Of a DNA stretch of 64,000 nucleotides, positions 1 through 64,000 are shown one piece after another. The notes under the pieces were generated by a model. The model was not told the DNA's origin. It did not search any database and was given only the letters and a program-made list of their open reading frames with translations. The translations under genes were made by a program, and so were the position numbers. Source of the stretch: Hyphochytrium catenoides (Eukaryota > Protista > Hyphochytriomycota); NCBI GenBank assembly GCA_900088475.1, contig FLMG01000284.1:1-64000 (forward strand). Reading direction: 5' to 3'. Every line of letters begins with the position of its first letter. Positions within the stretch are counted from its first letter, which is position 1.

Positions 1-34
<34 letters not shown>

Positions 35-122
35 TTTTCCTTCTCTTTCTCCCTCCCTCTCCCCTCGAACCCATCCGTCCATCTACGGCTTCCAACGTGT
101 CACTTGCTCACTCTCTCTCTAG

Positions 123-3100
123 CCCGGATGGCCGGAAAGCATCCATCTGCTGTCCAGTCTCCTGCGCTGGGCAACCTCATACGACGCGATGATTGAGAGC
201 TGCGGCAGAATCTTAAGAGTAGCTCTAACGCTTTGTAGACCCACTTCTTCTCCTCCAGAAGGGTTCAGAGAAAGGACAGCAACAGAAGAGGAGAGAGGTC
301 TGTGCCTCTCGTTCTATTCCTCTTGTCAGCACTTCGTCTCTCGTTCTCTGTTTCCTTCCTCTTCGCTCTTTAGCATACCTCGCAGGTCTGTCTCTCTGCA
401 CAGACTCACTTTCTCTCTCTCTCAGCACACGTGTTCTCCCTCTCTTCTTTCTTTCTCTTTCTGTCACAAGCAACACTTTCTTCTTCTCTCCCTGTGTATA
501 CATATAATGCCTGTTCTGGACTCGTCGCCCACTTTCTTTTATCTCCTTGGCTGTTTCTTTTATTGCTTGCGCTCTTCAAGCTCTGCTTTATTTGTTCTCT
601 TATGCCTTTCCTCGCTTGCTTGCAGATTCACTGAAGTGGCTCAATCTCTCTCTCTCTCTCTCTCTCTCTCCTCTCACACAATCAATCCATCGACATATCC
701 CTCTCAATTGTCTCTCTCTTTCTCTTCTCTCGTTCTCTCCCTGCATCTCCCTCTTAATGGTTCTCCCAGTTCTCCAGGTCCTCCTCGCTTTATTAAGAGC
801 AAAAGACGCTGATTTCCAAGAGTTCCTCCTTCAAGGAGGAGTCTTCCAGCCCTTTGAAGAGATCTGGCAGACAGAGCTGCGCCATAATACCGCAGAAGAA
901 CAGCGGCGAAGCGAGAGCGAGAGAGAGACCAAGCAAGGATCCCTAAGAGACAAGCCGCGGAGTTCACTGACGACGGGATCCTTTTCTCATTCCTCTTCTT
1001 CCCTAATGTCTCCTTCCTTCTGCGAGGCAGAACGAAAGGGCAAGGAAGCACATCAGGAGCTAAGAAAGCTCTTCTTTGTCATTGCGATGGAAAAGCTCTC
1101 CGCAAACGCAGGGTTTCGGCTGTACATCAGCAGTAGCACCAAGGAAGAGATGATGGATTATGTCTTCAGAGAAGCCGTGGAGCTCTCCGCCCGGCAGGAG
1201 GAGGAGGAAGGAGCAGAAGAAAGTGAAGAGGAGACGGAAGATGACACAGAAAGAGAAGAAGAGAGAGAAGAGAAGACAGAGAGGAGAAGGAAGAGGGAGA
1301 AAGGAGAGCCCAGACGGCAACAATCACCGTCCGAAGAAACGCATCTGGAGCTCCATAAACAGCGGAGAAGAGAGACAGTGACTCACGCTCTCATCTTCTT
1401 CTCGCAGATGCTGCACGACGAGAGGCTCTCTCTCTCTGCCCGTTACCTCTCGCCTGGGCTAATCAGATACTTATCGCGGCTCTGTGTCACCTCCTTCAAT
1501 GTGAAAGACAGAGTAACAGCCGCCGACATTCTCTCCCACGCAGCCGAAGAATGTCTTTCTCTGGGCACTTCTCACGCACTCCTGGAAGCTGCAATGTTTC
1601 TCTTAGAAGGAAAGGAACTCTCTCTCCGGACAGCTGCTCTTCGACTTCTCTCTTCTCTCAGCAAATCCAGGCAAGATGGCGTATACCTTAGATTGGCGCT
1701 CACAGAGTTCCTGGCCACGACTTTACAGCTCACAACAGAAGTACGGGAAGTGGCAAGGAAAGGAGATACGTGGGACGAGGACGAAAGAGAGGAGACAATC
1801 GAGGGAGAGAAAGCAGAGACTGCTATGAGGGTGCTGCTGCCCATTATCCCCGGCCTGAAGGATGAAGTATGGCGCTTCCCCTTAGAAGGCTGGTTTGAGA
1901 GACAACAGGGAGAGAAACGTGTGCTTCTCTCTCTCCGGGAGAGACAAAATCGAATCTTCTGCCGCGTGGCAATACCTCCCAAGGAAGGATCAACAAAGGG
2001 AGCGCGGCCAAAAAAGAGGACGAGACGTGAGCGTGAACCAAATCAGCAGCAGCATAGAGAAAAGCCAGGGCAAATCGAGGAAGGGGAGCGCTATCACACC
2101 CTAGAAATAGAGAAGACGGAGGATGTCCTCGAGGTGCTGGAGAGAAGAAACCTACGTCTCCTCGTTCAGAAAGAGACAGAGGAGAGTCACGACCAGAAGA
2201 AAGGCGGCAGGAGAGGAGCGTTTTTCCTTTCTCTCCTTCGGGCAGCCACCACCTCATCTCCCTCCGACTTATCCCCTTCTCCTTCTTCTCCTTCTCCCTC
2301 TCCCGCTCCTCCGACACACAGCGATGGCCCCTCGAGTCCAAAGCGCTCTACTACGCATCTTCTCTCTTTCCTAAGACCACCATCCAGATCAGGACAGTTA
2401 GGAGAGGAGACGATCTCTGGGGCCCCAGAAAAAGTCGAAGTTAGGGCAAAAGTGGACGAGATCCGTCCGAAGTGGTCCGCCAGCCCAGCCAAGAGGGAGA
2501 AAATAGACTCTCAGGCTGAGTCTGGCCATGCTCTGACGGCTAGAGAGACCGAGACTAGGGAGGCGGCTGCCCGGGCACCGGAATTACCGGCCAAACTAGA
2601 GCGTGAAGAGCACGAAGACAGGAAGAGGGAAGACAGAGCAGAAGAGAAAGCCGCAAGGGAGAAGCCTAAGTCGGCGGAGACAGAGTTAAAAAGAGGAGAG
2701 AGCACTGGAGAAGAGAAAGGAGGAGAAGAAAAGGAGGGCACAGAGGAAGCAAAGCCAAGGAAGGAGGTGCCCAGGATGGAAGAAGTAGAAATCAAGCCGA
2801 GAGGAGAGAGCCCTCCTCCTCCGCTCACTGTCATTGATGCTCCTCCCAGCAGATGCTGGTGCTGCTTCTGTCTCTCTTCGCTTTTGAAGAGGCTCCAACT
2901 CTGCTGCCGAAGAAGTAAAGCGGCAGAGGGAGGACCTGTCCTCCTTGTGGCACAAGCAGGACACCAAGGAAGAGAGGGAGGAGGACAGCTGAGCAAAAGC
3001 AAGGCAGAGGAAGCTTCAGGGGAAGAGGAACAGCAGACGAAGGAGGAGAAAGACGAAGTTCGCAGTCCAACTGTNNNNNNNNNNNNNNACGGAAAGGATG

Positions 3101-5298
3101 AAGAAGAGGAAGAGGAACAAAAGAAGAGAGAGGAAGAAAAAGAGAATGAAGGAGAGAGACAGAAGGAAAGACCTGATCAGAAGGAAGCAGATCTTCAGCC
3201 AGAAACAGAGCCGCAAAGAGAAACTGTTATCTCCTCTTCTTCCCCTCTGATCGTCCCTCCCTCCCTCAGCGGCCTCCTCAGCATGGAGACAGTGGCAGAA
3301 GAAAGCGAGAAGAACGAAGAAGAGGAAGAGAAGACTGGGAGCAAACACTCAGGAGAGGCCTTGTTACGAGACAAGAGCAAGAGCATCTTCTCCCTCAGAT
3401 TTGGCAGAAGAAGAGAGAAGGAGAAAGCTGCTCGTCTCTCCTTGGCTGTCCCCCAGGATCCCTCTCTACCTCTCTCTTCAGACAAATCTCCCCAGAAATT
3501 GTCCTCTTCAGTCTCTCTCGCTCAGCCAACGGCCCAGCCTCGTAGAGCTAGGCAGAGTCTTCGCTTATGGATCCCAGGAAGAAAGCAAAGCCTGATCCCA
3601 GATTTCCCGCAGAATGGAGAAGAGAGAGAAAAAGAGAGAAAGAGACTTTCCTCACTGAGAGGTAAGAGAGGAAGCCAGACGCGAAGGAGAGGCTCTCCTA
3701 GAAGAAGCTTTGAGCCGCTCTCTCCTCTCTCCTCTTCCTGTCCGCCACCATCATCATCATCTGACTCTTCGTACGTACATCCTGAAATTCTGCAAGAGAG
3801 ACAAGAAGAAGAAGGAGACGATGCTCTTCATCCTTCTCTTCTTGAAGATTATCTCACCAAGATGACGGAGAAGAGACACAAGGAGAGCGCTTTCTTTCTC
3901 CGTCTAACGGAGACAGAAAGAGAGGATCTCATGGAACAGGATGACCTGGGAATGTATGGAGAATACGGAGAAGGCGTGAACCGACGGAGTGTTCTCTCTC
4001 ATCTAATCTTTCTCTTTTCCTCTCCTCACCCAGAGGCGAGGTTTCTCTCTCTCCTGACAGTGTTCAATCTGCTGACATCAGAGCTAGCAGATCATCTCAT
4101 TCTCTCTTCTCCAGCATCTCCTTCTCCTTCTTCCCCGTCAAGCTCTCGTTCTCCTTCTTTTTCCCAGCGTTCCTCCCCAGGACGGTCACCTTCTCCTCCT
4201 CGACCTCGCCTTCTCTCTTCAACTCTTCGTTCTCTCTCTCCATCTTCTCGTCCTTCCTCTCCTCCTCTTCGCCCGACCACCTCAGTCTCGAACAAGTCTT
4301 CATCCTCTCGAAACTTCCTTTTCTTTCAGCGGCAGGACGCTCCTCCCACTCGTGAGACAGAAAGAAGCAGCGGAAGAGAAGGAGAGGAGACTGGGGCCAG
4401 TCCAAAGAAGAGAGAAGACAGAGAGGCTGCAGAAGAGAGGAATGAAGACGGCCGTCCTTCCACCGCAACCACCACCACTTCATTTGTCTCTGCTACCTCC
4501 CAAGGAAAGAGTGAGAGTAAGGAAGAAGAAGAGCAACGGAAGAGAGAGAGTGGATCGTTTCTCTTCGGAATCGGTGACCCAGGTTAGAGTTGCATGTACT
4601 GATCGTCCTGTGAATGGCTCTTCTCTTTCTCTCTCTCTCTTCCCCGTTCTTACCCCTTTTCTCTCCTCCCTCTCCACTCTTCCTGATCCCTCTTGGGCAG
4701 GAACCGATGTCTATAGGACTGAGAGCAGTCGGGAGAGAAAGCCTCTGGAGCCCTCGTTCCATACTTGTCCCCGCTTTCTCTTTCTCCAAAGAGACGGAAA
4801 GACGTCTTCCTATCGCATCCACAAGCTTCTCGTCAGGGCTGGCGCTGTCCTCCCTCTCGTCCTAGCAGAGCAACAATGTGGTTCTTCTTCTCTCTCCTTC
4901 CCAGTCTCTCTCTCTCATTCTCTCTCTCTTCCAGGTTCATCACCGTCGTCTTCCTCTTCGTCCAGCTACGAGCCCCTTATAGGGCAGCTGGCGGAGGCGA
5001 TCATCAGTATCATTGTTAGCCTTAGCAGGGATTATGAGATCTACTTTGAGGTTGCGCGACGATCTTGTCAGAACAGAGAGAAGAGAAGGCAGAAGATGGT
5101 AGAGGATGAGGCCAAGCAAGCGGCAAGGGAGAGAGAGAGAAGAGAGCTCATGGGACGGTACAACCCTGCCGAGCTCCTTCGGTATAGAAAGTACTTTGAC
5201 ATGGTAAAGAGCTTTGAAAGCTACGGTGCCTCTTCTTTCAAGCTACAGTGCCTCGACTTTCTCTTGCACTCTCAGTCCCTCTCTTTCTCCCTCTCTCT

Positions 5299-5342
<44 letters not shown>

Positions 5343-6138
5343 TTCTTTTTCTCTTCCTCTCACTCTCTCTCGCGGCGCGTTCTTCTTCCGCTTGTCTGCA
5401 TATTTTTCTCTTCCGCTAGGGTCGTTATGTGCCGCCTATGGCTCTGGCTTATCCTCTCCTGACAGTCTGTGACGCGCACCTTCCGCCGACTGATCTCTGT
5501 CTGCTCCAGCTCCTGCGTCTGTGGGCGAATGCTTCCTCAACTCTTTCTCCTTCTTGGTTCTTTTACTCTCTCTTTTTCTTTCTCGATTGAAAATGGTCTC
5601 TTTCCCGTTACCTGATCGGTCTCTTCCGCCCTTTCCGTTCGTGCTACTCTTCGGCCTGTCCTTTCCCTCTCTCTCTCTCTCTCCCCGCCTCGCTCACTTG
5701 CTCTCCCTCTTTCCTTTGCCTTCTCTTCTCATTTGCCTCTCTCTCATAGATCGACCTTGATAAAAGCGGCTCTCTAGATCTGGGAGAGGTCTTGGCTCTT
5801 CTTCGAGGCACTGGTGTCTCAGGAAGTCAAAAGGAGCACGTTGCTCAGGCATTCCAGGAGGTGGACAAGGACGGATCAGGAGCCATCGACTTTGTAGAGT
5901 TCCTGCAGCTTGTGGATCTCATGCGGACGAGGGGACATGCTGGAGGTAGGCACCTTGCAAGTGACGAATACAGAGATAAGATAGGGAGACAGTCCGAGAG
6001 AAAGAGATAGAGAGAGAGAAAGAAAGAGAAAGAAAGAGAGGAAGGAGAAGAGGAGAGCGAGAGAGAGGTAGGGAAAGAGTGAGAGCGAGAAAGAGCGAGA
6101 GCGAGTGAGAGCGAGGGCGAGAGAAAGAAAGATATATA

Positions 6139-6171
<33 letters not shown>

Positions 6172-6177
6172 NNNNNN

Positions 6178-6210
<33 letters not shown>

Positions 6211-7226
6211 GCGACGGAGAGGGGTAGAGGGGTCGGGATAGAGGAGATGACTTAAGAGGAAAGAGAGAGAGAGAATAGGCGTAGAGGAGAGGAGGAGACT
6301 GAGCATTGTATGTCGACTGACTTCTCTCTCTGACCTCTCTCTTATTCTCTCGTACTCCGCCCCCGGCTCCCCGTTAACCTCTCGCTCACCAGAGGGAGGA
6401 GATCTTTTTGCGATCCTCTTCCGCATTCTGGCGAAGTTGGAGGCGATGAAGGAGGGGTATGAGAAGCTCCGAGCCCAGTTCTTCTCTCTCCGTGGAGGCG
6501 CCAGCGCTAAGGTGGAAACGGAACAAGTCACGCGACCCTCCGTGGCTGTCAATGGCTTGGGACTGCCTCCACAGCCAGAGAGGAAGAGGAAGGGAAAGAA
6601 GAGCGGTGCGCCGCGGTACATTCAATCCATCCAGGACGATGACGCAGGCAAGAAGAAGGCACGGAGTCCTGCTGTGCTCGAGCAGAAGACAGATCAAGTA
6701 GGCCTGTGACCCAACAGCTTAGTGATAGATATAAGGGCGGGTCGTGTCTCCAAGGGAAGAGCAGCAGAGCGAGGGCTAAGTGAGCATCTCCTGTGGTAAA
6801 TTATTCGAAGCTCAAGGCTGTCAAGGCACCCAAAGGCTTAGCAGGTAGTCAGTGAGCTCAGAACCGTTCGAAAGAGATATCGCAGCAACAGAGTGGTAAG
6901 AAACAGTGGGGAGTTGCAAACGCAGTGTTGGAGACAGTACTGGATGGGAAGAAAAAGAAAGAGTGTGATCCATAGCGTGAGAAGCAACACCAGATGGTGG
7001 GAAGGGAGAGGGACAAGGATAGGCAGAGAGAAGAAAATAAAGGAAATGAAAGGACGAGAGAGACACAAAGGGAGAGGACAAAGGAGAAGGAAGAGAAGAG
7101 AGAGCTGCCCGGCTTTGAGTTGCGAGAGGCAATGTAGAGAGACGAGGCCTGGACCATGTCATCACAAATGAAGCTCTGGATTACCGAGTGTTAGCTGTGT
7201 CGCAACTGCGCGGCCTCATGTTCTGA
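123..7226 (+). CDS. Large multi-exon protein, 5'-truncated: ARM/HEAT-like helical segments, long low-complexity E/R/K- and S/P-rich regions, and a C-terminal EF-hand pair
   Basis: Exons approx. 123-297, 779-4582, 4700-5203, 5750-5946, 6393-6697, with possible terminal exons to TGA at 7226 (alternative stop 6709). Splicing 5203->5750 gives YRKYFDM/IDLDKSGSLDLGEVLALL, and a second loop AFQEVDKDGSGAIDFVEFLQL; both fit the DxDxSGxI/LD-x-x-E EF-hand pattern. Leu-rich helical motifs such as LRTAALRLLSSLS and PEARFLSLLTVFNLL suggest HEAT/ARM. Confidence 0.7.
5279..5370. repeat. (CT)n microsatellite, intronic
   Basis: Direct reading. Confidence 0.95.
6000..6205. repeat. (AG)n-rich microsatellite, intronic, containing a short N gap
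   Basis: Direct reading; Ns at 6172-6177. Confidence 0.95.
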
Positions 7227-7513
7227 ACAGAATATTTGACAGTTGCGCTCGTATCAACCCTTGTTTCCTCCCTCCCGCTCTCCATCTCTCTCCCGATTTC
7301 TCTACCTTTGATATGCCTTGTGATGAGATGTGAGAGCCCACTCCCACCACACCGCTAGAAAGAGAGAGAGAAGCCATTTGGTGGCAGGAAGAGAAAAGGC
7401 GAAAGACGCCCTCTCACTTCTCTCTTCCTCTTCTCTTCCCTCCGCCTCTCTTTCTCTATAACCTAATACTAAGCTGTCGTCCTGTGAGGACGGAGATACA
7501 TAGGGATTCCTTC

Positions 7514-8352
7514 TTACTCGATCTCGAGCTCCGCGCCCACCTCTTTCAGCTTGGCGGCTATCTCATCAGCCTCTTCCTTCTTGATGGCCTTCTTCAGCAC
7601 TGCTGGCACTCCCTCAACTAGGTCTTTGGCCTCCTTGAGGCCGAGACCTGTGATGGCTCGCACCTCCTTAATCACCTTGATCTTATTCTTGGCATCGAAG
7701 GCCTTCAACTTCACATCAAACTCCTTCTTCTCTGCCTTTGGTTCTTCTGCTGCAGGTGCGGCCGCAGCGCCACCAGGTGCGCCAGGAGCACCACCTGCAG
7801 GCATTCCCATTGGTGCTCCAAAACCCATAGGCATTCCGCCGCCGAAAGGCATGGCTGGGAGACCAAGCTTAGCCTGCAAGACAGAGGACAGGGGAAGTGA
7901 GGCATAGACCAAGTGGACGGCATAGACCGCATAGACCAAGTGGACGGCAGTGGCTGAGGCGAGTCAAGATAACTGTCGTGAACGCCACGGCCGACAAGAG
8001 AAAAAAGAAGAGAAATGAAAGTTAAGAGGGCCTGAGGTTGACCTGCAGCGTGTCGATGAGTGCCGACATTTCAAGCAGGTTCAGGTCTGCAATTTGGTCC
8101 ACTAGCTCCAGGACTTTGGGTGAAGCAGGCTTTCCCGTGGATTTGATGATAGGAGGGTAATCTGGACGTGCTGCCTCAGCCTCTGAAGCCTTCGCGGCTG
8201 TCCATCTGAAGCTTCGCACCTGCTCCCCAGCAAATCTGAAAATGTGGAAGCACGTTTGTCAGTCGCTGCGGAAACATTCACAGTTCCGCGCGCTCTGTAG
8301 CTCACCTTCTGCGACTGACGCGCATTGCCTGCCGACAGACTGTCCCCAACAT
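7514..8352 (-). CDS. MRPL12: Mitochondrial ribosomal protein L7/L12 (3 exons)
   Basis: ATG 8352; Arg-rich presequence [17 protein letters not shown]; N-domain [27 protein letters not shown]; C-domain [39 protein letters not shown]...[12 protein letters not shown]. Confidence 0.95.
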
Positions 8353-9877
8353 CTTGTCTGGGGAAAGAGAGGAACTGTGAGCCCTCTCTGGCTTGAGAGA
8401 CCCTAAACTTACTAACGCTCACTGCACGACTGAACTTACCTTTATGTATCTATTTTAAAGAGTTAGAAGACTGGCGAGGAGAGAAGGAGCAGGAGTAGCC
8501 AAGTCCCACACCAAGCAGACACCCTTCTCTGCGCTGCTTGCACTAAGCTGGAGACGAGAGGACACAGATCTGTAAGCCGATAACCAATTGAAGCTTCTGA
8601 AGCTTGAGTCTCCACTGCCAATGACGGACTTTTCCAGACCAGTTTTGCGCTTTCTCCTGTCCACGAACCTTACACCTACAGCTTCTCCACAGCGAGGTGC
8701 TTTAAATAGTCTATTTCATTCATCTCTCAACAACACATAGCTCTTTAGTAAAGACTGTGCAAACCCCGCTCTAGAAAGATTAAATGAAGGTTTCCCTTTA
8801 AAGGCCCTCATTGTATCTGTGGTACAGTCAGTCATCCCCCTCGACAAGATAGAACCTGGGAGAAATGGAGTTGCCTTGGGAGGCGTGTGGGTTCGGGATA
8901 GGGATGAGGTTATATTGGCACAGATAGAAACATGCTATCCTCATTCAGAATAAGTGGCCGGACCACAAGGCTGTCATCTGTACAGGAGACAGCTGTAAGG
9001 CTGGATCCACTGAGGCGGTAGATGTCAGTGGGGCGCGGCACGGCACGGCGCGGCGGCGTGCAATGACCTTTCGTGTCGTGGCTAGCCATCGCCCTCAGCA
9101 GTACTCCTCTCATATGCAGCAACATGTGCCGATTATGTCTGCAAGGCAGACGCTACGGCAGTGCTACATCCATAAGCTCCCCACAAGGACGATTGTCCGT
9201 ACTTTCAGCCCTAAAGGTTCACCAGGGAATCAGGCACGGCATAAGAGCGATCCACGACAGATGCGGAGGAACAGCTACGTGATTACCCGCTGTGTTCAGT
9301 CTGCTACACTGCGGTAACTCTGTTCAACTTCAAAGGTCTAACGCCATGATGGTGGCACCGTGATAGTCTTTGCTGATAGGGTACGGATTGGCGCTTCACA
9401 GCTCCGCGCGCTCGTTGGTGGAAGAGTTAGCTTACCCCCGAACTAGGAAGTTGCCGCGGTCACAAAGCTCGTCCTCTTGCTTATCACTCAGTAGCACATT
9501 TAGGCCTCTTATAGTAGTAGAGCAAGAATCTCAAGGAAGGCTTTAGGTGCTCCGCCGTAATGGTACAAAATGAGAAGTTATGGTCAGGGAGCAGAACCAT
9601 AGTAGACAGCCCCAAAGGCCTAAATAGTGCACCGTGCTGACCTTGCCTCCTATCCTTTTGGTGACCTTCCGGCGTCGTAGATGAAGTTAAGCGGGATGAA
9701 AGGCCCATCATTGTGCCTTGTTATGCTGTTGCTAAGAGCTCAGTGATACTGATAGGGACAGACGTAAGTGAGGCACCACTGCCTTGCGCGGCTTAGGTGT
9801 TGCTAGATGGTATCTGCGTCATATTGTACACGGAGCTGCATTATCCTTCGGGCATTATTACATTGCCTATAAATCAT

Positions 9878-11312
9878 TCATTCATTATTGCCGGTCTCTT
9901 CTTCTCGCTGGCGAGCCCGTTGCGCTTGCACACGCTGGCCCCCTCGCCGTCGTCGCTTCGACTTCTTCTTGTCATTCTCTACGCCAGGCACTCTCTGCTT
10001 TTGATCGCCCTTCTTGGCTTTCTTTCTTGTGAAAGAGCTTGGTAGAGGGACCGCAATAGTCGCGTCTTCCTCGTCGTCGCTGCCTCTCTTTCTCTTTCCT
10101 ACTCTTATTAGCTCCACATCGAAGTGAAGTGTAGAGCCTGGCGGTATCTTCTCTATCTTTGCACTCTGCATGTAGCCTAACTCAGGGGGAATAACAATCT
10201 TCCTTCTCCCACCTAGACAGACCACAGATAAGTCGCCAACAGACGAGATCGGGAGGTTAATGGCAGCCTTTTCCCGCTACTTGCCTCTACTAGCTTCTTA
10301 CCTTCCTTCATGGACTTTACGGCCTCGTTCAGTCCGACAATGACTTGGCCGCAGTCGACTTTGAATGTTAAGAGTCCCTTACCAAAGGTACTTCCCGGCT
10401 TTCCTAGCGTCGCTCTATATCTAATCGTAATTTGCTCGCCTGGACTGGGTGATGCCCCACTCCCGTGGGCTAGGTCCTCCCAAAAAAGATCACTCATCGC
10501 CTCTGGGTCCAGTCCCGAAGAGTCCATGGGAGGAGGCGGGCTACTTTGGGGCTTCTGTGGCCTTTCTTCCTTTTTCTTGACGTCAGCACGAACTGTTGAT
10601 GTCACTTTGGGCCTCTCTGTCTTCTTCTTCTGCTCTTTGGGGTTGTTAGTTGCACTTGGTGCTTTCGATGTCTTTCCTGCTCTCTTCTCTTCTTTATTCT
10701 TGAGTGGTTGCTGAGAATGTGTGTTCACCGCTTCTTCGGGGGCACTCTTTGCTGACTGTGGCTCTGCTTTTCCTTTAGAGTCCTCTCTATCTGTGGAAGC
10801 TACTGTCATCTCGTCCAGGCTCAGACTCGGGACAGCAGTCGTTATGGAGTTTGGCCCCTTGCCTTGGCGTTTCTTCCGCTTAAGTGCTGCTCGACTTTGA
10901 CCGTTGCCCTTCCCTGGCAGTAGCTCCGTAGCGTCCACTCCCTCCTCTAGTTTATCTCTGTTAGTCACTTCTTCGATGGTCGCTGCATCGGTGAAATGCC
11001 AAGGATGGTCCTTGGCCCAATGGTGATTAGGTCGCCCATATCCGCCTGGAATATGTGGAGAACGTGGTAGACAGATCAGGAACGGAGTAAGGTACAAGGC
11101 AGTGATGGTCTCCAGGTAGCACCACACACAGCAGACGAGGTTATAAATTCGAGGGGGAAGCAGTGCTAGTACTTACCTATGTGCACCCGCATGTCAGCTG
11201 CAAACTTCCCAGTTGGGACCACCTCTGGGGCGGCCTTGCCCTCAGTGAGTCCGAACATGTGCCTTGGATCATTGTTCTTTGACCGACGGTCCTTCTTCTT
11301 GATCTTGACCAT
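9878..11312 (-). CDS. FKBP-type peptidyl-prolyl isomerase domain protein with Lys-rich low-complexity N-terminus (possibly nucleolar)
   Basis: ATG 11312 (MVKIKKKDRRSK). Spliced FKBP domain: EDLAHGSGASPSPGEQITIRYRATL...GQVIVGLNEAVKSMKEG/GRRKIVIPPELGY...IPPGSTLHFDVELIRV. Confidence 0.88.
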
Positions 11313-11680
11313 TGTCACCTCAAGTGCTTCCGCTGGAAGCTTTTGCCTTTGGCTTAGCCAATGTAAGCGCTAGCTGGCTTAAACCATGTAAGAATACCTT
11401 AGTTCAGTAGCGTTACGTCGTGCCCCAGCGTGATATTTGCCAGACTTAGTTCAATCAGAGGAAAGGAGGAAGGAATGGTGATTGAGTGACCTTTGACAAA
11501 GTCTCCGGGGATCTAGAGCTGCTGCCTCAATGTAACACAAGGGCCATCATGCGAAGACTCTTTCTGTCCTTTGTGCCCTTCTAACTCTCTCTTTCTCTCT
11601 CTCTCACACAATCTGTATTCTGTCTCTCTCACATCTCATTGCTCCTCCGCTCGTGCACTCTGCTAACAGCCGTCGCCCTT

Positions 11681-11718
<38 letters not shown>

Positions 11719-11962
11719 GATGGCTCCAGACGTCAGAATCCGCTTCCCTTCCACCTCTCCACTCATTTCACTACCACACTCCTGGGGTAGCTCTGAAAGA
11801 GGGGTTTCTGCGACTCCTGTAGACAGAGGCATTGGCTTTTATGAATAGGGTTCTGACTTCCTTCGTCCCAGTTAATGGGGAGAGAACGGGAAGGAGTCGG
11901 TTAGCGGCTTTAGCTTTCTGGTGGGGTGTGAAAGGTGTGATGGTTCGAGGATTGACAGCTCC

Positions 11963-12173
11963 AGAGAGACAGAGCGAGAGAGAGACAAACAGAGTGAGAG
12001 AGAGAGACAGAGAGAGAGATGGAGAGAAAGAGAGAGGAAGAGAGAGAAAGAGCGACGAGACCGTGGAGCGAGAGAGAGACAGTTGAAAAGAGAGAGAGCA
12101 GACAGATAAAAGAGGGAAGGAAGGAGAGAGAAGCGGGGAACAGAAACACAGAGAGAGAGAGAGAGAGAGAGAG

Positions 12174-12230
<57 letters not shown>

Positions 12231-12245
12231 AGAGAGAAGAGAGGT
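11963..12245. repeat. (AG)n microsatellite tract between the divergent FKBP and ZBBX-like genes
   Basis: Direct reading; a (CT)n tract lies at 11682-11715. Confidence 0.95.
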
Positions 12246-12554
12246 TGAGCCCGAAAAGGCTTTTCTAAGAGACCGCGAGTGGAGATGAAGAGGAGGAAGA
12301 GAAGTAAACAGGGGAGTGAGATGCAAAGAGAGTACGCCAAAGGAAGAAGACACAAGGAAGAAGAGAAGCAAACGCAGAGCAGGCATAGAAAGCTAACTCT
12401 TTCTTAGCTCTACGCCTTCGCTTAGAGAGAGAGCGGTCAAGCTCTCTCTGGCAGCTATCGATCACTCCGTCATCTTCCAATTAAGCGGAGAAAGGCTTAA
12501 GATAAGAGGACAAAGGAAGGAGAAGAGAGAGAGAGACAGAGACCTCAGTGGAAG

Positions 12555-15500
12555 ATGAAGAGCCAGGCCAAGACAGTGACAAAAGACAGCTTTAGCAAGC
12601 CCAAGGCCGCCGGAGGAGGTCAGAAAATGGCGACCGCTACTCTGGAGGACGAAGCGCGGCAGATGGAAGAGCGCCTTGGGCTGCTTAAGGAGCAGATGTT
12701 GAAAGAAAAGCTGGCCCGAGATAGCGTTCCCATGACCGGCGGGGCGAGATGGAGAAGTGCTAGAGAAGATAGAGGATCGATAAGAGGATATGGAAAGGTA
12801 GATCTCTCCTCGGCAAGAGTCTCTTATGCTCTCTCTCCCGTCAGCGTACTCTGTCTTCAGCCTCTCTGCCGCATTCCCTCTGCTGGCGCTGTCTCTCACC
12901 GGTTTTATCTGAGTGGTCCAGGTGGTCACTCCTCCTCTCTCTCTCTCTTTCTCCTTTCTTCTCCCTCTCATTTTCTCTCTCTCACACGCACCCTCTTTCT
13001 GGACCTCTTTCTCTGGAGCTCTCTCTCTCTCTCTCTCTCTCTTCCTCTGATGTCTATTCTTCTTCAACCAGCCTCCTGCTAATTACTCCGTCCCTGTGCG
13101 TTGTTTCCCTTGCAAGGATGTGAAGGAAAAGCTGAATAAACCTAAGAAGGGAGAAGAGAAGGTGTCCGTAGATCCACTTTCTGTCCTCGACTGGGGAGAG
13201 AAGGAGGTGGGAGAGTGGCTGGAGAAGCACGGGTTAGAGCAGTACGAAGAGGTAAGCACTACGTAATCCGCGTGGTAGCGAGAGAGAGAGAGAGAGAAAG
13301 GGAGGGAGGGAGAGAGAAGAGTTATAGAAAGAGATTGTAGAGAAGAGAGAGACAGAGATACAGAGGGAAAGGAGTGGAACACAGATAGAGGGAGAGCTCA
13401 TGCGTGACGTCTAGTCTATGTTCTCTGGGTCAGTCTTCCATTCTTCCCCATCGCGTCTTCCTTCTATGACGTCCCTCTTTCTTCCTTACCATCTCCCTCA
13501 TTACATTCCTGTCTCTCTTCTCAGCTCCTATCTCTTTTCCCTACTTCATCATCTAGGCGCTAACCACTTTCTTCCTCTTGAATCTCGCGCTAAAAGAACC
13601 TGCGACAACATCAGATCCGAGGCCGAGACCTTGTAAACCTTGATGTCGTTATGTTGGAGAAGCTAGGCGTGCAGGCTATTGCCCACCGCCGACGGTTCAT
13701 AAGAGAGACAGAGCAATTGAAGAAAACAATCCCAGAACATCCCCCAGTCTTTCCCTTAGGACAAGGAGCGAAAGAGGGCAAAAAGGCAGAGGAATTGAAG
13801 AAGCCTCCTCCTTTGCAGCTGAAGGGAGGAGGGCAGGAAATGAAAGGGAAGCAGGGAGAGGGAAAGACTGAAGAGAAGAAGGCCGGGACAGTGCATTGGT
13901 CTCAGGTTGGTCGCTTCATTAGCATTTATAGAGCTTTCTTGTATGTTGATATAACGTCTCCCTATCTAGGGTTCTTGACTAGGTGCCAAACAGTTGCGCT
14001 TTCTCTCCCTCTCACACAATGCATCTCTCTCTCTTGTTCTCTCACTCTGAAGCCTTGTTCTATCACTCTTTTCTCCGCCTATGTTGAGTCTTTGACTACT
14101 TCGATAGTGCTCTCTCCAGGTTCCTGTTCTCTCCTTTCCTCCCGACGGTCCTGTTCCTCCCTCTCTCCTCATCTATCATCTCCTTACTCTGTTCATTTTG
14201 TCTGATGCGAATCATTATCGGGTTAGGTCCAACCTCTGTCTGGCACCGCTGTCAGTGGAGGATTAGTCCCAATAAACCTGGCTGACGGAGAGTTCAACGA
14301 GGAAGAAAGCCATAACTCCTTCCTTCAAGCGCTCAAGGATTGGAGAGAAGGGAGAGAAGGTACCGCTCAATGTCAGGGTTGTCGGTGAAGTGAAAGGACG
14401 AGAGGAAAGATTTCGAAGAGGACAACCTAGGACTAGATAAACACTCTAAGGAGAGAGAAGAGCGAGTGTTAGACGGAGAGAGAGAGAGATAAGGAAAGAG
14501 AAGAAGAGAGGGAGGGAGAAGAGCAAGAGGAAGACGGGGAGAGAGAGAGACCTGTTCCTGCAAATTGCGTTGAGCCTCAATGTCATTTTCACTGTTCTCT
14601 TCTTTTTCTTGTCTCTTCCCCGATCGATGGCTCTCCTCTTGGATCTCTAGCTGTGGCACAGCCAACATCCTTCTGGGAGAACCCTGCGGACAGGCCATCC
14701 ACCGGCCAAGGTATCCGTAGGCCCATCGCTTATGCCTTATCGCCTTTGTCCCTAATCTAGCTCAATGACTTACCTCTTGCCGTCCCTCGTTGTCGGTGTC
14801 GGTCTAATTTCTTTATATGGCCCAGGCTCTTTGCCATCTACCTCTCTACTGGCTGGCAGTCTAGACGAAGAAGCAGAGCATCTAGCCTTTCAACGTGCAG
14901 TAGAGCAGTGGAGAAGAGGCAGCGGAGAGAAGACGCCAAGGATAGTCAGGAAGTTTTCTGCCGGGACATCAACTTCCACGGTCACTCCGTCGACTTCTTC
15001 CTCCTCCTGTTGGCAGTGTTACAAGGTCAACGACCACCAGGCCATGGTAACAGATGAGAAGACAGGAAAGAGGTCAGTATTCCCTGACTAGAGCACTTAA
15101 TGCTTCCTTGACGAGGCGTGACCTTTGTCTTTCTGGATGTGTACCAAAAAGTTTAACTTTCCATCCTGTCATAGCTTCTGCAATGCACGATGTGCGAGCA
15201 AGTTTGAGGACGAGAGACTACGCATTGAAGGCAAGACGTCACCGACATAGTTGCTTCCTCTATCTTTCTCTCTTACCACTATTCTATCCCATTAGTCAAA
15301 GATCAAACTACTCTGTCTCTAATCACACCCCTCCCATCTTCCATTGTTTGGCTTAAGCAGAGAGCAGGAAGCTGAAGCTGGAAGAATACCTGACGCCAAG
15401 AGAAGACGTGCCCTCAAGACGGCCAGAGTCAGTGGCCCCCATGGTGGAAGAGAGCGTGAGGAACACAGAGGAAGAAGAGGGGCAGCGAAGAATAGTGGTA

Positions 15501-15584
15501 GCCAACCTCCAGACACAGCTCGGACTTCCTTCCAATCTAGCAGAAGAGGACCTTGGCTATATTGTCGAGGAGACGGATGATTAA
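12555..15584 (+). CDS. ZBBX-like protein with SAM domain, two 'G-x-F/L-D/N-EE...F..A...WR.G' motifs and a CxxC...FCxxxC zinc finger
   Basis: N-terminal LEDEARQMEERLGLLKEQMLKEK..RD...RWRSA recalls the ZBBX N-terminal coil. Spliced SAM: VLDWGEKEVGEWLEKHGLEQYEE/NLRQHQIRGRDLVNLDVVMLEKLGVQAIAHRRRFIRE. Motifs LADGEFNEEESHNSFLQALKDWREG and LAGSLDEEAEHLAFQRAVEQWRRG. CWQC...S/FCNARC. Start 12555 or 12627; TAA 15584. Confidence 0.75.
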
Positions 15585-15771
15585 ATATCAATCTCCTCAG
15601 CGGTGGTTGGATCACAAGCTTGCATTTATTGCTGGAGCTCTGTTGTTTAGACAGCTCTTGCTCGAAGAGAGCTTTGCCGTCGTTTGCCCAAGGCGTTAGA
15701 TTAGTGTTCGCTTTCTCTTCTGAGAGCCCCACTATTCCCTCACAGTCTCTTGCCTACATAGTCTCTAGTTT

Positions 15772-17484
15772 CTAGGTGCAGCTGGTAGCCAGAAGGGCAA
15801 CGTGCGCCTTAATGACGTCTATCGCCTAAAGAGCAAGATAATTGCAGAGAGCAGGGTTCTGAGTCAGTAGTCGAATTGTCAAGGGCAAAAGAGAGCACGA
15901 GGAGAAAGACTGGATAACCTCCGAGAGACAGCGGGAAAAGCTCCCCTTCTCGCCCATCCCTCTTCGATGGGTCGAGGCCGGAATGAGAAGAGTAAACACT
16001 CGATAGACAGTCAAAGAGGCAAAGGTGACCAATAGAGAATATCGACATCGACGGCGGGTGTCACTGAGCAAACTACCTGTTCAGTAGCCAATCTTCCCTT
16101 TGCAGCCTTCAAAAAGTCCCTATAGACCGAGGTCCACGTCAGAATCATAAGGAAAGATGGACCAAACGACCATTTTAGCGAGTGCAGGCGCGGAAGCAGG
16201 AAATCAACAAAAAGACCAAACTAAGCTCAGGTTCAGAGGCAGAGGGTAAAGGAGAAGGAGAAGAAGCAATAGCAATAAGTCTAACCTCATCGTCTCTGCT
16301 GGGTACCCATTGACAGTCTCCAACTCCTTGATCGCAGCCTCAAGGGCCCCAGTGGCCAAGTGGCCACGAGCTCTAGATAGAATGGCCTCAAAGTCTGGAC
16401 CTAATAGAGAGGAAAGGAGAACGGATATACGGTGGACCAGTCCCACAAAGTCAGATTATTAATCTTGCCGCGATAGTTCAGGCGAGAACAGGAAGAGAGA
16501 AGTAAGATGCTTAAGAGGCCAAAACATGGCTGAGACAGTAGACAGCAACCACACTACCTTCCACTGGCCCGCTAGGAGGTATAACGAACAGGGCTAGGAG
16601 AGATCCAAAAGCGTGACCAATTGGACCAGAGCCTTCCGGAGTGAGCTCAGCGCGGCGAGCAACTCTTTGTACTTTTGAGAAACTGTGGCAACACAAAGCG
16701 CGCAGGAATTAGCCTTAAGGGCATGGCAGAGAGAAGAGCCTGGAAGCTGGGGCCCAGCATGCTGAGAAACAAAGTGGAGAATTTACAGAACAAGTGATGA
16801 AATCGGCTAGAAAAGCATACCGGTCCTGAAGCTGTGTAATGGTAGGAATTCCGGCGTTAGCTAAACTCCTAGGCACGGCCTCTAGCGCCGCCTCAATCAG
16901 TGGATCTCCTTGACCAGCCGTGCGCAGCGCTTCCAGCTGGGGCGAGAGAGCCGTATAAGAAAGTATATCAGAAGGACTTCTTCAACAAATCTCGAGTGTG
17001 AACATCAAGCATATAGGCTTCGTATGGCAAAGCAGTTTAGAGGATGGACGAGAGGAGTAATTAAAAAAAAAGAGATTGATCACGCAGTGGATACATCCGG
17101 CATGGACCCCTCGGTTCAAAAAGCCGAACACCCTATTGACGTCCTTGCCCATTCCTTCTCTGCTGTTACTGATCTCTCTTCTTATGGAACCTGCCACATC
17201 TCCATTTTTTCTGGACCTGCTGGGGCTCACCTCTTCCTTCAGAGGCGCACTAGTCTCCAGCTTATTAGCAAGGGCCAAGGTCGCCACTGAAACTCTGTGA
17301 ACCTGAGATAGAGTAATGTGGTTCAATGATGAGGAGGAATTGAACGAAGTAGCTGAGATCTTGTAATAAATGAAGTGTGAAAGGGGAATATTGAGAAAAC
17401 CAGGCTGGTGGATTCCTGGGGGATATGTGTGCTCGAGAGACAGAGGCGTGAAGGCAGAGAGTACAAAAAGAAAAATATGACAGT

Positions 17485-17580
<96 letters not shown>

Positions 17581-20500
17581 AAGAAAGAAATAAAGAAGCA
17601 GACAGAAAAGAGACAGACAGAGTACACAATAGACATGAGCCATAGAAAGAGGCAATATCGAATGAGAGAACAAGAAGCTGACTTGAATGCTGCTATTTGA
17701 AGTCACTTCCAAACGTCTTACTTGGTGGCTGAAGAGCTCAAAGCTGGAGGAGTTGTCAATGATGGCTTGTAAAGATCGGACCTGCTTTCGCAGTTCCGCA
17801 ATATCCTATAAACCCAGGTGAGAGGGCGGAATGTCAGTGATGTGATCATATCAAGATATGGCTCAGCATCGCCGAAGGGTCTCAAAAATGCAGGTACAGG
17901 GGATAGAAAAGGTGTAGCAAGGATGAGGCAAGCACTTTGTGTTACCTTAAGTCTCATTTCTGCTTCCTTGACTTTTTCCTGCTGTAAATCCTCCTGAGCT
18001 TTCTTCATCTTCTCTTTGGTCTCTTGCTGAATACGACGCTCGATCTCCGTCACACGTTCCTTCGGCAAAAACACAGAGAGATTGTTAACAGCTTGACAAG
18101 CAGGAAGGAGAAAGATATGAAATAGACGTGACATTGTTGGAGAGCAACGGAAGACGGAAATGGACGTATCATTCTATGACGTGTGGCACGACACGACAAG
18201 ATGGCGAGGCCAAATATTACTTTGAATCTTTGCTCTTGCTCTTGGTACTCAGCCTCATACTTCTCCTCTATCTGATGTTCTCGAAGCTCAAACTCCCGCC
18301 GAGTCTCCTCCTTCCAGTGCTGAGGATCAAGGGGAACAAAACGCAGCAAGGGGCATGTAAGATTGAATGCGAAAGGACGGTGCTAAAGTGGATAAACTAG
18401 GCCTCAAGAGCCCATGTCCGCCTAAGACCTGGCAACTGCCTCTATAAACGATATAAAGGGTTAGGTGGCCCAGAGGACCCCAGTATCGTAGGAAGATCAA
18501 CAGGAGGCTGCAACCCCCATCTGAGACGCGCGAATGGGAATGGAAAGACAGAGGACAGGAATTAGGTCTGACCTCAACTCTTTCATTGATGAGCTGTTCA
18601 TGGGTCTCTAGCTGACCCTGCATCAGCTTCTGGTGCTCAGTAGTCAGAGACTCTTCAAGATTTTTCAAAAGCTCAGCCATCCGCACAGCCTATATTTGAA
18701 GAAAACACATTGAAAAAAGAGATCCAACAGTCGGGCAGAAAGCCACAAGAAGTAGCATTAGGCCACGTGTCAGACGAAGAGAGAGGGTTAAGAAATGCCT
18801 AAGAGGGACAAGCAGAAAGCTGACCTCCTGCTTGGTCCTTGTCCGGAGTTCTTTACTTAGCTCCTTCACTTTCCGCTGCAGTTCCTTTACATCGGTAGGC
18901 TGTAATGTACGGGGAGGCATCAGAGGGTGGAAAGGGTATTAGGAGCCTCGCCAGACAACATAGTCCATTGTTATTGTGCACAGGGCTTCTCCTTTGTTAC
19001 CTATCGTTGCCCTACCCCTGCACTTCCCCAACCCACCGCCTCTTCTGCACTCTGAAGATCTATCTGCTACTTAGTACGCTTAATAACCACTTTGTCTTCC
19101 TGAGTTCTGCTCACAACTTACGAGGAGGTCTGCCACGACTTCCTTTTCCAGATCTTGTTGCAACGCGGTCAACAGGACATTGTCCATCTTCTCCCGCTGT
19201 GCAGAATCAAGGTCATGCCAAGAAGGAGAACAAAGATCCACGATAAGAAGGACTACTATGCAGAAATGGATAGGAACAAAGATTTAAGAGTGAAGCAAGA
19301 AACGACCTTTAGTCCTCGAAGGAAGATAACAGGAGAGCCAAAGGTCGCCTCGATAGAGCTTCCCCAGACAAAAGAATGACAAGCATAGGTGTACAAGAAG
19401 AGAGCTTCAGGAAAATTTTGAAAGGCCATACCACAGTTTTCTTCTGCTGCCTTTTCGATGCCTCAAGCAGATGCTCTAGATCTCCCTTCAGCTTTAACAA
19501 CAATTCACGCTCCTGAGCCACTAGATCTGGGGTAACCAGGCGAGGAGAAGTCGAATCTAAGGAAAGAGCGAAGAAGAGCAAAGGAACCCGGCAAGCATTG
19601 AGTGAGTCAGAGAAGCAGCATGGATTTATTAAGTATAGAGAGAGGGGGTAACCACAAGAAGGACGGCCTATGGCACTACGTACCGCTCCCAGGGGCAGGC
19701 GCAGGGGGAGGAGGCGAAACTGTCTTGGCCGGCAATACTTTTTCTTCTCTCTTCTCTGCTTTCTCTTCTCTCTTCTGTGCTTTCTCTTCTCTCTGCCTCG
19801 ATGCGGAGGGCGGAGGAGTCTCAACCTTAGCAGACTCAGATTTTTGTGTCGGGGCCGAAGCTGGATGGGGCGGAGGGGACGGAGCAGCAACAGTGCTAGA
19901 GGAGGATCCGGCAACTGAAGAAGAAGATCCGGGACTCTTTTCCTTAGTTTCTGCTTTTTTCTCCACCCTTGTCTCCTTATTCACTTTAGCATTCTCCTCT
20001 GGTTTAGAGTCTGCCATATTACGTCGGAAGGTTTGGCAAAGAGGCAAGGTTAAATCGCCGAAGTGATGGCAGTCCGTGCATGCGTCGCTTATACCTGACT
20101 CTGGAACCTTCCTTAGGGCATGTCCTGTCACCTTTTCTGCTCCCAACAAGCGAGGAAGAAGGACAGAAGACAAGATATAGAAATGAGAGGGAGGTCAGGC
20201 CAAAGCGAATAGATGCAATGTCCTTGTGCTAAGAAGAGACGAGGTAGACAGAACATGAATGAAGACAAGGTTAGTCCCAGTAAGGTCAAGACCCAAGAAT
20301 AGACATAGGTTTATGCCATTGCTTCCAGAAGGCAGTGCGGTCTAGGGTATATAACGGAAAGAATGGACAGAAGGGGATCTTACTTGCGGGCACCGACGGC
20401 TTCTCCTTGATATGTGCGTTGTCCTTTGCTTCTGTCCTCTCTTTCTTTTCCTCCACCTTAGGCTTTAGCTTGGAATCCTCATCAACCTGGCTACTCCTCT

Positions 20501-20931
20501 TAGCAACTAGCCCCTGCAAAGGAGCAGGGGGTAGCGGAGTCTCCGCTATATTTTGCTTATAGTAGTAATAGCCTCCTCCTGCAGCCGCAAGAACACCAAT
20601 TGGCAGTATCCATCCTCCGCCTCCTCCCTCTCTTGAAGGAGGAAGCGGTGCTTCAGCGCTCCTAGTGGTCGGAGGAACCTTGGAAGGTGGACTAGGGCCC
20701 ACAGATTTGGACTTTGGCAGGGGTGGAGGTGTTGGGCTGAATGTAAGATCAACAGTCAGATATCTCTGGCAGTCAGAAGACAGCTTCTAGGCCCAAAATC
20801 GAAGAAGCACAATCTGACCTCGCTTTAGCCCCAGGTTTTGGCCCGGTGGAAGAAAGGGCCCGAGAATGAGGGGCCAGATGGCGCCCACTTCTCGTCAATG
20901 CCGAGAGCTTAGGCCTAGTAGCACGGTACAT
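15772..20931 (-). CDS. MIC60: MICOS subunit MIC60 / mitofilin (multi-exon)
   Basis: Presequence MYRATRPKLSALTRSGRHLAPHSRALSS; TM WILPIGVLAAAGGGYYYY; long coiled coil; mitofilin-domain C-terminus GPIGHAFGSLLALFVIPP...FEAILSRARGHLATGALEAAIKELETVNG...DFLKAAKGRLATEQ/AIDVIKAHVALL. Confidence 0.88.
17485..17590. repeat. (AG)n microsatellite in a MIC60 intron
   Basis: Direct reading. Confidence 0.95.
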
Positions 20932-21240
20932 CCTGACGGACTGTCACCGGAAGCCTCGCCTTCACTTAATACGGAGAAGCTTCCGCAGGAGTTTGCCTGC
21001 TTAGGGTCCAAGGAGAAATAGATGTACGAGTAATGCTCAGAGCTGAGAAGTGGAGCCTCACGCCACGTTCCTCGTTCTTCTCTGCACCGTCATCAACCAA
21101 GCTGCTGCAAGCATCATCGGATCATCAGAGATGCATGCACTTGTGTTGCTAGGAATTCTCAACTCACGGACAACTCAACAAAAATCACCGGGAAAGTCAT
21201 TATGATACCTAGCCGCTAACGCCTTAATGGAGATCAGGAA

Positions 21241-22460
21241 GTGCTGTCTATTCTTCTTGTTAGAAAGCCTTTGTCTCTCTTGGGAGCAATAATGCGGGGA
21301 AAAAAGGAGGTTTCTTTGGTTATTGTCCATCGCCGCTGTTCACGCGCGAGGGAGGATGGTGCGCAGACAACGCTTCAGTTGCGCTGTAGAAGTCAGCAAC
21401 CTTTAGGACAGCTTCGAGAGAGAGTTTTTTCCCAGCAGCTTCTTCGTTGGTCAAACGTCGGACAAAGACAGCAGCGATAAGAAGAAGGAATCCCAAGCCG
21501 GGCGCTACCACTAAGGCCCGATTTCAACGTCTATCTCATGATAATACTTCCAGAAAGGCTGACATCATGAAGGGCTGAACATCGTTTGGCATCGCTTCTT
21601 ATATAGAGTAGAACTGGATCTCGATGACGCTACTAATAAGAGATGTGCACCTTACGAGGATCTGAGCGAAGAAGATCTAAGAGTTGTATTGCAATGCCAC
21701 AAAAGCCGCCGCTTTGCCCTCACCAGGCCTTAGCTTTATCAGAATAGCCAAGCTAAAGTGCTCACCTACAAAATGTTCATGTCCGGGCCTTCTAGAAGGT
21801 ATTCCCGACAGCTTTTTAAGGATTTGCTTACAGGTTTAAAAGGACAAAAATAGCGGATCTGTCGGCCCCTCCTCCCCAACCTCTTCCAACCTTCTTCTGT
21901 TGTCAAGGAGCCAGGATGGCCTATCATCATGCATCCGAACACTATGTCAGTGGGCCTATCAGGTCTCGCTACCTATCGAAACTCAAACTCATAACTTCCC
22001 TACTAGAAGAGAGCAGCAAACCGTTGTGCCTGACTAGGATACTTGGATGGGAGGACGGAATCCCTGTGATCCATGAAGAACAAGCAGATAAAATAAGCTG
22101 ATCACAAACAAAGCGCTCGCGTGTGATCGTCAGAACTAACGCGCCAAGGAAGAGGATGTCTTTCTCGGGGGTATGAAGCATGACCTTCGCGAGGAGAACG
22201 AAGACAGCTGCGTTATTATTCCAGAAGAATGCTCGCTGGTCTCAAGCTCCTGCGTGATGGCAAGGAGGACCACAACAAGAAGATGAATAGGCACGACAAG
22301 TTTGTTCCTTACATTAGGCGGGTGCAGTGATTGTCCCGCACGACAGCGAAGGAGATGGATGTCGATACCACCCAGGGCTCCGATGACGCCCTGTTGTTGG
22401 GTTCGTAGGATTCTTACTAGCTCTGAAGAAGAAGAACTTTTAACCAACACTCATAGTGTC
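21241..22460 (+). pseudogene. Possible decayed coding sequence (unidentified)
   Basis: Protein-like stretches interrupted by in-frame stops with no obvious flanking introns, e.g. VELDLDDATNKRCAPYEDLSEEDLRVVLQCHKSRRFALTRP*LYQNSQAK... and RQLRYYSRRMLAGLKLLRDGKEDHNKKMNRHDKFVPYIRRVQ*LSRT. No family recognised. Confidence 0.2.
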
Positions 22461-23143
22461 CTAGAAAGTTCACGCTGGTAAACCCTGTGTCCATCATTTA
22501 AAGTAAGGGAGCGTATAAAAGATGCCGTACTTGCAGTTGCTGCACTACTTTTGCTTTCCGGTTGAAGCTACCACTGGTAGTAGTCAGTCTCGTCCTCCTC
22601 TGGTCTAGTCCCTGTGGTACATCTTTTCATCCTCTATCTCCTACCATTAACGTTCAATCCATGCAGCTCCTCTTTCTGCATGCAGGTGGTAGAACCCAGT
22701 AGGTTGCTGACGAGACCAATAGAAAGTGAAGGATGACCATGGCCGCCTGCCACCTAGAAATCATCCAATGAGCTCATGATGCTGTGGAGCGGCGACTAGA
22801 CGAAGATCCAAGAGTCATCATCACAAAGATCGGCGCGCACATCTCACATCTCCTCGCCCATCATCAACATCAGAACTTCTCTTTTCTCTTTACAGGTCAT
22901 TCCATATAATGTCATTCTAATTCGGGCATCGACCACATTCCTATGTACATATCCTGAATAGATGTGCAAGGATGCAAGGACAAAAGGTTGTACAAACCTT
23001 CCTTAGACAAAGCACAGCATGCTACGACTCCCCCACTCACTTCTGCCACTTCCGCATCTTCTCAGCAGCACCTGTCACATCCGACCTTTCAAGGAAACAT
23101 AAGAGAAACGAAATCTATTGTTTCCACCAGGTGCCGTCAAGGG

Positions 23144-24326
23144 ATGAAAGAATACTTTCCGTCAACGGAATCTATGAAACCTTTCTCAGTGCTTCTGTAC
23201 AGGTGCAACATGTTCGGACGCACATGATATAAAGGCTATGAAAACGCTGTGTCTGGCTGTTGTCTGTAGTCCAGTTTGCCTTGCCCATGCTTTATTTTAT
23301 TGCCTATGTGTATGTAGTTCTACCGTACTCCTGGTAACCCTCCCTTCTGAGGAACTTTGCTGGTCCTGTCGACCTACAGCTCTACTTCCTGCTGTATCAT
23401 CAGTTTTCTCAGTTCTTTAGTGCCGCCGCTGCTTCTGTGACCTTCTGCTCTCGGGCAAGAGGTCCGGCGTAGCAAAGACAGAGAGCAAAGCCAGAAGACT
23501 GAAAAGTGAAGATCATTGTGGTTTCTAGAGCTCCAGCATTTGGCTTCTATTGCAGAGTATACAAAGGAATACCCAGTAGACGTTCAGAGCCTGGTTGTTG
23601 TTCAAGTGACCCAGCACCTACTTCATTGCCGACAATTCCAGCTCTCATCCGAGTGAAAAGCGTGTGACATTGTAGGAAGGGGTTGTTGGCACACTGCGGA
23701 CGTTACGCCGCACAATGACGTTAGAAGTCATGCCAATCATGCAGGAGACTTCGTTGCGACAGAAGGAGGAAGCCCTGGAATGCATTGAAGTTATAAAGGA
23801 GCCGGTAGTTGTGGAGAAGAAGGTGAAAGCAAAGGTAGGAAAGCAAAGGTGGCTTATTGCGCGGGATAGATGCACTCACGTCGTATGTTTGTAGCGATCG
23901 TTGGGCAAAGTGGTCCTCTACCCCTCTGCCTATTATGGAAATGACAATGACCGTCCCAAGCTGCAGGCAAAAATAGCGGAGGATGGTTGCTCCATTGTTA
24001 CTAGTGACGGAGTAACCTATAGCAGGTAACGCCGTGCTTCCAATGACACACCAACCTTACTGGGGCCAGCCTTACTGGGCCCAGCATGCGGTCAATATCA
24101 GGCTGATGTGCTGTTTTACTTTAGCGTCCTACACTGGTGTGCCGTAGAGAGCAGAAAGCAGGCGGAGCTGATCGAGACTATCAGTGACGATGAGGTAGAG
24201 ATTGACGAGTATGCAGCAGGGTTCTACAACGCTCAGGTACCGAACTGTTCTTCGGAAGCATCGTATAGCCTCTCAGCTCACCGTCCCCTTGTTACACAGA
24301 GCGGCGACGACACCTGGGTTCTTTGA
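23144..24326 (+). CDS. Small multi-exon hypothetical protein with an N-terminal hydrophobic segment and a C-terminal RAMA-like segment
   Basis: Phase-consistent exons 23380-23461, 23556-23605, 23676-23822, 23895-24025 and 24125 onward. They read ...LYFLLYHQF...EYPVDVQSLVVVQEGVVGTL...KVVLYPSAYYG...KLQAKIAEDGCSIVTSDGVTYSSVLHWCAVESRK. Start and stop are uncertain. Confidence 0.5.
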
Positions 24327-26411
24327 TTCTAAGTCACTGGGACGCTTGCTGCTTAGGATAATTCTAGTGCTAGAGCCTAATTTATTTACAATGTCCGTGT
24401 TGCGTGGAGTGAGCAAGCAGATCAGGAAGGGGTCACTGAGCCCTTATTCCAGAGACAACCTGCAACAAGGGATTTTGCCAGAGCGACAACATCACCTGTC
24501 CTTACTCTATAGATTGACTACATTTTTGTACATGCTAGGCTTACGTAAGCTCTCCCTATCATCTTAATTTGTTATTGTCCCAATAGCGTATCTTCTCGTG
24601 CATCCAGAAGTGTCTTGACAATGGCTGGGTTTGCCTTCCACCGACCGTTAGTTCTTAGTGTAGGAAATTCCCTGTCGTCGTGCGACAGAAGCAGGGGAAC
24701 GCGCAACTAGGAACCCTCCCTCAGCACCTTCGCGGCAAAGCACCGCCCCAACTTTCGCCACCGCTTGCATCCTTGTCTCTCAACTTGCTGGTTCTCCCGG
24801 TGGCGCCTAGATCTATTTTCTCCCTATCAGTAGTGGCCACTCCACCTTTTAACTCTAGGCCAACAAGAGCCTTCCTCTACATTAAGAGCTTTCGTCTTTG
24901 TACATAGTGTTAGGTAGTCCTTGGAGGTAAGAGGCATAGTTGGCGAAAGGATGTCGGTTCGCATCCTCTGGAAGACAGAGGGTAAGATCATTCTTGATAG
25001 GCAGTTTTCCTTTCTTTCTCTCCATCTTGTCGAGCTCTCTGATAAAGGGCAGGTGCTGAGCAGTATAATGAAGACCGTAAGAAGTGTTCGCTGCGCTTCG
25101 GATCTCCTGATAATTGATTGTTTGCCATGGTATCTCATTCTTGATGCCGTGCGGGACTTCGTGAACATGAGCTCCTCGCCATCTTTGTCTGCAAGTAGAG
25201 GTAACGTTTAGCATACGAGGACATATGATTCGAAAGTCGAAGCACCGTCAGCTAATAAACGGCAAGTAAGACTATCAGTAGAACGGACGCTGGCCAGCTA
25301 GTGCCTAAGTCTTACTACAGCACCTTAGAACGTTACAGTCACCCTGCCTATTCCCAGACACCACGGCCTTGATGAAATCATCTAGAAGGTAGTCCTCAGG
25401 TTCCTTGGGACGTAATAGAGGCAGGTGAGAAAGCAGGTCTCAGCAATCATGCTGTGGAAGCCACATCAGCACGCCGACTCACCTGGAGCTTGCCTATGAG
25501 GGAAAAGTTACCTAATGGCCTACTTCCGTGTTTTAGATCTCTTGATGGATCCGGTTGTGCCATTATTTAGATGCCACAGTCACAGGGAATGACGAGAGCC
25601 ATCCACAAATTCGGCTTAACAATCTAGAGTGAAGAGAGCCAGCTTTGGCAAGCCGTCAGTGGTACCAGCGCTTGCTGACAGCGCAACGAAGCTAGGTACA
25701 AGTCACTGATGCATCCCAGGTGTCAGCTAGTCTGTATAGAGCCGATCGATATGACCGCGACAGCTACACTCGGCTCGGTCCAAGCATCTTCTGGCAACGA
25801 TCAGAACAGCGGAACAGCGCTCCGTTCTCTGTCTCAAGATCTGTAACACCTCCATCTCTCAACCAAGCGAATATTCCCTAAAACTATCTGTTTATTTCTC
25901 CGAAGGGAAAAGTAACAGTGAATAAGGCCTTAGCTGCAACATTTCCCACAGAATTGAAACCTACGATTACTTTTCCATGGCGGTCAAAGGCTCAACCGAC
26001 ACAGTCACAGGGAAGGATGATGATGGCAAGGCAGCGAAGAGAAGCGGAGGACTTCGGCCAGCGAAGGTGAGGCAACCAGCGAAGCAAAGGCGATCAACTG
26101 ATGGCGGCGGCAGCTGAGTGGACATGGGACAGGATTGAGGCCAAGAGTTGAGAGAGAGAGAAAGAAAGAGCAAGCGAGGAAGACAATGAGGCGTAGACAC
26201 ATAGTAAGGGCTGACTGATGTAGAAGCCATCATGGAACATGTAGGTCCATGGGATAGTCCTCGAAAGGAGCCAGGATCAAGTCGAGGGTCTCCTGAGAGA
26301 AATAATAGTCTGTGGCTATCTTTCTCTCGCCGTGCTCTTGCTATGGAGTTAATGGGAGCTAACTCATCTTGAGGCGGGACGCGACGCATATCCCATTATT
26401 GCTCATTGAAA

Positions 26412-29400
26412 ATGGCCAGTGAGAAGCACTATGAGCTGGTCACAGAGACCTCAGACTTTGACGGGACATCAGGTTCTCTTCTGGCCTCTGGGCATCCCGA
26501 TCTTTTACCTCCTTAACCCTAGCATTGGCTCTTCCTCGTGCCTCAGGCCCCATCAGCAAAACGACTGTGGAAAACATTGGCCTTGAACTGCACCTTGTAC
26601 CTGGAAAGGACGGCATTGGGGCGATCATCATTGGGTTCATTGACATGTATAAAGGTCAGAAGTAGGGGAGAAAGGGAGAGGAAGTAACCACTAGCGGAAA
26701 GCAAGCAACGACGTGGTATGCGCACTAGTTAAAAAGAGTAACGCGGCCTACCGACGACAATGAGGCTGCACGGGCTGGACCTTATGGAAAGAGATAGAGT
26801 CTTGGAAAGACCGATGAGTCTATGGGCCAGACACCTGACCATTTTCCTCTCTCTTTGTAGAGGTAAAACGCAAACAAGAAGAGATCAAGAGGGCCACAGC
26901 CTACAGGGAGCAGCAGCAGAGAGCGCTTGAGCTTGCTGAGGAAGAGAGAAAGAAAGCTGCCCTTGACTTGGAACCTCTTGCGGCGGAAATGAAGAACGAT
27001 GCATCTCTACACTTCTCAGATTTTGAGCCCTACCTTGCATTTCTCGTCAAAGAAGTGAAGAAAAAAGAGGATGAGAAGAAGCTCCGGGACACTAAGGCGC
27101 TGGAGAAGGAGGTAAGAGACGAGTTGAACGAAAACGACACTTTATGTATCTGCTTCTTACTCTCTCTGCGCGTCCAGTTCCATCGCAAGCGAGAGAAGAA
27201 GAGAATATTAGATGAGAAGACAAAGATTTTGGGAACGAAGGCTGAGCAGTGTCGCAGGGCGAAGCATGATTTAGATGTAGCGATAAACATGGTCAACTTT
27301 GCCGTTCTGGAAGCCGCTCGGGCCAAGGAAGAGATCACGCTAGACCACAAAGAGGCGCGCAGACAAGGTCCATACCGTGCTATGCTTCTATATATATCTC
27401 TATCGCTAGCCTAGATATCTGTCTCTCTCTCTTTCTTACATTGTATTTCACTCTCCCTCACAGGTTCTGTATCCCTCTGTCTTCTATCTATCTGCCTGTC
27501 TTTGCCTAACCTAGTGCTAGCCATTCCGCACCTAATAAGATTACTTTTGCTTACGCAAATGGTGCTGACATCCGCACTACCTCTGTCTCGTCTAAAGTAT
27601 TTCTGTCTCCACCCTCATTAGGTCTCTCCCTAGGGGACTATCACCCCATGATCCACATAGGGGACGTCATACTCTCTGTGAATGCAAAGAACTGCTGGCA
27701 GCAGCGATTTGAGGATATCCTCGCCCTTATTCAGAGTTCTGAGCCACCTCACACAGTCACATGCGTCCACTACTGCTACGTAAGAACATCAGAAGGGGTC
27801 TGGGTAGACGAGAAGACTGCCAGTGCTCAGGTAAGAAAGTACTAGGTGTCATCCTCTTAGGAATCGCCGCCTGAACATGGGGAAAGGAGTCCATCGTACG
27901 CCTCTCTTCTCTTCGTCTTTAGCCGTGGTCTTCTCTTCGTCTTTAGCCGTGGGCAGGAGGAAAATAGAGTTTTAGGGTTAGATGGTCCCTGATGGGCCCT
28001 TTCTCCATGTTCTGTGTGTTCATTATTTGTAACCTTGCGATCTATCAGGGCTTATATGTTGCACATGGAGAGCGGCGAGCTAATCAGCTGGCAGACGCAG
28101 CGATCAGCAATGAGGCGGATCTCTTAGGTCGGCTGTTGGACGAACGACTGGCTCCAGGAGCAACCGACATAACGGTAGCTGCTCACTAGATGGCATGTCT
28201 GTTTCCAAAGGCAATGTCGTTACCGTTCCTTCACAGCTGTTGCGGCCTGATACCTATCCAATCCGAGATACTTTTTGTCATTCAGAGGTTTGCGATGCGG
28301 TCTTCGTCTCTTCATTATTAGCTCTTTTGTGCACTTTGTCGACTTGAGGACGTGTCATCACGGGCTTTATTGACTTTTCTGTATAGGGAAAGACAGCCCT
28401 CATGTACGCAGCTGCTGCCGATAGTGATGCAGCTCTTTCTATACTGGCGCAGAATCGCGTTGACGTCAATGACAAGGACATCGACGTCAGTAAATACTGC
28501 TCTTTCAAACTCTCTGGGATTCAGCGGGTCTTTCTCAATAAGTACTTGCGAGTTAATGCTTTATATAGAACGCCTAGTATAGTGCCTCTGAAACATGTAA
28601 CGTTTAGGGAAGGACAGCACTAGCCCAAGCCGTCTACCATGGGAATCTTAAGGCGACCAAGGCGTTAGTAGCTAAAGGTGCAGACCTCAAGGCGGTAGAC
28701 AGGACGGTAGGTAGAGACGTAGATAGAACGCCAATATTCCGCACTGCTCTCTTAATTCTGCTCTCCATAAGGGAAAGAACATGCTCCATTTGGCATCCTA
28801 CTGCGGCCATCTGCAGATTGTAGAGTACCTCCTTAGGCATGGCCTGGATATTAACGCTCAAGACCGCCAGTGGGTGAGCTTTGCGATGTTTTTGCTCATT
28901 GTTTCTCTACACAGTGATCTTGCTTTGTAGAATCATAGTAAGCCGCTTGACTTTCATTCTTGCTTCTAGGGCTGGACGCCGCTTATGTTCGCAGCCACTG
29001 CCGCATCCAAGCCCACCCTTTCACTGCTGTTGCAAGCTGGAGCGGACGTGTTCTTCAGGAGCAAGGTATAGGAAGGGATAGACTGGGTGCCGACTGCGAG
29101 CAGAGTAGTTTGTTCTTTTTGGCTAATGTAATGGTCCTCATTCGTTTACATGGTATCAAGACCGTTGCTTCTTGAGCCGTAGTCTACTGCTTACTTGCTC
29201 TGTCTCCCGTTCTCTAAGTTCGTCGACTTGCCGTAGTCAGGAAAGACAGCACTGGATGTCGCTGCGGAGTGCCGCAATGACCTGACTACCCAGGAGCTGG
29301 AGCGCTGGATTGCCCAGCTTCCAGCACAAAAAGTCGGAACTTTCAAGTCAGGCGGAGAGCTCTGGGTAAGTTAGAAGAAGGGTGGAAACGCAATTCAGCC

Positions 29401-30583
29401 TTCGAATACGTCTCTGAGACGAGAGAGACTCGTAAAGAACAGGAGAGGGATACTTTTTGACTACTAGCCACTAGAAGAGCGAGCAGCCCCTATAGCCGGG
29501 TCTTTGTCAGTAGGCGGACCATTCGATAGTGCGGGGTCAAGTGCAGATGAGCTAGAGGTGGAAGAGAAAGCTTGAACTCAGAACGAAGGGGCACGAGAAG
29601 ACAATTGAACGCAACGCACGGCCCCCACTCACAATTGTACGTCTTTCATTTGTCATTTGCGCTGTTGATGGGTCTCTAGCTAGGAAATCTATCCGCTGCA
29701 TCTAAGAAGTGGGTGCAGAGTCGGGGGTACAGTGCAGTAGTAAGCCTCTGCACTCCTTCAGACAAGAGCAATTTCACATCCCTCTGGCTCAAGGATAACA
29801 ATGAAGACATAGGTACTTCACTCTCGCCGTGTCCTGCCAAATGATTTGTCCGTCAAGGAAGAGATTTGACAATCCTGTGTGTCCCTCTAGAGCATCTGAT
29901 AGCAGTTATCGAGCCACCATCAGGAGACAAACAAGCCGTTGAGGCACATGACAATCAGCAAGAGCAGATCTTGTGGGAGGGCCTCAGAGAGCAGCTGTTA
30001 GGTAATACGTTGGCTACTATCTCTATCACTCTCTTCCTGGCTTCACTGACTACGGCCGCCCATTCCCGCTGGCAGTCACTTCCCGGTCTATAGAGCAGCA
30101 CATTGAGGCGTCCGAGAGCGTTTTGGTTCACTGTTCGGACGGGCGTTCTCTTTCTGCACCTGCTGCGATCTACTATCTGATGGTCAAGAAGAAGATTGGT
30201 GCTGATCAGGCCACTCGGCTGGTTGAAAAGGTCCCTTCTATGTCCTTCGAAGCGCCCCTCAGAACCTCTTGCGCTGCGCTTTTCCTTAGAGCTCCGTTTG
30301 CAGTTTAATGTGCTTCAACTCTCTAGAACGACGGGTCTATTGACGGATAGACGTGTTAAACAGCCTTCCCTGTAGCATCTAACTTTTCATTGTCGTCGTG
30401 CTTTTTCTGATTCTACTGACGCATTACTGGTCGGTTTTATCCATAAAGGCTCGACATGGGCTCTCACTTGAGCCTTGGATCATACAGCGTTTGAACGAGC
30501 TGGAGGATGAAATCAACAAGCTTCGGCGTGACCGCATTCAACGGAAGTTGCACAGTTCCACCATTGTCTCCTTAGGCTTCTGA
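26412..30583 (+). CDS. PDZ (interrupted by coiled coil) - ankyrin repeats - dual-specificity-phosphatase-like (probable pseudophosphatase) protein
   Basis: ATG 26412. PDZ halves [21 protein letters not shown] and [30 protein letters not shown] flank ~147 aa of coiled coil. About 5-6 ankyrin repeats ([44 protein letters not shown]). DSP fold [11 protein letters not shown]...GYSAVVSL...[21 protein letters not shown]...AR. TGA 30583. Confidence 0.85.
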
Positions 30584-30900
30584 CCTGGGTAAGGCCTTGG
30601 TATAAACTCATATTGTAACCTTTGTTTGACAGGCGCTCGCCATGTCTTTACTCTTTTAATCTAAGGCACCTGGCGACACAGAAGTCAATCTTCTGCTCGC
30701 ACTCAGCAGTCCCAAAAATCGCTAGGACAGCTCTACCACTATGGTACAGCTCGGAATGCCATCAAACGTACCCAGAGCAGAAGCTCTTCTCAGCAGAGTG
30801 AGGAGCAGGTAGAAGCGGGGGTCTTTGGCCAACGTGATAGCGCCCTCTTTTAGACGCTCCTTCTTCGCCAGCCCAGCTATTGCACCGGCTCCTCCCCCAA

Positions 30901-33900
30901 ATGGCTGCAGTTTACTCGCCGCTGCTCGCAGCTCTGCAACGCGCTAGGGCAAATCTCTGTCTGGGCTGGGCCTGTGGCTCCATCTGTCATCACTTTCTGG
31001 AGGCTCCACTGCTTCTGAAGTTGAAGCTGCGATCAAAACCTCCACAACCCCAACAGGTTCTTAGGTCAGATACCCCTCTACCTCTAGGGTGCAAACCTCT
31101 TAATCCTATGATAAATGCTATTAAGATTTTGGTAACGCAACCCCGCCCCCATATGGTGACCGACACTGCCCCTTATGCAAAAGAGATGCCTGGGGGGTGC
31201 CTGGAGGCTAGATCCGAAGCCCTTGACCTTCACTCGGCGAGTGCTGTGAGGACAATGCCTCCTCCTCCTTCCCGTTGTCGGACAGGTGGCGACCGATGAG
31301 CTGCAGGACAGCAGGACCTTCAGGAGCTGCACTCATCCTTGGTCGCCTTGAGAGGCTCCCCTGCACCTTCAGAGACTTCGGGCTGGTGCTGTCTCCACTT
31401 ACTGTTTGACTTGTGTCGGTCACGGACACACGAACTGGTGTTGCCCAGAGAAGACTCTGGGTCTTGATACGGACGGATGCAGTTAGGTGGACAAGAGTTG
31501 TCTAGTTTGAGCAGAAGATAGACAAGTCGCGCTATTCCGTCTTGGGATAGGGCTTTAAGGAGTCATGGACCACGTACCAACTGTATCTGGAGAGGAGCAT
31601 TCTTCCTCCTCTTTCCATGACGAGGCCGTTATCGCAATGGACCCAGTGACGATCACAGGCCTAGCCCATGCTGAAAGCCCACATGTAACCGAGGATGACA
31701 TGAAGCTTCTGCTAGAGCTGGCTTGCAGCAGAGTGCCTCGCTTTGACATTCCGGAAGAAATGCGGCAACGGGTGCACTACCTGGTTTCTCAGTGCATCCA
31801 GGGCAAAATTAAGTTCGTAAGTTTCTTCTGAACCAGATCCAGTGATGCCAGAGCGGTGTTTGTTACCCTCGGCCTCGATCCGTCTCCATTCCAGCTGCTC
31901 AGGGCTGTCGCTTTTTTCATACCGTTCGTTCAGTAGCCTTGGTGGTCGGCCCCTTGGTTGTTTATTATGCTGCTCTGTTCTGACGCCTATCCATCCCTCC
32001 TACCGCCTGGTCTTCAGGAACCTCGGCTCACCTTCCGCCTTATAAAGATCTACAAAGTAGACCTGAATGGCATGATGGAGGATGTGATTGCCTACATCCG
32101 CACACAGTTGGAAGCTGGGGCAGTGAACGTTGCCTTGGCTCTTATCGAGTACTATAACTTGAGGAAGGTCTTTCCTCCTGCCTCTCTCCTGCCTCTCGTG
32201 CTCTATCAAAAAGAAGGCAACATGACAGAGCAATTGATCACTGTGAGCAGGAAGGGAGCGGGTGAGTGCAAGTGCAGATATCCAAGAAGAGAGGAACATC
32301 GCTAGCGTAGGAGCTACGTCATTGCTGGCTTCTCTCTATCTATGCTCTCTTTGAAGTTGCCACTGCGTGAATATGCTCTCTTTCCATCCTTCGTACGGTG
32401 CATTTAGCCCTCAGGGGAGGCTTGGATCAAAACATCCCTAGTCACTGCCGTGCGCTCATTGTCTCATACATCCCATAGAGGAGTCTGGTACCATTGAGGA
32501 CAAAGAGGAGCATCTCGCGCTTGTCCGACAAGTCATCGAGGAGGCTCTCCAAAACGGGAAGTTCAAGCTGGTCAGAATTGCTCTCTATCTTTGAGGTCTT
32601 CTCAACTGAGTGCTCCACGACCAATGGAGGCGTCTCCAATCCCTGAGCCCATCACCATTTTCCAGAGCAACTGACCTGTGAGATCTCTAGGCTGTTAAAC
32701 TTGTCCGAACCTATGGCCTGCATGAGGAATATCCTAACACAGGTAATGGGGACACAGGGTAAAGGCTGATAGGGCAGTTCAGAGAAGGAGGTGCGAATTT
32801 TTCTCCCTGGCCAGAGGCTAGAACTTTTGAGGTAGTCAAAGGCAGAACTGACTTCCTTTCCAGAGACTTGGTTCAAGGAAGGGACTTTAAAGAAGCTCTG
32901 CAGGACTAGAAAATGGGGTGTGGCGGTCTCCTTTGTCGGTGGTGACCGCCGGCTTCAGGTAGTGTGGACTCTTGAAGTTTGATTCTCTCAAGTCTTACGG
33001 CTCCCAGCCTAATGATTGCATCTCCCTGCTCAGCTCGCCCTGGTGCAGCAGCTCTTATGGGCAGGAGAATACAAACAGGCAATGGCTTTAAGAGCGAGGT
33101 CCGGCAGCTTCGTGCTACCTAACGATACGCCGATACTGGCCTTCTGATCAATACATTTCATTTGGTGGACTGGCTCCTTCTTCACTAATATACTTCCGAA
33201 CCTCTCATTCTCCTGCGAACCCGTCTCTCAGATTCTCTCTAGAGGACGACGTAGAAGCTGTCGATGACAACGTATTGGAGCAGCAGGTAGGCCCGATTTC
33301 TTCAAATTATACGGGCATTGTCTCACTATGTAATCCATTTAGATGTGCTCTTCTTGCAAATCTGCTGTCACTGATGATCCTTGCGGGTCATAAGCGCCTT
33401 GCTACTCTTAGGAAATCCTTTATATGTCAGTTTATTTTCTGATGGCGCCTTCTGCTGTATCGCCTTGTCACCTTTAGCACTTCCCCATGTACCAACAGGA
33501 ACTGAGGTTAAAGATGAGATATTTAGACATTACGAGCCTGCACGGAAGTCCGATGCTGTTCGTAGACAGCAAGTCAAGTCTGGATAAGGCTAAAGCTGTG
33601 TTTCAAGCGCTTGTTCAGGGTAAGGGTGGTCTTAGACCTCTTGAATCTAGAAAGCGCGAAAGAAAGAAGGGCAGGGTACGAAGCGAATTAAAGACTTAGA
33701 AGTTCAACAGTGTACACGCGTCGAAGTGTTCATCATCCAGAGCTCGATGTATGAGGAAAAAGAAAGGGACGTAAACAATAGAACAGAGAATCATCAACTC
33801 TAGTCCTTCCTTTGACAAACTTCCTTTCAGACTCTCATAGCAAACATGAAGCAAAGCTGAAAGCGCGGAACGAAAACCTTGAAGCGTCAGGAGGTCTTCT

Positions 33901-36900
33901 CGCGATACCCACCATTGGCTTAGATGTTGAGTGGAAGCCCAACCTTTACGCTGACAGAAAGCAGCCAAAAGCAAGCCTTCTCCAGATAGCCACAAGAAGT
34001 CAAGCGGTCATTTTTGATCTGCTTGCGCTCATGGAAAGTGATAGCTTGAAGGTAGAGAGCTGTTATTAGACTCCCAGATTTACCAGAGCTGCTGTCTATG
34101 CGCCCTGCACGTTCTGGAAGTCTATTATTTGCTAGCTGAAGTAAGAAGGGACACGTGATTGTAGTTAACACTGACTTCTATGACTGTCGCCATTGCTGCT
34201 CTCATCTGGGCTGCTATATCTACCAGGAGGAGACAGGGGCGCTGTTCAGTTCGCTATTGATGTCTCCCGATGTTATAAAATTAGGGTTCGGTTTCCCGCA
34301 TGATCTTAAAGGTGCCTGATGCTTCCTGCGTGGTACTTTTCTAGCTTGCGCCCTCTTTTATCCGTCTCCATTCTAGAGTGATCTTTGGTCCATACCTTTC
34401 AGCAAGTCTAATCTTCGGAGTAGTCCTTCGCAGCTCCTATCCTGGCTCCCATTGCTTCTCTGAGATGCATAGTCTGCTCGAGGTAGGCCAGAAGATTTGC
34501 GTATAAGAGAAAGAGAAATGCGAGACAGAAGGAGAGCATCTGTGTATACATCTCATTGGAGGAGGTCATTGGCCTAAAAGTACCTGATAGAGAGAACACG
34601 GAGTTTTTTGCAGAAGTAAACCTTGTCTTCGTGGCGCAGGTGAAGCGCCTAGCAGAAGTATTCTATGGCACTTCTAAGGTCACTAGTCTAACAAAACTGT
34701 GTGAGACAGTGCTGGGGAAGCCATTGAACAAGGTAAGTTTGTTCTGGGGAACAGAATCGCCCTTAAAGATGGTGGCCAAAGGAGGGAGAGGACTTAAGCA
34801 CGTTCATTCTTAGATCTCATGTCTTTTTGTCTATCTGCTACCATAGGAGGAGCAAATGTCCAACTGGGAGCAGCGGCCCTTGTCAGATTCTCAACTGAGG
34901 TATGAAGAGTGTGCGTAAATAAGTTCGTCACGGCTTTTGCTATCTGTCTGTCTAGGCGCACAAGGAGAATATTCAAATTCTGAGATTAGTGATTAGTTCG
35001 CGAGACTCTTGGACCTGACAAACACTGTGTTTGCTGGCTGTCCCAGATATGCCGCTCTCGATGCCCTCTGTCTCCCTCATATCTTCGATAGACTGCTAGA
35101 GCTAGGAACTGCGAAGTGGACTCACTATCTCCAGTCGATCAGCGTTCACCCTGTAGACTTACCCGAACGTAGGTTTCCTTGGCCCCTAAGAATCTATTTT
35201 CCACTGTTCCTAAAGCATATGTTGTTCCTAGAAGTGATGTTCATTAGTCGGGTCAGTGCTGGAACTCTACGTTTCATTATCTTCCCCCATGTTATATGAA
35301 GGACTGACCATCAATTTCCTGGATATTGACTCTATCTTCCTTGATTCAGCACCAGTAACGTCACCGGTAGGCTCCATATAAGATCAGAGGCTCTCTTTGA
35401 GCTTCTTTTACCCGGGTTTCCGATGTTTTCGAGAGAGTATAGCCATCGGTCTCATGCCCTTGTCTCCTATCACCTTCACGTCAATTCGCTAGCTGTCCAG
35501 TGAAGATGTTGCGGCAGCTATTCGCACGTCAGCGGTTCCTCATATTGCGTTAATAGAGTATGTGGAGGAAGGAGAACAAGTTGATAAGAGCAATCTGGCC
35601 AGAACTCCCTCCATGCTGTGCAAGACGATTGCACTGATAGCAGCAGGTTTCGTCCTTCCCCTTTTCTCAGCTCTCCTATAGCTCGTCTACCCTTACCTTC
35701 ACGCAGCTCCCCAAAACAGTTGGCATTTTTGACCAGTCACACTCCTCTAGGTGAGCCACTAGTGGCAGTCGTTCCAGCAGAAGAGGTTATTGACCTCATC
35801 CGGATTGCTCAGCTCACGGAGGCGTCTCGAAAGAAAGTACGCCTGGCTCACTCCAGAGAGTGCTTTGAGGTCAGCTGCAAGAACTCCTTTCTATTGGCTC
35901 AGTTTGCTCTTCTAATTTTCCATTCGCTTTCGCTTTTCTATGGCTTCAGTTGGATTTACCCGCATACCTTGCCTTCTAAGCTTGAAACTTACTGCCCCTT
36001 TTCAACCTCTTTGTAAAACTGCGCAGATCTTTGGCTACTACCCGGGCTCCATGCCGCCAGTCGGACATCGGATGAAATATCTTACCTTTGTGGATAGGTA
36101 GGCACTAATAAAATTGAGCTTTCACAGAAATTCGTGTTAAACGCGTTGGGGTTGTCCGCAAGGTTCATGCAATTTTAGAATCTTCTCTTATAGAGTAATA
36201 TCTTTGTTCTCAGAGCCTGTTGGTTGACTGTCTCTCCTTTAGTCAGCTGGCAGATGCACCAGAGCTTCTGACAGGAGGAGGCACACCACAGACGTTGCTT
36301 CGCACTTCAGGGCGAGAACTAGTACTTTTATGCCAGGCAGAGGTTCACAGTATCACCAAGAGACAAAACGAAAGTTCGGAGGAGAAGCAGGCTCTGTCTA
36401 ATCACGCCTGGGAAGAGGCAGGTAAGGACAGACGCAACGGGTCTTTTGTGACGAAAGGAAACAACCTAGTGAGAGAATGTTCCAGGCGAAGAATTTCCTC
36501 TATAGGTAGCAAGGACTCTATTGCTGCTATCTTCTCTAAGATCACGATGTCCAGATAGCACTCTCGTTGGGAATAATTGAAGCAAAGCTTCCGCCCACTT
36601 CATCTTTCTAAGATCCACCCTTCAGGTGCTCCAGGAGAGTTGCGCTTTCTGGCGGACGATATGATGGGCAGACTCTGCCGCTGGCTGCGAGTCATGGGTG
36701 TCGATGTGGTTCTCTGGAAACAGGGAGAGACCCAGGATAGAGCAGACATTTTAAGGCTGGTGAGTGCAGGGTAGAACTCGACGGATATCATTATAACTAG
36801 AGGAACAACTCATTGGAGGACAGCTAAGCTCGAGAGTGTGAAGAGACGAAAGGCCACAAGTATAGAAGAGCTGTGGAGGTGGATGCTAAAGGTTAAAACT

Positions 36901-37970
36901 GTGTACAGGGAGGGTCTGTCTAAGTGTCGTTTTCCTCTTCCAGGCTGAGGAAGAGAAACGGATTATACTGACAAGAGATCAGAAACTTTCTAATCGGAGA
37001 GACGCCGGTGCCTGTTACGTCATCCACTGCAATGATATCAAGGAGCAATTTGATGATGTAAGACCCAATTGAGAAGCTCAGGAGAGCACCAAAAGAATCT
37101 GAACCGTAGCACATGCAGTCTCAACGAAGAAGTCAGTAGGAGATACCAGGTGCAAACCTCTTATTCATGAGAGTCTCTCCTTCTCCATTATACCTAGGTG
37201 ACAAAGCACTTCCAGATCGCTTTCCGAGAGGATGAGTTCATGTCGCGGTCAGTCTATCTCTCCCCTACCTCAGCCCATCTCTCTTGCTTTACCTCTACCA
37301 GACAAGCTCCTGTGGACGTCACGAATGCCCTTGCTCAGGGCCAAAGCTCGGCTAGATAAACCCTCTAACACTACCTCTCCAACTTCATCTTATGGAGTCC
37401 TATATGGCTATCTGACGTGTACGATCTGGCAGATGCGGGAAGTGTAACGGGAAAGGCTATCAGAGGATCTCAATTGAAGACGTGAAGTCGAGAGAGGAGG
37501 TGAGCCGGGAGGCTAAAGGACTTTGGTCCGTCCCTGCGTTGTTTCCCCTTCTTGCTTTTACGCATTGGTTCTATATGATAGTGCTCCATTCATTCTCATA
37601 GTCTACGTCTCTGGGTTGGGGTTTTGTTCGTCCTCTGCAAATTTCTCTTCTGCTCAGCTCTAGCATTCTTAAGCGGCATCCACCCTAGAGTCAGACTGAT
37701 CCCGGAGTCTTGTCTATGCAGGTGAAGGAGAAAGTGCTGGAGATTGTTGATGAGTTTTATGAGTGCATCCATTGCCATCAGGTATATTGGGAAGGTCCTA
37801 AGTTCATGGATGCCCGCTCTCGTTTTTATGAGATGTTTGAGATCATCCGAGCGAGAGGGGACTTGCAAGACAAGAGTGAGGATGAGGACCGTGTCCCAGG
37901 AGAGAACGAAAGCCAGAATAGTATAGGCAACGAAGAGGAGAAGAGCCAAGCAGCAGGAGAGTGTGGTTAG
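30901..37970 (+). CDS. EXD3: MUT-7/EXD3-family DEDDy 3'-5' exoribonuclease with internal YbaK/aminoacyl-tRNA-deacylase-like domain and C-terminal Mut7-C (PIN-like + Zn ribbon) domain
   Basis: ExoI IGLDVEWKP...ASLLQIAT; ExoII KLGFGFPHDLK; ExoIII SLTKLCETVLGKPLNK/EEQMSNWEQRPLSDSQLR/YAALDALCL. YbaK: LCKTIAL...VRLA...IFGYYPGSMPPVGH...TGGGTP. Mut7-C: RFLADDMMGRLCRWLRVMGVD...RIILTRD...SRCGKCNG...FYECIHCHQVYWEG. The start codon is uncertain (between ~30741 and 31565). Confidence 0.9.
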
Positions 37971-38450
37971 GATGCAACTTATGTCTATTCAACTCCAAAG
38001 CAACAGTCAGAATCCTCTGGCTCAGTACAACATAGTATTAACAAAGAATCAGGCGGAGAGAGGCAGTGGCCAGTATGGCATCTAGGCAAGCACGCCCTAA
38101 GAGCGAGTAATGGACAGATGTCCACCAGATGATCACTGGGATGGACTCATGCTACGCCCTCTCCTCTCTGATTCCTCTGCATGGGACCATCTCCAAGGTC
38201 AATGGGCAGCGACCCTTATGACCCGCAGTGGTAATGCGCGATAGAAGGCTTCCCTAGAACCTGTCTTTCTGTTATAGACGATGACAATTGTCCAGATTAA
38301 GCAAGAACGAGAAGGGGCCACAGTAACCCTTGTCTGGCCTTTCTGACGTTTGCTTCGTAGGAATCGATCAAATAGATGACAGCGACCAGGCCAGGCAATA
38401 ACAGCAACCAACCAAGCCGAGACGTGAACGACCTAACAGGGAGAGAATAG

Positions 38451-38650
38451 CAAGCAGTGACCGCAAGCGGAGACAGCAAGTAAACAAGCAATGACAGCCA
38501 CTGCCCAAGCGAAGACACCAACTGGGCAAGCAATGACGGCCACTGCCCAAGCGAAGACACCAACTGGGCAAGCAATGACAGCCACTGACTAAGCGGAGAC
38601 AGCACATGAGCCAGCAATGACAGCGACGGACCAAGCCGGTGACCGCAAGT
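38451..38650. repeat. 42-bp minisatellite (2 near-perfect plus ~3 degenerate units)
   Basis: Unit caagcaatgacRgccactgcccaagcgaagacaccaactggg in tandem, with degenerate flanking copies. Confidence 0.85.
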
Positions 38651-38841
38651 AGCCAAGCACGAGTTGACAAGAAGACTGCTGTGCCAGGGCAGAAGCTAGG
38701 GAGTTGATCTCAATGCAAAAACAGGCAATATGGCTCTTCACCTTTGTGAAATCCCCCAGGACTCCTCTGAATCCTTCAACAACTGCTGAAAGAATCAAAG
38801 GCTCCATAGTAAAGATGACTTGAAAGATACCACTGAAAGCA

Positions 38842-41800
38842 ATGTTTCGTTTCTCACCTCTTCAGAAGTCCCCTCGTACAGCCAAGGCCCCATCATCCAC
38901 GTCAGAAGCCATCATCGTGAGGAGACGAGGAGAAGCAGAAAGATGGAGCCGCAACCTCTCAATCCTGGAGAGCGAACGGCAGTCTTGGAAGCATCTGACA
39001 GGCAGGCGGGCCAAAGGAGGAGGAAGAGGTGGGACATAAGCTTGCCAAGCAAGGGGAGAAGTCGAGAAGGCCGTTGTTAGATCTTGCTTCCTCCTGGATA
39101 ACTTCCCGTGGACTGCGAGGAGCGGAGTCCTTTTGGCTTATATTACAAGGGATGAATGTCTTGCTGCATCGCAGCTTGAACACCGCAGGAAGGCGCTCAT
39201 TCAGGGCTGCTGGTGGAGCTTATCGCGTAGGTTTCTTGCAGCGCTATGGATTACCTTCTTGCCCACATCTGCTATGGATTTGATCCCCATAGTTTGCCCT
39301 TTGCTCTAACAGATTGACCCACTTCATACAGAGTTGGACGAAAAGAAGGAACGCTTGGAGGATGGAACACACCTTTGGAGGAGCAGGGTGAGTTGCGTTC
39401 CCCCATTTCTCTTGGTTCCCTCTCTCTCACTCTGTGGCATTCGTGGAGTATGAGACTGCCTAATCATCTCTTTTTCCCTTTCCTTTCGCTTTCTCTCTTT
39501 CCTTGAGTTAAGCTCATTGCTTTGTTGTTGTCTATTCCTCTTTGCGCTACGTACTACGTTTCAGGCTCGATAGGGACTTTGAGCACACTTTGGACAACGA
39601 TGGGTCTGTCCTGGCTGCTCTGACAGCGAAGTCAACGGCTTTTATAGGCTTCCGCGATCTGAGTCCATTGGTATATCTCCCATATTACCGACTCATCGCC
39701 AACCTTCTCTCCCACTTCTCTCTCCCACTTCCTTGCCCGGTCCGGCACCTTCTCTCCATTTTCCTATGCCTTTCTCTGCTTTCTTTCCTTCTTCCTCTCA
39801 CATCCCTGCTTCATCCTCTACTTTGTTCTATCATTGTCACGTCCTTTCTCACTCCGTTGTCCTTCTCCTTCAGGTGTTAAGTTCTTCTTTTCACTTCCTG
39901 TGCTCTTTTTTCTTATTCTATTCGTTTTATTACTCGGTAGCCCCCACTAGCGCTCTTGACTAGGTCTTCTCTCTCTTCCGCTCCCTCTGTAGATGGTTGT
40001 AGGACAAGATCGAGACCCATTGAAGACCCGTATAGCATGGTAAAGACTCAATGTTACAGCTAATTATAAGACACCCATAGGAGGTCAAAGTCCAAGGGAA
40101 AGGGAGGTTTCTCTAATATGCTTGCTGCGTTTAGGCTCAGGAAGGAGCATCTAGAGGCGGTCGGAATCCCCGTCACTGTAAGCTTCCTCCAAACCCCATC
40201 TCCAGCTCGTCGTGCTTGACTCTCTTGCTCTCATTCTCTCTTCTTCTTCAGGTGGACTAACCTATTCGCTAATCACCTTCTTTACCTTCTCCTGCCTCTC
40301 AGGCGTCGCCTCCGACCTTCTCTTCCTTCTGATGTACGTTCACTTGCTCTTGCTTTACTCTCCTATTCATTAAATGCATTGCATCCGCTCTCTATAGAAT
40401 GCTGTCTGGCACAGCCGAATACCTAATCCGCTCCCCGCCCTCAGACCAAGCAAAAGTCTATCGTTCTGTTGGGAAGACGGAAATTCACATCCCTGGCGGA
40501 GGATGAGTGGAAGTTGTACCACATTGAGCAAGACACTGTGGGAAAGAAGGAACAAACAGAGGAAGGCCACAGAAAAGCGCCAGAAGAAGAGAAGACGGAC
40601 GCCTCAGAGTGCTATGACACTGAGGCCTTCCTTCATGTATTTGCTGTAGATCTAACCGATGTAGATCAGGAGCGACTCTCCCAAATCCTGAAGAGCCTAG
40701 GTAAGGAATTAGTTGAAGAAGGAAGGACACGACTGGATGCGTGAATGCGCCGTCAAACGCTCTCTAAGAGTAGACTCTGCTTTCTCCCTCTGCGTTGTTT
40801 CCGGTCTCCTCTAGTACTTGAGCATGATGGTTGTATACGTATGGCTTACCGCTAGGAATTATGAAGTCGTTTGCCTTACTCACTGCAGCTCTCCTTCATG
40901 TTCACCCTCAAAGAGCCCCGGCTAGATGCAGAGAGTGTGGAGGTGAAAACAGTTCCTATGCGCGCTCTTCTTCCTCTAGCGCTCTCCTCTGCAGCAACTG
41001 CACGCCGTACCCTTGCACTTCTAGGATTGGGAAAGGCGTACCTAGACTGGACTAAGCGGAACCGGTTCTGCGGAACGTGCGGCAGTCAGACTGTTGCGAA
41101 GTCTGGTGGTCTGCGGCTTATCTGTAGCTCGGAGGCCTGCAAGTCTACTATTTATATGAGGACGGACCCGGTCGTCATCATGGCTGTCGTAAGTGCCAGC
41201 AGAGACTATTGCTCAGTTCTGTCTAAATACTCCGACTATGATTGAACAAGCGCTGCAGGGTCTGGCATCTAGTATGTTTGGTATCCGTCTCGCCTCGTAT
41301 TTTTCATGAGCATGAGTGCATCGCCGTGCGCCGAAGATATTGCCATCCTTGATATGCTTTCGATATATCTGCCCAGTACCTAGATTCTGGAGGAGCGTTT
41401 TCCTTTAGTTCCAAAAGACTAAAGACTAAAGAGAACTGTTGACAGCTTTCACCTGACCACGAACGGATAGCGCTTGGTCGCCAAGCAGGATTCCCAGCTG
41501 GGATGTACACCGTACTGGCAGGATTTTTGGAACCTGGAGAGTCCATTGAAGATGCTGTCAAGCGCGAGGTGAGATTTGTAATAGGGATGATTGTGACACA
41601 CCAAGCTTATTCAAGCCCTTATGCTGGCACACTATGGGGAACGTCTACTTCTCCAGCATTTTCTATTCTAGTGGGTCGCATATGACTCCTCCTCCCAGAG
41701 AGGTCCGTCTGCTGACGTGAATCAACTTCTGTCCCAGAAATCTACCTCTCTATGTTAGGGCAAACTTTTCTACTGCAAAGTACAGGGAGAACCAATCTCT

Positions 41801-42469
41801 TCACGCTCGGTTCTTCCTTCTTCCGCCTATATGTCGTATCTGTCTTGATGGCTCTCTTTATGCTGTTGACAAGACACAAAAGGACTAAGAAGTTGCTACC
41901 AAATAGGTGCAGGAAGAGGCCGGTTTACCTGTACAGAGCGTGCACTACCATTCTTCTCAGCCATGGCCAATTGGAAGAGGGGCGTCAAACCAGCTTATGA
42001 TTGGATGCATGGCAGTCTCCGAGACGGATGAGATCAACTTCAATCGGAAAGAGATGGAGGTAAGCGGAAGAGGAAGATAGAGGGAGGACATAATGGGGGC
42101 GGGCGTTTAGAAGAAAGGCATGGATGGCGACGTGAGAGGTGCCCTTTAGGCCCATAAGTGTGAAGAAGGATAACGGCCTCTTCACCCCTGAAAAAAATAA
42201 TGGGGTGGAAGGAGTGGCAGGGCACAAGGTCGTCGAACTTGAACGGGAGACTCAAGAGATAGTGCTTCCTGTGACCCTTTGCGAAGTATATCGGAAGACA
42301 TCTAACGCTCTGAAATGTTTAGGATATTCGGTGGTTTAGTAGAGATGAGGTCTTGCAATTGCTTCGGGGTGGGGCAGCAGGGAAAGTTGAGATCACTATC
42401 CCTGGCCCCTACGCCATCGCTCATCACCTAATAAAAGCCTGGGCTGAAGAGAGGAAGAGTAACCTCTAA
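38842..42469 (+). CDS. nudC: NudC-type NAD(H) pyrophosphatase / NAD-cap decapping Nudix hydrolase (NUDT12/NUDT13 family)
   Basis: Zn finger WTKRNRFCGTCG...ICSSEAC..YMRTDPVVIMAV; Nudix box LAGFLEPGESIEDAVKRE/VQEEAGL; signature SQPWP...QLMIG; C-terminal DIRWFSRDEV...PGPYAIAHHLIKAW...KSNL*. Confidence 0.93.
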
Positions 42470-42712
42470 ACCATCCAGATTAAGGAAGCCGCCTAAGATA
42501 ACTTCGCTCTTTGAGTGTTAAGGTCAGGCAGAGGAAGTATGAGCCCCTGTCGAGAGTATTAGAGGTAAGAAGGTGCAACAAGAGCTATAGGCGTCGAAGA
42601 CAGTTGGACTACTTGCATTATAGACTATAAATGCGAACCATGAAACCCACGTCGAGTATGCTTCTTCTAATAAGGGAGGAGCGAGCAGGAGAGAGAACTA
42701 GGCTCCGCCACG

Positions 42713-43836
42713 CTACTTCTTCTTTCCACCTTTCTTCTTCTTTCCCCCAGCCTTTTTGGCTGCTGTGGTCCCTGCTGGAGGTTGGTAGTTGGAAAGCCAG
42801 TCGTTGTCATAAACAGTCTCCTTAACCTCTATCTTTTTGTCAGCTTGCTGGGCAGGGGCGCTCTTGGCCTTCTGCAGGAAAAGAGCGAGAAAGTTCTGAG
42901 CAAAGTCGCAAAGGTAGTATGACCGCATGCTTCTGAGGATGCCGTCGCTGTATTGTTCCTCTTCCGGATGACCTGCAGCAGTCAAAGTAAGACCGTTAGA
43001 CCTCGCCAGGACAGCTTAACTTATGGTAAGGTCGGATCAAGTTAGATGCGACAACGGGGAGGACAAAGTAGCGAGACGACTGAGTTAAAAACTCTGTGAA
43101 TGCCTTCTCCTTTCCACGGAGATCAGTCCAGAATACGTGAGGGGATAGCAAGGTGCTCACTGAACAGCTTACCCTTTAGCTCATCAATAACGTGTCCATT
43201 GTTCTTGTCAACGAAAGCCTTTGTCTTCTTAGTAACCAAAGCCTTCCAAGGCCAGTCCTCTGCATGCTCCTGACCTTCTGACAGAGCAATGAGGAACTTC
43301 AGCGCATCATCCGCGCTTTGCGAGAGGACACCGCCGTGGCATTCACAGCAAANNNNNNNNNNNNNNNNNNTTCCACTAGTCATGACAGCTACGTGCAGCA
43401 CCACAACGCTCTTTGAAGCAGCAGCATCCCCTTTCAGTAGAGCATTAGGCGTTACCTCTCGGAAACCTTGAGAAGAAAGTTCTCCCTTGACGTCGTGGAC
43501 CATCGTGACCACACATGGGAGAATGTCTTCTGAAACTCTTCCTGGGAGACAATCTCCTTGATCTGAATGATAAGAAGAGAGGGAGAGTAAGACCGACGAG
43601 CGTGATGCCGGCAGTTTAGCCAACAGTGGAGCGACAACGAGGTCCCGTGAGATCAGAAGGAGACCTACATGTTGCCTGAAAGGCTCAGCTCTAGCCTGGA
43701 ACTCCAAGATTTGCTTCTTTACTACTTCTTCCGTACTCTCCTCTGGTGGGACAGCCTGAGCAGCTTCTAGCGCTGCCTTGGCGACGGAGTCATCCACCGC
43801 CTTCTTGTTGACCTTCTTCTTGGGTGAGGTGGCCAT
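42713..43836 (-). CDS. Hypothetical protein (about 4 exons), Lys-rich at both termini
   Basis: ATG 43836 MATSPKKKVNKK...; spliced segments IKEIVSQEEFQKTFSHVWSRW, DDALKFLIALSEG..WPW, YSDGILRSMRSYYLCDFAQNFLALF; ends GGKKKKGGKKK*. An N gap lies within the model. Confidence 0.7.
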
Positions 43837-44094
43837 GGTGCTGCTAACTATTAGAGGGGAGAGTTCAGACCGACCCAGCCGCAAGCAATTTTAGAGCAAG
43901 GCAATGGCAAAGAGAGCCAAGAGACTCACGTTTATAAGTTGACCGGTGAGCTAGAAGGAAGGTCACGTGAGGCTGATGGCGTGCTCTCTGGCAGCAAGGA
44001 AATGTGCGTCTGCTTCAGGACGGCTGTGCCGCAACAAATTCTGCAGCAATGACCCAGAGACTGCACTTGTATGGTAAGGATAGCACGAGCCAGC

Positions 44095-44375
44095 AAGAGA
44101 GAGACAGGAGAGAGAGAGAGACAGCAGTGAGCAAGCGAGTGAGAGGTGGACAAAGATAAGCAGACCGAGAGATAGAGAGAGCAGACACAGAGAGAGTGAG
44201 ACGAGAGTTGGGAGACTGAGACGGTGAGAAAGGCGAGAGAGATAAAAAGGGAGAGGGAGAGAGAGACTAAGAAAGAGAGAGAGAGAGAGAGAGGAGAGAG
44301 AGTGTGAGAGAGGAGAGAGAGTGAGAGAATGAGAGAGAGAGAGAGAGAGAGAGAAGATGAGAGAGAGAGAGAGCA
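44095..44375. repeat. (AG)n-rich tract upstream of the hypothetical gene
   Basis: Direct reading. Confidence 0.9.
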
Positions 44376-45531
44376 CTGACTAGGAAGGTGATATCAATCA
44401 TCTGAGGCAGACGGAAGTCGCAGTCTCAACATTCAACTGGGAGTAGTAGTACAGATACACGGACACAGAGAAACCTTGCAAGCCATCGTCTCAGCAATAG
44501 TAATAGTAGGGACCAAGGTTGGATCTGATTGCCCTGTCCCATCATCAGCCGTTCCTGGGGTAGATCTGAATCTGCTCTGGCTTGATGATGAAGGGAAGAG
44601 GTACGGACATTATTGGGCATCCAAGAAGGAGGCATTGTGCAAGACAGAGAGTGGAGAGATAGAAGCGACCTTCGTGAGATAAAGTAAACCTTTGTCAGGA
44701 GGGTATTAACCCGACACAGAGGTGCATAAAACGAAGAGGAGCGTGCCAATGTGACCGGTGCTCTTGCCGCCACATTAGGATGAAGGTGAAGAGTTGGCCT
44801 TGGGAAGAGCTTATTACTGAGAGAGGATAACAGAGACCGCCTGCACAAGCCGATAATAAAGCAGGGCGGCGGGCTAAGAGGAGTTGCTATCTTCTAGTGG
44901 TAATGAGATGGTGAGCCTCTACTTTAGAAACGTACTCTACATAATAAACAATATCTCCTATGAGCTTGATGTTAAAAAGCTGTGAGTCACGTACATATGT
45001 GTAGCGACCCTGTCCGGCCAACTTACTACGTTGACTTCCATCTAAGACTCCCAGCGGATACACATTCAGAGCAGAGTCAGCAGGTATAGACCACAGAACA
45101 TGAGGGCAGTCTTGGAGCCGATACCATGCTTGCTTCACAACCTGCCTGTGTGGGAATGCTCATTCTACCTGATGACCTAGCTGACGCCCGCTCTGTTGCT
45201 AAGTGCTGCACCGCGCAGTTTCACGGCCTCTGAATGTCAACACGACTGTCACTTGTTCTTTGGCGAAATGCTTGGTACAACCCAGAGATTTCGGCGTTTG
45301 AACTATTAAGGAGAGGTAGACCCCCTGCGTCCTCCCTTTCATACGCCACTTCCAAAGCTGGTTTGACTAATAGAAGTTGCAGCTCACCATCATACCAAGC
45401 CAGGGAACAGGTAGGAAGAGACTTCGCCTTCCATGCGAATTCTCCTCAACGCCTTACGACATCTCAAGGTCACCTTAAGGGAGCCATCGAGCTGCAACCT
45501 TATTCAACAGAGTCAAATTGAAAGTATTCGT

Positions 45532-45609
45532 CTTGTCCAGAAGTGACATCATCTGGAGATGCAACAGGCTTGCCCAGAAGTGACATCATCTGGAGATGCA
45601 ACAGGCTTG
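45532..45609. repeat. Tandem duplication, 37-bp period x2
   Basis: ccagaagtgacatcatctggagatgcaacaggcttg at 45537-45572 and 45574-45609. Confidence 0.9.
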
Positions 45610-45996
45610 GTCCTGTGAGTGAATAAGGGGCTGCCTCAGATGGAAAAGGCAGCCGAGGTCCACCTACGAGGTGATGAAGCGAAGAGTGACGCATAATGTA
45701 TGCCATAGCTCTGATTTGTCGGCACGAGATCCAGAGCCGCTACTACTCCTTGTCGTGCGTGACCCTCTACCTAGGAACTCTTGAAAGCTTGTGCTTGATG
45801 AAAAACAGTCGTCAAAATCTGTCATTATAAACTCTATTATACAGAGACTCACTAATCTACAAGGGAGAGATGTGATATCGATCACAATATTCAGGAAATA
45901 GAAAAGACAGGCACACTGACAGCGCCATATGTTGGACGATGACATATAAATAAGGAGAAGTGACAAGGACTGTGGTGTGCTGCAACCTGTTCAGGT

Positions 45997-46833
45997 TTAC
46001 CAGCTAGGAGCTCCAAAAAAGTCCCCTTCACTAGGCAACACTGCTGACATCTCCGTAGGAGCAGGAAGGAATGGCTTGAAGATATCGGACTCCTCTAGCG
46101 CACTCATCACTTTCAGTGTTGAAGGCTGCTGTACGTTGTCTAGGCTCTCAAACCACCCATTGCAGGAGGCAGGGAGATCTGCACCAGTAAACAGGCCAGT
46201 TGATGGTGGCAGAGCCATGTCGAAAAGAGGAAGATCATCATCCATTGGGGAGGTGAAGGCTAAGCCGTAGTCTAGAACATCCAAAACGAGATCAGCCTCC
46301 AAAGAATCGTTCTTCAGAACATCACTGGACATCTTGAGCATCTTTGCTGGAGGCTCATAGCTAGAGACCGCACATCTCTTCATGGTTGGAGAAGGGGCGT
46401 TGGGGATCCGCAGCTCCATAGAGCGTGGGGATTTCTGTGCAGTCTTTCTCCGGATCATCTTGAGGTTTTCAGGGTTGTCCCTAGTAAAGTACGGGCGGTA
46501 GTACGTGCATGTCTCAGACTTGCTCTTGCTCATCTTTTTGAAGCCGAAGTAGTTGAGCTGCCGCTGAAACGACGCAAACTTGTTATGTCTGAAGTATTTG
46601 GGCAGGATTATCTCGGTGAAGCGCTCCTGGTCCTTGATCTCAAAGGATGTGCCGCTGCTTGACCAGGTGATGATTGAGGCATCCTCTACCCTAAGGATAG
46701 TCGAAAGCTTCTCAAGAAACGGAGCTACGATAATTCTGGGGCTTCGAGGAGACTCCAGCGTCGACATATGCATCCTATTAGCAGCCTCCACGTTGATCGT
46801 GGGGGCTACCTTCAGCTGACCAAGGTGGCTCAT
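45997..46833 (-). CDS. HSF: HSF-type DNA-binding transcription factor, single exon
   Basis: PFLEKLSTIL...IITWSSSGTSFEIKDQERFTEIILPKYFRHNKFASFQRQLNYFGFKK...YFTRDNPENLKMIRRK, followed by an acidic/aromatic C-terminus. Confidence 0.95.
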   Translation of the reverse strand: MSHLGQLKVAPTINVEAANRMHMSTLESPRSPRIIVAPFLEKLSTILRVEDASIITWSSSGTSFEIKDQERFTEIILPKYFRHNKFASFQRQLNYFGFKKMSKSKSETCTYYRPYFTRDNPENLKMIRRKTAQKSPRSMELRIPNAPSPTMKRCAVSSYEPPAKMLKMSSDVLKNDSLEADLVLDVLDYGLAFTSPMDDDLPLFDMALPPSTGLFTGADLPASCNGWFESLDNVQQPSTLKVMSALEESDIFKPFLPAPTEMSAVLPSEGDFFGAPSW

Positions 46834-47265
46834 GGTTCTTGGGTTCTCGTAGGAGATACTCTTTGAGCTCTGGCGACGGCGCTGCGTCCTCTAGTGGATT
46901 TGAAACTGGTCTCTTGGTCTTCTTCTTATGGTTCGTTTGCTATGAAGCTTTGTTGCGCTCGTATCGTTGCAAAATGAGGACTGAAGCACGAGGACGCAGT
47001 CAGAGCTTATCAAAGTGATCCCCAAGCACCAGCCTTAGCTTTGAGATAGGAGGATTTGAGAGAAGAAAGAGGAGAGAGGGAGCAAGTAAATCTGTAGGCA
47101 GAAAGTCACCGCTCGATGGGTTTGAGGATCTTTCTGCCCCTCACCTCTCTATCAGCCTCTATGCCTCCTCCCTCTTTCCGATGTTGAAGCAGCCTATGAT
47201 CCTAAACGCTGGATGATGCTTCAAAAGAGGGACACTTAGAGCAGGCCAGAGGTTGGGGACGGAAG

Positions 47266-47296
<31 letters not shown>

Positions 47297-47352
47297 CAGG
47301 GAAGAGAGAGTGAGGGAGAGAGGAGAGAGAAAGAAAGAAAGGAGGGAGAAGA
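47266..47352. repeat. (AG)n tract upstream of HSF
   Basis: Direct reading. Confidence 0.9.
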
Positions 47353-50300
47353 GACCAGAGGAGGCCAGAAACTCAGTACATTCTTATAGTCTCCCAGCCT
47401 GGCGCCCCACCCATCTTCCTTAGAAATCTTGGTACAAACCCCTCTATAGCCTTTCCCCTATCTCTTTGCTATACTCCGTCTTCCCCATCACACTCAGTTT
47501 GAAGGTACCAGGAGGCCTGAGGTCAGCAGTCCAAGTGGCGGGAAGTATGGCGGAGGCCAGGCGAGCAATGGCCGCCTCGTATACCAACCCAGCTGCTGCT
47601 TCTCACTTTCCGCCCCTTGTCTTTGCCCTCTCTCTCACGTCCAGACGAGGTAAAACAGAGGAAACCTCAGTCCTGAAGCCTTTCCATTCACCCTTTCTCC
47701 CCTAGTCAACCTGACGTCCTACCTCTCTCTCTATCCACTCTGTCTCCTTCATCTCTATTCTTTACAGACTCCCTCCTAATATCTCTGCATGGCTCTTTCT
47801 GTTCCTTCCTATCGTACCCCTTGTCTCTGTGTTTGTCCCATAGCAAGCGACTCCCCATGCGGTTGATCACCCTTTCTTAGTCCGCCCACCCCCCTCTCCT
47901 CTCTCTCTCTCTCTCCCTGTTCTCTGTCTCATCAGGTGCAGGGGGCACAAGGGTGAGGGACTGTGGACAGAAATCGCCTCATGGCAGAGGTAAGAAAGAG
48001 CTTTTATTTGAGGCCATTAACTCTGTTTTGGTAGCAGATATACCATCTTGAGTTAATTGTGGACTAGGGGATAGGGCCGCTCTGGTTTGCCCTCATCACA
48101 TTGGCTAGCAGACTTGATTCTCCCAAGCTCCCGCATCCTGGCCTATCAAAATGAAGGGGAAAAGGGGCAGTTGGGGCTAGAGGCCGGGTGCGTATGTACC
48201 TCGCCTGTCCATACTCAGCTTCTTAGATTTTATCTCTCTTCTATACCTTTGATTGCCCCAATACTTTGATTGTAAAAGGGAAATATGCCTTCTCTGGCTG
48301 TCACTCTTCCTCGCTCCTTGTCAGGTCCCACCCGCCCCGCTTCCTCCTTCTTTCTCAGGTAACCTCATGTGCAGTTGTGCAAGCAGTGTAACTGTGACTT
48401 TTCCCTCAGAACGTCACACAGAGTTTGACCCTCTATTGCCCTATCTCTTCAGCACTCTGACTTGGTCTCTCAATATGTTAAAAACTATGAGGGCTTATAT
48501 TCTCTTTACTCTGTCTCGAGGTCAATTAGGAGTACTGAAGGAACTAAAGGAGAACTGGGCGTTTTTCTCAGGTCTCTTTAGTAGAAAACGTCTAAGAGAT
48601 ATACCGAAGAGACCTACTCATTTCCTTTCTGGCCTTAATAACTACGGCAGAAATGATAAATACGTCAACAACAGGACAGAAGATGGCCACACCTTCCACA
48701 AAGCCAATAAAATGTTAGGTCTTTGGTCCTTTGCAAGGGGCGACGAAGACTTTCAGCTGCCTTTCTTCCATCAGCAAACAAGAGCACAATCACAGTTGTT
48801 GAGGCTCCAACCATCAAGCTTCACAATACAATAGGAACTGGAGTGAAGGTAAATACCAAGCCTAGGCATTCTCTATGGGGAAAGAGAGGCACCAATGTCC
48901 CTTGCTAAATACCCAGACATCAAGATTTACAAGGGACACTCGGAAGCCTGATTATTTAGGTTGGCGTTTCGCTTCTCTTGTTGGCCTTGACAGTCAGTCA
49001 GCCTGGTAACTGAGGCAGCCTTGCTATTGTGCAGGTACAAATGGCGTGCGTAACTATGCTTCGTGCTAGGCGGCTGCGCTTCAGACCTCAAAAGGAGGAG
49101 GGTTTTGCCAGGGTTAGGATTAGGGTTCTCTTTGGGCTGGTAGGACTTGATGATAAACCGAGGCACGCACGAAAAAGAAAGGCTGTTGGTCGCCTTGGCA
49201 TCCTAATGGGGCTATAAGGCCTTGCTACCTCCTATCTGGAGGTCAATACGAGCATTCCTTGACTTGCTTGGCACTTCCCTTCCATAAAGATGAAGGTCTT
49301 TTTTACTGTTAGGATTGCCTTGTCTCAAGCCAACAGTGGATGACCAGGAGCGTAGAATGTAGGGTGCCATCAATCAGCCCCTGCCCTGCCCTGATGAAAA
49401 CGCTGCACAAGGGCGAGAACATGTGCTTTCGAGGTACACTAACCTCGTCTATTGATTAGAGGGCCTAACACTAGAAATTTCCATTGTTTTCTCCGAAGAC
49501 GTGGCTACTTGCAGCCTGCTCTCCGTCTCGAGGAAGGCACAAGCATTAAATCAAGGTTCTCGAGCACATTAAAAGAGTCTCCTCCTCCCGTCAATGCTGC
49601 CGAGATATGGAGGACTGCATGTGTCTAGGAAAAAGGGAAGAGGGAGGGCGACAAAAGGACACAGCAAGGAAGAAGACTAACAAAGTGGACCAAAGCAACT
49701 GTGAAAGAGGGCCAAACAGACAGTGAACAAAGGCAAAAAATTTTCAGCGCTTTCTTGAAGGCTGCCAGCTCCTCACTAATTGGTCCATCTGCACTTCAAC
49801 TTCCTCCATTGCTTGGTGGTGGACAGCCCTTCACTTTCAAAGCTCTCTCGCCTCTTTCTTGTTGCTCTTCTTCAGATCTCACCTCTTCTGGACTATGAAG
49901 GAGAGACTGGACTAGAAAGAGATAGAGGGAATGTGGAGCAGGGCAGGCTGCGGGCCATCCAGCGCCACAGAACAGACAGGCTCAAGATGGGACAAAAGAG
50001 GAAAGATGATACGCGGCTGTCCTCCCTCCCTGCACAAGAACCGGGACCGAAGAGCAGGACGAGGGCAAAGCTTCGGAAGTGATAACAGACTAGGTGTCTG
50101 CGTAGCAGGATGACCAAGGTCCTTGTAGGCACTTGGGGCTTGTCTTACCAGTTGCGGCCCCAACCCACTGTCTTACCCTGTGCTCTGCGACTTCTGAAGA
50201 AGAATAGGATGCAAAAGTTTTGGCTTTTATTCTGTCAGGACCAACTTAGAGCAGAACCTGTGACAATTGGACACTTCAACTTGCGGAGGTCTTGTCCCTC

Positions 50301-52453
50301 ATTGCTACTGAAAATCTCTCTCTTATTCATTGCGTCTCCAGAAGATGATGGTCCTCTTCCTGCTTGCCTAGTCGTTGAGGTGGATCGTCCGCCCACCTCA
50401 GGAATTATTACTATACGATGAAGCTCAGCAAACTTCTTGTACAATGTTGAAGATGCCCAATCCAGCTCCCTCATTTTGATGGTCAGCCTCAACATTGAAC
50501 CGACCGCGTCCAATCTCTTGTCCTCCCCTCCTTTTTGACATGCAGTCGACAGACTGCCGTGATTATTGCTTGCTTAAAGGGCATACCGAGAGGTCTCTGT
50601 CTGTCCAATATTACTATGCTCTGTCAGGCTATGAAGCTGCTGCTGAGATGGGTGATGCTGGCACAGTAGTAGATGACTAGGCGCCAAAGCCGAAGCAGAG
50701 TCTCTGTAGAATCTTTTTTATCCCCATCCCTTGTCCCACCAGCGGGCTCAGCACCCAGATTGTGAGCCTTGCTGGCTCGTCTCTCAAAAGTTGTTGCAGC
50801 CAGGAGGTGGGAATGTAGGAACTAATGTCTAACTCATCATCTGGCGTACTTGGTAGCAAAGAGTGCTGTCTGATGATGGGCTTACTAATGGAACAAGCAG
50901 CATCCCAATGCATGAACGCACCACGCGTCATTGGCATTTGCTCCCAAACTGATGCTAGCTTGAGTGAGCTCAAGGTGTAGAAGACCAGGGTAATACCGAC
51001 CGACCTATACGTTGGCTTTCCATTTAGGATCAGGTCCTGGCGCAGTCCGACCGAGGGGTTATGCAAGCGAATGCAGTCGTTATTATCAAAAGTGTAGGCG
51101 CCAAAGTTATCTCATGATCGTGGGTTTGGCGATAATATGCAAGAAGAGGCTGGTATTTGCAAACATGAAGAAGAAGAGGCATGCAGAAGAAGGGACATGC
51201 AATCTCTTCATTATAATTGATGGTCTCAAGGCATGCTCTCATCATCTTAGCGAGACTAAGAGATGAAGGGGATGATGGTTCTCATTGTCATTGGAGTTTC
51301 ATCTCATCAAGGAGAGCCTTTATAGAAGCACCCAGAATCGAGGAGTGACGATGCTCAATGATGGCTATCCTGGGATAACACCTAGTAACATGCGCCGTGT
51401 AAACATTTGTAATAAGGGGAAGGGGGTGGCAACTTAGCAACCTTCATCAATTACTTCGACTCTTCTCCTTGCCTCTCGTTCATGAAAAGAGTGGAACTCT
51501 CCTTGCGAAGAAGAAGAATAGACTTGTCCACTTGAAGTCGGATGTTTGAACTATGAGAAAATTAATAAAAAACCTATGTCTGACTCTTTCAACTGCTGTC
51601 CCCGCTACAACTACCAGTAGTAAGCATTATAGTGCCGGCCGATGAGGCGGCAACAAATGCTACCTACCTATGGACGTGCTGCCTGCCTTATAATAATATT
51701 GCACGATAACAGACAGATTCTCTCTCTACAAGTAAAAGGAGGACCAGGTACATCTTGAAAAAGTCGCGGAGGTTGAGACATAAACAGGGAAGCATCTAAT
51801 TAATGAGGAGATTATCACTCTCGATGCATGAAGCTTACAGCGGCGGCCCAGTCATTCCGCATCAAAGCAAAGGAATGCCACAATGTAAGTTTGTGCCAGA
51901 CATTCATCACTGCACAAGACTCATGTTTGCAGAAGGATCATGGAGTCGGCATAGTGGGAAAGTAAGCAGTAAGCACTCGGCTGGATTGAGGAAGAGGGAG
52001 AGGAACAATCTTGCTGGAGCAGACTATGGCATCTGTTTCCTTGCCGTATCAGTCCACTCTTTTAACATGATGGATGCTCGATAACAACCTGATGGCTTGT
52101 ACGCCTTCTTTCATCCCTTATATTATCCCCCAGCTTGAAGCGTCGTCCTGACTTGCACTTACAACGTGCAGGACAACCTGACTGGCACATGCGCGTTGTC
52201 TGAATGAATATATTTAAAGATAAAAACGCCACAAAAAAGAATCCCCTTGTCCCTTGGGATCCTTCTTCCCTAATAAAAACTCCCACTTCCTCTCTCTCTC
52301 TCTACCACGCTTCTCCCACTACAAACACTACCTCAGCTTTGTCCTATTCATCTTGGCACCTCCTGCCATCATAAATATGTACAACCTCCCCGCGCCTCTC
52401 TGTTGCCCTTCACCATGACGATAGTCCAGCCCTTCTTTTAGTTTACATCATTC

Positions 52454-53466
52454 TTATGCCGTCGCTGCGACTGGTGCATTCTCTTTCTCGTTGTCTAGTG
52501 CTGCCTTCAGGTCGCTGAGATTCAGTGTCGAAGCCGAGTTCTCTTCTTCAGTGCTTGCCTTATCGCCTTTGGAAGGAGTCTCCTCATCCGCCTCATCTGC
52601 CGGCTCATCCGCCGCTTCCTCAGGCGAAAGCTTGATGTAAAGCGGCAAGCCAAAGCCTCCCTCACTGTTAGGGAATAGCCACTGCATGAACAGCAGGTAA
52701 GACCACCAGTCTAACGCTGTCACTCGATTGAAGATGGGTTTACCTTCTTCCAATTGTCTCGGAGTCGAATCTTCTCATTCTTTCTGTCAAGCTCCAGCAC
52801 TTCTGATTTCTCTAGCGCGTCCAGAAGTGTCTCCAGATCACTGTGTATATAGCATACTGCAGGAAAGTTGGCAACGAGTGCCACTGGGACGTAGCCTTCC
52901 ATGTCCATCCTCGCTCTGATGTAAGTGTCTCGGCAAAGGTTATCAGGGCTAAAGTAGAACTCCCTAATGCGTAACAAGAATCAGACAGATTGTCTCGGTA
53001 GCAAGACTATAAGGGCAAAGGCTCACATTTGCTGGACAGCATACTTTGCTGTTACAGTCAAGTCTGGGTGAACGTAGACACCATCCTGGACATAGCCTCC
53101 GAGGGCATCATACTGTCGTCCTCGCCGATTTCCATTTCTCCAATTGCCACCTCGCCCACGGCCGCGGCCACCACCACCGCCATTAACGTTGCGCCGACCG
53201 CCTCTATGGCTGTAGCCTCTCGTCCACCTCTTTTCGGTTGGCCCATCCTTGGGGGCCTCCGCCTCTTTTGCAATGTCAAGGGTAGACCAATTGGTCTTAC
53301 CTGCATTCATGACGGCGACATAAGTTCTTGTACTTCAAGCGGTCACCTCTAGTTCAACCTCTTACTTACCCCTCCTTTGCTGCTTGGCTTTAAGCTTATT
53401 CTCGTCCAGTGTTGCTACCTCCTCTGCTGGGACAAGGACAAACTTCTTTGCCGTGTCAGTTGCCAT
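52454..53466 (-). CDS. La-motif RNA-binding protein (short LARP1-like) with RGG region
   Basis: ATG 53466; spliced KQQRRG/KTNWSTLDI; RGG-rich GGRGRGRGG; La motif QQ/MEFYFSPDNLCRDTYIRARMDMEGYVPVALVANFPAV...SEVLEL...KIRLRDNWKK/W; acidic tail. Confidence 0.9.
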
Positions 53467-54421
53467 GTTGACGAGTTCAATTGCCTGTACAATTGTGCTG
53501 TCGACACTATAATTCAGTCTCGCCACAGCGCCCTCAGTGGTCAATAATGCAGTAAGCACTAATCTGCCGTTTGGGGAAGCTCAACTAAACCGATGATGAG
53601 CTCTGTTAGTCTCTGTGCTCCATCCAGCTCTTGATGTTTCACAAGCTTTGTGCGCTTGCCTTCGTTGCTTCATCGGATACCTTCGCCGCTTTCTTGTCAC
53701 AATTCAAGTTCCCCTGACATCTGTCTGTCACTCTGTCTCCTGCACCTGCCCCCACGCTCTCTCTCCCACCAGCCGTTCCTCCAGGTCAATGTGTCACCGG
53801 CGGAGATGCATCAACGCTTTTAACCTCTGTCTGTTAGTCAAAGTTAACATGTGACGTATCACCGGCGTCGCTCTAGCATCACGGGATAGCTGCAGCAGTC
53901 AAAATGGGTACAATTACTTGTGGAACCCAAGACGATATATAAGTATGGACGATATATAAGTATGGTAACGATCAACAGGTATACTTGATGTGAAGTCTCG
54001 CTCGTGATGAGTCAGCTCCTTAAGTGGCCAAGTAGGTAGAACTACATGTGTCTCTCAAGTTATAAATATGGGTTACGTAGGTAGACCCGGAAGTGCATAG
54101 AATAGTAAGTTCCCACAATGCATTATCATGGGATGATAGGATGCTGAGCTGAGAAGTTCAGAAGCCAGAGCAAAACTCCCTATCACGGGGGACATCTGGC
54201 TACCCCCAAAATGGGTGGGCTGCGGGGGCAGGAATCAGGCTCAGCCGTTCTGTACCAATCTTAGGTGTTGGGTCCCGAAGATGGGTGGGTGGTGTTTCGC
54301 CGCCTCGATGTTGATGACCAGACAGAACAGGAACTGGCCCTTCTCCCCTCTCCATCCCCTCCTCCCCATCGCCATACATATGAGAAATAGATATCCCGTA
54401 TTCAGCACTAATTGGAATAAA

Positions 54422-54650
54422 NNNNNNNNNNNNNNNNNNNNNNNNAGAGAGAGAGAAAGAGAGAATGCGAGAGAGAAAGAGAGAGAGAGAGAGGGGGAGG
54501 AGAGAGCGAAAGATAGATGAGAAAAGAGAGGGAGGAAGGAGAGAGAGTGGAAGTGGGGAAGAGAAAGGGAAGAGACAGGAGGACATGGAGGACGAAGGAG
54601 AGGAGAATGAAACGAAAAGAGGCCAAAAGTGGAAGAGAAGAGAGAGGGAA
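54422..54650. repeat. Assembly gap followed by an (AG)n-rich tract upstream of the TIR gene
   Basis: Ns at 54422-54445, then a purine-rich AG tract. Confidence 0.9.
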
Positions 54651-55077
54651 GCCCTCCCTTTTGCTGGGCTTCTCATGCTTCTGTTCTTCTTTTCCCTGAC
54701 TCTGTCAGCCCTTCTGTCAGTGCCCTGTACCGCTGCTTTTTGAGCATCCCTCCTTCCCTCCACACCGTTACCAGGGTGCGCCATTGTGTCGAGTCAGAGC
54801 GCCTTAGAGGAAGGATCAGGACAGAAGATAGCATCATCCCGCGGTGGCTGGCGGTACAAGTCGGTGCGGTCCTTGCTGAAGAACTTGGCTTCAGGACGCC
54901 CACATCAAAGATTCTGAAGCTTCAATGCGGTGGGGCTGCTAACAAACGCGGTCAACTTGCCTTCTCCAAGAGACCAGAGATGCCTGCAAAAGGACATATC
55001 TAAGGATCATCCAATCACATTGAGCTAGTTATTGTGAGGCGGGTCGAAGAAGTCCTCGAACTTCAGCCCACATTAAC

Positions 55078-58000
55078 ATGGACTTCACCCCGAAGGGCTC
55101 AACGCCGCTCCTCGATGAGGACAAGGAAGCACTTCCCAGGATCAGCCGGAGTCCCGCTTCGGCGGGTCGTGGTAAGTTTATCCATAGAGTAGAAAGCCTT
55201 TCACCGGGGTGTTAACCAACTGCCTCTGATGTACTCCTGCAGGACACGCTTCTGAGCGACTCATGGGTCACGGGTACGCACCACGCCCGAGTTCAGCAAA
55301 GAGTTCAGTGAGTGGTAAACTGGAGGGAGCTCATCGCGTGAGTCTGGCAGATGTGGTTGCATTATCATCATCGTCATCTGGGCTTTCACATGCCCAACAA
55401 GAATCCCACCTTCCTGCGCATGGCCCTGTTGGGGCGTCATCCATCACTCGACAGACTCACTCTGAACACGGCGATTCTATATATATCACCGGCTTAGATG
55501 GAGATCTCCCTCTCGATGGTAGCACTGACCAAAAGCGCTATGAACGTTCCACTAGAGACACGACGTTGAGGTTCGCTCCACCACAGCAGCTCCGTAAGTT
55601 TTAGACGCCCTTCTTGCCTTCGATGCCACACTTACTGAGCTACCCGCTGCAACTGAATATGGTCGCTGTACCTGCGTAGGTAAAGCGAAGCTGAAGTCGG
55701 GAAGGATGATGACGAATAGCTTCGTTGCAGCCTCCCTCCTCAAAATATCTCTAGTCATCTTGGTCATCGATGTTGTCTCACTTTATGTCGCCGTCAAGTA
55801 CACTTGGAAGGACCGCACGCGCAGTGTGGATGAGTGCACAAATTTTATCCGTTACTCAATGTTTGCAAGCTTTTGCGCGCCACTCAACATTATCATTGCG
55901 CTCTCAGCGACCGGGTTCTCGGTTTTCAAGTAGGTAGCCTCATAAGGGAAGGCGGCCGTTTAGTGCCCAACATGTCTTTCCTGACCTCAGCTTGTGGCGA
56001 GGACTGAAGTCACTCACCGTTGCTGCCGCGTTGATTCTGACAGGCTCTTTGAAAGACAACCAAACTCTACCAAGCTCAAAAGGAAGTTCTGGCTGAACCT
56101 TTGTGAGTTTGCAGTCACCATCCTGGTGGCATTATTTGTAAGCATATTTGTTTCTATTTGCTTCTAGGTAGTGTGGGCTCTCTGACTCTCGTCTGCAGAT
56201 GTTCTACATAATCTTCTTTCTCACGGTCGTGAGGATCATGATTCAGGAGAGCGATAGCTGTTTCGGGGAGAGTGGCATGCAGATGTTTGGGGATGTCGCG
56301 GTCATATGTTTATGCGTTCTAAAGATGCTACTCAGCTATTGGCAGCTGCAAATTTTTGATGTCTTTAGAAGGTCCGAGAACTCTCTTTTTTCTTTTCATT
56401 GCACTTTCTCCTCCGTTCTCAGTCCATGTCAGCGACCATCTCCCCTATCTTTACCCTTTTACTCCACGTTTAACACTCTAATTCTCTTGTCTCTCAAGGT
56501 TCCTTTGTTCCCTTTCAACCTTGTCTAGTTCATTCCTCGCGTCTGTCCGCCTTTTGTCCACATAGCTGTTAGGTGCAGCAAGTTAGCTAAATCGTTTCTG
56601 TCGACAGCCGATCCCGCGCGCAGCTCGGCACTTTTGACGAGCTGTCTCAGAGCAACTACACCAGCAAATGGATTCATCCTAATGCAAATAGTGTCGCAGA
56701 TCTTAGGAAGAAGCTGTACAAGGCCGTCAGGTACGAGGCTTAACTCATTAAGCTCAATTCCGAGTTCCTCAGGGTTGCTGACCAACTGTCTGCCGGGCGC
56801 AATTTGTTACTTCCGCGCTGCCCGCTACTGCGCAGCCTATGTGATACTCTGGAAGCGACCACACTTTTAATCAAAGCAAGAGATACCTACGGCACCGACT
56901 TCGTCAACCGAATCTTTGCCTCGCCCAGTTTAAGGTGAGAGCCACCATTAATCCAGTTGTCGGTATAGCGTTTCGCCTAGTGAGGCTAGAAACAAACTGC
57001 GTACCTTCTCTCTGCCCATTTATTCTACGTCGACCTGTCATTGTGCTTATATTGTTTCTCAATCACGTGCCATACGTATAGTTGTGGACTGTTCGCGGAG
57101 TCCAAGAAGAATCCAATGCATGTTGCTGCTGCGTCAGGAGACATCGAGATGCTAGAACTCCTAAAGAGTTACGGCTTTGACGTTAATGCAATGGATAAGG
57201 CAAGCTTAGTGCTGTTTCCACACGCATTCCGTTGGCACTTTTGTCGGCGTTTACATCCGTTCCTCTTTACCGATACTTTGCTCGTTACTACGCTATCTCC
57301 TTTCTTAAAGAAGATCCCCCAATAGGAGAGGTCATGTTTCCTAGACGGGAGTGATCATGTCCTGTTGTCTTGTGTCCTACTTATCTTTTAACTCCCCTAT
57401 CAGGTGGATAAAGTCCGCTTCAGTATCTCCGCTCTGTACGTGTCCTTCACCAATTGGATTACCTCTGGGGTCGGCTTCAATAAGGTGAAAGGGACGGGGA
57501 CGGGAAGCATTCGTTTACGCTCAACTTTGGTCTCACCGCTACACGTGGCGGTGGCTCGAGGGGTAAGTCATGACTCGCTATCCTGTTCAGTGCTAATGCG
57601 TTGCATCTGATAACGTTCGCGTTACGACTCTCTGTCCTTTATGGTGATATTTCTCCTGGGACAACGGCCTATGCTATGAGCAGAAGCTGGCGGCGGTTCG
57701 ATGGCTCGTGGAGAATGGAGCAGATGTAAACTGCCTCTCCATATCGTCGAAGTCTGCGGAGCGGGTGCCTCCTCTTTTTTACGCCGACGATACGCAGATC
57801 GCTCTGGCCCTACTGGCAGCTGGTATGGCCTGTGTAGAACTTCACTCTCTGTCTGGAAATTTTCCTAGTTATTTGTTGACAGCCATTAGAAGAGGCGTCG
57901 ATTTCCTGCTTCAGATCCTGCTAATGTCCGCGCTCTTTAGACTGACCTGATGTTTTAAACTGATAGATGCAAACGTCCTTTTGGTGCCAAACGTTGGCAG

Positions 58001-61000
58001 CTTCTCTTGCACAACGGTGCTGGAGTATCAGTATTATAAAGGGAACGACCAACTCTGCTCGTTATACAAGGAATGGGGAGGAGACATCTGCCTCACCCCT
58101 TTACATGCTGCTTCTGCTAAGAATGAGATAAGAACGATCGCCAAGCTGCTTAACGCAGGTATCGCCAAAGTCAAACGACACCGTATACACGGGCGAAAAC
58201 AAGTCGATGTTTAGTGTCCAACGCCTGCTGCCATAGTCTCTTCCTTCCCTTATCCTTTCCTCTCTTCTCAAGCAACGCTATACCTATCATTTTACCTGTT
58301 CTTCAGGTACTGCTGGCGAGCTTCAGTATGACTCAGCTTTACTCCTTTTAATTTTTTGTATTGCCGTACGCTGGCTCCTTTCAGGTGCAAGCGTCGATTG
58401 CCTCGGTGAACAGTATGAAGGGTTTCATCGGTTTACGCCGCTCCACTGGGCCGCTGTCAGTGGCAGTCATGATGCAGCACGTCTTCTTTTGGAGAGGGGG
58501 GCGGATGTCAATGCACGAGACGCAAGAGGTAGACGTGTTGAGCTCCACGTGTCCAGCATAAAAGCCATTTGTATGTAGGCGAACTAACGCAATAAACTGT
58601 CATTCGTAGGGCGGACCCCGTTGCACTGGGCCGCACGTCGGAACCGGGCCTCCATAGTAAAGCTCCTCATTAGTCTCGGAGCAGAGCCAGACGCCATTGA
58701 CAATAAGTGCGGAGTGCTCTTCATCTTTCTTGTCATCCTCTCAACAGATTGTTGCAGAGAGAGAGTGGTTTTATGTACTATTCTCCGCTACACTGCTGTC
58801 GGAGGCTGTCTTGTACCATGAAGACTTGGCTCTGTCTTTGTCCTATACACTAACCAGAGCTTGATTTTCAGGGATGATAGGCGGACTCCCATTCTCTTTG
58901 CTGCGGAGTTCGACGGCGTTGACAAGGAAGTTTTCTTGACTTTGAGGCAAGCAGGAGCCAATATTGACGCCAGGTGCATCTGCAGTAAAGCCCTCCCTTA
59001 AAAAACTATGCATTGTCGTTCATGGTCTTTGTCTTGGCCCCTGCTGCGTATCTTTGTCTGTGAAGAACTTAAATGCTGTGTGGCCCTCACGACCGATTTT
59101 CTGCAGACTGCCTAACGACGATACAGCGCTGCACGTGGCTGCCAAGCATGAAAACCTGAAGACTGCGCTTTCCCTTGTGAACTGTGACGCAGACGTCATG
59201 GCATCAAACCTGGAAGGAAAGAGGTAAACGTGTTGTCCGACCTGTCTAATGGGTTCTGTCATTGCTCTCCATGCCGCTAACCTGTAATGCTGTAGGGCCA
59301 TTGACTGCACCACGTCTACCGCTTTGGCATACGCAATCAAGCAGGAGGCTGGGGCTCGGGATGTCATGATTAGGTGAATCTGGCCGTTTATCTGTGTCAC
59401 CTATTGGCCTAGGTCTCATCCCTCCCTCTTCACCTTCTCTGTGCTTCCCCTTTGCAATTCGACCGTTAGCTATACACACTCGCATGCTGAGTTCGCTACA
59501 AAGGTAAGGAGCTATGCCCATCTCAGCATTTGTGTGTGAGGTTAATCGTACCTGTTATCGCCATAATACTGTCTTACTCTATACCTTTCTCCTCCATGCT
59601 TGGTCCGCCCTGAAGATTCACGATGAGCTGAAAAAGAACAATGTCACGGTCTGGATGGACAATATGAATCCGAGCGGTAAGACATATCTGAATCACAATA
59701 TGCTCACTTTGGTCCGCTATCTTTCTTGCTGCTGTAGACGTACGTATCCTCAGTATAATGAGTCTGGGAGACGTCTTCGATCTAGGGCAGACAAGGCTCG
59801 TATAATGATGTATGTGGCCACTCACTCTGAAACTCTTCCCTACAGGGATTGAAGGCGGTGCTGTATGGCGGGCATCCATCGCTCGGGGAATCTCTGAGGC
59901 GACCCTAGTCCTCTGTATCCTTTCTGAGGACTATCCGAGCAGCTCCTGGTGTTTGAAGGAGCTTGCCTTTGCAAAGAACTGTGAGAAGCCAATCTTGGCC
60001 ATCAGCTGTGAGGATGTCACAATTAATGACGAGTTGCAGGTAAATAGGTCAAAGAAAGCAACAGGCGAAGATAAAGAGGAACAAAGGGCAGAGCGGATTA
60101 CTCTCAGCAAACCCTAATTAGAACTTTCGGCGCACGTTATGTGAACTTCACTTCGATGAGTTTCCTGATTGACTCTATCACACGCGTTGCTCTTAAAGCT
60201 CTGTGATAGTTCTAAAACGAGAAGTCTTGCAAGCTGACGCCTTCTTTTGACTCGCTAACCTCTAAAACTGCTGGCCAGGTTTACCTCTANNNNNNNNNNN
60301 NNNNNNNNNNNNCTGGACGGCGTAAGGGACATGATCGAGACCTCCAGAGTGGCAAAGAAGGACCCGAAGCTCAAGGAGTCCGCTAAGAGCGAGACGTTGA
60401 TGAAGATGCTAGCAGAGATGAAGACGCAGCCGCGAGAGGGTAGGAAGGACAGGAGTTACAATCAGAGGAGAGATTCTCTTCGTTTGATGTTGGAGGCTTT
60501 TGTACGCCTCTTTCCTCTAAACCTTTCGCCCCTTCGGATTACCTGCTGACAAGCCATGACTCTCCGCACTAAAAGTTGCTCTTCGTTAGGAGGTTTCGTC
60601 TTCATCAGCAGCGGGGACTGTCATAATGAACTTGTTGCCGAGATGGTACAAGCCCTGGAAGCTCAGGACATCCCTTGTTATGTTGACTCCCGATATCTTT
60701 ACGGGTAAATATCTTCTACCTCTTACTTTGTTCTCTCGGCACTTGCACTCGAGCTCGGAAAATCTGGCTTTATATAGATTTGGAGCGAGACAATCTTTCT
60801 ACTTCTGTCGTCTCTCCATCTGTTGCTCTCTCTTGTGTCTTTCGCTCTTCTTATCCTTCTGGCCCACCTTTCCCCGCTTTTGATCCCAGGTCCATGCAAG
60901 TTCGGATGCAGAAGACAAAAGACTTCATCCTCCGCTGCTCCGCTTTTGTAGTGGTTCTTTCCCCCAAGACAGTGGGGCTAGATATCATTAGTGATCAGCT

Positions 61001-61847
61001 CGCTTTCGCGGAGGACAAGGGCAAATATGTGATCCCAGTCCTTTACTCAGACGTGCAGCTAGACTTCGGTAAGGACCCAGGAGAAGGGTGGGCTAGACTG
61101 CTACTAAGGAGCAGAATAGAGAGAGAGAGAGAGAGAAAGAGAGTACACGAGGGCCAAGAACGAGGGTCACTGACATTATGTATGTCGGTTTACAGCAAAA
61201 CTCTACTCCTTGTCACGGTCGAAATTTGTCCACTTTTGCCGCCACTTGGGCACCCGGGATAGCGTTGAAGACCTGATCTATACCGTGAAGATGGGTCCGA
61301 ACTCCAAACCATCGCAAGACCTGGGTCAGCCCCGTCCTCCTCGCTCTGGCGCGCCGTTTCTGCGCTCGGCGAGCTTCTCAAACTCTAGCGGCAGCTTGGT
61401 CTTCTCGAACTGGCCAACAGTGAACCCACCAACGGTTCCGCCGGCTGTGGAGCCAGGTAGGCAGGTAGCCCCACCAGTGTCGACGGCTCCGCTTTCAAGG
61501 ATGCCGAGTCGTCGGATGAGCAAGGGACACATTTTCACGATTGATGAGAGGTAAGCCTGACGCCAACGCCATAGACTTGAGCCGTAGCGTGTTACTGACC
61601 GCCACCCTCCTCTTGTCCCCAAACTTCTACTGCCGGCATCTTTGGACGACGCTCTCGACAACTTCCCAACGTGTTCAATGGGTCCCTCGTTCCCTTCTTC
61701 CAAATTCTTTTCTCTTCTCTCTCTCTCTACTTCTCTCTCTTCTCTCTCTCTCCTCGCTCTCTCTCTGTCTCTTCCCCGTTCTCGATGGGAATCTGATGCT
61801 GGGCCTGGCCTGGCAGTGGCGGAGACCTCATGCCATCTCTTCAATAG
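55078..61847 (+). CDS. Four-TM membrane protein - ~8 ankyrin repeats - TIR - TIR (TIR_2-like)
   Basis: ATG 55078. Hydrophobic helices LLKISLVILVIDVVSLYVAV, FASFCAPLNIIIALSATGF, FAVTILVALF/MFYIIFFLTVV, VAVICLCVLKMLLSYW. Ankyrins NPMHVAA, SPLHVAV, TPLHAAS, TPLHWAA x2, TPILFAA, TALHVAA. TIR1 DVMI/SYTHSHAEFATK/IHDELKKNNVTVWMD...LCILSEDYPSSSWCLKELAFA...KPIL. TIR2 FVFISSGD...IPCYVD...FVVVLSPKTVGLDIISDQLAFAEDKGKYVIPV. The last exon is uncertain (stop 61554 or 61847); an N gap lies at 60290-60312. Confidence 0.88.
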
Positions 61848-62247
61848 TGTCTGGTCTATGATTAAAGATCAGTCACCTTAGTTATCACGGATGTCCGTTT
61901 CGTTGTAGCTGGATTTTGGATAGGTTGCGAAGTTTTATTGGGTTTTGATGTCTAGTATTGCACTATTTAGAATCTACAATCAATCATCCTGAATGTACAA
62001 GCTTAGAGGTTGTCAAGTCCTCCCCCCTGATCGCTCTCCTCGCTCCTCTAGCCTTTGAAGCCCTTGAAGGGCTCTAGAACCTGTCTTCCCACTCTTTAGC
62101 TCCTGTTGCTGCTGCCATCGACCTTGGCAGCAAGAACGACACGCGCCAACCATCAAGATGCAATGCTAGTCAAAGGAGAGGAATGGTGAAGCCAGCGAGC
62201 CTAGATCTGAAGAGGTCGTCTAGAAGAGGAGCGCAAGGAGAGGTTTG

Positions 62248-64000
62248 ATGGACGTGAGAACGACGAGGTCGTACAATCAGACAATCGCGGCAGCAGCAGA
62301 TATCGTGAGGTTTTGATGGACTGATTGCCTCCATAGACGTCTGCCCAGCGTGTGGGTGCAGTAAAGCAAAGGACCTCCAGACGCGATGGCTGCTATCTTT
62401 GATGTTAGGAGTCGGAGAAAGCAGATTGTTGAACAGCTGGTTGGTCTACTGTGCATCCGCTGTCATACATTTGAGCCTTGCATACCATTCTATGACTCTT
62501 TCCCAAGTAACTCTGTCTTCCTTCTGGATGGCATGCCGAAAACTGAACATTCTTGGTCTGACTAGAGTTCCGGAGAAGCGGCCAAGCTGCTGAGTTCGAC
62601 TCAAGCGGACTGGTGGGAGACGCAGAGCAGCCGAATAGAGCTCTGGCTTCAGAAAAACCCACTCAAGATTGGAATTCCTGATGACGGCACTGATGAGGTC
62701 TCTCGCTCTCTCTTTCTTAGTCTTTAGTCATTGTAGCACACTCTCACTCTCGGTTTTAGAACTTCGTTGTCGCTTAAGTTGTTTCTTCGTTCCGTCTCAT
62801 TTTCCTCTTCCTCCTGACGGCCCATCGTCATCTCTCCTCCACGGCTAGACTGTCCTTACTCAGATAAAGCGGGGAAATGCACATCCCAGCGCCCGGGTCA
62901 AGTGCTGGTTACATATCGGTAAAGTGCAAGAATCAGTCGATGTCCTCATAAAATTCTCTCCTTCGCATGCCCTTCTGATACTTTTCTGAGGGGAGCCACT
63001 TCTCCTCCGTCCTCGCTCTGCTCTTCCTGCGTCGTCTCCTCTTCCTGCCCTTTCTTCCACATCCCGTTGTGTCCTTCTAAGCCAGTTACCTCATTCCGAC
63101 TCTAATGCCGTACACAATCTTTAGTCATGGAACTGCAAGGGCTTCCGGGAGTTTCTTCGGACATTCTAGCGTTCGAACCTCCGGCGCTGCCAGAGGAGAC
63201 TCAAGACCCAGCTATGGACCCAGCAGAGGGCTCTCAAGGCTCCAATGAACCCTCAGAGTAAGTCATATCAGGTCACCAAGCGGACGAGAGATAGGAAATG
63301 TTGAGTAGAGGAATCGCCAAGAGTGAGTAAAAGAAGTGCTCTACACGGGAGAAGAGAGTGGCTTAGAAGTAAGATGAAAAGTGGTTGAGGGCTCTAGAGG
63401 GAGATTAGAAGGAAAGCTCATCCCTCTCTTGTCTGTACTGCAGCTTGAAGCTCGACATCCCCTCAGCCTCCCAAGAGGATGGTCATAGCCTTTCATCTGC
63501 TGATACAAAAGACAGCAGCAGCCCATTAAGGGGGCGCCTTCGTCCAAATAGGAGTCGAAGCGCAGAAAGAGAGGAAAGTGAAAGCATCCCTGAAGGTAAA
63601 ACGGACAGGAGAAGACCATCGTCCTCTGGGAGTTCCATCAGTGCTCGTGCGGTGGCGGCAATTGCTGCTGCTACTGCAGCAATCCAAGATCTAGAAAAGA
63701 CGGGCACCAGAGGCGACACAGATACTGGAGCAGAAAAGGAGGAGGAGAGAGCAGCATCTGCGACGGAGAACGATGACAGACAGGAGCCACAAGAGCCAGT
63801 GAAGAAGAAACCGCTGGCCAGTATGTCAATGATGGAGAGGCAGGCAGAGTATCTGAGGCGGAAGCAGGAGAAGATTGACGCGGAGAGAGCAAGATTAGAA
63901 GCAGAGAAGGAGAAGGAGCTTACATTCCAGCCGAAGATCAAGAAGTACACCAAACCTCAGCACGCTTCCCATGAAGAGTCCAACCAAGGTCTCCAGACAG
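62248..64000 (+). CDS. Coiled-coil protein with ELTFQPKI motif, 3'-truncated (possibly microtubule/cilium-associated)
   Basis: Phase-consistent spliced model MDVRTTRSYNQ.../KGPPDAMAAIFDVRSRRKQIVEQL/SSGEAAK.../IKRGNAHP...HI/VMELQGLP.../LKLDIP...MERQAEYLRRKQEKIDAERARLEAEKEKELTFQPKIKK, open at the window end. Confidence 0.65.

Follow-up and report, generated by a model that had tools for sequence, protein, structure and literature searches.

A predicted Mut-7/EXD3-family exoribonuclease gene of Hyphochytrium catenoides with a ProXp-x-like insert between its exonuclease and Mut7-C domains

Does the locus at 35350-36421 of contig FLMG01000284.1 place a tRNA-editing domain inside a 3′-5′ exoribonuclease of the Mut-7/EXD3 family, and if so, what might such a protein do? 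The window, a stretch of 64,000 nucleotides from Hyphochytrium catenoides, had been described in an earlier note as encoding an exonuclease, a YbaK domain and a Mut7-C domain in a single gene. The peptides quoted there occur in the sequence, in the order and frames given, and the limits of the locus coincide exactly with exon edges: a 17-nt linker exon opens at 35350, and the fourth YbaK-like exon closes at 36421. The joining of an exonuclease, an INS/YbaK-superfamily domain and Mut7-C in one gene is borne out by an in-frame chain of exons and by an environmental relative in which all three modules lie in one frame. We consider it likely that one gene encodes a Mut-7/EXD3-family 3′-5′ exoribonuclease with a ProXp-x-like insert; that the enzyme might dock on, deacylate and trim RNA 3′ ends is a plausible proposal.

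The gene appears to be intron-rich and to occupy at least 32018-37970 of the + strand, with a start upstream of 32857. In a splice-border check, 16 exons between 33831 and 37970 (Table 1) each had AG before and GT after them; the introns measure 79-222 nt, the phases are consistent and the chain holds 0 in-frame stops. The exons are joined here by inference from genomic splice signals and reading frames, and the predicted protein, encoded in at least 16 exons, is estimated at ~800 residues. Further upstream, tblastn of Mut-7-like proteins placed residues 377-471 of P0010 at 32018-32248, P0007 at 32691-32738 and residues 69-111 of P0003 at 32857-32979.

Table 1. Predicted features of the Mut-7-like gene, in window coordinates.
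Feature	Position	Strand	Evidence
N-terminal Mut-7-type region, several exons, approximate limits	32018..32979	+	tblastn of Mut-7-like proteins
ExoI exon (GLDVEW), DEDDy 3′-5′ exonuclease	33831..34051	+	Pfam, identity to P0003-P0006, AG/GT borders
ExoII exon (GFGFPHDLK)	34227..34311	+	Frame, motif, GFG..D column of homologues, splice check
Exonuclease middle exon	34421-34482	+	tblastn, splice check
Exonuclease middle exon	34562-34732	+	tblastn, splice check
Exonuclease middle exon	34847-34899	+	tblastn, splice check
ExoIII exon (YAALDA: catalytic Tyr and Asp)	35047..35168	+	Sequence reading, P0008 match, splice check
Linker exon, 17 nt, exonuclease to YbaK-like exons	35350..35366	+	AG/GTAGG borders, frame-closing phase
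YbaK-like exon 1, N-terminal third, candidate Lys in LCKTIAL	35493..35646	+	Place, length, motif by eye
YbaK-like exon 2	35751..35869	+	Equivalent tRNA_edit region of L019 and L049
YbaK-like exon 3, substrate loop GYYPGSMPPVGH	36027..36097	+	NCBIfam, ProXp-x profile, L019/L049
YbaK-like exon 4 (PELLTGGGTP...), C-terminal part of domain and acidic linker	36243..36421	+	PDB 2CX5, ProXp-x profile
Mut7-C exon 1 (RFLADDMMGRLCRWLR)	36626..36759	+	Pfam Mut7-C 2.3e-6, 28.2 bits; L049
Mut7-C exon 2	36944-37057	+	tblastn to L019 Mut7-C, splice check
Mut7-C exon 3	37198-37247	+	tblastn to L019 Mut7-C, splice check
Mut7-C exon 4	37433-37499	+	tblastn to L019 Mut7-C, splice check
Last exon: second CxxC (CIHCHQVYW), acidic tail, stop 37968-37970	37722..37970	+	Pfam, P0008

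Membership of the Mut-7/EXD3 family is supported by the two domains that flank the insert. On the N-terminal side, the ExoI exon matches Pfam DNA_pol_A_exo1 (PF01612) weakly (E 0.021), with a score under the cutoff because the exon is a fragment of the domain, and is 43-48% identical to the PF01612 exonuclease proteins P0003-P0006. The three middle exons hold SYPG, VLGKPLNK and W..RPL motifs and align in tblastn with P0005, P0007-P0010 and 30 metagenome loci, while the ExoIII exon matches residues 495-510 of P0008. The earlier statement that all DEDDy catalytic residues are present holds, with Asp and Glu in GLDVEW, Asp in PHDLK, and Tyr and Asp in YAALDA, and the homologues align at these five positions. 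These features point to a DEDDy exonuclease domain of the PF01612 type.

The Mut7-C domain is PIN-like, binds RNA and includes a zinc ribbon. The Pfam gathering score for this family is 23.3 bits, and two exons exceed it, namely Mut7-C exon 1, which is also 68% identical to the environmental relative L049, and the last exon (1e-5, 26.1 bits), which also matches residues 679-710 of P0008. Between them, Mut7-C exons 2-4 carry ILTRD and the first CxxC of the zinc ribbon, and match a second relative, L019, with E 4e-7 and 1e-5. The LADD, ILTRD, CGKC and CIHC marks of PF01927, comprising the conserved Asp and a four-Cys zinc ribbon, are all present and identify a C-terminal Mut7-C domain. Besides binding RNA, this domain is required for the nuclease activity of MUT-7 (bioRxiv 10.1101/2023.12.20.572533).

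The segment between these two domains, ~155 residues in our model, would constitute a complete-length INS/YbaK-superfamily domain, and its four exons differ greatly in how well they can be recognized. For YbaK-like exon 4, the sole family-level PDB match was to ProXp-x (2CX5, residues 122-154 of 158, E 0.05), the PDB matches consisting of 2CX5 and designs derived from it. Against a profile of seven bacterial ProXp-x proteins the same exon aligned at positions 123-159 with 22.1 bits and a shuffle z of 18, values that are inflated and partly circular since exon 4 itself supplied the pattern used to retrieve the bacterial set. YbaK-like exon 3 aligned at positions 99-120 of this profile (11.3 bits, shuffle z 8.9), and when the profile was run over all 2592 ORF fragments of the window, exon 4 ranked first and exon 3 second. 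Exon 3 is also 73-77% identical to L019 and L049 (z 11.6), and its sole NCBIfam match, a weak one, was to positions 93-113 of 152 of YbaK_EbsC (TIGR00011; E 0.19). YbaK-like exon 2 was collinear with the ProXp-x profile, yet not significantly similar to it; its matches were the L019 tRNA_edit region (tblastn E 0.002; shuffle z 5.7, 0/500) and, in L049, the two halves of the equivalent region (z 3.7 and 3.0). The junction of exons 2 and 3 preserves the spacing seen in L019 and L049, where this stretch is uninterrupted. We thus found significant collinear similarity of exons 2-4 to bona fide members, which argues for placing the insert in the INS/YbaK superfamily (tRNA_edit, PF04073).

YbaK-like exon 1 is the exception, as it reached no significance in Pfam, PDB phmmer, ESM Atlas, hhalign, shuffle or relative comparisons. 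By eye, it shares a [VC]K[ST] motif with L019, L049 and ProXp-x, and the Lys of LCKTIAL aligns near-gaplessly with VVKS of L019 and L049 and IVKS of ProXp-x; MAFFT gives a second candidate lysine, in QVDKS. Given the lack of significance, the KT lysine is placed by position and eye alignment only. Of the YbaK/ProXp hallmarks named in the earlier note, the PP.G loop (here PPVGH) and GGG (here in GGGTP) are present and the lysine is provisional. Several searches with single exons were negative: Pfam found no tRNA_edit match in the four YbaK-like exons taken singly (23-59 residues each), PDB phmmer returned nothing for exons 1-3, the ESM Atlas gave no usable match for exon 1, and in hhalign neither exon 1 nor exon 2 was significantly similar to the ProXp-x alignment. 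The three domains that the earlier note expected from InterPro were recovered by Pfam, exon by exon, as two matches for Mut7-C, a weak one for DNA_pol_A_exo1 and none for tRNA_edit.

Among the INS branches, the insert is probably nearest to bacterial ProXp-x, judging from the profile and PDB matches. ProXp-x of Thermus thermophilus (TTHA1699, PDB 2CX5), the representative of this branch (PMC11295145), is the best and nearly the only solved match for exon 4 and for the L019 domain; it has the same length as the insert, aligns collinearly with it and shares the PPVGH and GGTP motifs, although the N-terminal half of the insert has diverged too far from ProXp-x to score. The superfamily assignment of the earlier note stands, but YbaK proper was rejected as the subfamily because the solved matches are to ProXp-x only. 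We write ProXp-x-like rather than ProXp-x because the insert lies inside a eukaryotic protein of several domains, here a nuclease, whereas ProXp-x is described as free-standing and single-domain (PMC11295145).

The same domain order is found in both relatives, L019 (MDSW01155324.1) and L049 (Ga0315905_10031343), which are environmental sequences. A single uninterrupted reading frame of 1239 residues in L019 has Pfam matches to the exonuclease, tRNA_edit (45.1 bits) and Mut7-C, and one reading frame of L049 holds tRNA_edit (36.3 bits) and the start of Mut7-C; both tRNA_edit matches exceed the Pfam cutoff. The L019 insert matched 2CX5 and then 1WDV in the PDB. Both relatives share VRLA..EC..FGY.PG..PP.G motifs with YbaK-like exons 2 and 3; compared with bacterial ProXp-x, they and the Hyphochytrium insert also have a 3-residue insertion in common. 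They are GC-rich (0.70-0.71), and L019 is intronless, unlike the Hyphochytrium gene. Matelska et al. (2017, PMC5499597) have also stated an architecture of exonuclease, tRNA_edit and Mut7-C for Saprolegnia and Aphanomyces, and 74 proteins, most of them from oomycetes, form an ESM Atlas cluster in which Mut7-C is found in 100%, the exonuclease in 99% and tRNA_edit in 97%. We liken these oomycete proteins to ours on the basis of that statement and the Atlas summary, the three Pfam domains being DNA_pol_A_exo1, tRNA_edit and Mut7-C as here; the cluster representative has 1181 residues, compared with ~800 estimated for Hyphochytrium. The in-frame exon chain and the L019 reading frame suggest that the Hyphochytrium protein shares the domain order of the three-domain oomycete type.

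Other searches for fused relatives were negative. The six matches in an all-library search with the ExoI exon included none that was fused, and word-index searches with the exon 4 ORF and the exonuclease regions of P0003 and P0008 gave two-domain or exonuclease-only proteins only. The contigs of P0004 and P0006 stop before any downstream domain. No relative was matched in a metagenome scan with YbaK-like exon 4, no match was obtained on plasmids by tblastn of that exon, and a neighboring 278-residue ORF, looked up while seeking a fused ortholog, had no match.

How might such a protein work? In a plausible scheme, the ProXp-x-like module would dock a tRNA acceptor end or a tRNA-like 3′ end, and the lysine of the insert, if functional, would hydrolyze the aminoacyl ester that otherwise blocks a 3′ exonuclease. 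The adjoining DEDDy site, aided by RNA binding through Mut7-C, could then trim the freed 3′ end. The earlier note likewise proposed that tRNA or viral tRNA-like 3′ ends could be recognized or deacylated and then degraded, with a conjectured tie to small-RNA silencing or antiviral defense. Extended to the family, the scheme would make it a "deacylate-then-trim" enzyme that frees charged, mischarged or tRNA-like 3′ ends of their amino acid before removing the CCA end. In stramenopiles, RNA silencing or transposon control would thereby be tied to the charging state of tRNA or to tRNA-derived fragments, an extension that we put forward tentatively and regard as rather doubtful. We know of no Mut-7 or INS-superfamily protein for which such an activity has been described.

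Alternatively, the insert may be a catalytically dead reader with a YbaK fold, which recognizes CCA, the acceptor or another 3′ end and steers the exonuclease without deacylation. We think this possible but rather unlikely. In its favor, the lysine-bearing exon 1 has diverged too far to score in any test, and the relatives lack conserved ProXp-x residues: the loop His of PPxGH is replaced by Thr in L019, and in place of GGTP there is AGAP in L019 and AGME in L049. Both also carry long low-complexity insertions in the domain after the lysine strand. These losses suggest that catalysis may not be conserved across the family. The Hyphochytrium copy, however, has kept the K[ST] motif by position, PPVGH and GGGTP, is free of such insertions and is the most ProXp-x-like of the three; it resembles a working ProXp-x more closely than either relative does.

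In MUT-7 of C. elegans, human EXD3 and plant Mut-7, as in Hyphochytrium, a Mut7-C domain bearing a zinc ribbon comes after the DEDDy exonuclease, and an N-terminal helical region is common to all of them, but in none of the former does a tRNA_edit domain separate exonuclease and Mut7-C; where the Hyphochytrium protein has the insert, P0008 has a linker of 30 residues. Only two Pfam families occur in the plant and chordate Mut-7 clusters of the ESM Atlas, and the chordate clusters agree with the earlier remark that the animal proteins lack YbaK. Among INS proteins, ProXp-x acts as a deacylase on Abu-tRNA, with weaker activity on Ala-tRNAPro, and recognizes base A73. ProXp-ala is fused to ProRS in stramenopiles, alveolates, rhizarians and kinetoplastids and carries a C-terminal domain in plants (PMC11295145). 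In these ProXp-ala proteins the editing domain and the partner fused to it deal with the same tRNA (PMC11295145); in Hyphochytrium the editing-type module is ProXp-x-like, and its partner is predicted to be a 3′-5′ exoribonuclease of the small-RNA pathway rather than a synthetase or dimerization domain.

It is conceivable, though in our view decidedly unlikely, that an ordinary Mut-7 nuclease simply carries a free-acting trans-editing domain, with two independent activities and no channeling between the sites. Single-domain INS-superfamily proteins do act alone on mischarged tRNA, and the role of the known fusions, those of ProXp-ala with ProRS and with the C-terminal domain in plants, is tRNA binding and not a second chemistry (PMC11295145). 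The Hyphochytrium insert, on the other hand, lies between two domains that need to cooperate on RNA (bioRxiv 10.1101/2023.12.20.572533), and it is conserved in at least the oomycetes, the Hyphochytrium genome and two environmental eukaryotes. Its position and conservation argue, if weakly, for a shared substrate.

The gene model itself could also be at fault, with an exonuclease gene ending at ~35170-35300 and a separate YbaK and Mut7-C gene downstream, or with the YbaK exons skipped in the main mRNA. The junction through the 17-nt linker exon is the least certain of the chain, predicted as it is from splice signals and phase; the link between the modules hangs on this exon, which has no homology support, the junctions are read from genomic DNA alone, and the ExoIII reading frame can continue to a stop at 35297-35299. 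Several observations nevertheless make an artefact very unlikely. The tail that such read-through would add past ExoIII looks, by eye, hydrophobic and unconserved. YbaK-like exon 1 starts directly behind an in-frame stop, which supplies the AG, and contains a single Met, just ahead of the lysine motif, so that a separate gene would lose the first ~37 residues of the exon; having no usable start codon and following a stop, exon 1 would require splicing to an upstream exon. Moreover, exonuclease and Mut7-C in one protein are the family norm, and L019 holds the three domains in one reading frame, which also includes a linker similar in length to the 17-nt exon. Two further candidates were rejected: a nested, independent YbaK gene, since the segment has no usable start, follows an in-frame stop and is in phase with the exons on either side, and a pseudogene, since every exon is open and the motifs have been retained.

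The Hyphochytrium protein is thus most likely another member of a known but unstudied three-domain family. The architecture is not new, given the Saprolegnia and Aphanomyces proteins and the Atlas cluster described above. The PIN-domain survey gives the fusion only one sentence (Matelska et al., 2017, PMC5499597), the Mut-7 literature consulted describes the family as exonuclease plus Mut7-C (bioRxiv 10.1101/2023.12.20.572533), and a 2024 review of tRNA editing treats INS-superfamily members other than the ProRS insertion as single-domain proteins (PMC11295145). What the locus adds is a well-annotated member, a ProXp-x-like subfamily assignment and evidence of the design beyond oomycetes. The fusion hints that aminoacylated tRNA 3′ ends might be substrates linked to an exonuclease of the small-RNA pathway, and the Hyphochytrium copy, being compact, insertion-free and in possession of the ProXp-x motifs, is a good candidate for expression and assay.

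The sequence gives good support to reading this gene as one for a Mut-7-type exonuclease that carries a ProXp-x-like domain within it. The window is eukaryotic DNA with short GT-AG introns; we translated 33300-38100 in three frames, and exon limits were set from the sequence and checked by script. Sixteen exons were predicted, each with AG ahead and GT behind, separated by introns of 79-222 nt, with phases closed at all junctions and no in-frame stop in any of the 16. The peptides quoted in an earlier note on this DNA were found in this translation, and its limits for the inserted domain were exact, coinciding with the start of a 17-nt linker exon and the end of the fourth YbaK-like exon. The spliced chain is a prediction, above all at this linker exon. 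Because Mut-7-like proteins match the window ahead of the chain, the gene start is placed further upstream. If retained, the intron after the ExoIII exon would add about 43 hydrophobic codons before a stop and would yield an exonuclease-only product. Some 500 bp past the gene's stop, a 42-bp unit (alternative period 21) is repeated in tandem, in 4.6 copies with 81% matches, and ORFs of both strands cross this array as short peptide repeats.

Coordinates of the predicted gene, neighbouring features and environmental relatives
Feature	Position	Remark
Mut-7-like protein matches	32018-32979	
Predicted exon chain	33831-37970	16 exons
Read-through after ExoIII exon	35170-35299	if the intron is retained, stop at 35297-35299
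Linker exon	from 35350	17 nt
YbaK-like exon 1	35493-35646	
YbaK-like exon 2	35751-35869	
YbaK-like exon 3	36027-36097	
YbaK-like exon 4	36243-36421	
Exons matching Pfam Mut7-C	36628-36759; 37722-37967	
Stop codon	37968-37970	end of last exon
Tandem repeat	38464-38659	
Three-domain gene	L019:8420-12136; L049:669-4032	GC-rich environmental eukaryotic contigs, GC 0.70-0.71

Two exons matched Pfam Mut7-C above the gathering score, and the ExoI exon weakly matched DNA_pol_A_exo1; the five DEDDy residues, the Mut7-C aspartates and both CxxC pairs are directly readable and align with homologues. The two best all-library matches of the ExoI exon (33833-34051), proteins P0001 and P0002 (1173 and 5820 residues), matched its residues 14-51 in 9 and 5 separate stretches, respectively; DUF1331 is the sole Pfam match of P0001, and these matches may reflect a repeat unrelated to the exonuclease.

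The insert was searched one exon at a time (exons 1-4 of 51, 39, 23 and 59 residues), and no single exon matched Pfam. The sole family-level PDB match of exon 4 was 2CX5 (residues 122-154 of 158, E 0.05), a Thermus "putative trans-editing enzyme" assigned to ProXp-x by a 2024 review (PMC11295145), and the sole NCBIfam match of exon 3 was YbaK_EbsC (positions 93-113 of 152, E 0.19). Two neighbouring exons separately gave weak matches to one superfamily at consecutive positions. A degenerate DNA pattern from residues common to exon 4 and 2CX5 returned seven intact bacterial proteins (Thermus, Pelotalea, Geomonas, Rokubacteria), and the four scanned against Pfam were all tRNA_edit (1e-24 to 1e-30). 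When a profile of the seven was run unfiltered on the window's full set of 2592 stop-to-stop fragments, the exon 4 fragment ranked first (E 3e-5, positions 123-159) and the exon 3 fragment second (E 0.09, positions 99-120). Scored exon by exon, exons 4, 3 and 2 reached 22.1, 11.3 and 1.5 bits, and exon 1 gave no alignment to the profile; shuffle z values for exons 4 to 1 were 18, 8.9, 0.1 and 0.5. The value for exon 4 is partly circular because the set was fished with an exon 4-derived pattern; that for exon 3 is free of this circularity. Added singly to the bacterial alignment, the four exons fall in order, nearly without overlap, and span the whole domain.

Word-index and all-library protein searches returned exonuclease-only or two-domain Mut-7 proteins and no fusion. 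Scanning metagenomes with an alignment of the exonuclease domain gave 34 loci, only two of which, L019 (MDSW01155324.1) and L049 (Ga0315905_10031343), also have Mut7-C, and both carry a YbaK-like domain between it and the exonuclease. One unbroken, intron-less 1239-residue frame of L019 holds all three Pfam domains (DNA_pol_A_exo1 1.3e-13; tRNA_edit 1.3e-11, 45.1 bits, cutoff 25.5; Mut7-C 2.2e-34), and one L049 fragment holds tRNA_edit (36.3 bits) and the Mut7-C start. The tRNA_edit match anticipated in the earlier note was not given by the window's single exons; both relatives have one. Among solved structures, 2CX5 also matches the L019 domain best (E 0.001). Both relatives show 73-77% identity to window exon 3 (z 11.6); exon 2 gave z 5.7 against L019 (0 of 500 shuffles) and 3.7 and 3.0 against two halves of its L049 equivalent, and the exon 2/3 junction spacing is that of their unbroken sequence. 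Relative to bacterial ProXp-x, a 3-residue insertion and a GY.PG motif are common to all three copies. The exon 2-4 matches and the L019/L049 order bear out the proposed YbaK-type domain between exonuclease and Mut7-C. The other 32 loci (L016-L018, L020-L048; LG[KR]PL[DN]K motif) had no Mut7-C or YbaK match in the stretch of DNA available for each, several ending soon after the exonuclease match, and may represent another type of DEDDy exonuclease gene.

We regard the gene as a member of a recorded, unstudied three-domain family reaching beyond oomycetes, whose oomycete members were compared by description and domain content. The architecture is on record for Saprolegnia and Aphanomyces (Matelska et al., 2017; PMC5499597), and the 74 eukaryotic proteins of one ESM Atlas cluster, with Oomycota the most frequent group, have Mut7-C in 100%, DNA_pol_A_exo1 in 99% and tRNA_edit in 97%; plant and chordate Mut-7 clusters have two families only. 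INS members besides the ProRS insertion are described as single-domain proteins (PMC11295145), and full-text literature searches found no paper devoted to the exonuclease/tRNA_edit/Mut7-C fusion. ProXp-x deacylates Abu-tRNA and, more weakly, Ala-tRNAPro, preferring A73 (PMC11295145); a preprint reports that MUT7-C binds RNA and that nuclease activity requires it (bioRxiv 10.1101/2023.12.20.572533).

Placed beside a DEDDy site and a Mut7-C domain that binds RNA, an internal deacylase or reader of acceptor ends would point to an enzyme whose insert would recognise a tRNA or tRNA-like 3′ end, after which the amino acid would be removed and the end trimmed. An aminoacyl ester blocks 3′ exonucleases. 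A binding-only role for the insert is a serious rival, since L019 lacks the loop His and both relatives lack GGTP. In the window copy, the YbaK hallmarks named in the earlier note held in part: PPVGH and GGGTP are retained, and the lysine is kept by position, exon 1 being without statistical support. By eye, its LCKTIAL aligns with VVKS of L019 and L049 and IVKS of ProXp-x at near-gapless spacing, and the window copy is free of the low-complexity insertions that follow the lysine strand in both relatives.

Follow-up and report, generated by a model that had tools for sequence, protein, structure and literature searches.

A Hyphochytrium catenoides gene of the oomycete-type ankyrin-TIR(Glu)-TIR(Gln) family with a predicted four-helix membrane module

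Results

We analyzed a 64,000-nucleotide stretch of a Hyphochytrium catenoides contig (the window) and rebuilt from the raw sequence the spliced model of a plus-strand gene, for which 25 exons are predicted (Table 1). Twenty exons (55078-60289) lie ahead of an assembly gap and five (60313-61847) past it. The visible introns comprise 22 of the GT-AG type and a single GC-AG intron, and one further junction is masked by the gap. The phase is kept at all modeled junctions, and the first in-frame stop is found at 61845-61847. The start ATG has an A at -3 and a G at +4, with an upstream in-frame stop located at 55021-55023. A codon-usage log-odds score, trained on the ankyrin and TIR exons only, preferred the modeled frame in all seven N-terminal exons. 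The predicted full-length protein has ~1,180 amino acids (876 + ~37 + 268, the middle portion being hidden by the gap); if the last intron were retained, the protein end would move to 61551-61553. No tandem paralogue was found in the window by tblastn. At the level of sequence, these findings confirm that the intron-rich protist gene is real and that it contains the architecture described in a first-pass annotation of this DNA. The order proposed there, a disordered N terminus followed by four transmembrane helices, ankyrin repeats, TIR1, a linker, and TIR2, is borne out by the rebuilt model, by hydropathy, and by Pfam.

Table 1. Features of the ankyrin-TIR-TIR gene, in coordinates of the window
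Feature	Position	Strand	Details	Basis
Complete coding span	55078..61847	+	25 exons; ~1,144 visible residues, others masked by the gap	Exon table, phases, splice sites, translation, coding-frame test
N-terminal Ser/Gly/Ala-rich region, probably disordered	55078..55717	+	Residues 1-161; exons 1, 2, and start of 3	Composition, absence of a Pfam match
Hydrophobic helix 1	55718..55795	+	Residues 162-187; Lys and Asp inside	KD peak 2.48
Hydrophobic helix 2	55853..55927	+	Residues 207-231	KD peak 1.78
Hydrophobic helix 3	56087..56240	+	Residues 247-277 (31 residues); spans intron 56138-56198	KD peak 2.84
Hydrophobic helix 4	56277..56357	+	Residues 290-316; Asp and Lys inside	KD peak 1.91
Ankyrin-repeat array	56696..59353	+	Exons 6-16; residues ~351-770	Pfam Ank, repeat scan
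Sole GC-AG intron (AAG/GCAAGC)	57200..57403	+	Donor at 57200; GT donor 9 nt downstream possible, adding 3 residues	
TIR1, pre-gap part	59360..60289	+	Residues 773-876; exons 16-20	Pfam, PDB plant TIR NADases, hand count versus P. megakarya
Catalytic-position Glu codon, TIR1	59959..59961	+	Residue 847, WCLKEL	Aligned with SSSWCLDEL of 7xoz
Assembly gap inside TIR1	60290..60312	.	23 N; frame (coordinate mod 3) 0 before, 1 after	
TIR1 end (LDGVRD...) and Lys/Glu-rich linker	60313..60439	+		Exon model, alignments
TIR2	60590..61290	+	Three exons; residues 43-172 of the post-gap piece	TIR1 alignment, Atlas, P. cactorum comparison
Gln codon at catalytic position, TIR2 (SDQLAF)	60996..60998	+		QLAFAEDK aligned with ELAFAKNC
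C-terminal tail, Pro/Ser-rich, and short last exon (61817-61847)	61291..61847	+		Exon model

Hydropathy analysis (Kyte-Doolittle, 19-residue window) yielded four peaks above 1.6 at residues ~162-316, in agreement with the four transmembrane helices that had been claimed for this protein. The third segment could be a single long helix or a hairpin. The charges in the loops of the module are consistent with an N-in/C-in arrangement. Neither a signal peptide-like start nor an LRR or Ig match was found in the modeled protein, and a receptor of the TLR/IL-1R type was rejected because the four hydrophobic segments point to a multi-pass protein without an ectodomain. The exons of the four-helix module had no informative matches in Pfam, PADLOC, or NCBIfam; the largest of them, which encodes the first two helices, had no phmmer match among 1.84 billion representative proteins. 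Such a lack of homologues for the membrane exon might be expected if our model were an artefact, with 55078-56371 forming a small membrane-protein gene of its own and the ankyrin-TIR-TIR gene beginning downstream. The donor of exon 5 (AAG/GTCCGA), at the junction with exon 6 that links the fourth helix to the ankyrin part, is moreover the weakest of the model, and unspliced exon 5 would run to a stop at 56526-56528. We nevertheless regard a separate gene as very unlikely. Exons 5 and 6 are only 236 nt apart, and in exons 6-7 the coding score supports the modeled frame, yet no ATG is present, so that the ankyrin part cannot begin independently before residue 406. In addition, the oomycete relatives also have ~240-330 unannotated residues ahead of the first Ank match in the domain tables of Hurieva et al. 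2026 (bioRxiv 10.64898/2026.04.20.719644), which list Pfam domains only.

A Pfam scan of 20 exon translations (exons 3, 5-16, 19, and the four large post-gap exons) returned significant matches to Ank and TIR only, three others having E-values of 0.045-0.15. Ank matches over the cut-off were located on exons 8, 12, 13, and 15 in single-exon scans, with E-values from 1e-10 to 9e-5. Our repeat scan identified six canonical repeats carrying the xPLHxA motif (at 402, 476, 574, 612, 645, and 715), besides degenerate repeats and caps; with degenerate repeats lying in between the canonical ones, the previous count of about eight is a fair one. Exon 16 covers the last part of the ankyrin array as well as the first strand of TIR1 (DVMI/SY). 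SAM and ARM domains were not found in the 20 exon translations scanned with Pfam, and we thus rejected an assignment as a SARM1 orthologue.

In TIR1, exon 19 matches Pfam TIR_2 with an E-value of 1.3e-8 (35.8 bits, cut-off 28) and TIR with 1.1e-7. Matches to ThsB models are weak, their scores being much lower than the cut-offs of these families. At SSSWCLxEL, the TIR1 exon can be aligned with plant TIR NADases from the PDB, and it has a Glu at the helix alpha-C position that points into the pocket in catalytic TIRs; TIR2 has a Gln there. The Glu in the WCLKEL motif corresponds to Glu73 and Glu892 of the Phytophthora TIRs assayed by Hurieva et al. 2026, which share this motif. Identities to the published Phytophthora sequences, counted by hand rather than with an alignment program, amount to 63/105 residues for the Phytophthora megakarya TIR (ungapped) and ~51/93 for that of Phytophthora nicotianae. 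When metagenomes were scanned with the TIR1 exon, the only sequences retrieved were a fragment of a plant TNL (L001) and a TIR protein of high-GC bacterial type (L002), neither of which is a relative. Homologue searches with the TIR1 and TIR2 exons gave no candidates among the eligible proteins of at most 178 or 334 amino acids, as expected, because the known relatives (1,000-1,500 amino acids) exceed this length.

The assembly gap falls within TIR1, with ELQVYL and the letters TA found before it and LDGVRD directly after it. The published sequences of Phytophthora relatives contain ELQVYL(Y) and LDGVRD in the same order, ~37 residues apart, with a distance of 37 residues in Phytophthora cactorum, and both sides of the gap thus belong to one gene. 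A join of two unrelated contigs was rejected because the flanks fit neighbouring parts of a single TIR. The 23 N break the reading frame, and the true gap length must be 1 mod 3. The gap most likely hides ~37 codons, corresponding to the C-terminal third of TIR1. Spacing over the TIR exon junctions, counted by hand, is the same as in the published intron-free Phytophthora sequences.

The first-pass annotation had expected Ank and two TIR_2 domains from InterPro or HHpred. In Pfam, Ank and TIR1 score over the cut-off, but the signal for TIR2 is weaker, with TIR_2 at E = 0.02 on one exon. TIR2 is, however, colinear with TIR1 over 128 residues, TIR_2 is the ESM-Atlas cluster closest to it (0.93; 177 shared features), and ~44 of 112 residues (~39%) are identical to P. 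cactorum TIR2 in an ungapped hand count. We also noted a point absent from the first-pass annotation, namely that a Gln occupies the catalytic position in TIR2. Judged from this residue, TIR2 is apparently catalytically dead.

Our gene combines an ankyrin array N-terminal to the TIRs with a Glu-type TIR1 (WCLKEL) and a Gln-type TIR2 (DQLAFAEDK), and these sequence features place it within the oomycete-type ankyrin-TIR(Glu)-TIR(Gln) family. The architecture, initially described as unrecognised, is hence not new. Oomycete ankyrin-TIR proteins were mentioned by Lapin et al. 2022 (PMC9153377), and the combination of Ank, TIR(Glu), and TIR(Gln) is tabulated for many oomycetes by Hurieva et al. 2026; their Table S2 lists GLN-type oomycete TIRs C-terminal to Ank domains, and Table S4 contains the sequences of four oomycete TIRs of the type found in our gene. 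Oomycete members include D0N4Z2 (listed as P. nicotianae), A0A225WB63 (P. megakarya), A0A329R8T2 (P. cactorum), and A0A024G7A5 (Albugo candida). The motifs MISYTH, PSGI-GGAVWR, IARGI, WCLKELA, LQVYL, LDGVRD, ILRCS, DQLAFAEDK, and YSL-RS are common to our gene and the published oomycete sequences and are found at the same spacing. The protein length is close to the 1179 amino acids given for P. nicotianae, as is the start of TIR1 (773 versus 816). In contrast, our gene has 24 introns, and the inter-TIR linker is shorter, with ~43 residues compared with 76 in the P. cactorum sequence.

Discussion

To our knowledge, enzymatic TIR signaling is well worked out in bacteria, in plants, and for SARM1, and almost nothing is known for protists. 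The gene analyzed here does not represent a new type of system. Its ankyrin-TIR-TIR family has been little studied and was already seen in water moulds, and the gene extends this conserved family to a member outside the oomycetes proper. The conserved pairing of a live with an apparently dead TIR, together with a possible multi-pass anchor, suggests hypotheses for cADPR synthesis at the membrane in these organisms, among which are major pathogens of plants and animals.

We favour, with moderate confidence, a reading in which the gene product is a multi-pass membrane protein belonging to the ankyrin-TIR(Glu)-TIR(Gln) family, with TIR1 acting as a clustered cADPR cyclase and TIR2 as a non-cleaving partner. 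In the mechanism that we infer, which extends from topology to biological purpose, the N terminus, the ankyrin array, and both TIRs would be located on the cytosolic face of the membrane. TIR1 would most likely be an NAD+-consuming ADP-ribosyl cyclase that produces cADPR or a close isomer and may be switched on when several copies gather at the membrane. TIR2, with its Gln in place of Glu, would most likely leave NAD+ uncleaved and might represent a built-in partner for TIR1 assembly or regulation. The ankyrin array is likely to form a binding or auto-inhibitory part. Production of cADPR is taken here from the study of a homologous TIR1 (Hurieva et al. 2026). The earlier proposal of NAD+ cleavage or cyclic-ADPR signaling is thus supported by homology, as TIR1 retains the Glu and is ~55-60% identical (hand count) to oomycete TIRs, one of which makes cADPR according to this study; taken as a whole, the first-pass interpretation is partly supported.

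The published assays bear on whether TIR1 is an enzyme at all. The P. nicotianae protein (TIR at 816-972, Glu892) is marked as active and cADPR-positive in E. coli by Hurieva et al. 2026, whose text describes the activity as Glu-dependent. The other three oomycete constructs, among them a TIR1+TIR2 fragment, are not marked as active in the same source, and activity is thus not general under those assay conditions. These three of four constructs, and the missing catalytic Glu in TIR2, would be compatible with a non-enzymatic scaffold, in which both TIRs are mere adaptors that recruit partners to the membrane, as classically assumed for TLR/IL-1R TIRs. The one active homologue and the conservation with Phytophthora of the TIR1 Glu and its surrounding motif, at the level of identity given above, make a pure scaffold quite improbable. 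A catalytic TIR1 might alternatively act as a SARM1-like executioner that drains NAD+ upon activation and kills the cell, for example as an abortive response to viral or parasitic attack. It would share the same catalytic Glu-type TIR, and some Guillardia theta TIRs made cADPR and also depleted NAD+ after overnight expression (Hurieva et al. 2026). We consider such a role unlikely, since the P. nicotianae row of Table S4 has nothing after the 'yes' for cADPR, and NAD+ depletion is thus apparently not recorded there.

Our preferred reading, a clustered cyclase with a non-cleaving TIR partner, treats the four helices as an anchor. The charged residues in helices 1, 3, and 4 would be unusual for a plain anchor, and a four-helix pore or channel could instead be gated by TIR2 sensing the cADPR made by TIR1, by analogy with a Thoeris TIR joined in one chain to its membrane effector. 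In bacterial type VII Thoeris, TIR-made cADPR activates a membrane-spanning effector, and the TIR pair of Drosophila Raw is able to bind and hydrolyse cADPR (PMC13455253). If true, the protein would be a membrane-embedded unit that makes a signal and answers it, a eukaryotic single-chain counterpart of bacterial Thoeris. The helices, however, showed no similarity to any channel or defence effector among the models of Pfam, PADLOC, and NCBIfam, and we rate such a combined producer and effector as highly improbable.

We compared the preferred reading, a membrane-bound cADPR cyclase, with other known TIR systems. SARM1, dSarm, and TIR-1 likewise have a repeat-domain regulator ahead of a Glu-type TIR, which turns NAD+ into ADPR/cADPR and requires TIR-TIR assembly for activity. 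In contrast to our protein, SARM1 contains ARM repeats and two SAM domains (forming an octamer) and a single TIR, and has no multi-pass membrane module. Toll-like/IL-1 receptors are also membrane proteins with a cytosolic TIR, and the TLR4 TIR has been reported to make cADPR. They are, however, single-pass proteins with one TIR and a sensor of the LRR or Ig type outside the cell, whereas four helices and cytosolic repeats are predicted here. Drosophila Raw and C. elegans OLRN-1, compared by their description (PMC13455253), provide a case of two TIR-fold domains cooperating in one chain in cADPR metabolism. Raw differs from our protein in that it belongs to a separate TIR family, has dimerisation domains but no ankyrin repeats, and hydrolyses cADPR rather than using NAD+. 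Thoeris ThsB and TIR_2 defence proteins, finally, share with our protein a TIR_2-type domain and the same catalytic Glu, but are soluble, bacterial, and act with a separate effector.

Architecture and gene model

The modeled 25-exon gene encodes four predicted transmembrane helices, an ankyrin array and two TIR domains, TIR1 with a glutamate (WCLKEL) and TIR2 with a glutamine (SDQLAF) at the catalytic position. This domain order, proposed in the first-pass annotation, is borne out by hydropathy, Pfam scans, and the TIR1/TIR2 alignment. We built the spliced model by hand from sequence 54500-62500 and its three forward-frame translations and then checked it by script, finding the reading frame maintained across all junctions. 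The visible introns are 61-242 nt long; 22 are GT-AG and one is GC-AG, with an alternative GT donor located 9 nt further on. The predicted product comprises 876 residues before and 268 after an assembly gap at 60290-60312. Codon log-odds scores, trained only on exons with Pfam or homology support and contrasted with the gene's own introns, favor the modeled frame in all 7 N-terminal exons, in the large C-terminal exon, and, upon leave-one-out analysis, in 15/15 training exons.

Features of the modeled gene
Feature	Position	Strand	Basis
Pre-gap exons (n = 20)	ATG at 55078 to gap at 60290	+	Spliced model
GC-AG intron, near-consensus donor AAG/GCAAGC	57200-57403	+	22 other visible introns GT-AG
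Non-ankyrin-like 40 residues opening exon 9	57404-57523	+	Sequence reading
TIR1 catalytic-position Glu, residue 847	Codon 59959-59961	+	Alignment to plant TIR NADases
Post-gap exons (n = 5)	60313 to stop at 61845-61847	+	Spliced model
Gln at TIR2 catalytic position	Codon 60996-60998	+	Alignment to TIR1

Some 300-900 nt ahead of the ATG, the region 54200-54800 is rich in GA/CT microsatellites and contains an assembly gap (54422-54445); it could conceal promoter sequence or a further 5' exon. Elsewhere in the window, a stop-free stretch at 46000-46890 (minus strand) resembles a heat-shock-factor-type DNA-binding domain (ILPKYFRHNKFASFQR) and probably represents a neighboring HSF-family gene. A 1,346-codon stop-free stretch of Glu/Lys/Ser/Arg-rich low complexity at 547-4587 (plus strand), interrupted by a gap at 3075-3088, is either a long exon or a by-product of GA/CT-rich DNA.

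Continuity of the gene

Exon 16 encodes the final helix of the ankyrin array together with the opening TIR strand, so that the fusion of the ankyrin part to TIR1 lies within one exon. TIR1 and TIR2 are linked by a post-gap exon, which begins with the end of TIR1. The weakest link of the gene model is the junction between helix 4 and the ankyrin array. Its donor (AAG/GTCCGA) is poor, yet the best among phase-compatible donors; exons 6 and 7, which score as coding and lack an ATG, and an intervening intron of just 236 nt speak for the link.

The gap itself interrupts TIR1. Codons start at 0 mod 3 before it, ending in V-Y-L and a dangling TA, and at 1 mod 3 after it, beginning with L-D-G-V-R-D. 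The 23 N therefore do not represent the true gap length, as frame continuity requires a length of 1 mod 3. In Table S4 of Hurieva et al. (bioRxiv 10.64898/2026.04.20.719644), a Phytophthora megakarya TIR reads ...ELQVYLWTRQ..., and a P. cactorum fragment reads ...LQVYLYTRQ..., 37 residues in all, followed by LDGVRDE.... The two flanks thus correspond to neighboring parts of a single TIR in correct order and strand, and the dangling TA is compatible with the P. cactorum Tyr. Most likely, the gap lies within an exon and hides ~37 codons, possibly plus an intron; two genes falsely joined at this point would be an unlikely explanation.

Membrane, ankyrin, and TIR modules

Four hydropathy peaks above 1.6 cover residues ~162-187, 207-231, 247-277, and 290-316. 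The third segment spans 31 residues and harbors an intron, and may thus form either one long helix or a hairpin. Charged residues are present in helices 1, 3, and 4. Loop K+R/D+E counts (5/0 ahead of helix 1, 6/1 in the loop joining helices 2 and 3, 0/3 in that joining helices 3 and 4, and 3/2 following helix 4) fit an N-in/C-in topology, under which the ankyrin array and the TIRs would be cytosolic.

When single exons were scanned, Pfam Ank scored above cut-off in exons 8, 12, 13, and 15, and six repeats carry the canonical motif. The opening of exon 9 represents a loop inserted into the array or, alternatively, stems from a mis-set acceptor. Exon 19 matches TIR_2 (1.3e-8) and TIR (1.1e-7), and the TIR1 exon aligns to solved plant TIR NADases at SSSWCL-x-EL. 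The anticipated Pfam pattern, Ank plus two TIR_2 domains, was recovered above cut-off for Ank and TIR1, but TIR2 yielded only a weak match in one exon (E = 0.02). Its identity is supported by a colinear alignment with TIR1 over 128 residues, by the pairing of QLAFAEDK with ELAFAKNC, and by its nearest Atlas cluster, TIR_2 (0.93, 177 shared features).

Comparison with known TIR proteins

A scan with the TIR1 exon matched two metagenome contigs, both rejected as relatives: L001 carries a TIR exon of plant TNL type, and L002 encodes a high-GC bacterial 517-aa protein whose N-terminal TIR has the same SSWCLKELA motif. Exon-sized queries did not reach the long relatives, and we drew this link from the literature. 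Oomycetes have ankyrin repeat-TIR proteins in common, termed uncharacterized (Lapin et al. 2022, PMC9153377). In Hurieva et al. 2026 (Table S2), many oomycete entries combine Ank domains with a downstream TIR whose catalytic position is GLN, for example from Albugo, Aphanomyces, Achlya, Peronospora, Pythium, and Phytophthora; four Glu-type TIRs in Table S4 of that study derive from these Ank-TIR(GLN) proteins. Of the architecture considered unrecognized in the first-pass annotation, the ankyrin-TIR combination is represented in both sources and the pairing of a Glu-type with a Gln-type TIR in the second.

By hand count against these published sequences, pre-gap TIR1 shares 63/105 residues with the P. 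megakarya TIR (ungapped) and ~51/93 with that of P. nicotianae, and TIR2 shares ~44/112 (ungapped) with the second TIR of the P. cactorum fragment. Residue spacing over each modeled TIR exon junction, likewise counted by hand, equals that in the Phytophthora sequences, supporting these junctions. On sequence grounds, we assign the gene to the known, biologically uncharacterized ankyrin-TIR(Glu)-TIR(Gln) family.

The P. nicotianae TIR (protein of 1,179 aa, TIR 816-972, Glu892) is reported as active with cADPR as product, its activity being Glu-dependent according to the preprint's text; three other family constructs carry no active mark in Table S4. In the Hyphochytrium protein, TIR1 would most likely be a membrane-localized, assembly-dependent cADPR producer, with TIR2 most likely serving as its non-catalytic partner. 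Fly Raw contains a pair of TIR folds able to form a single cADPR pocket (PMC13455253), and by analogy TIR2 may instead act as a cADPR sensor or hydrolase.
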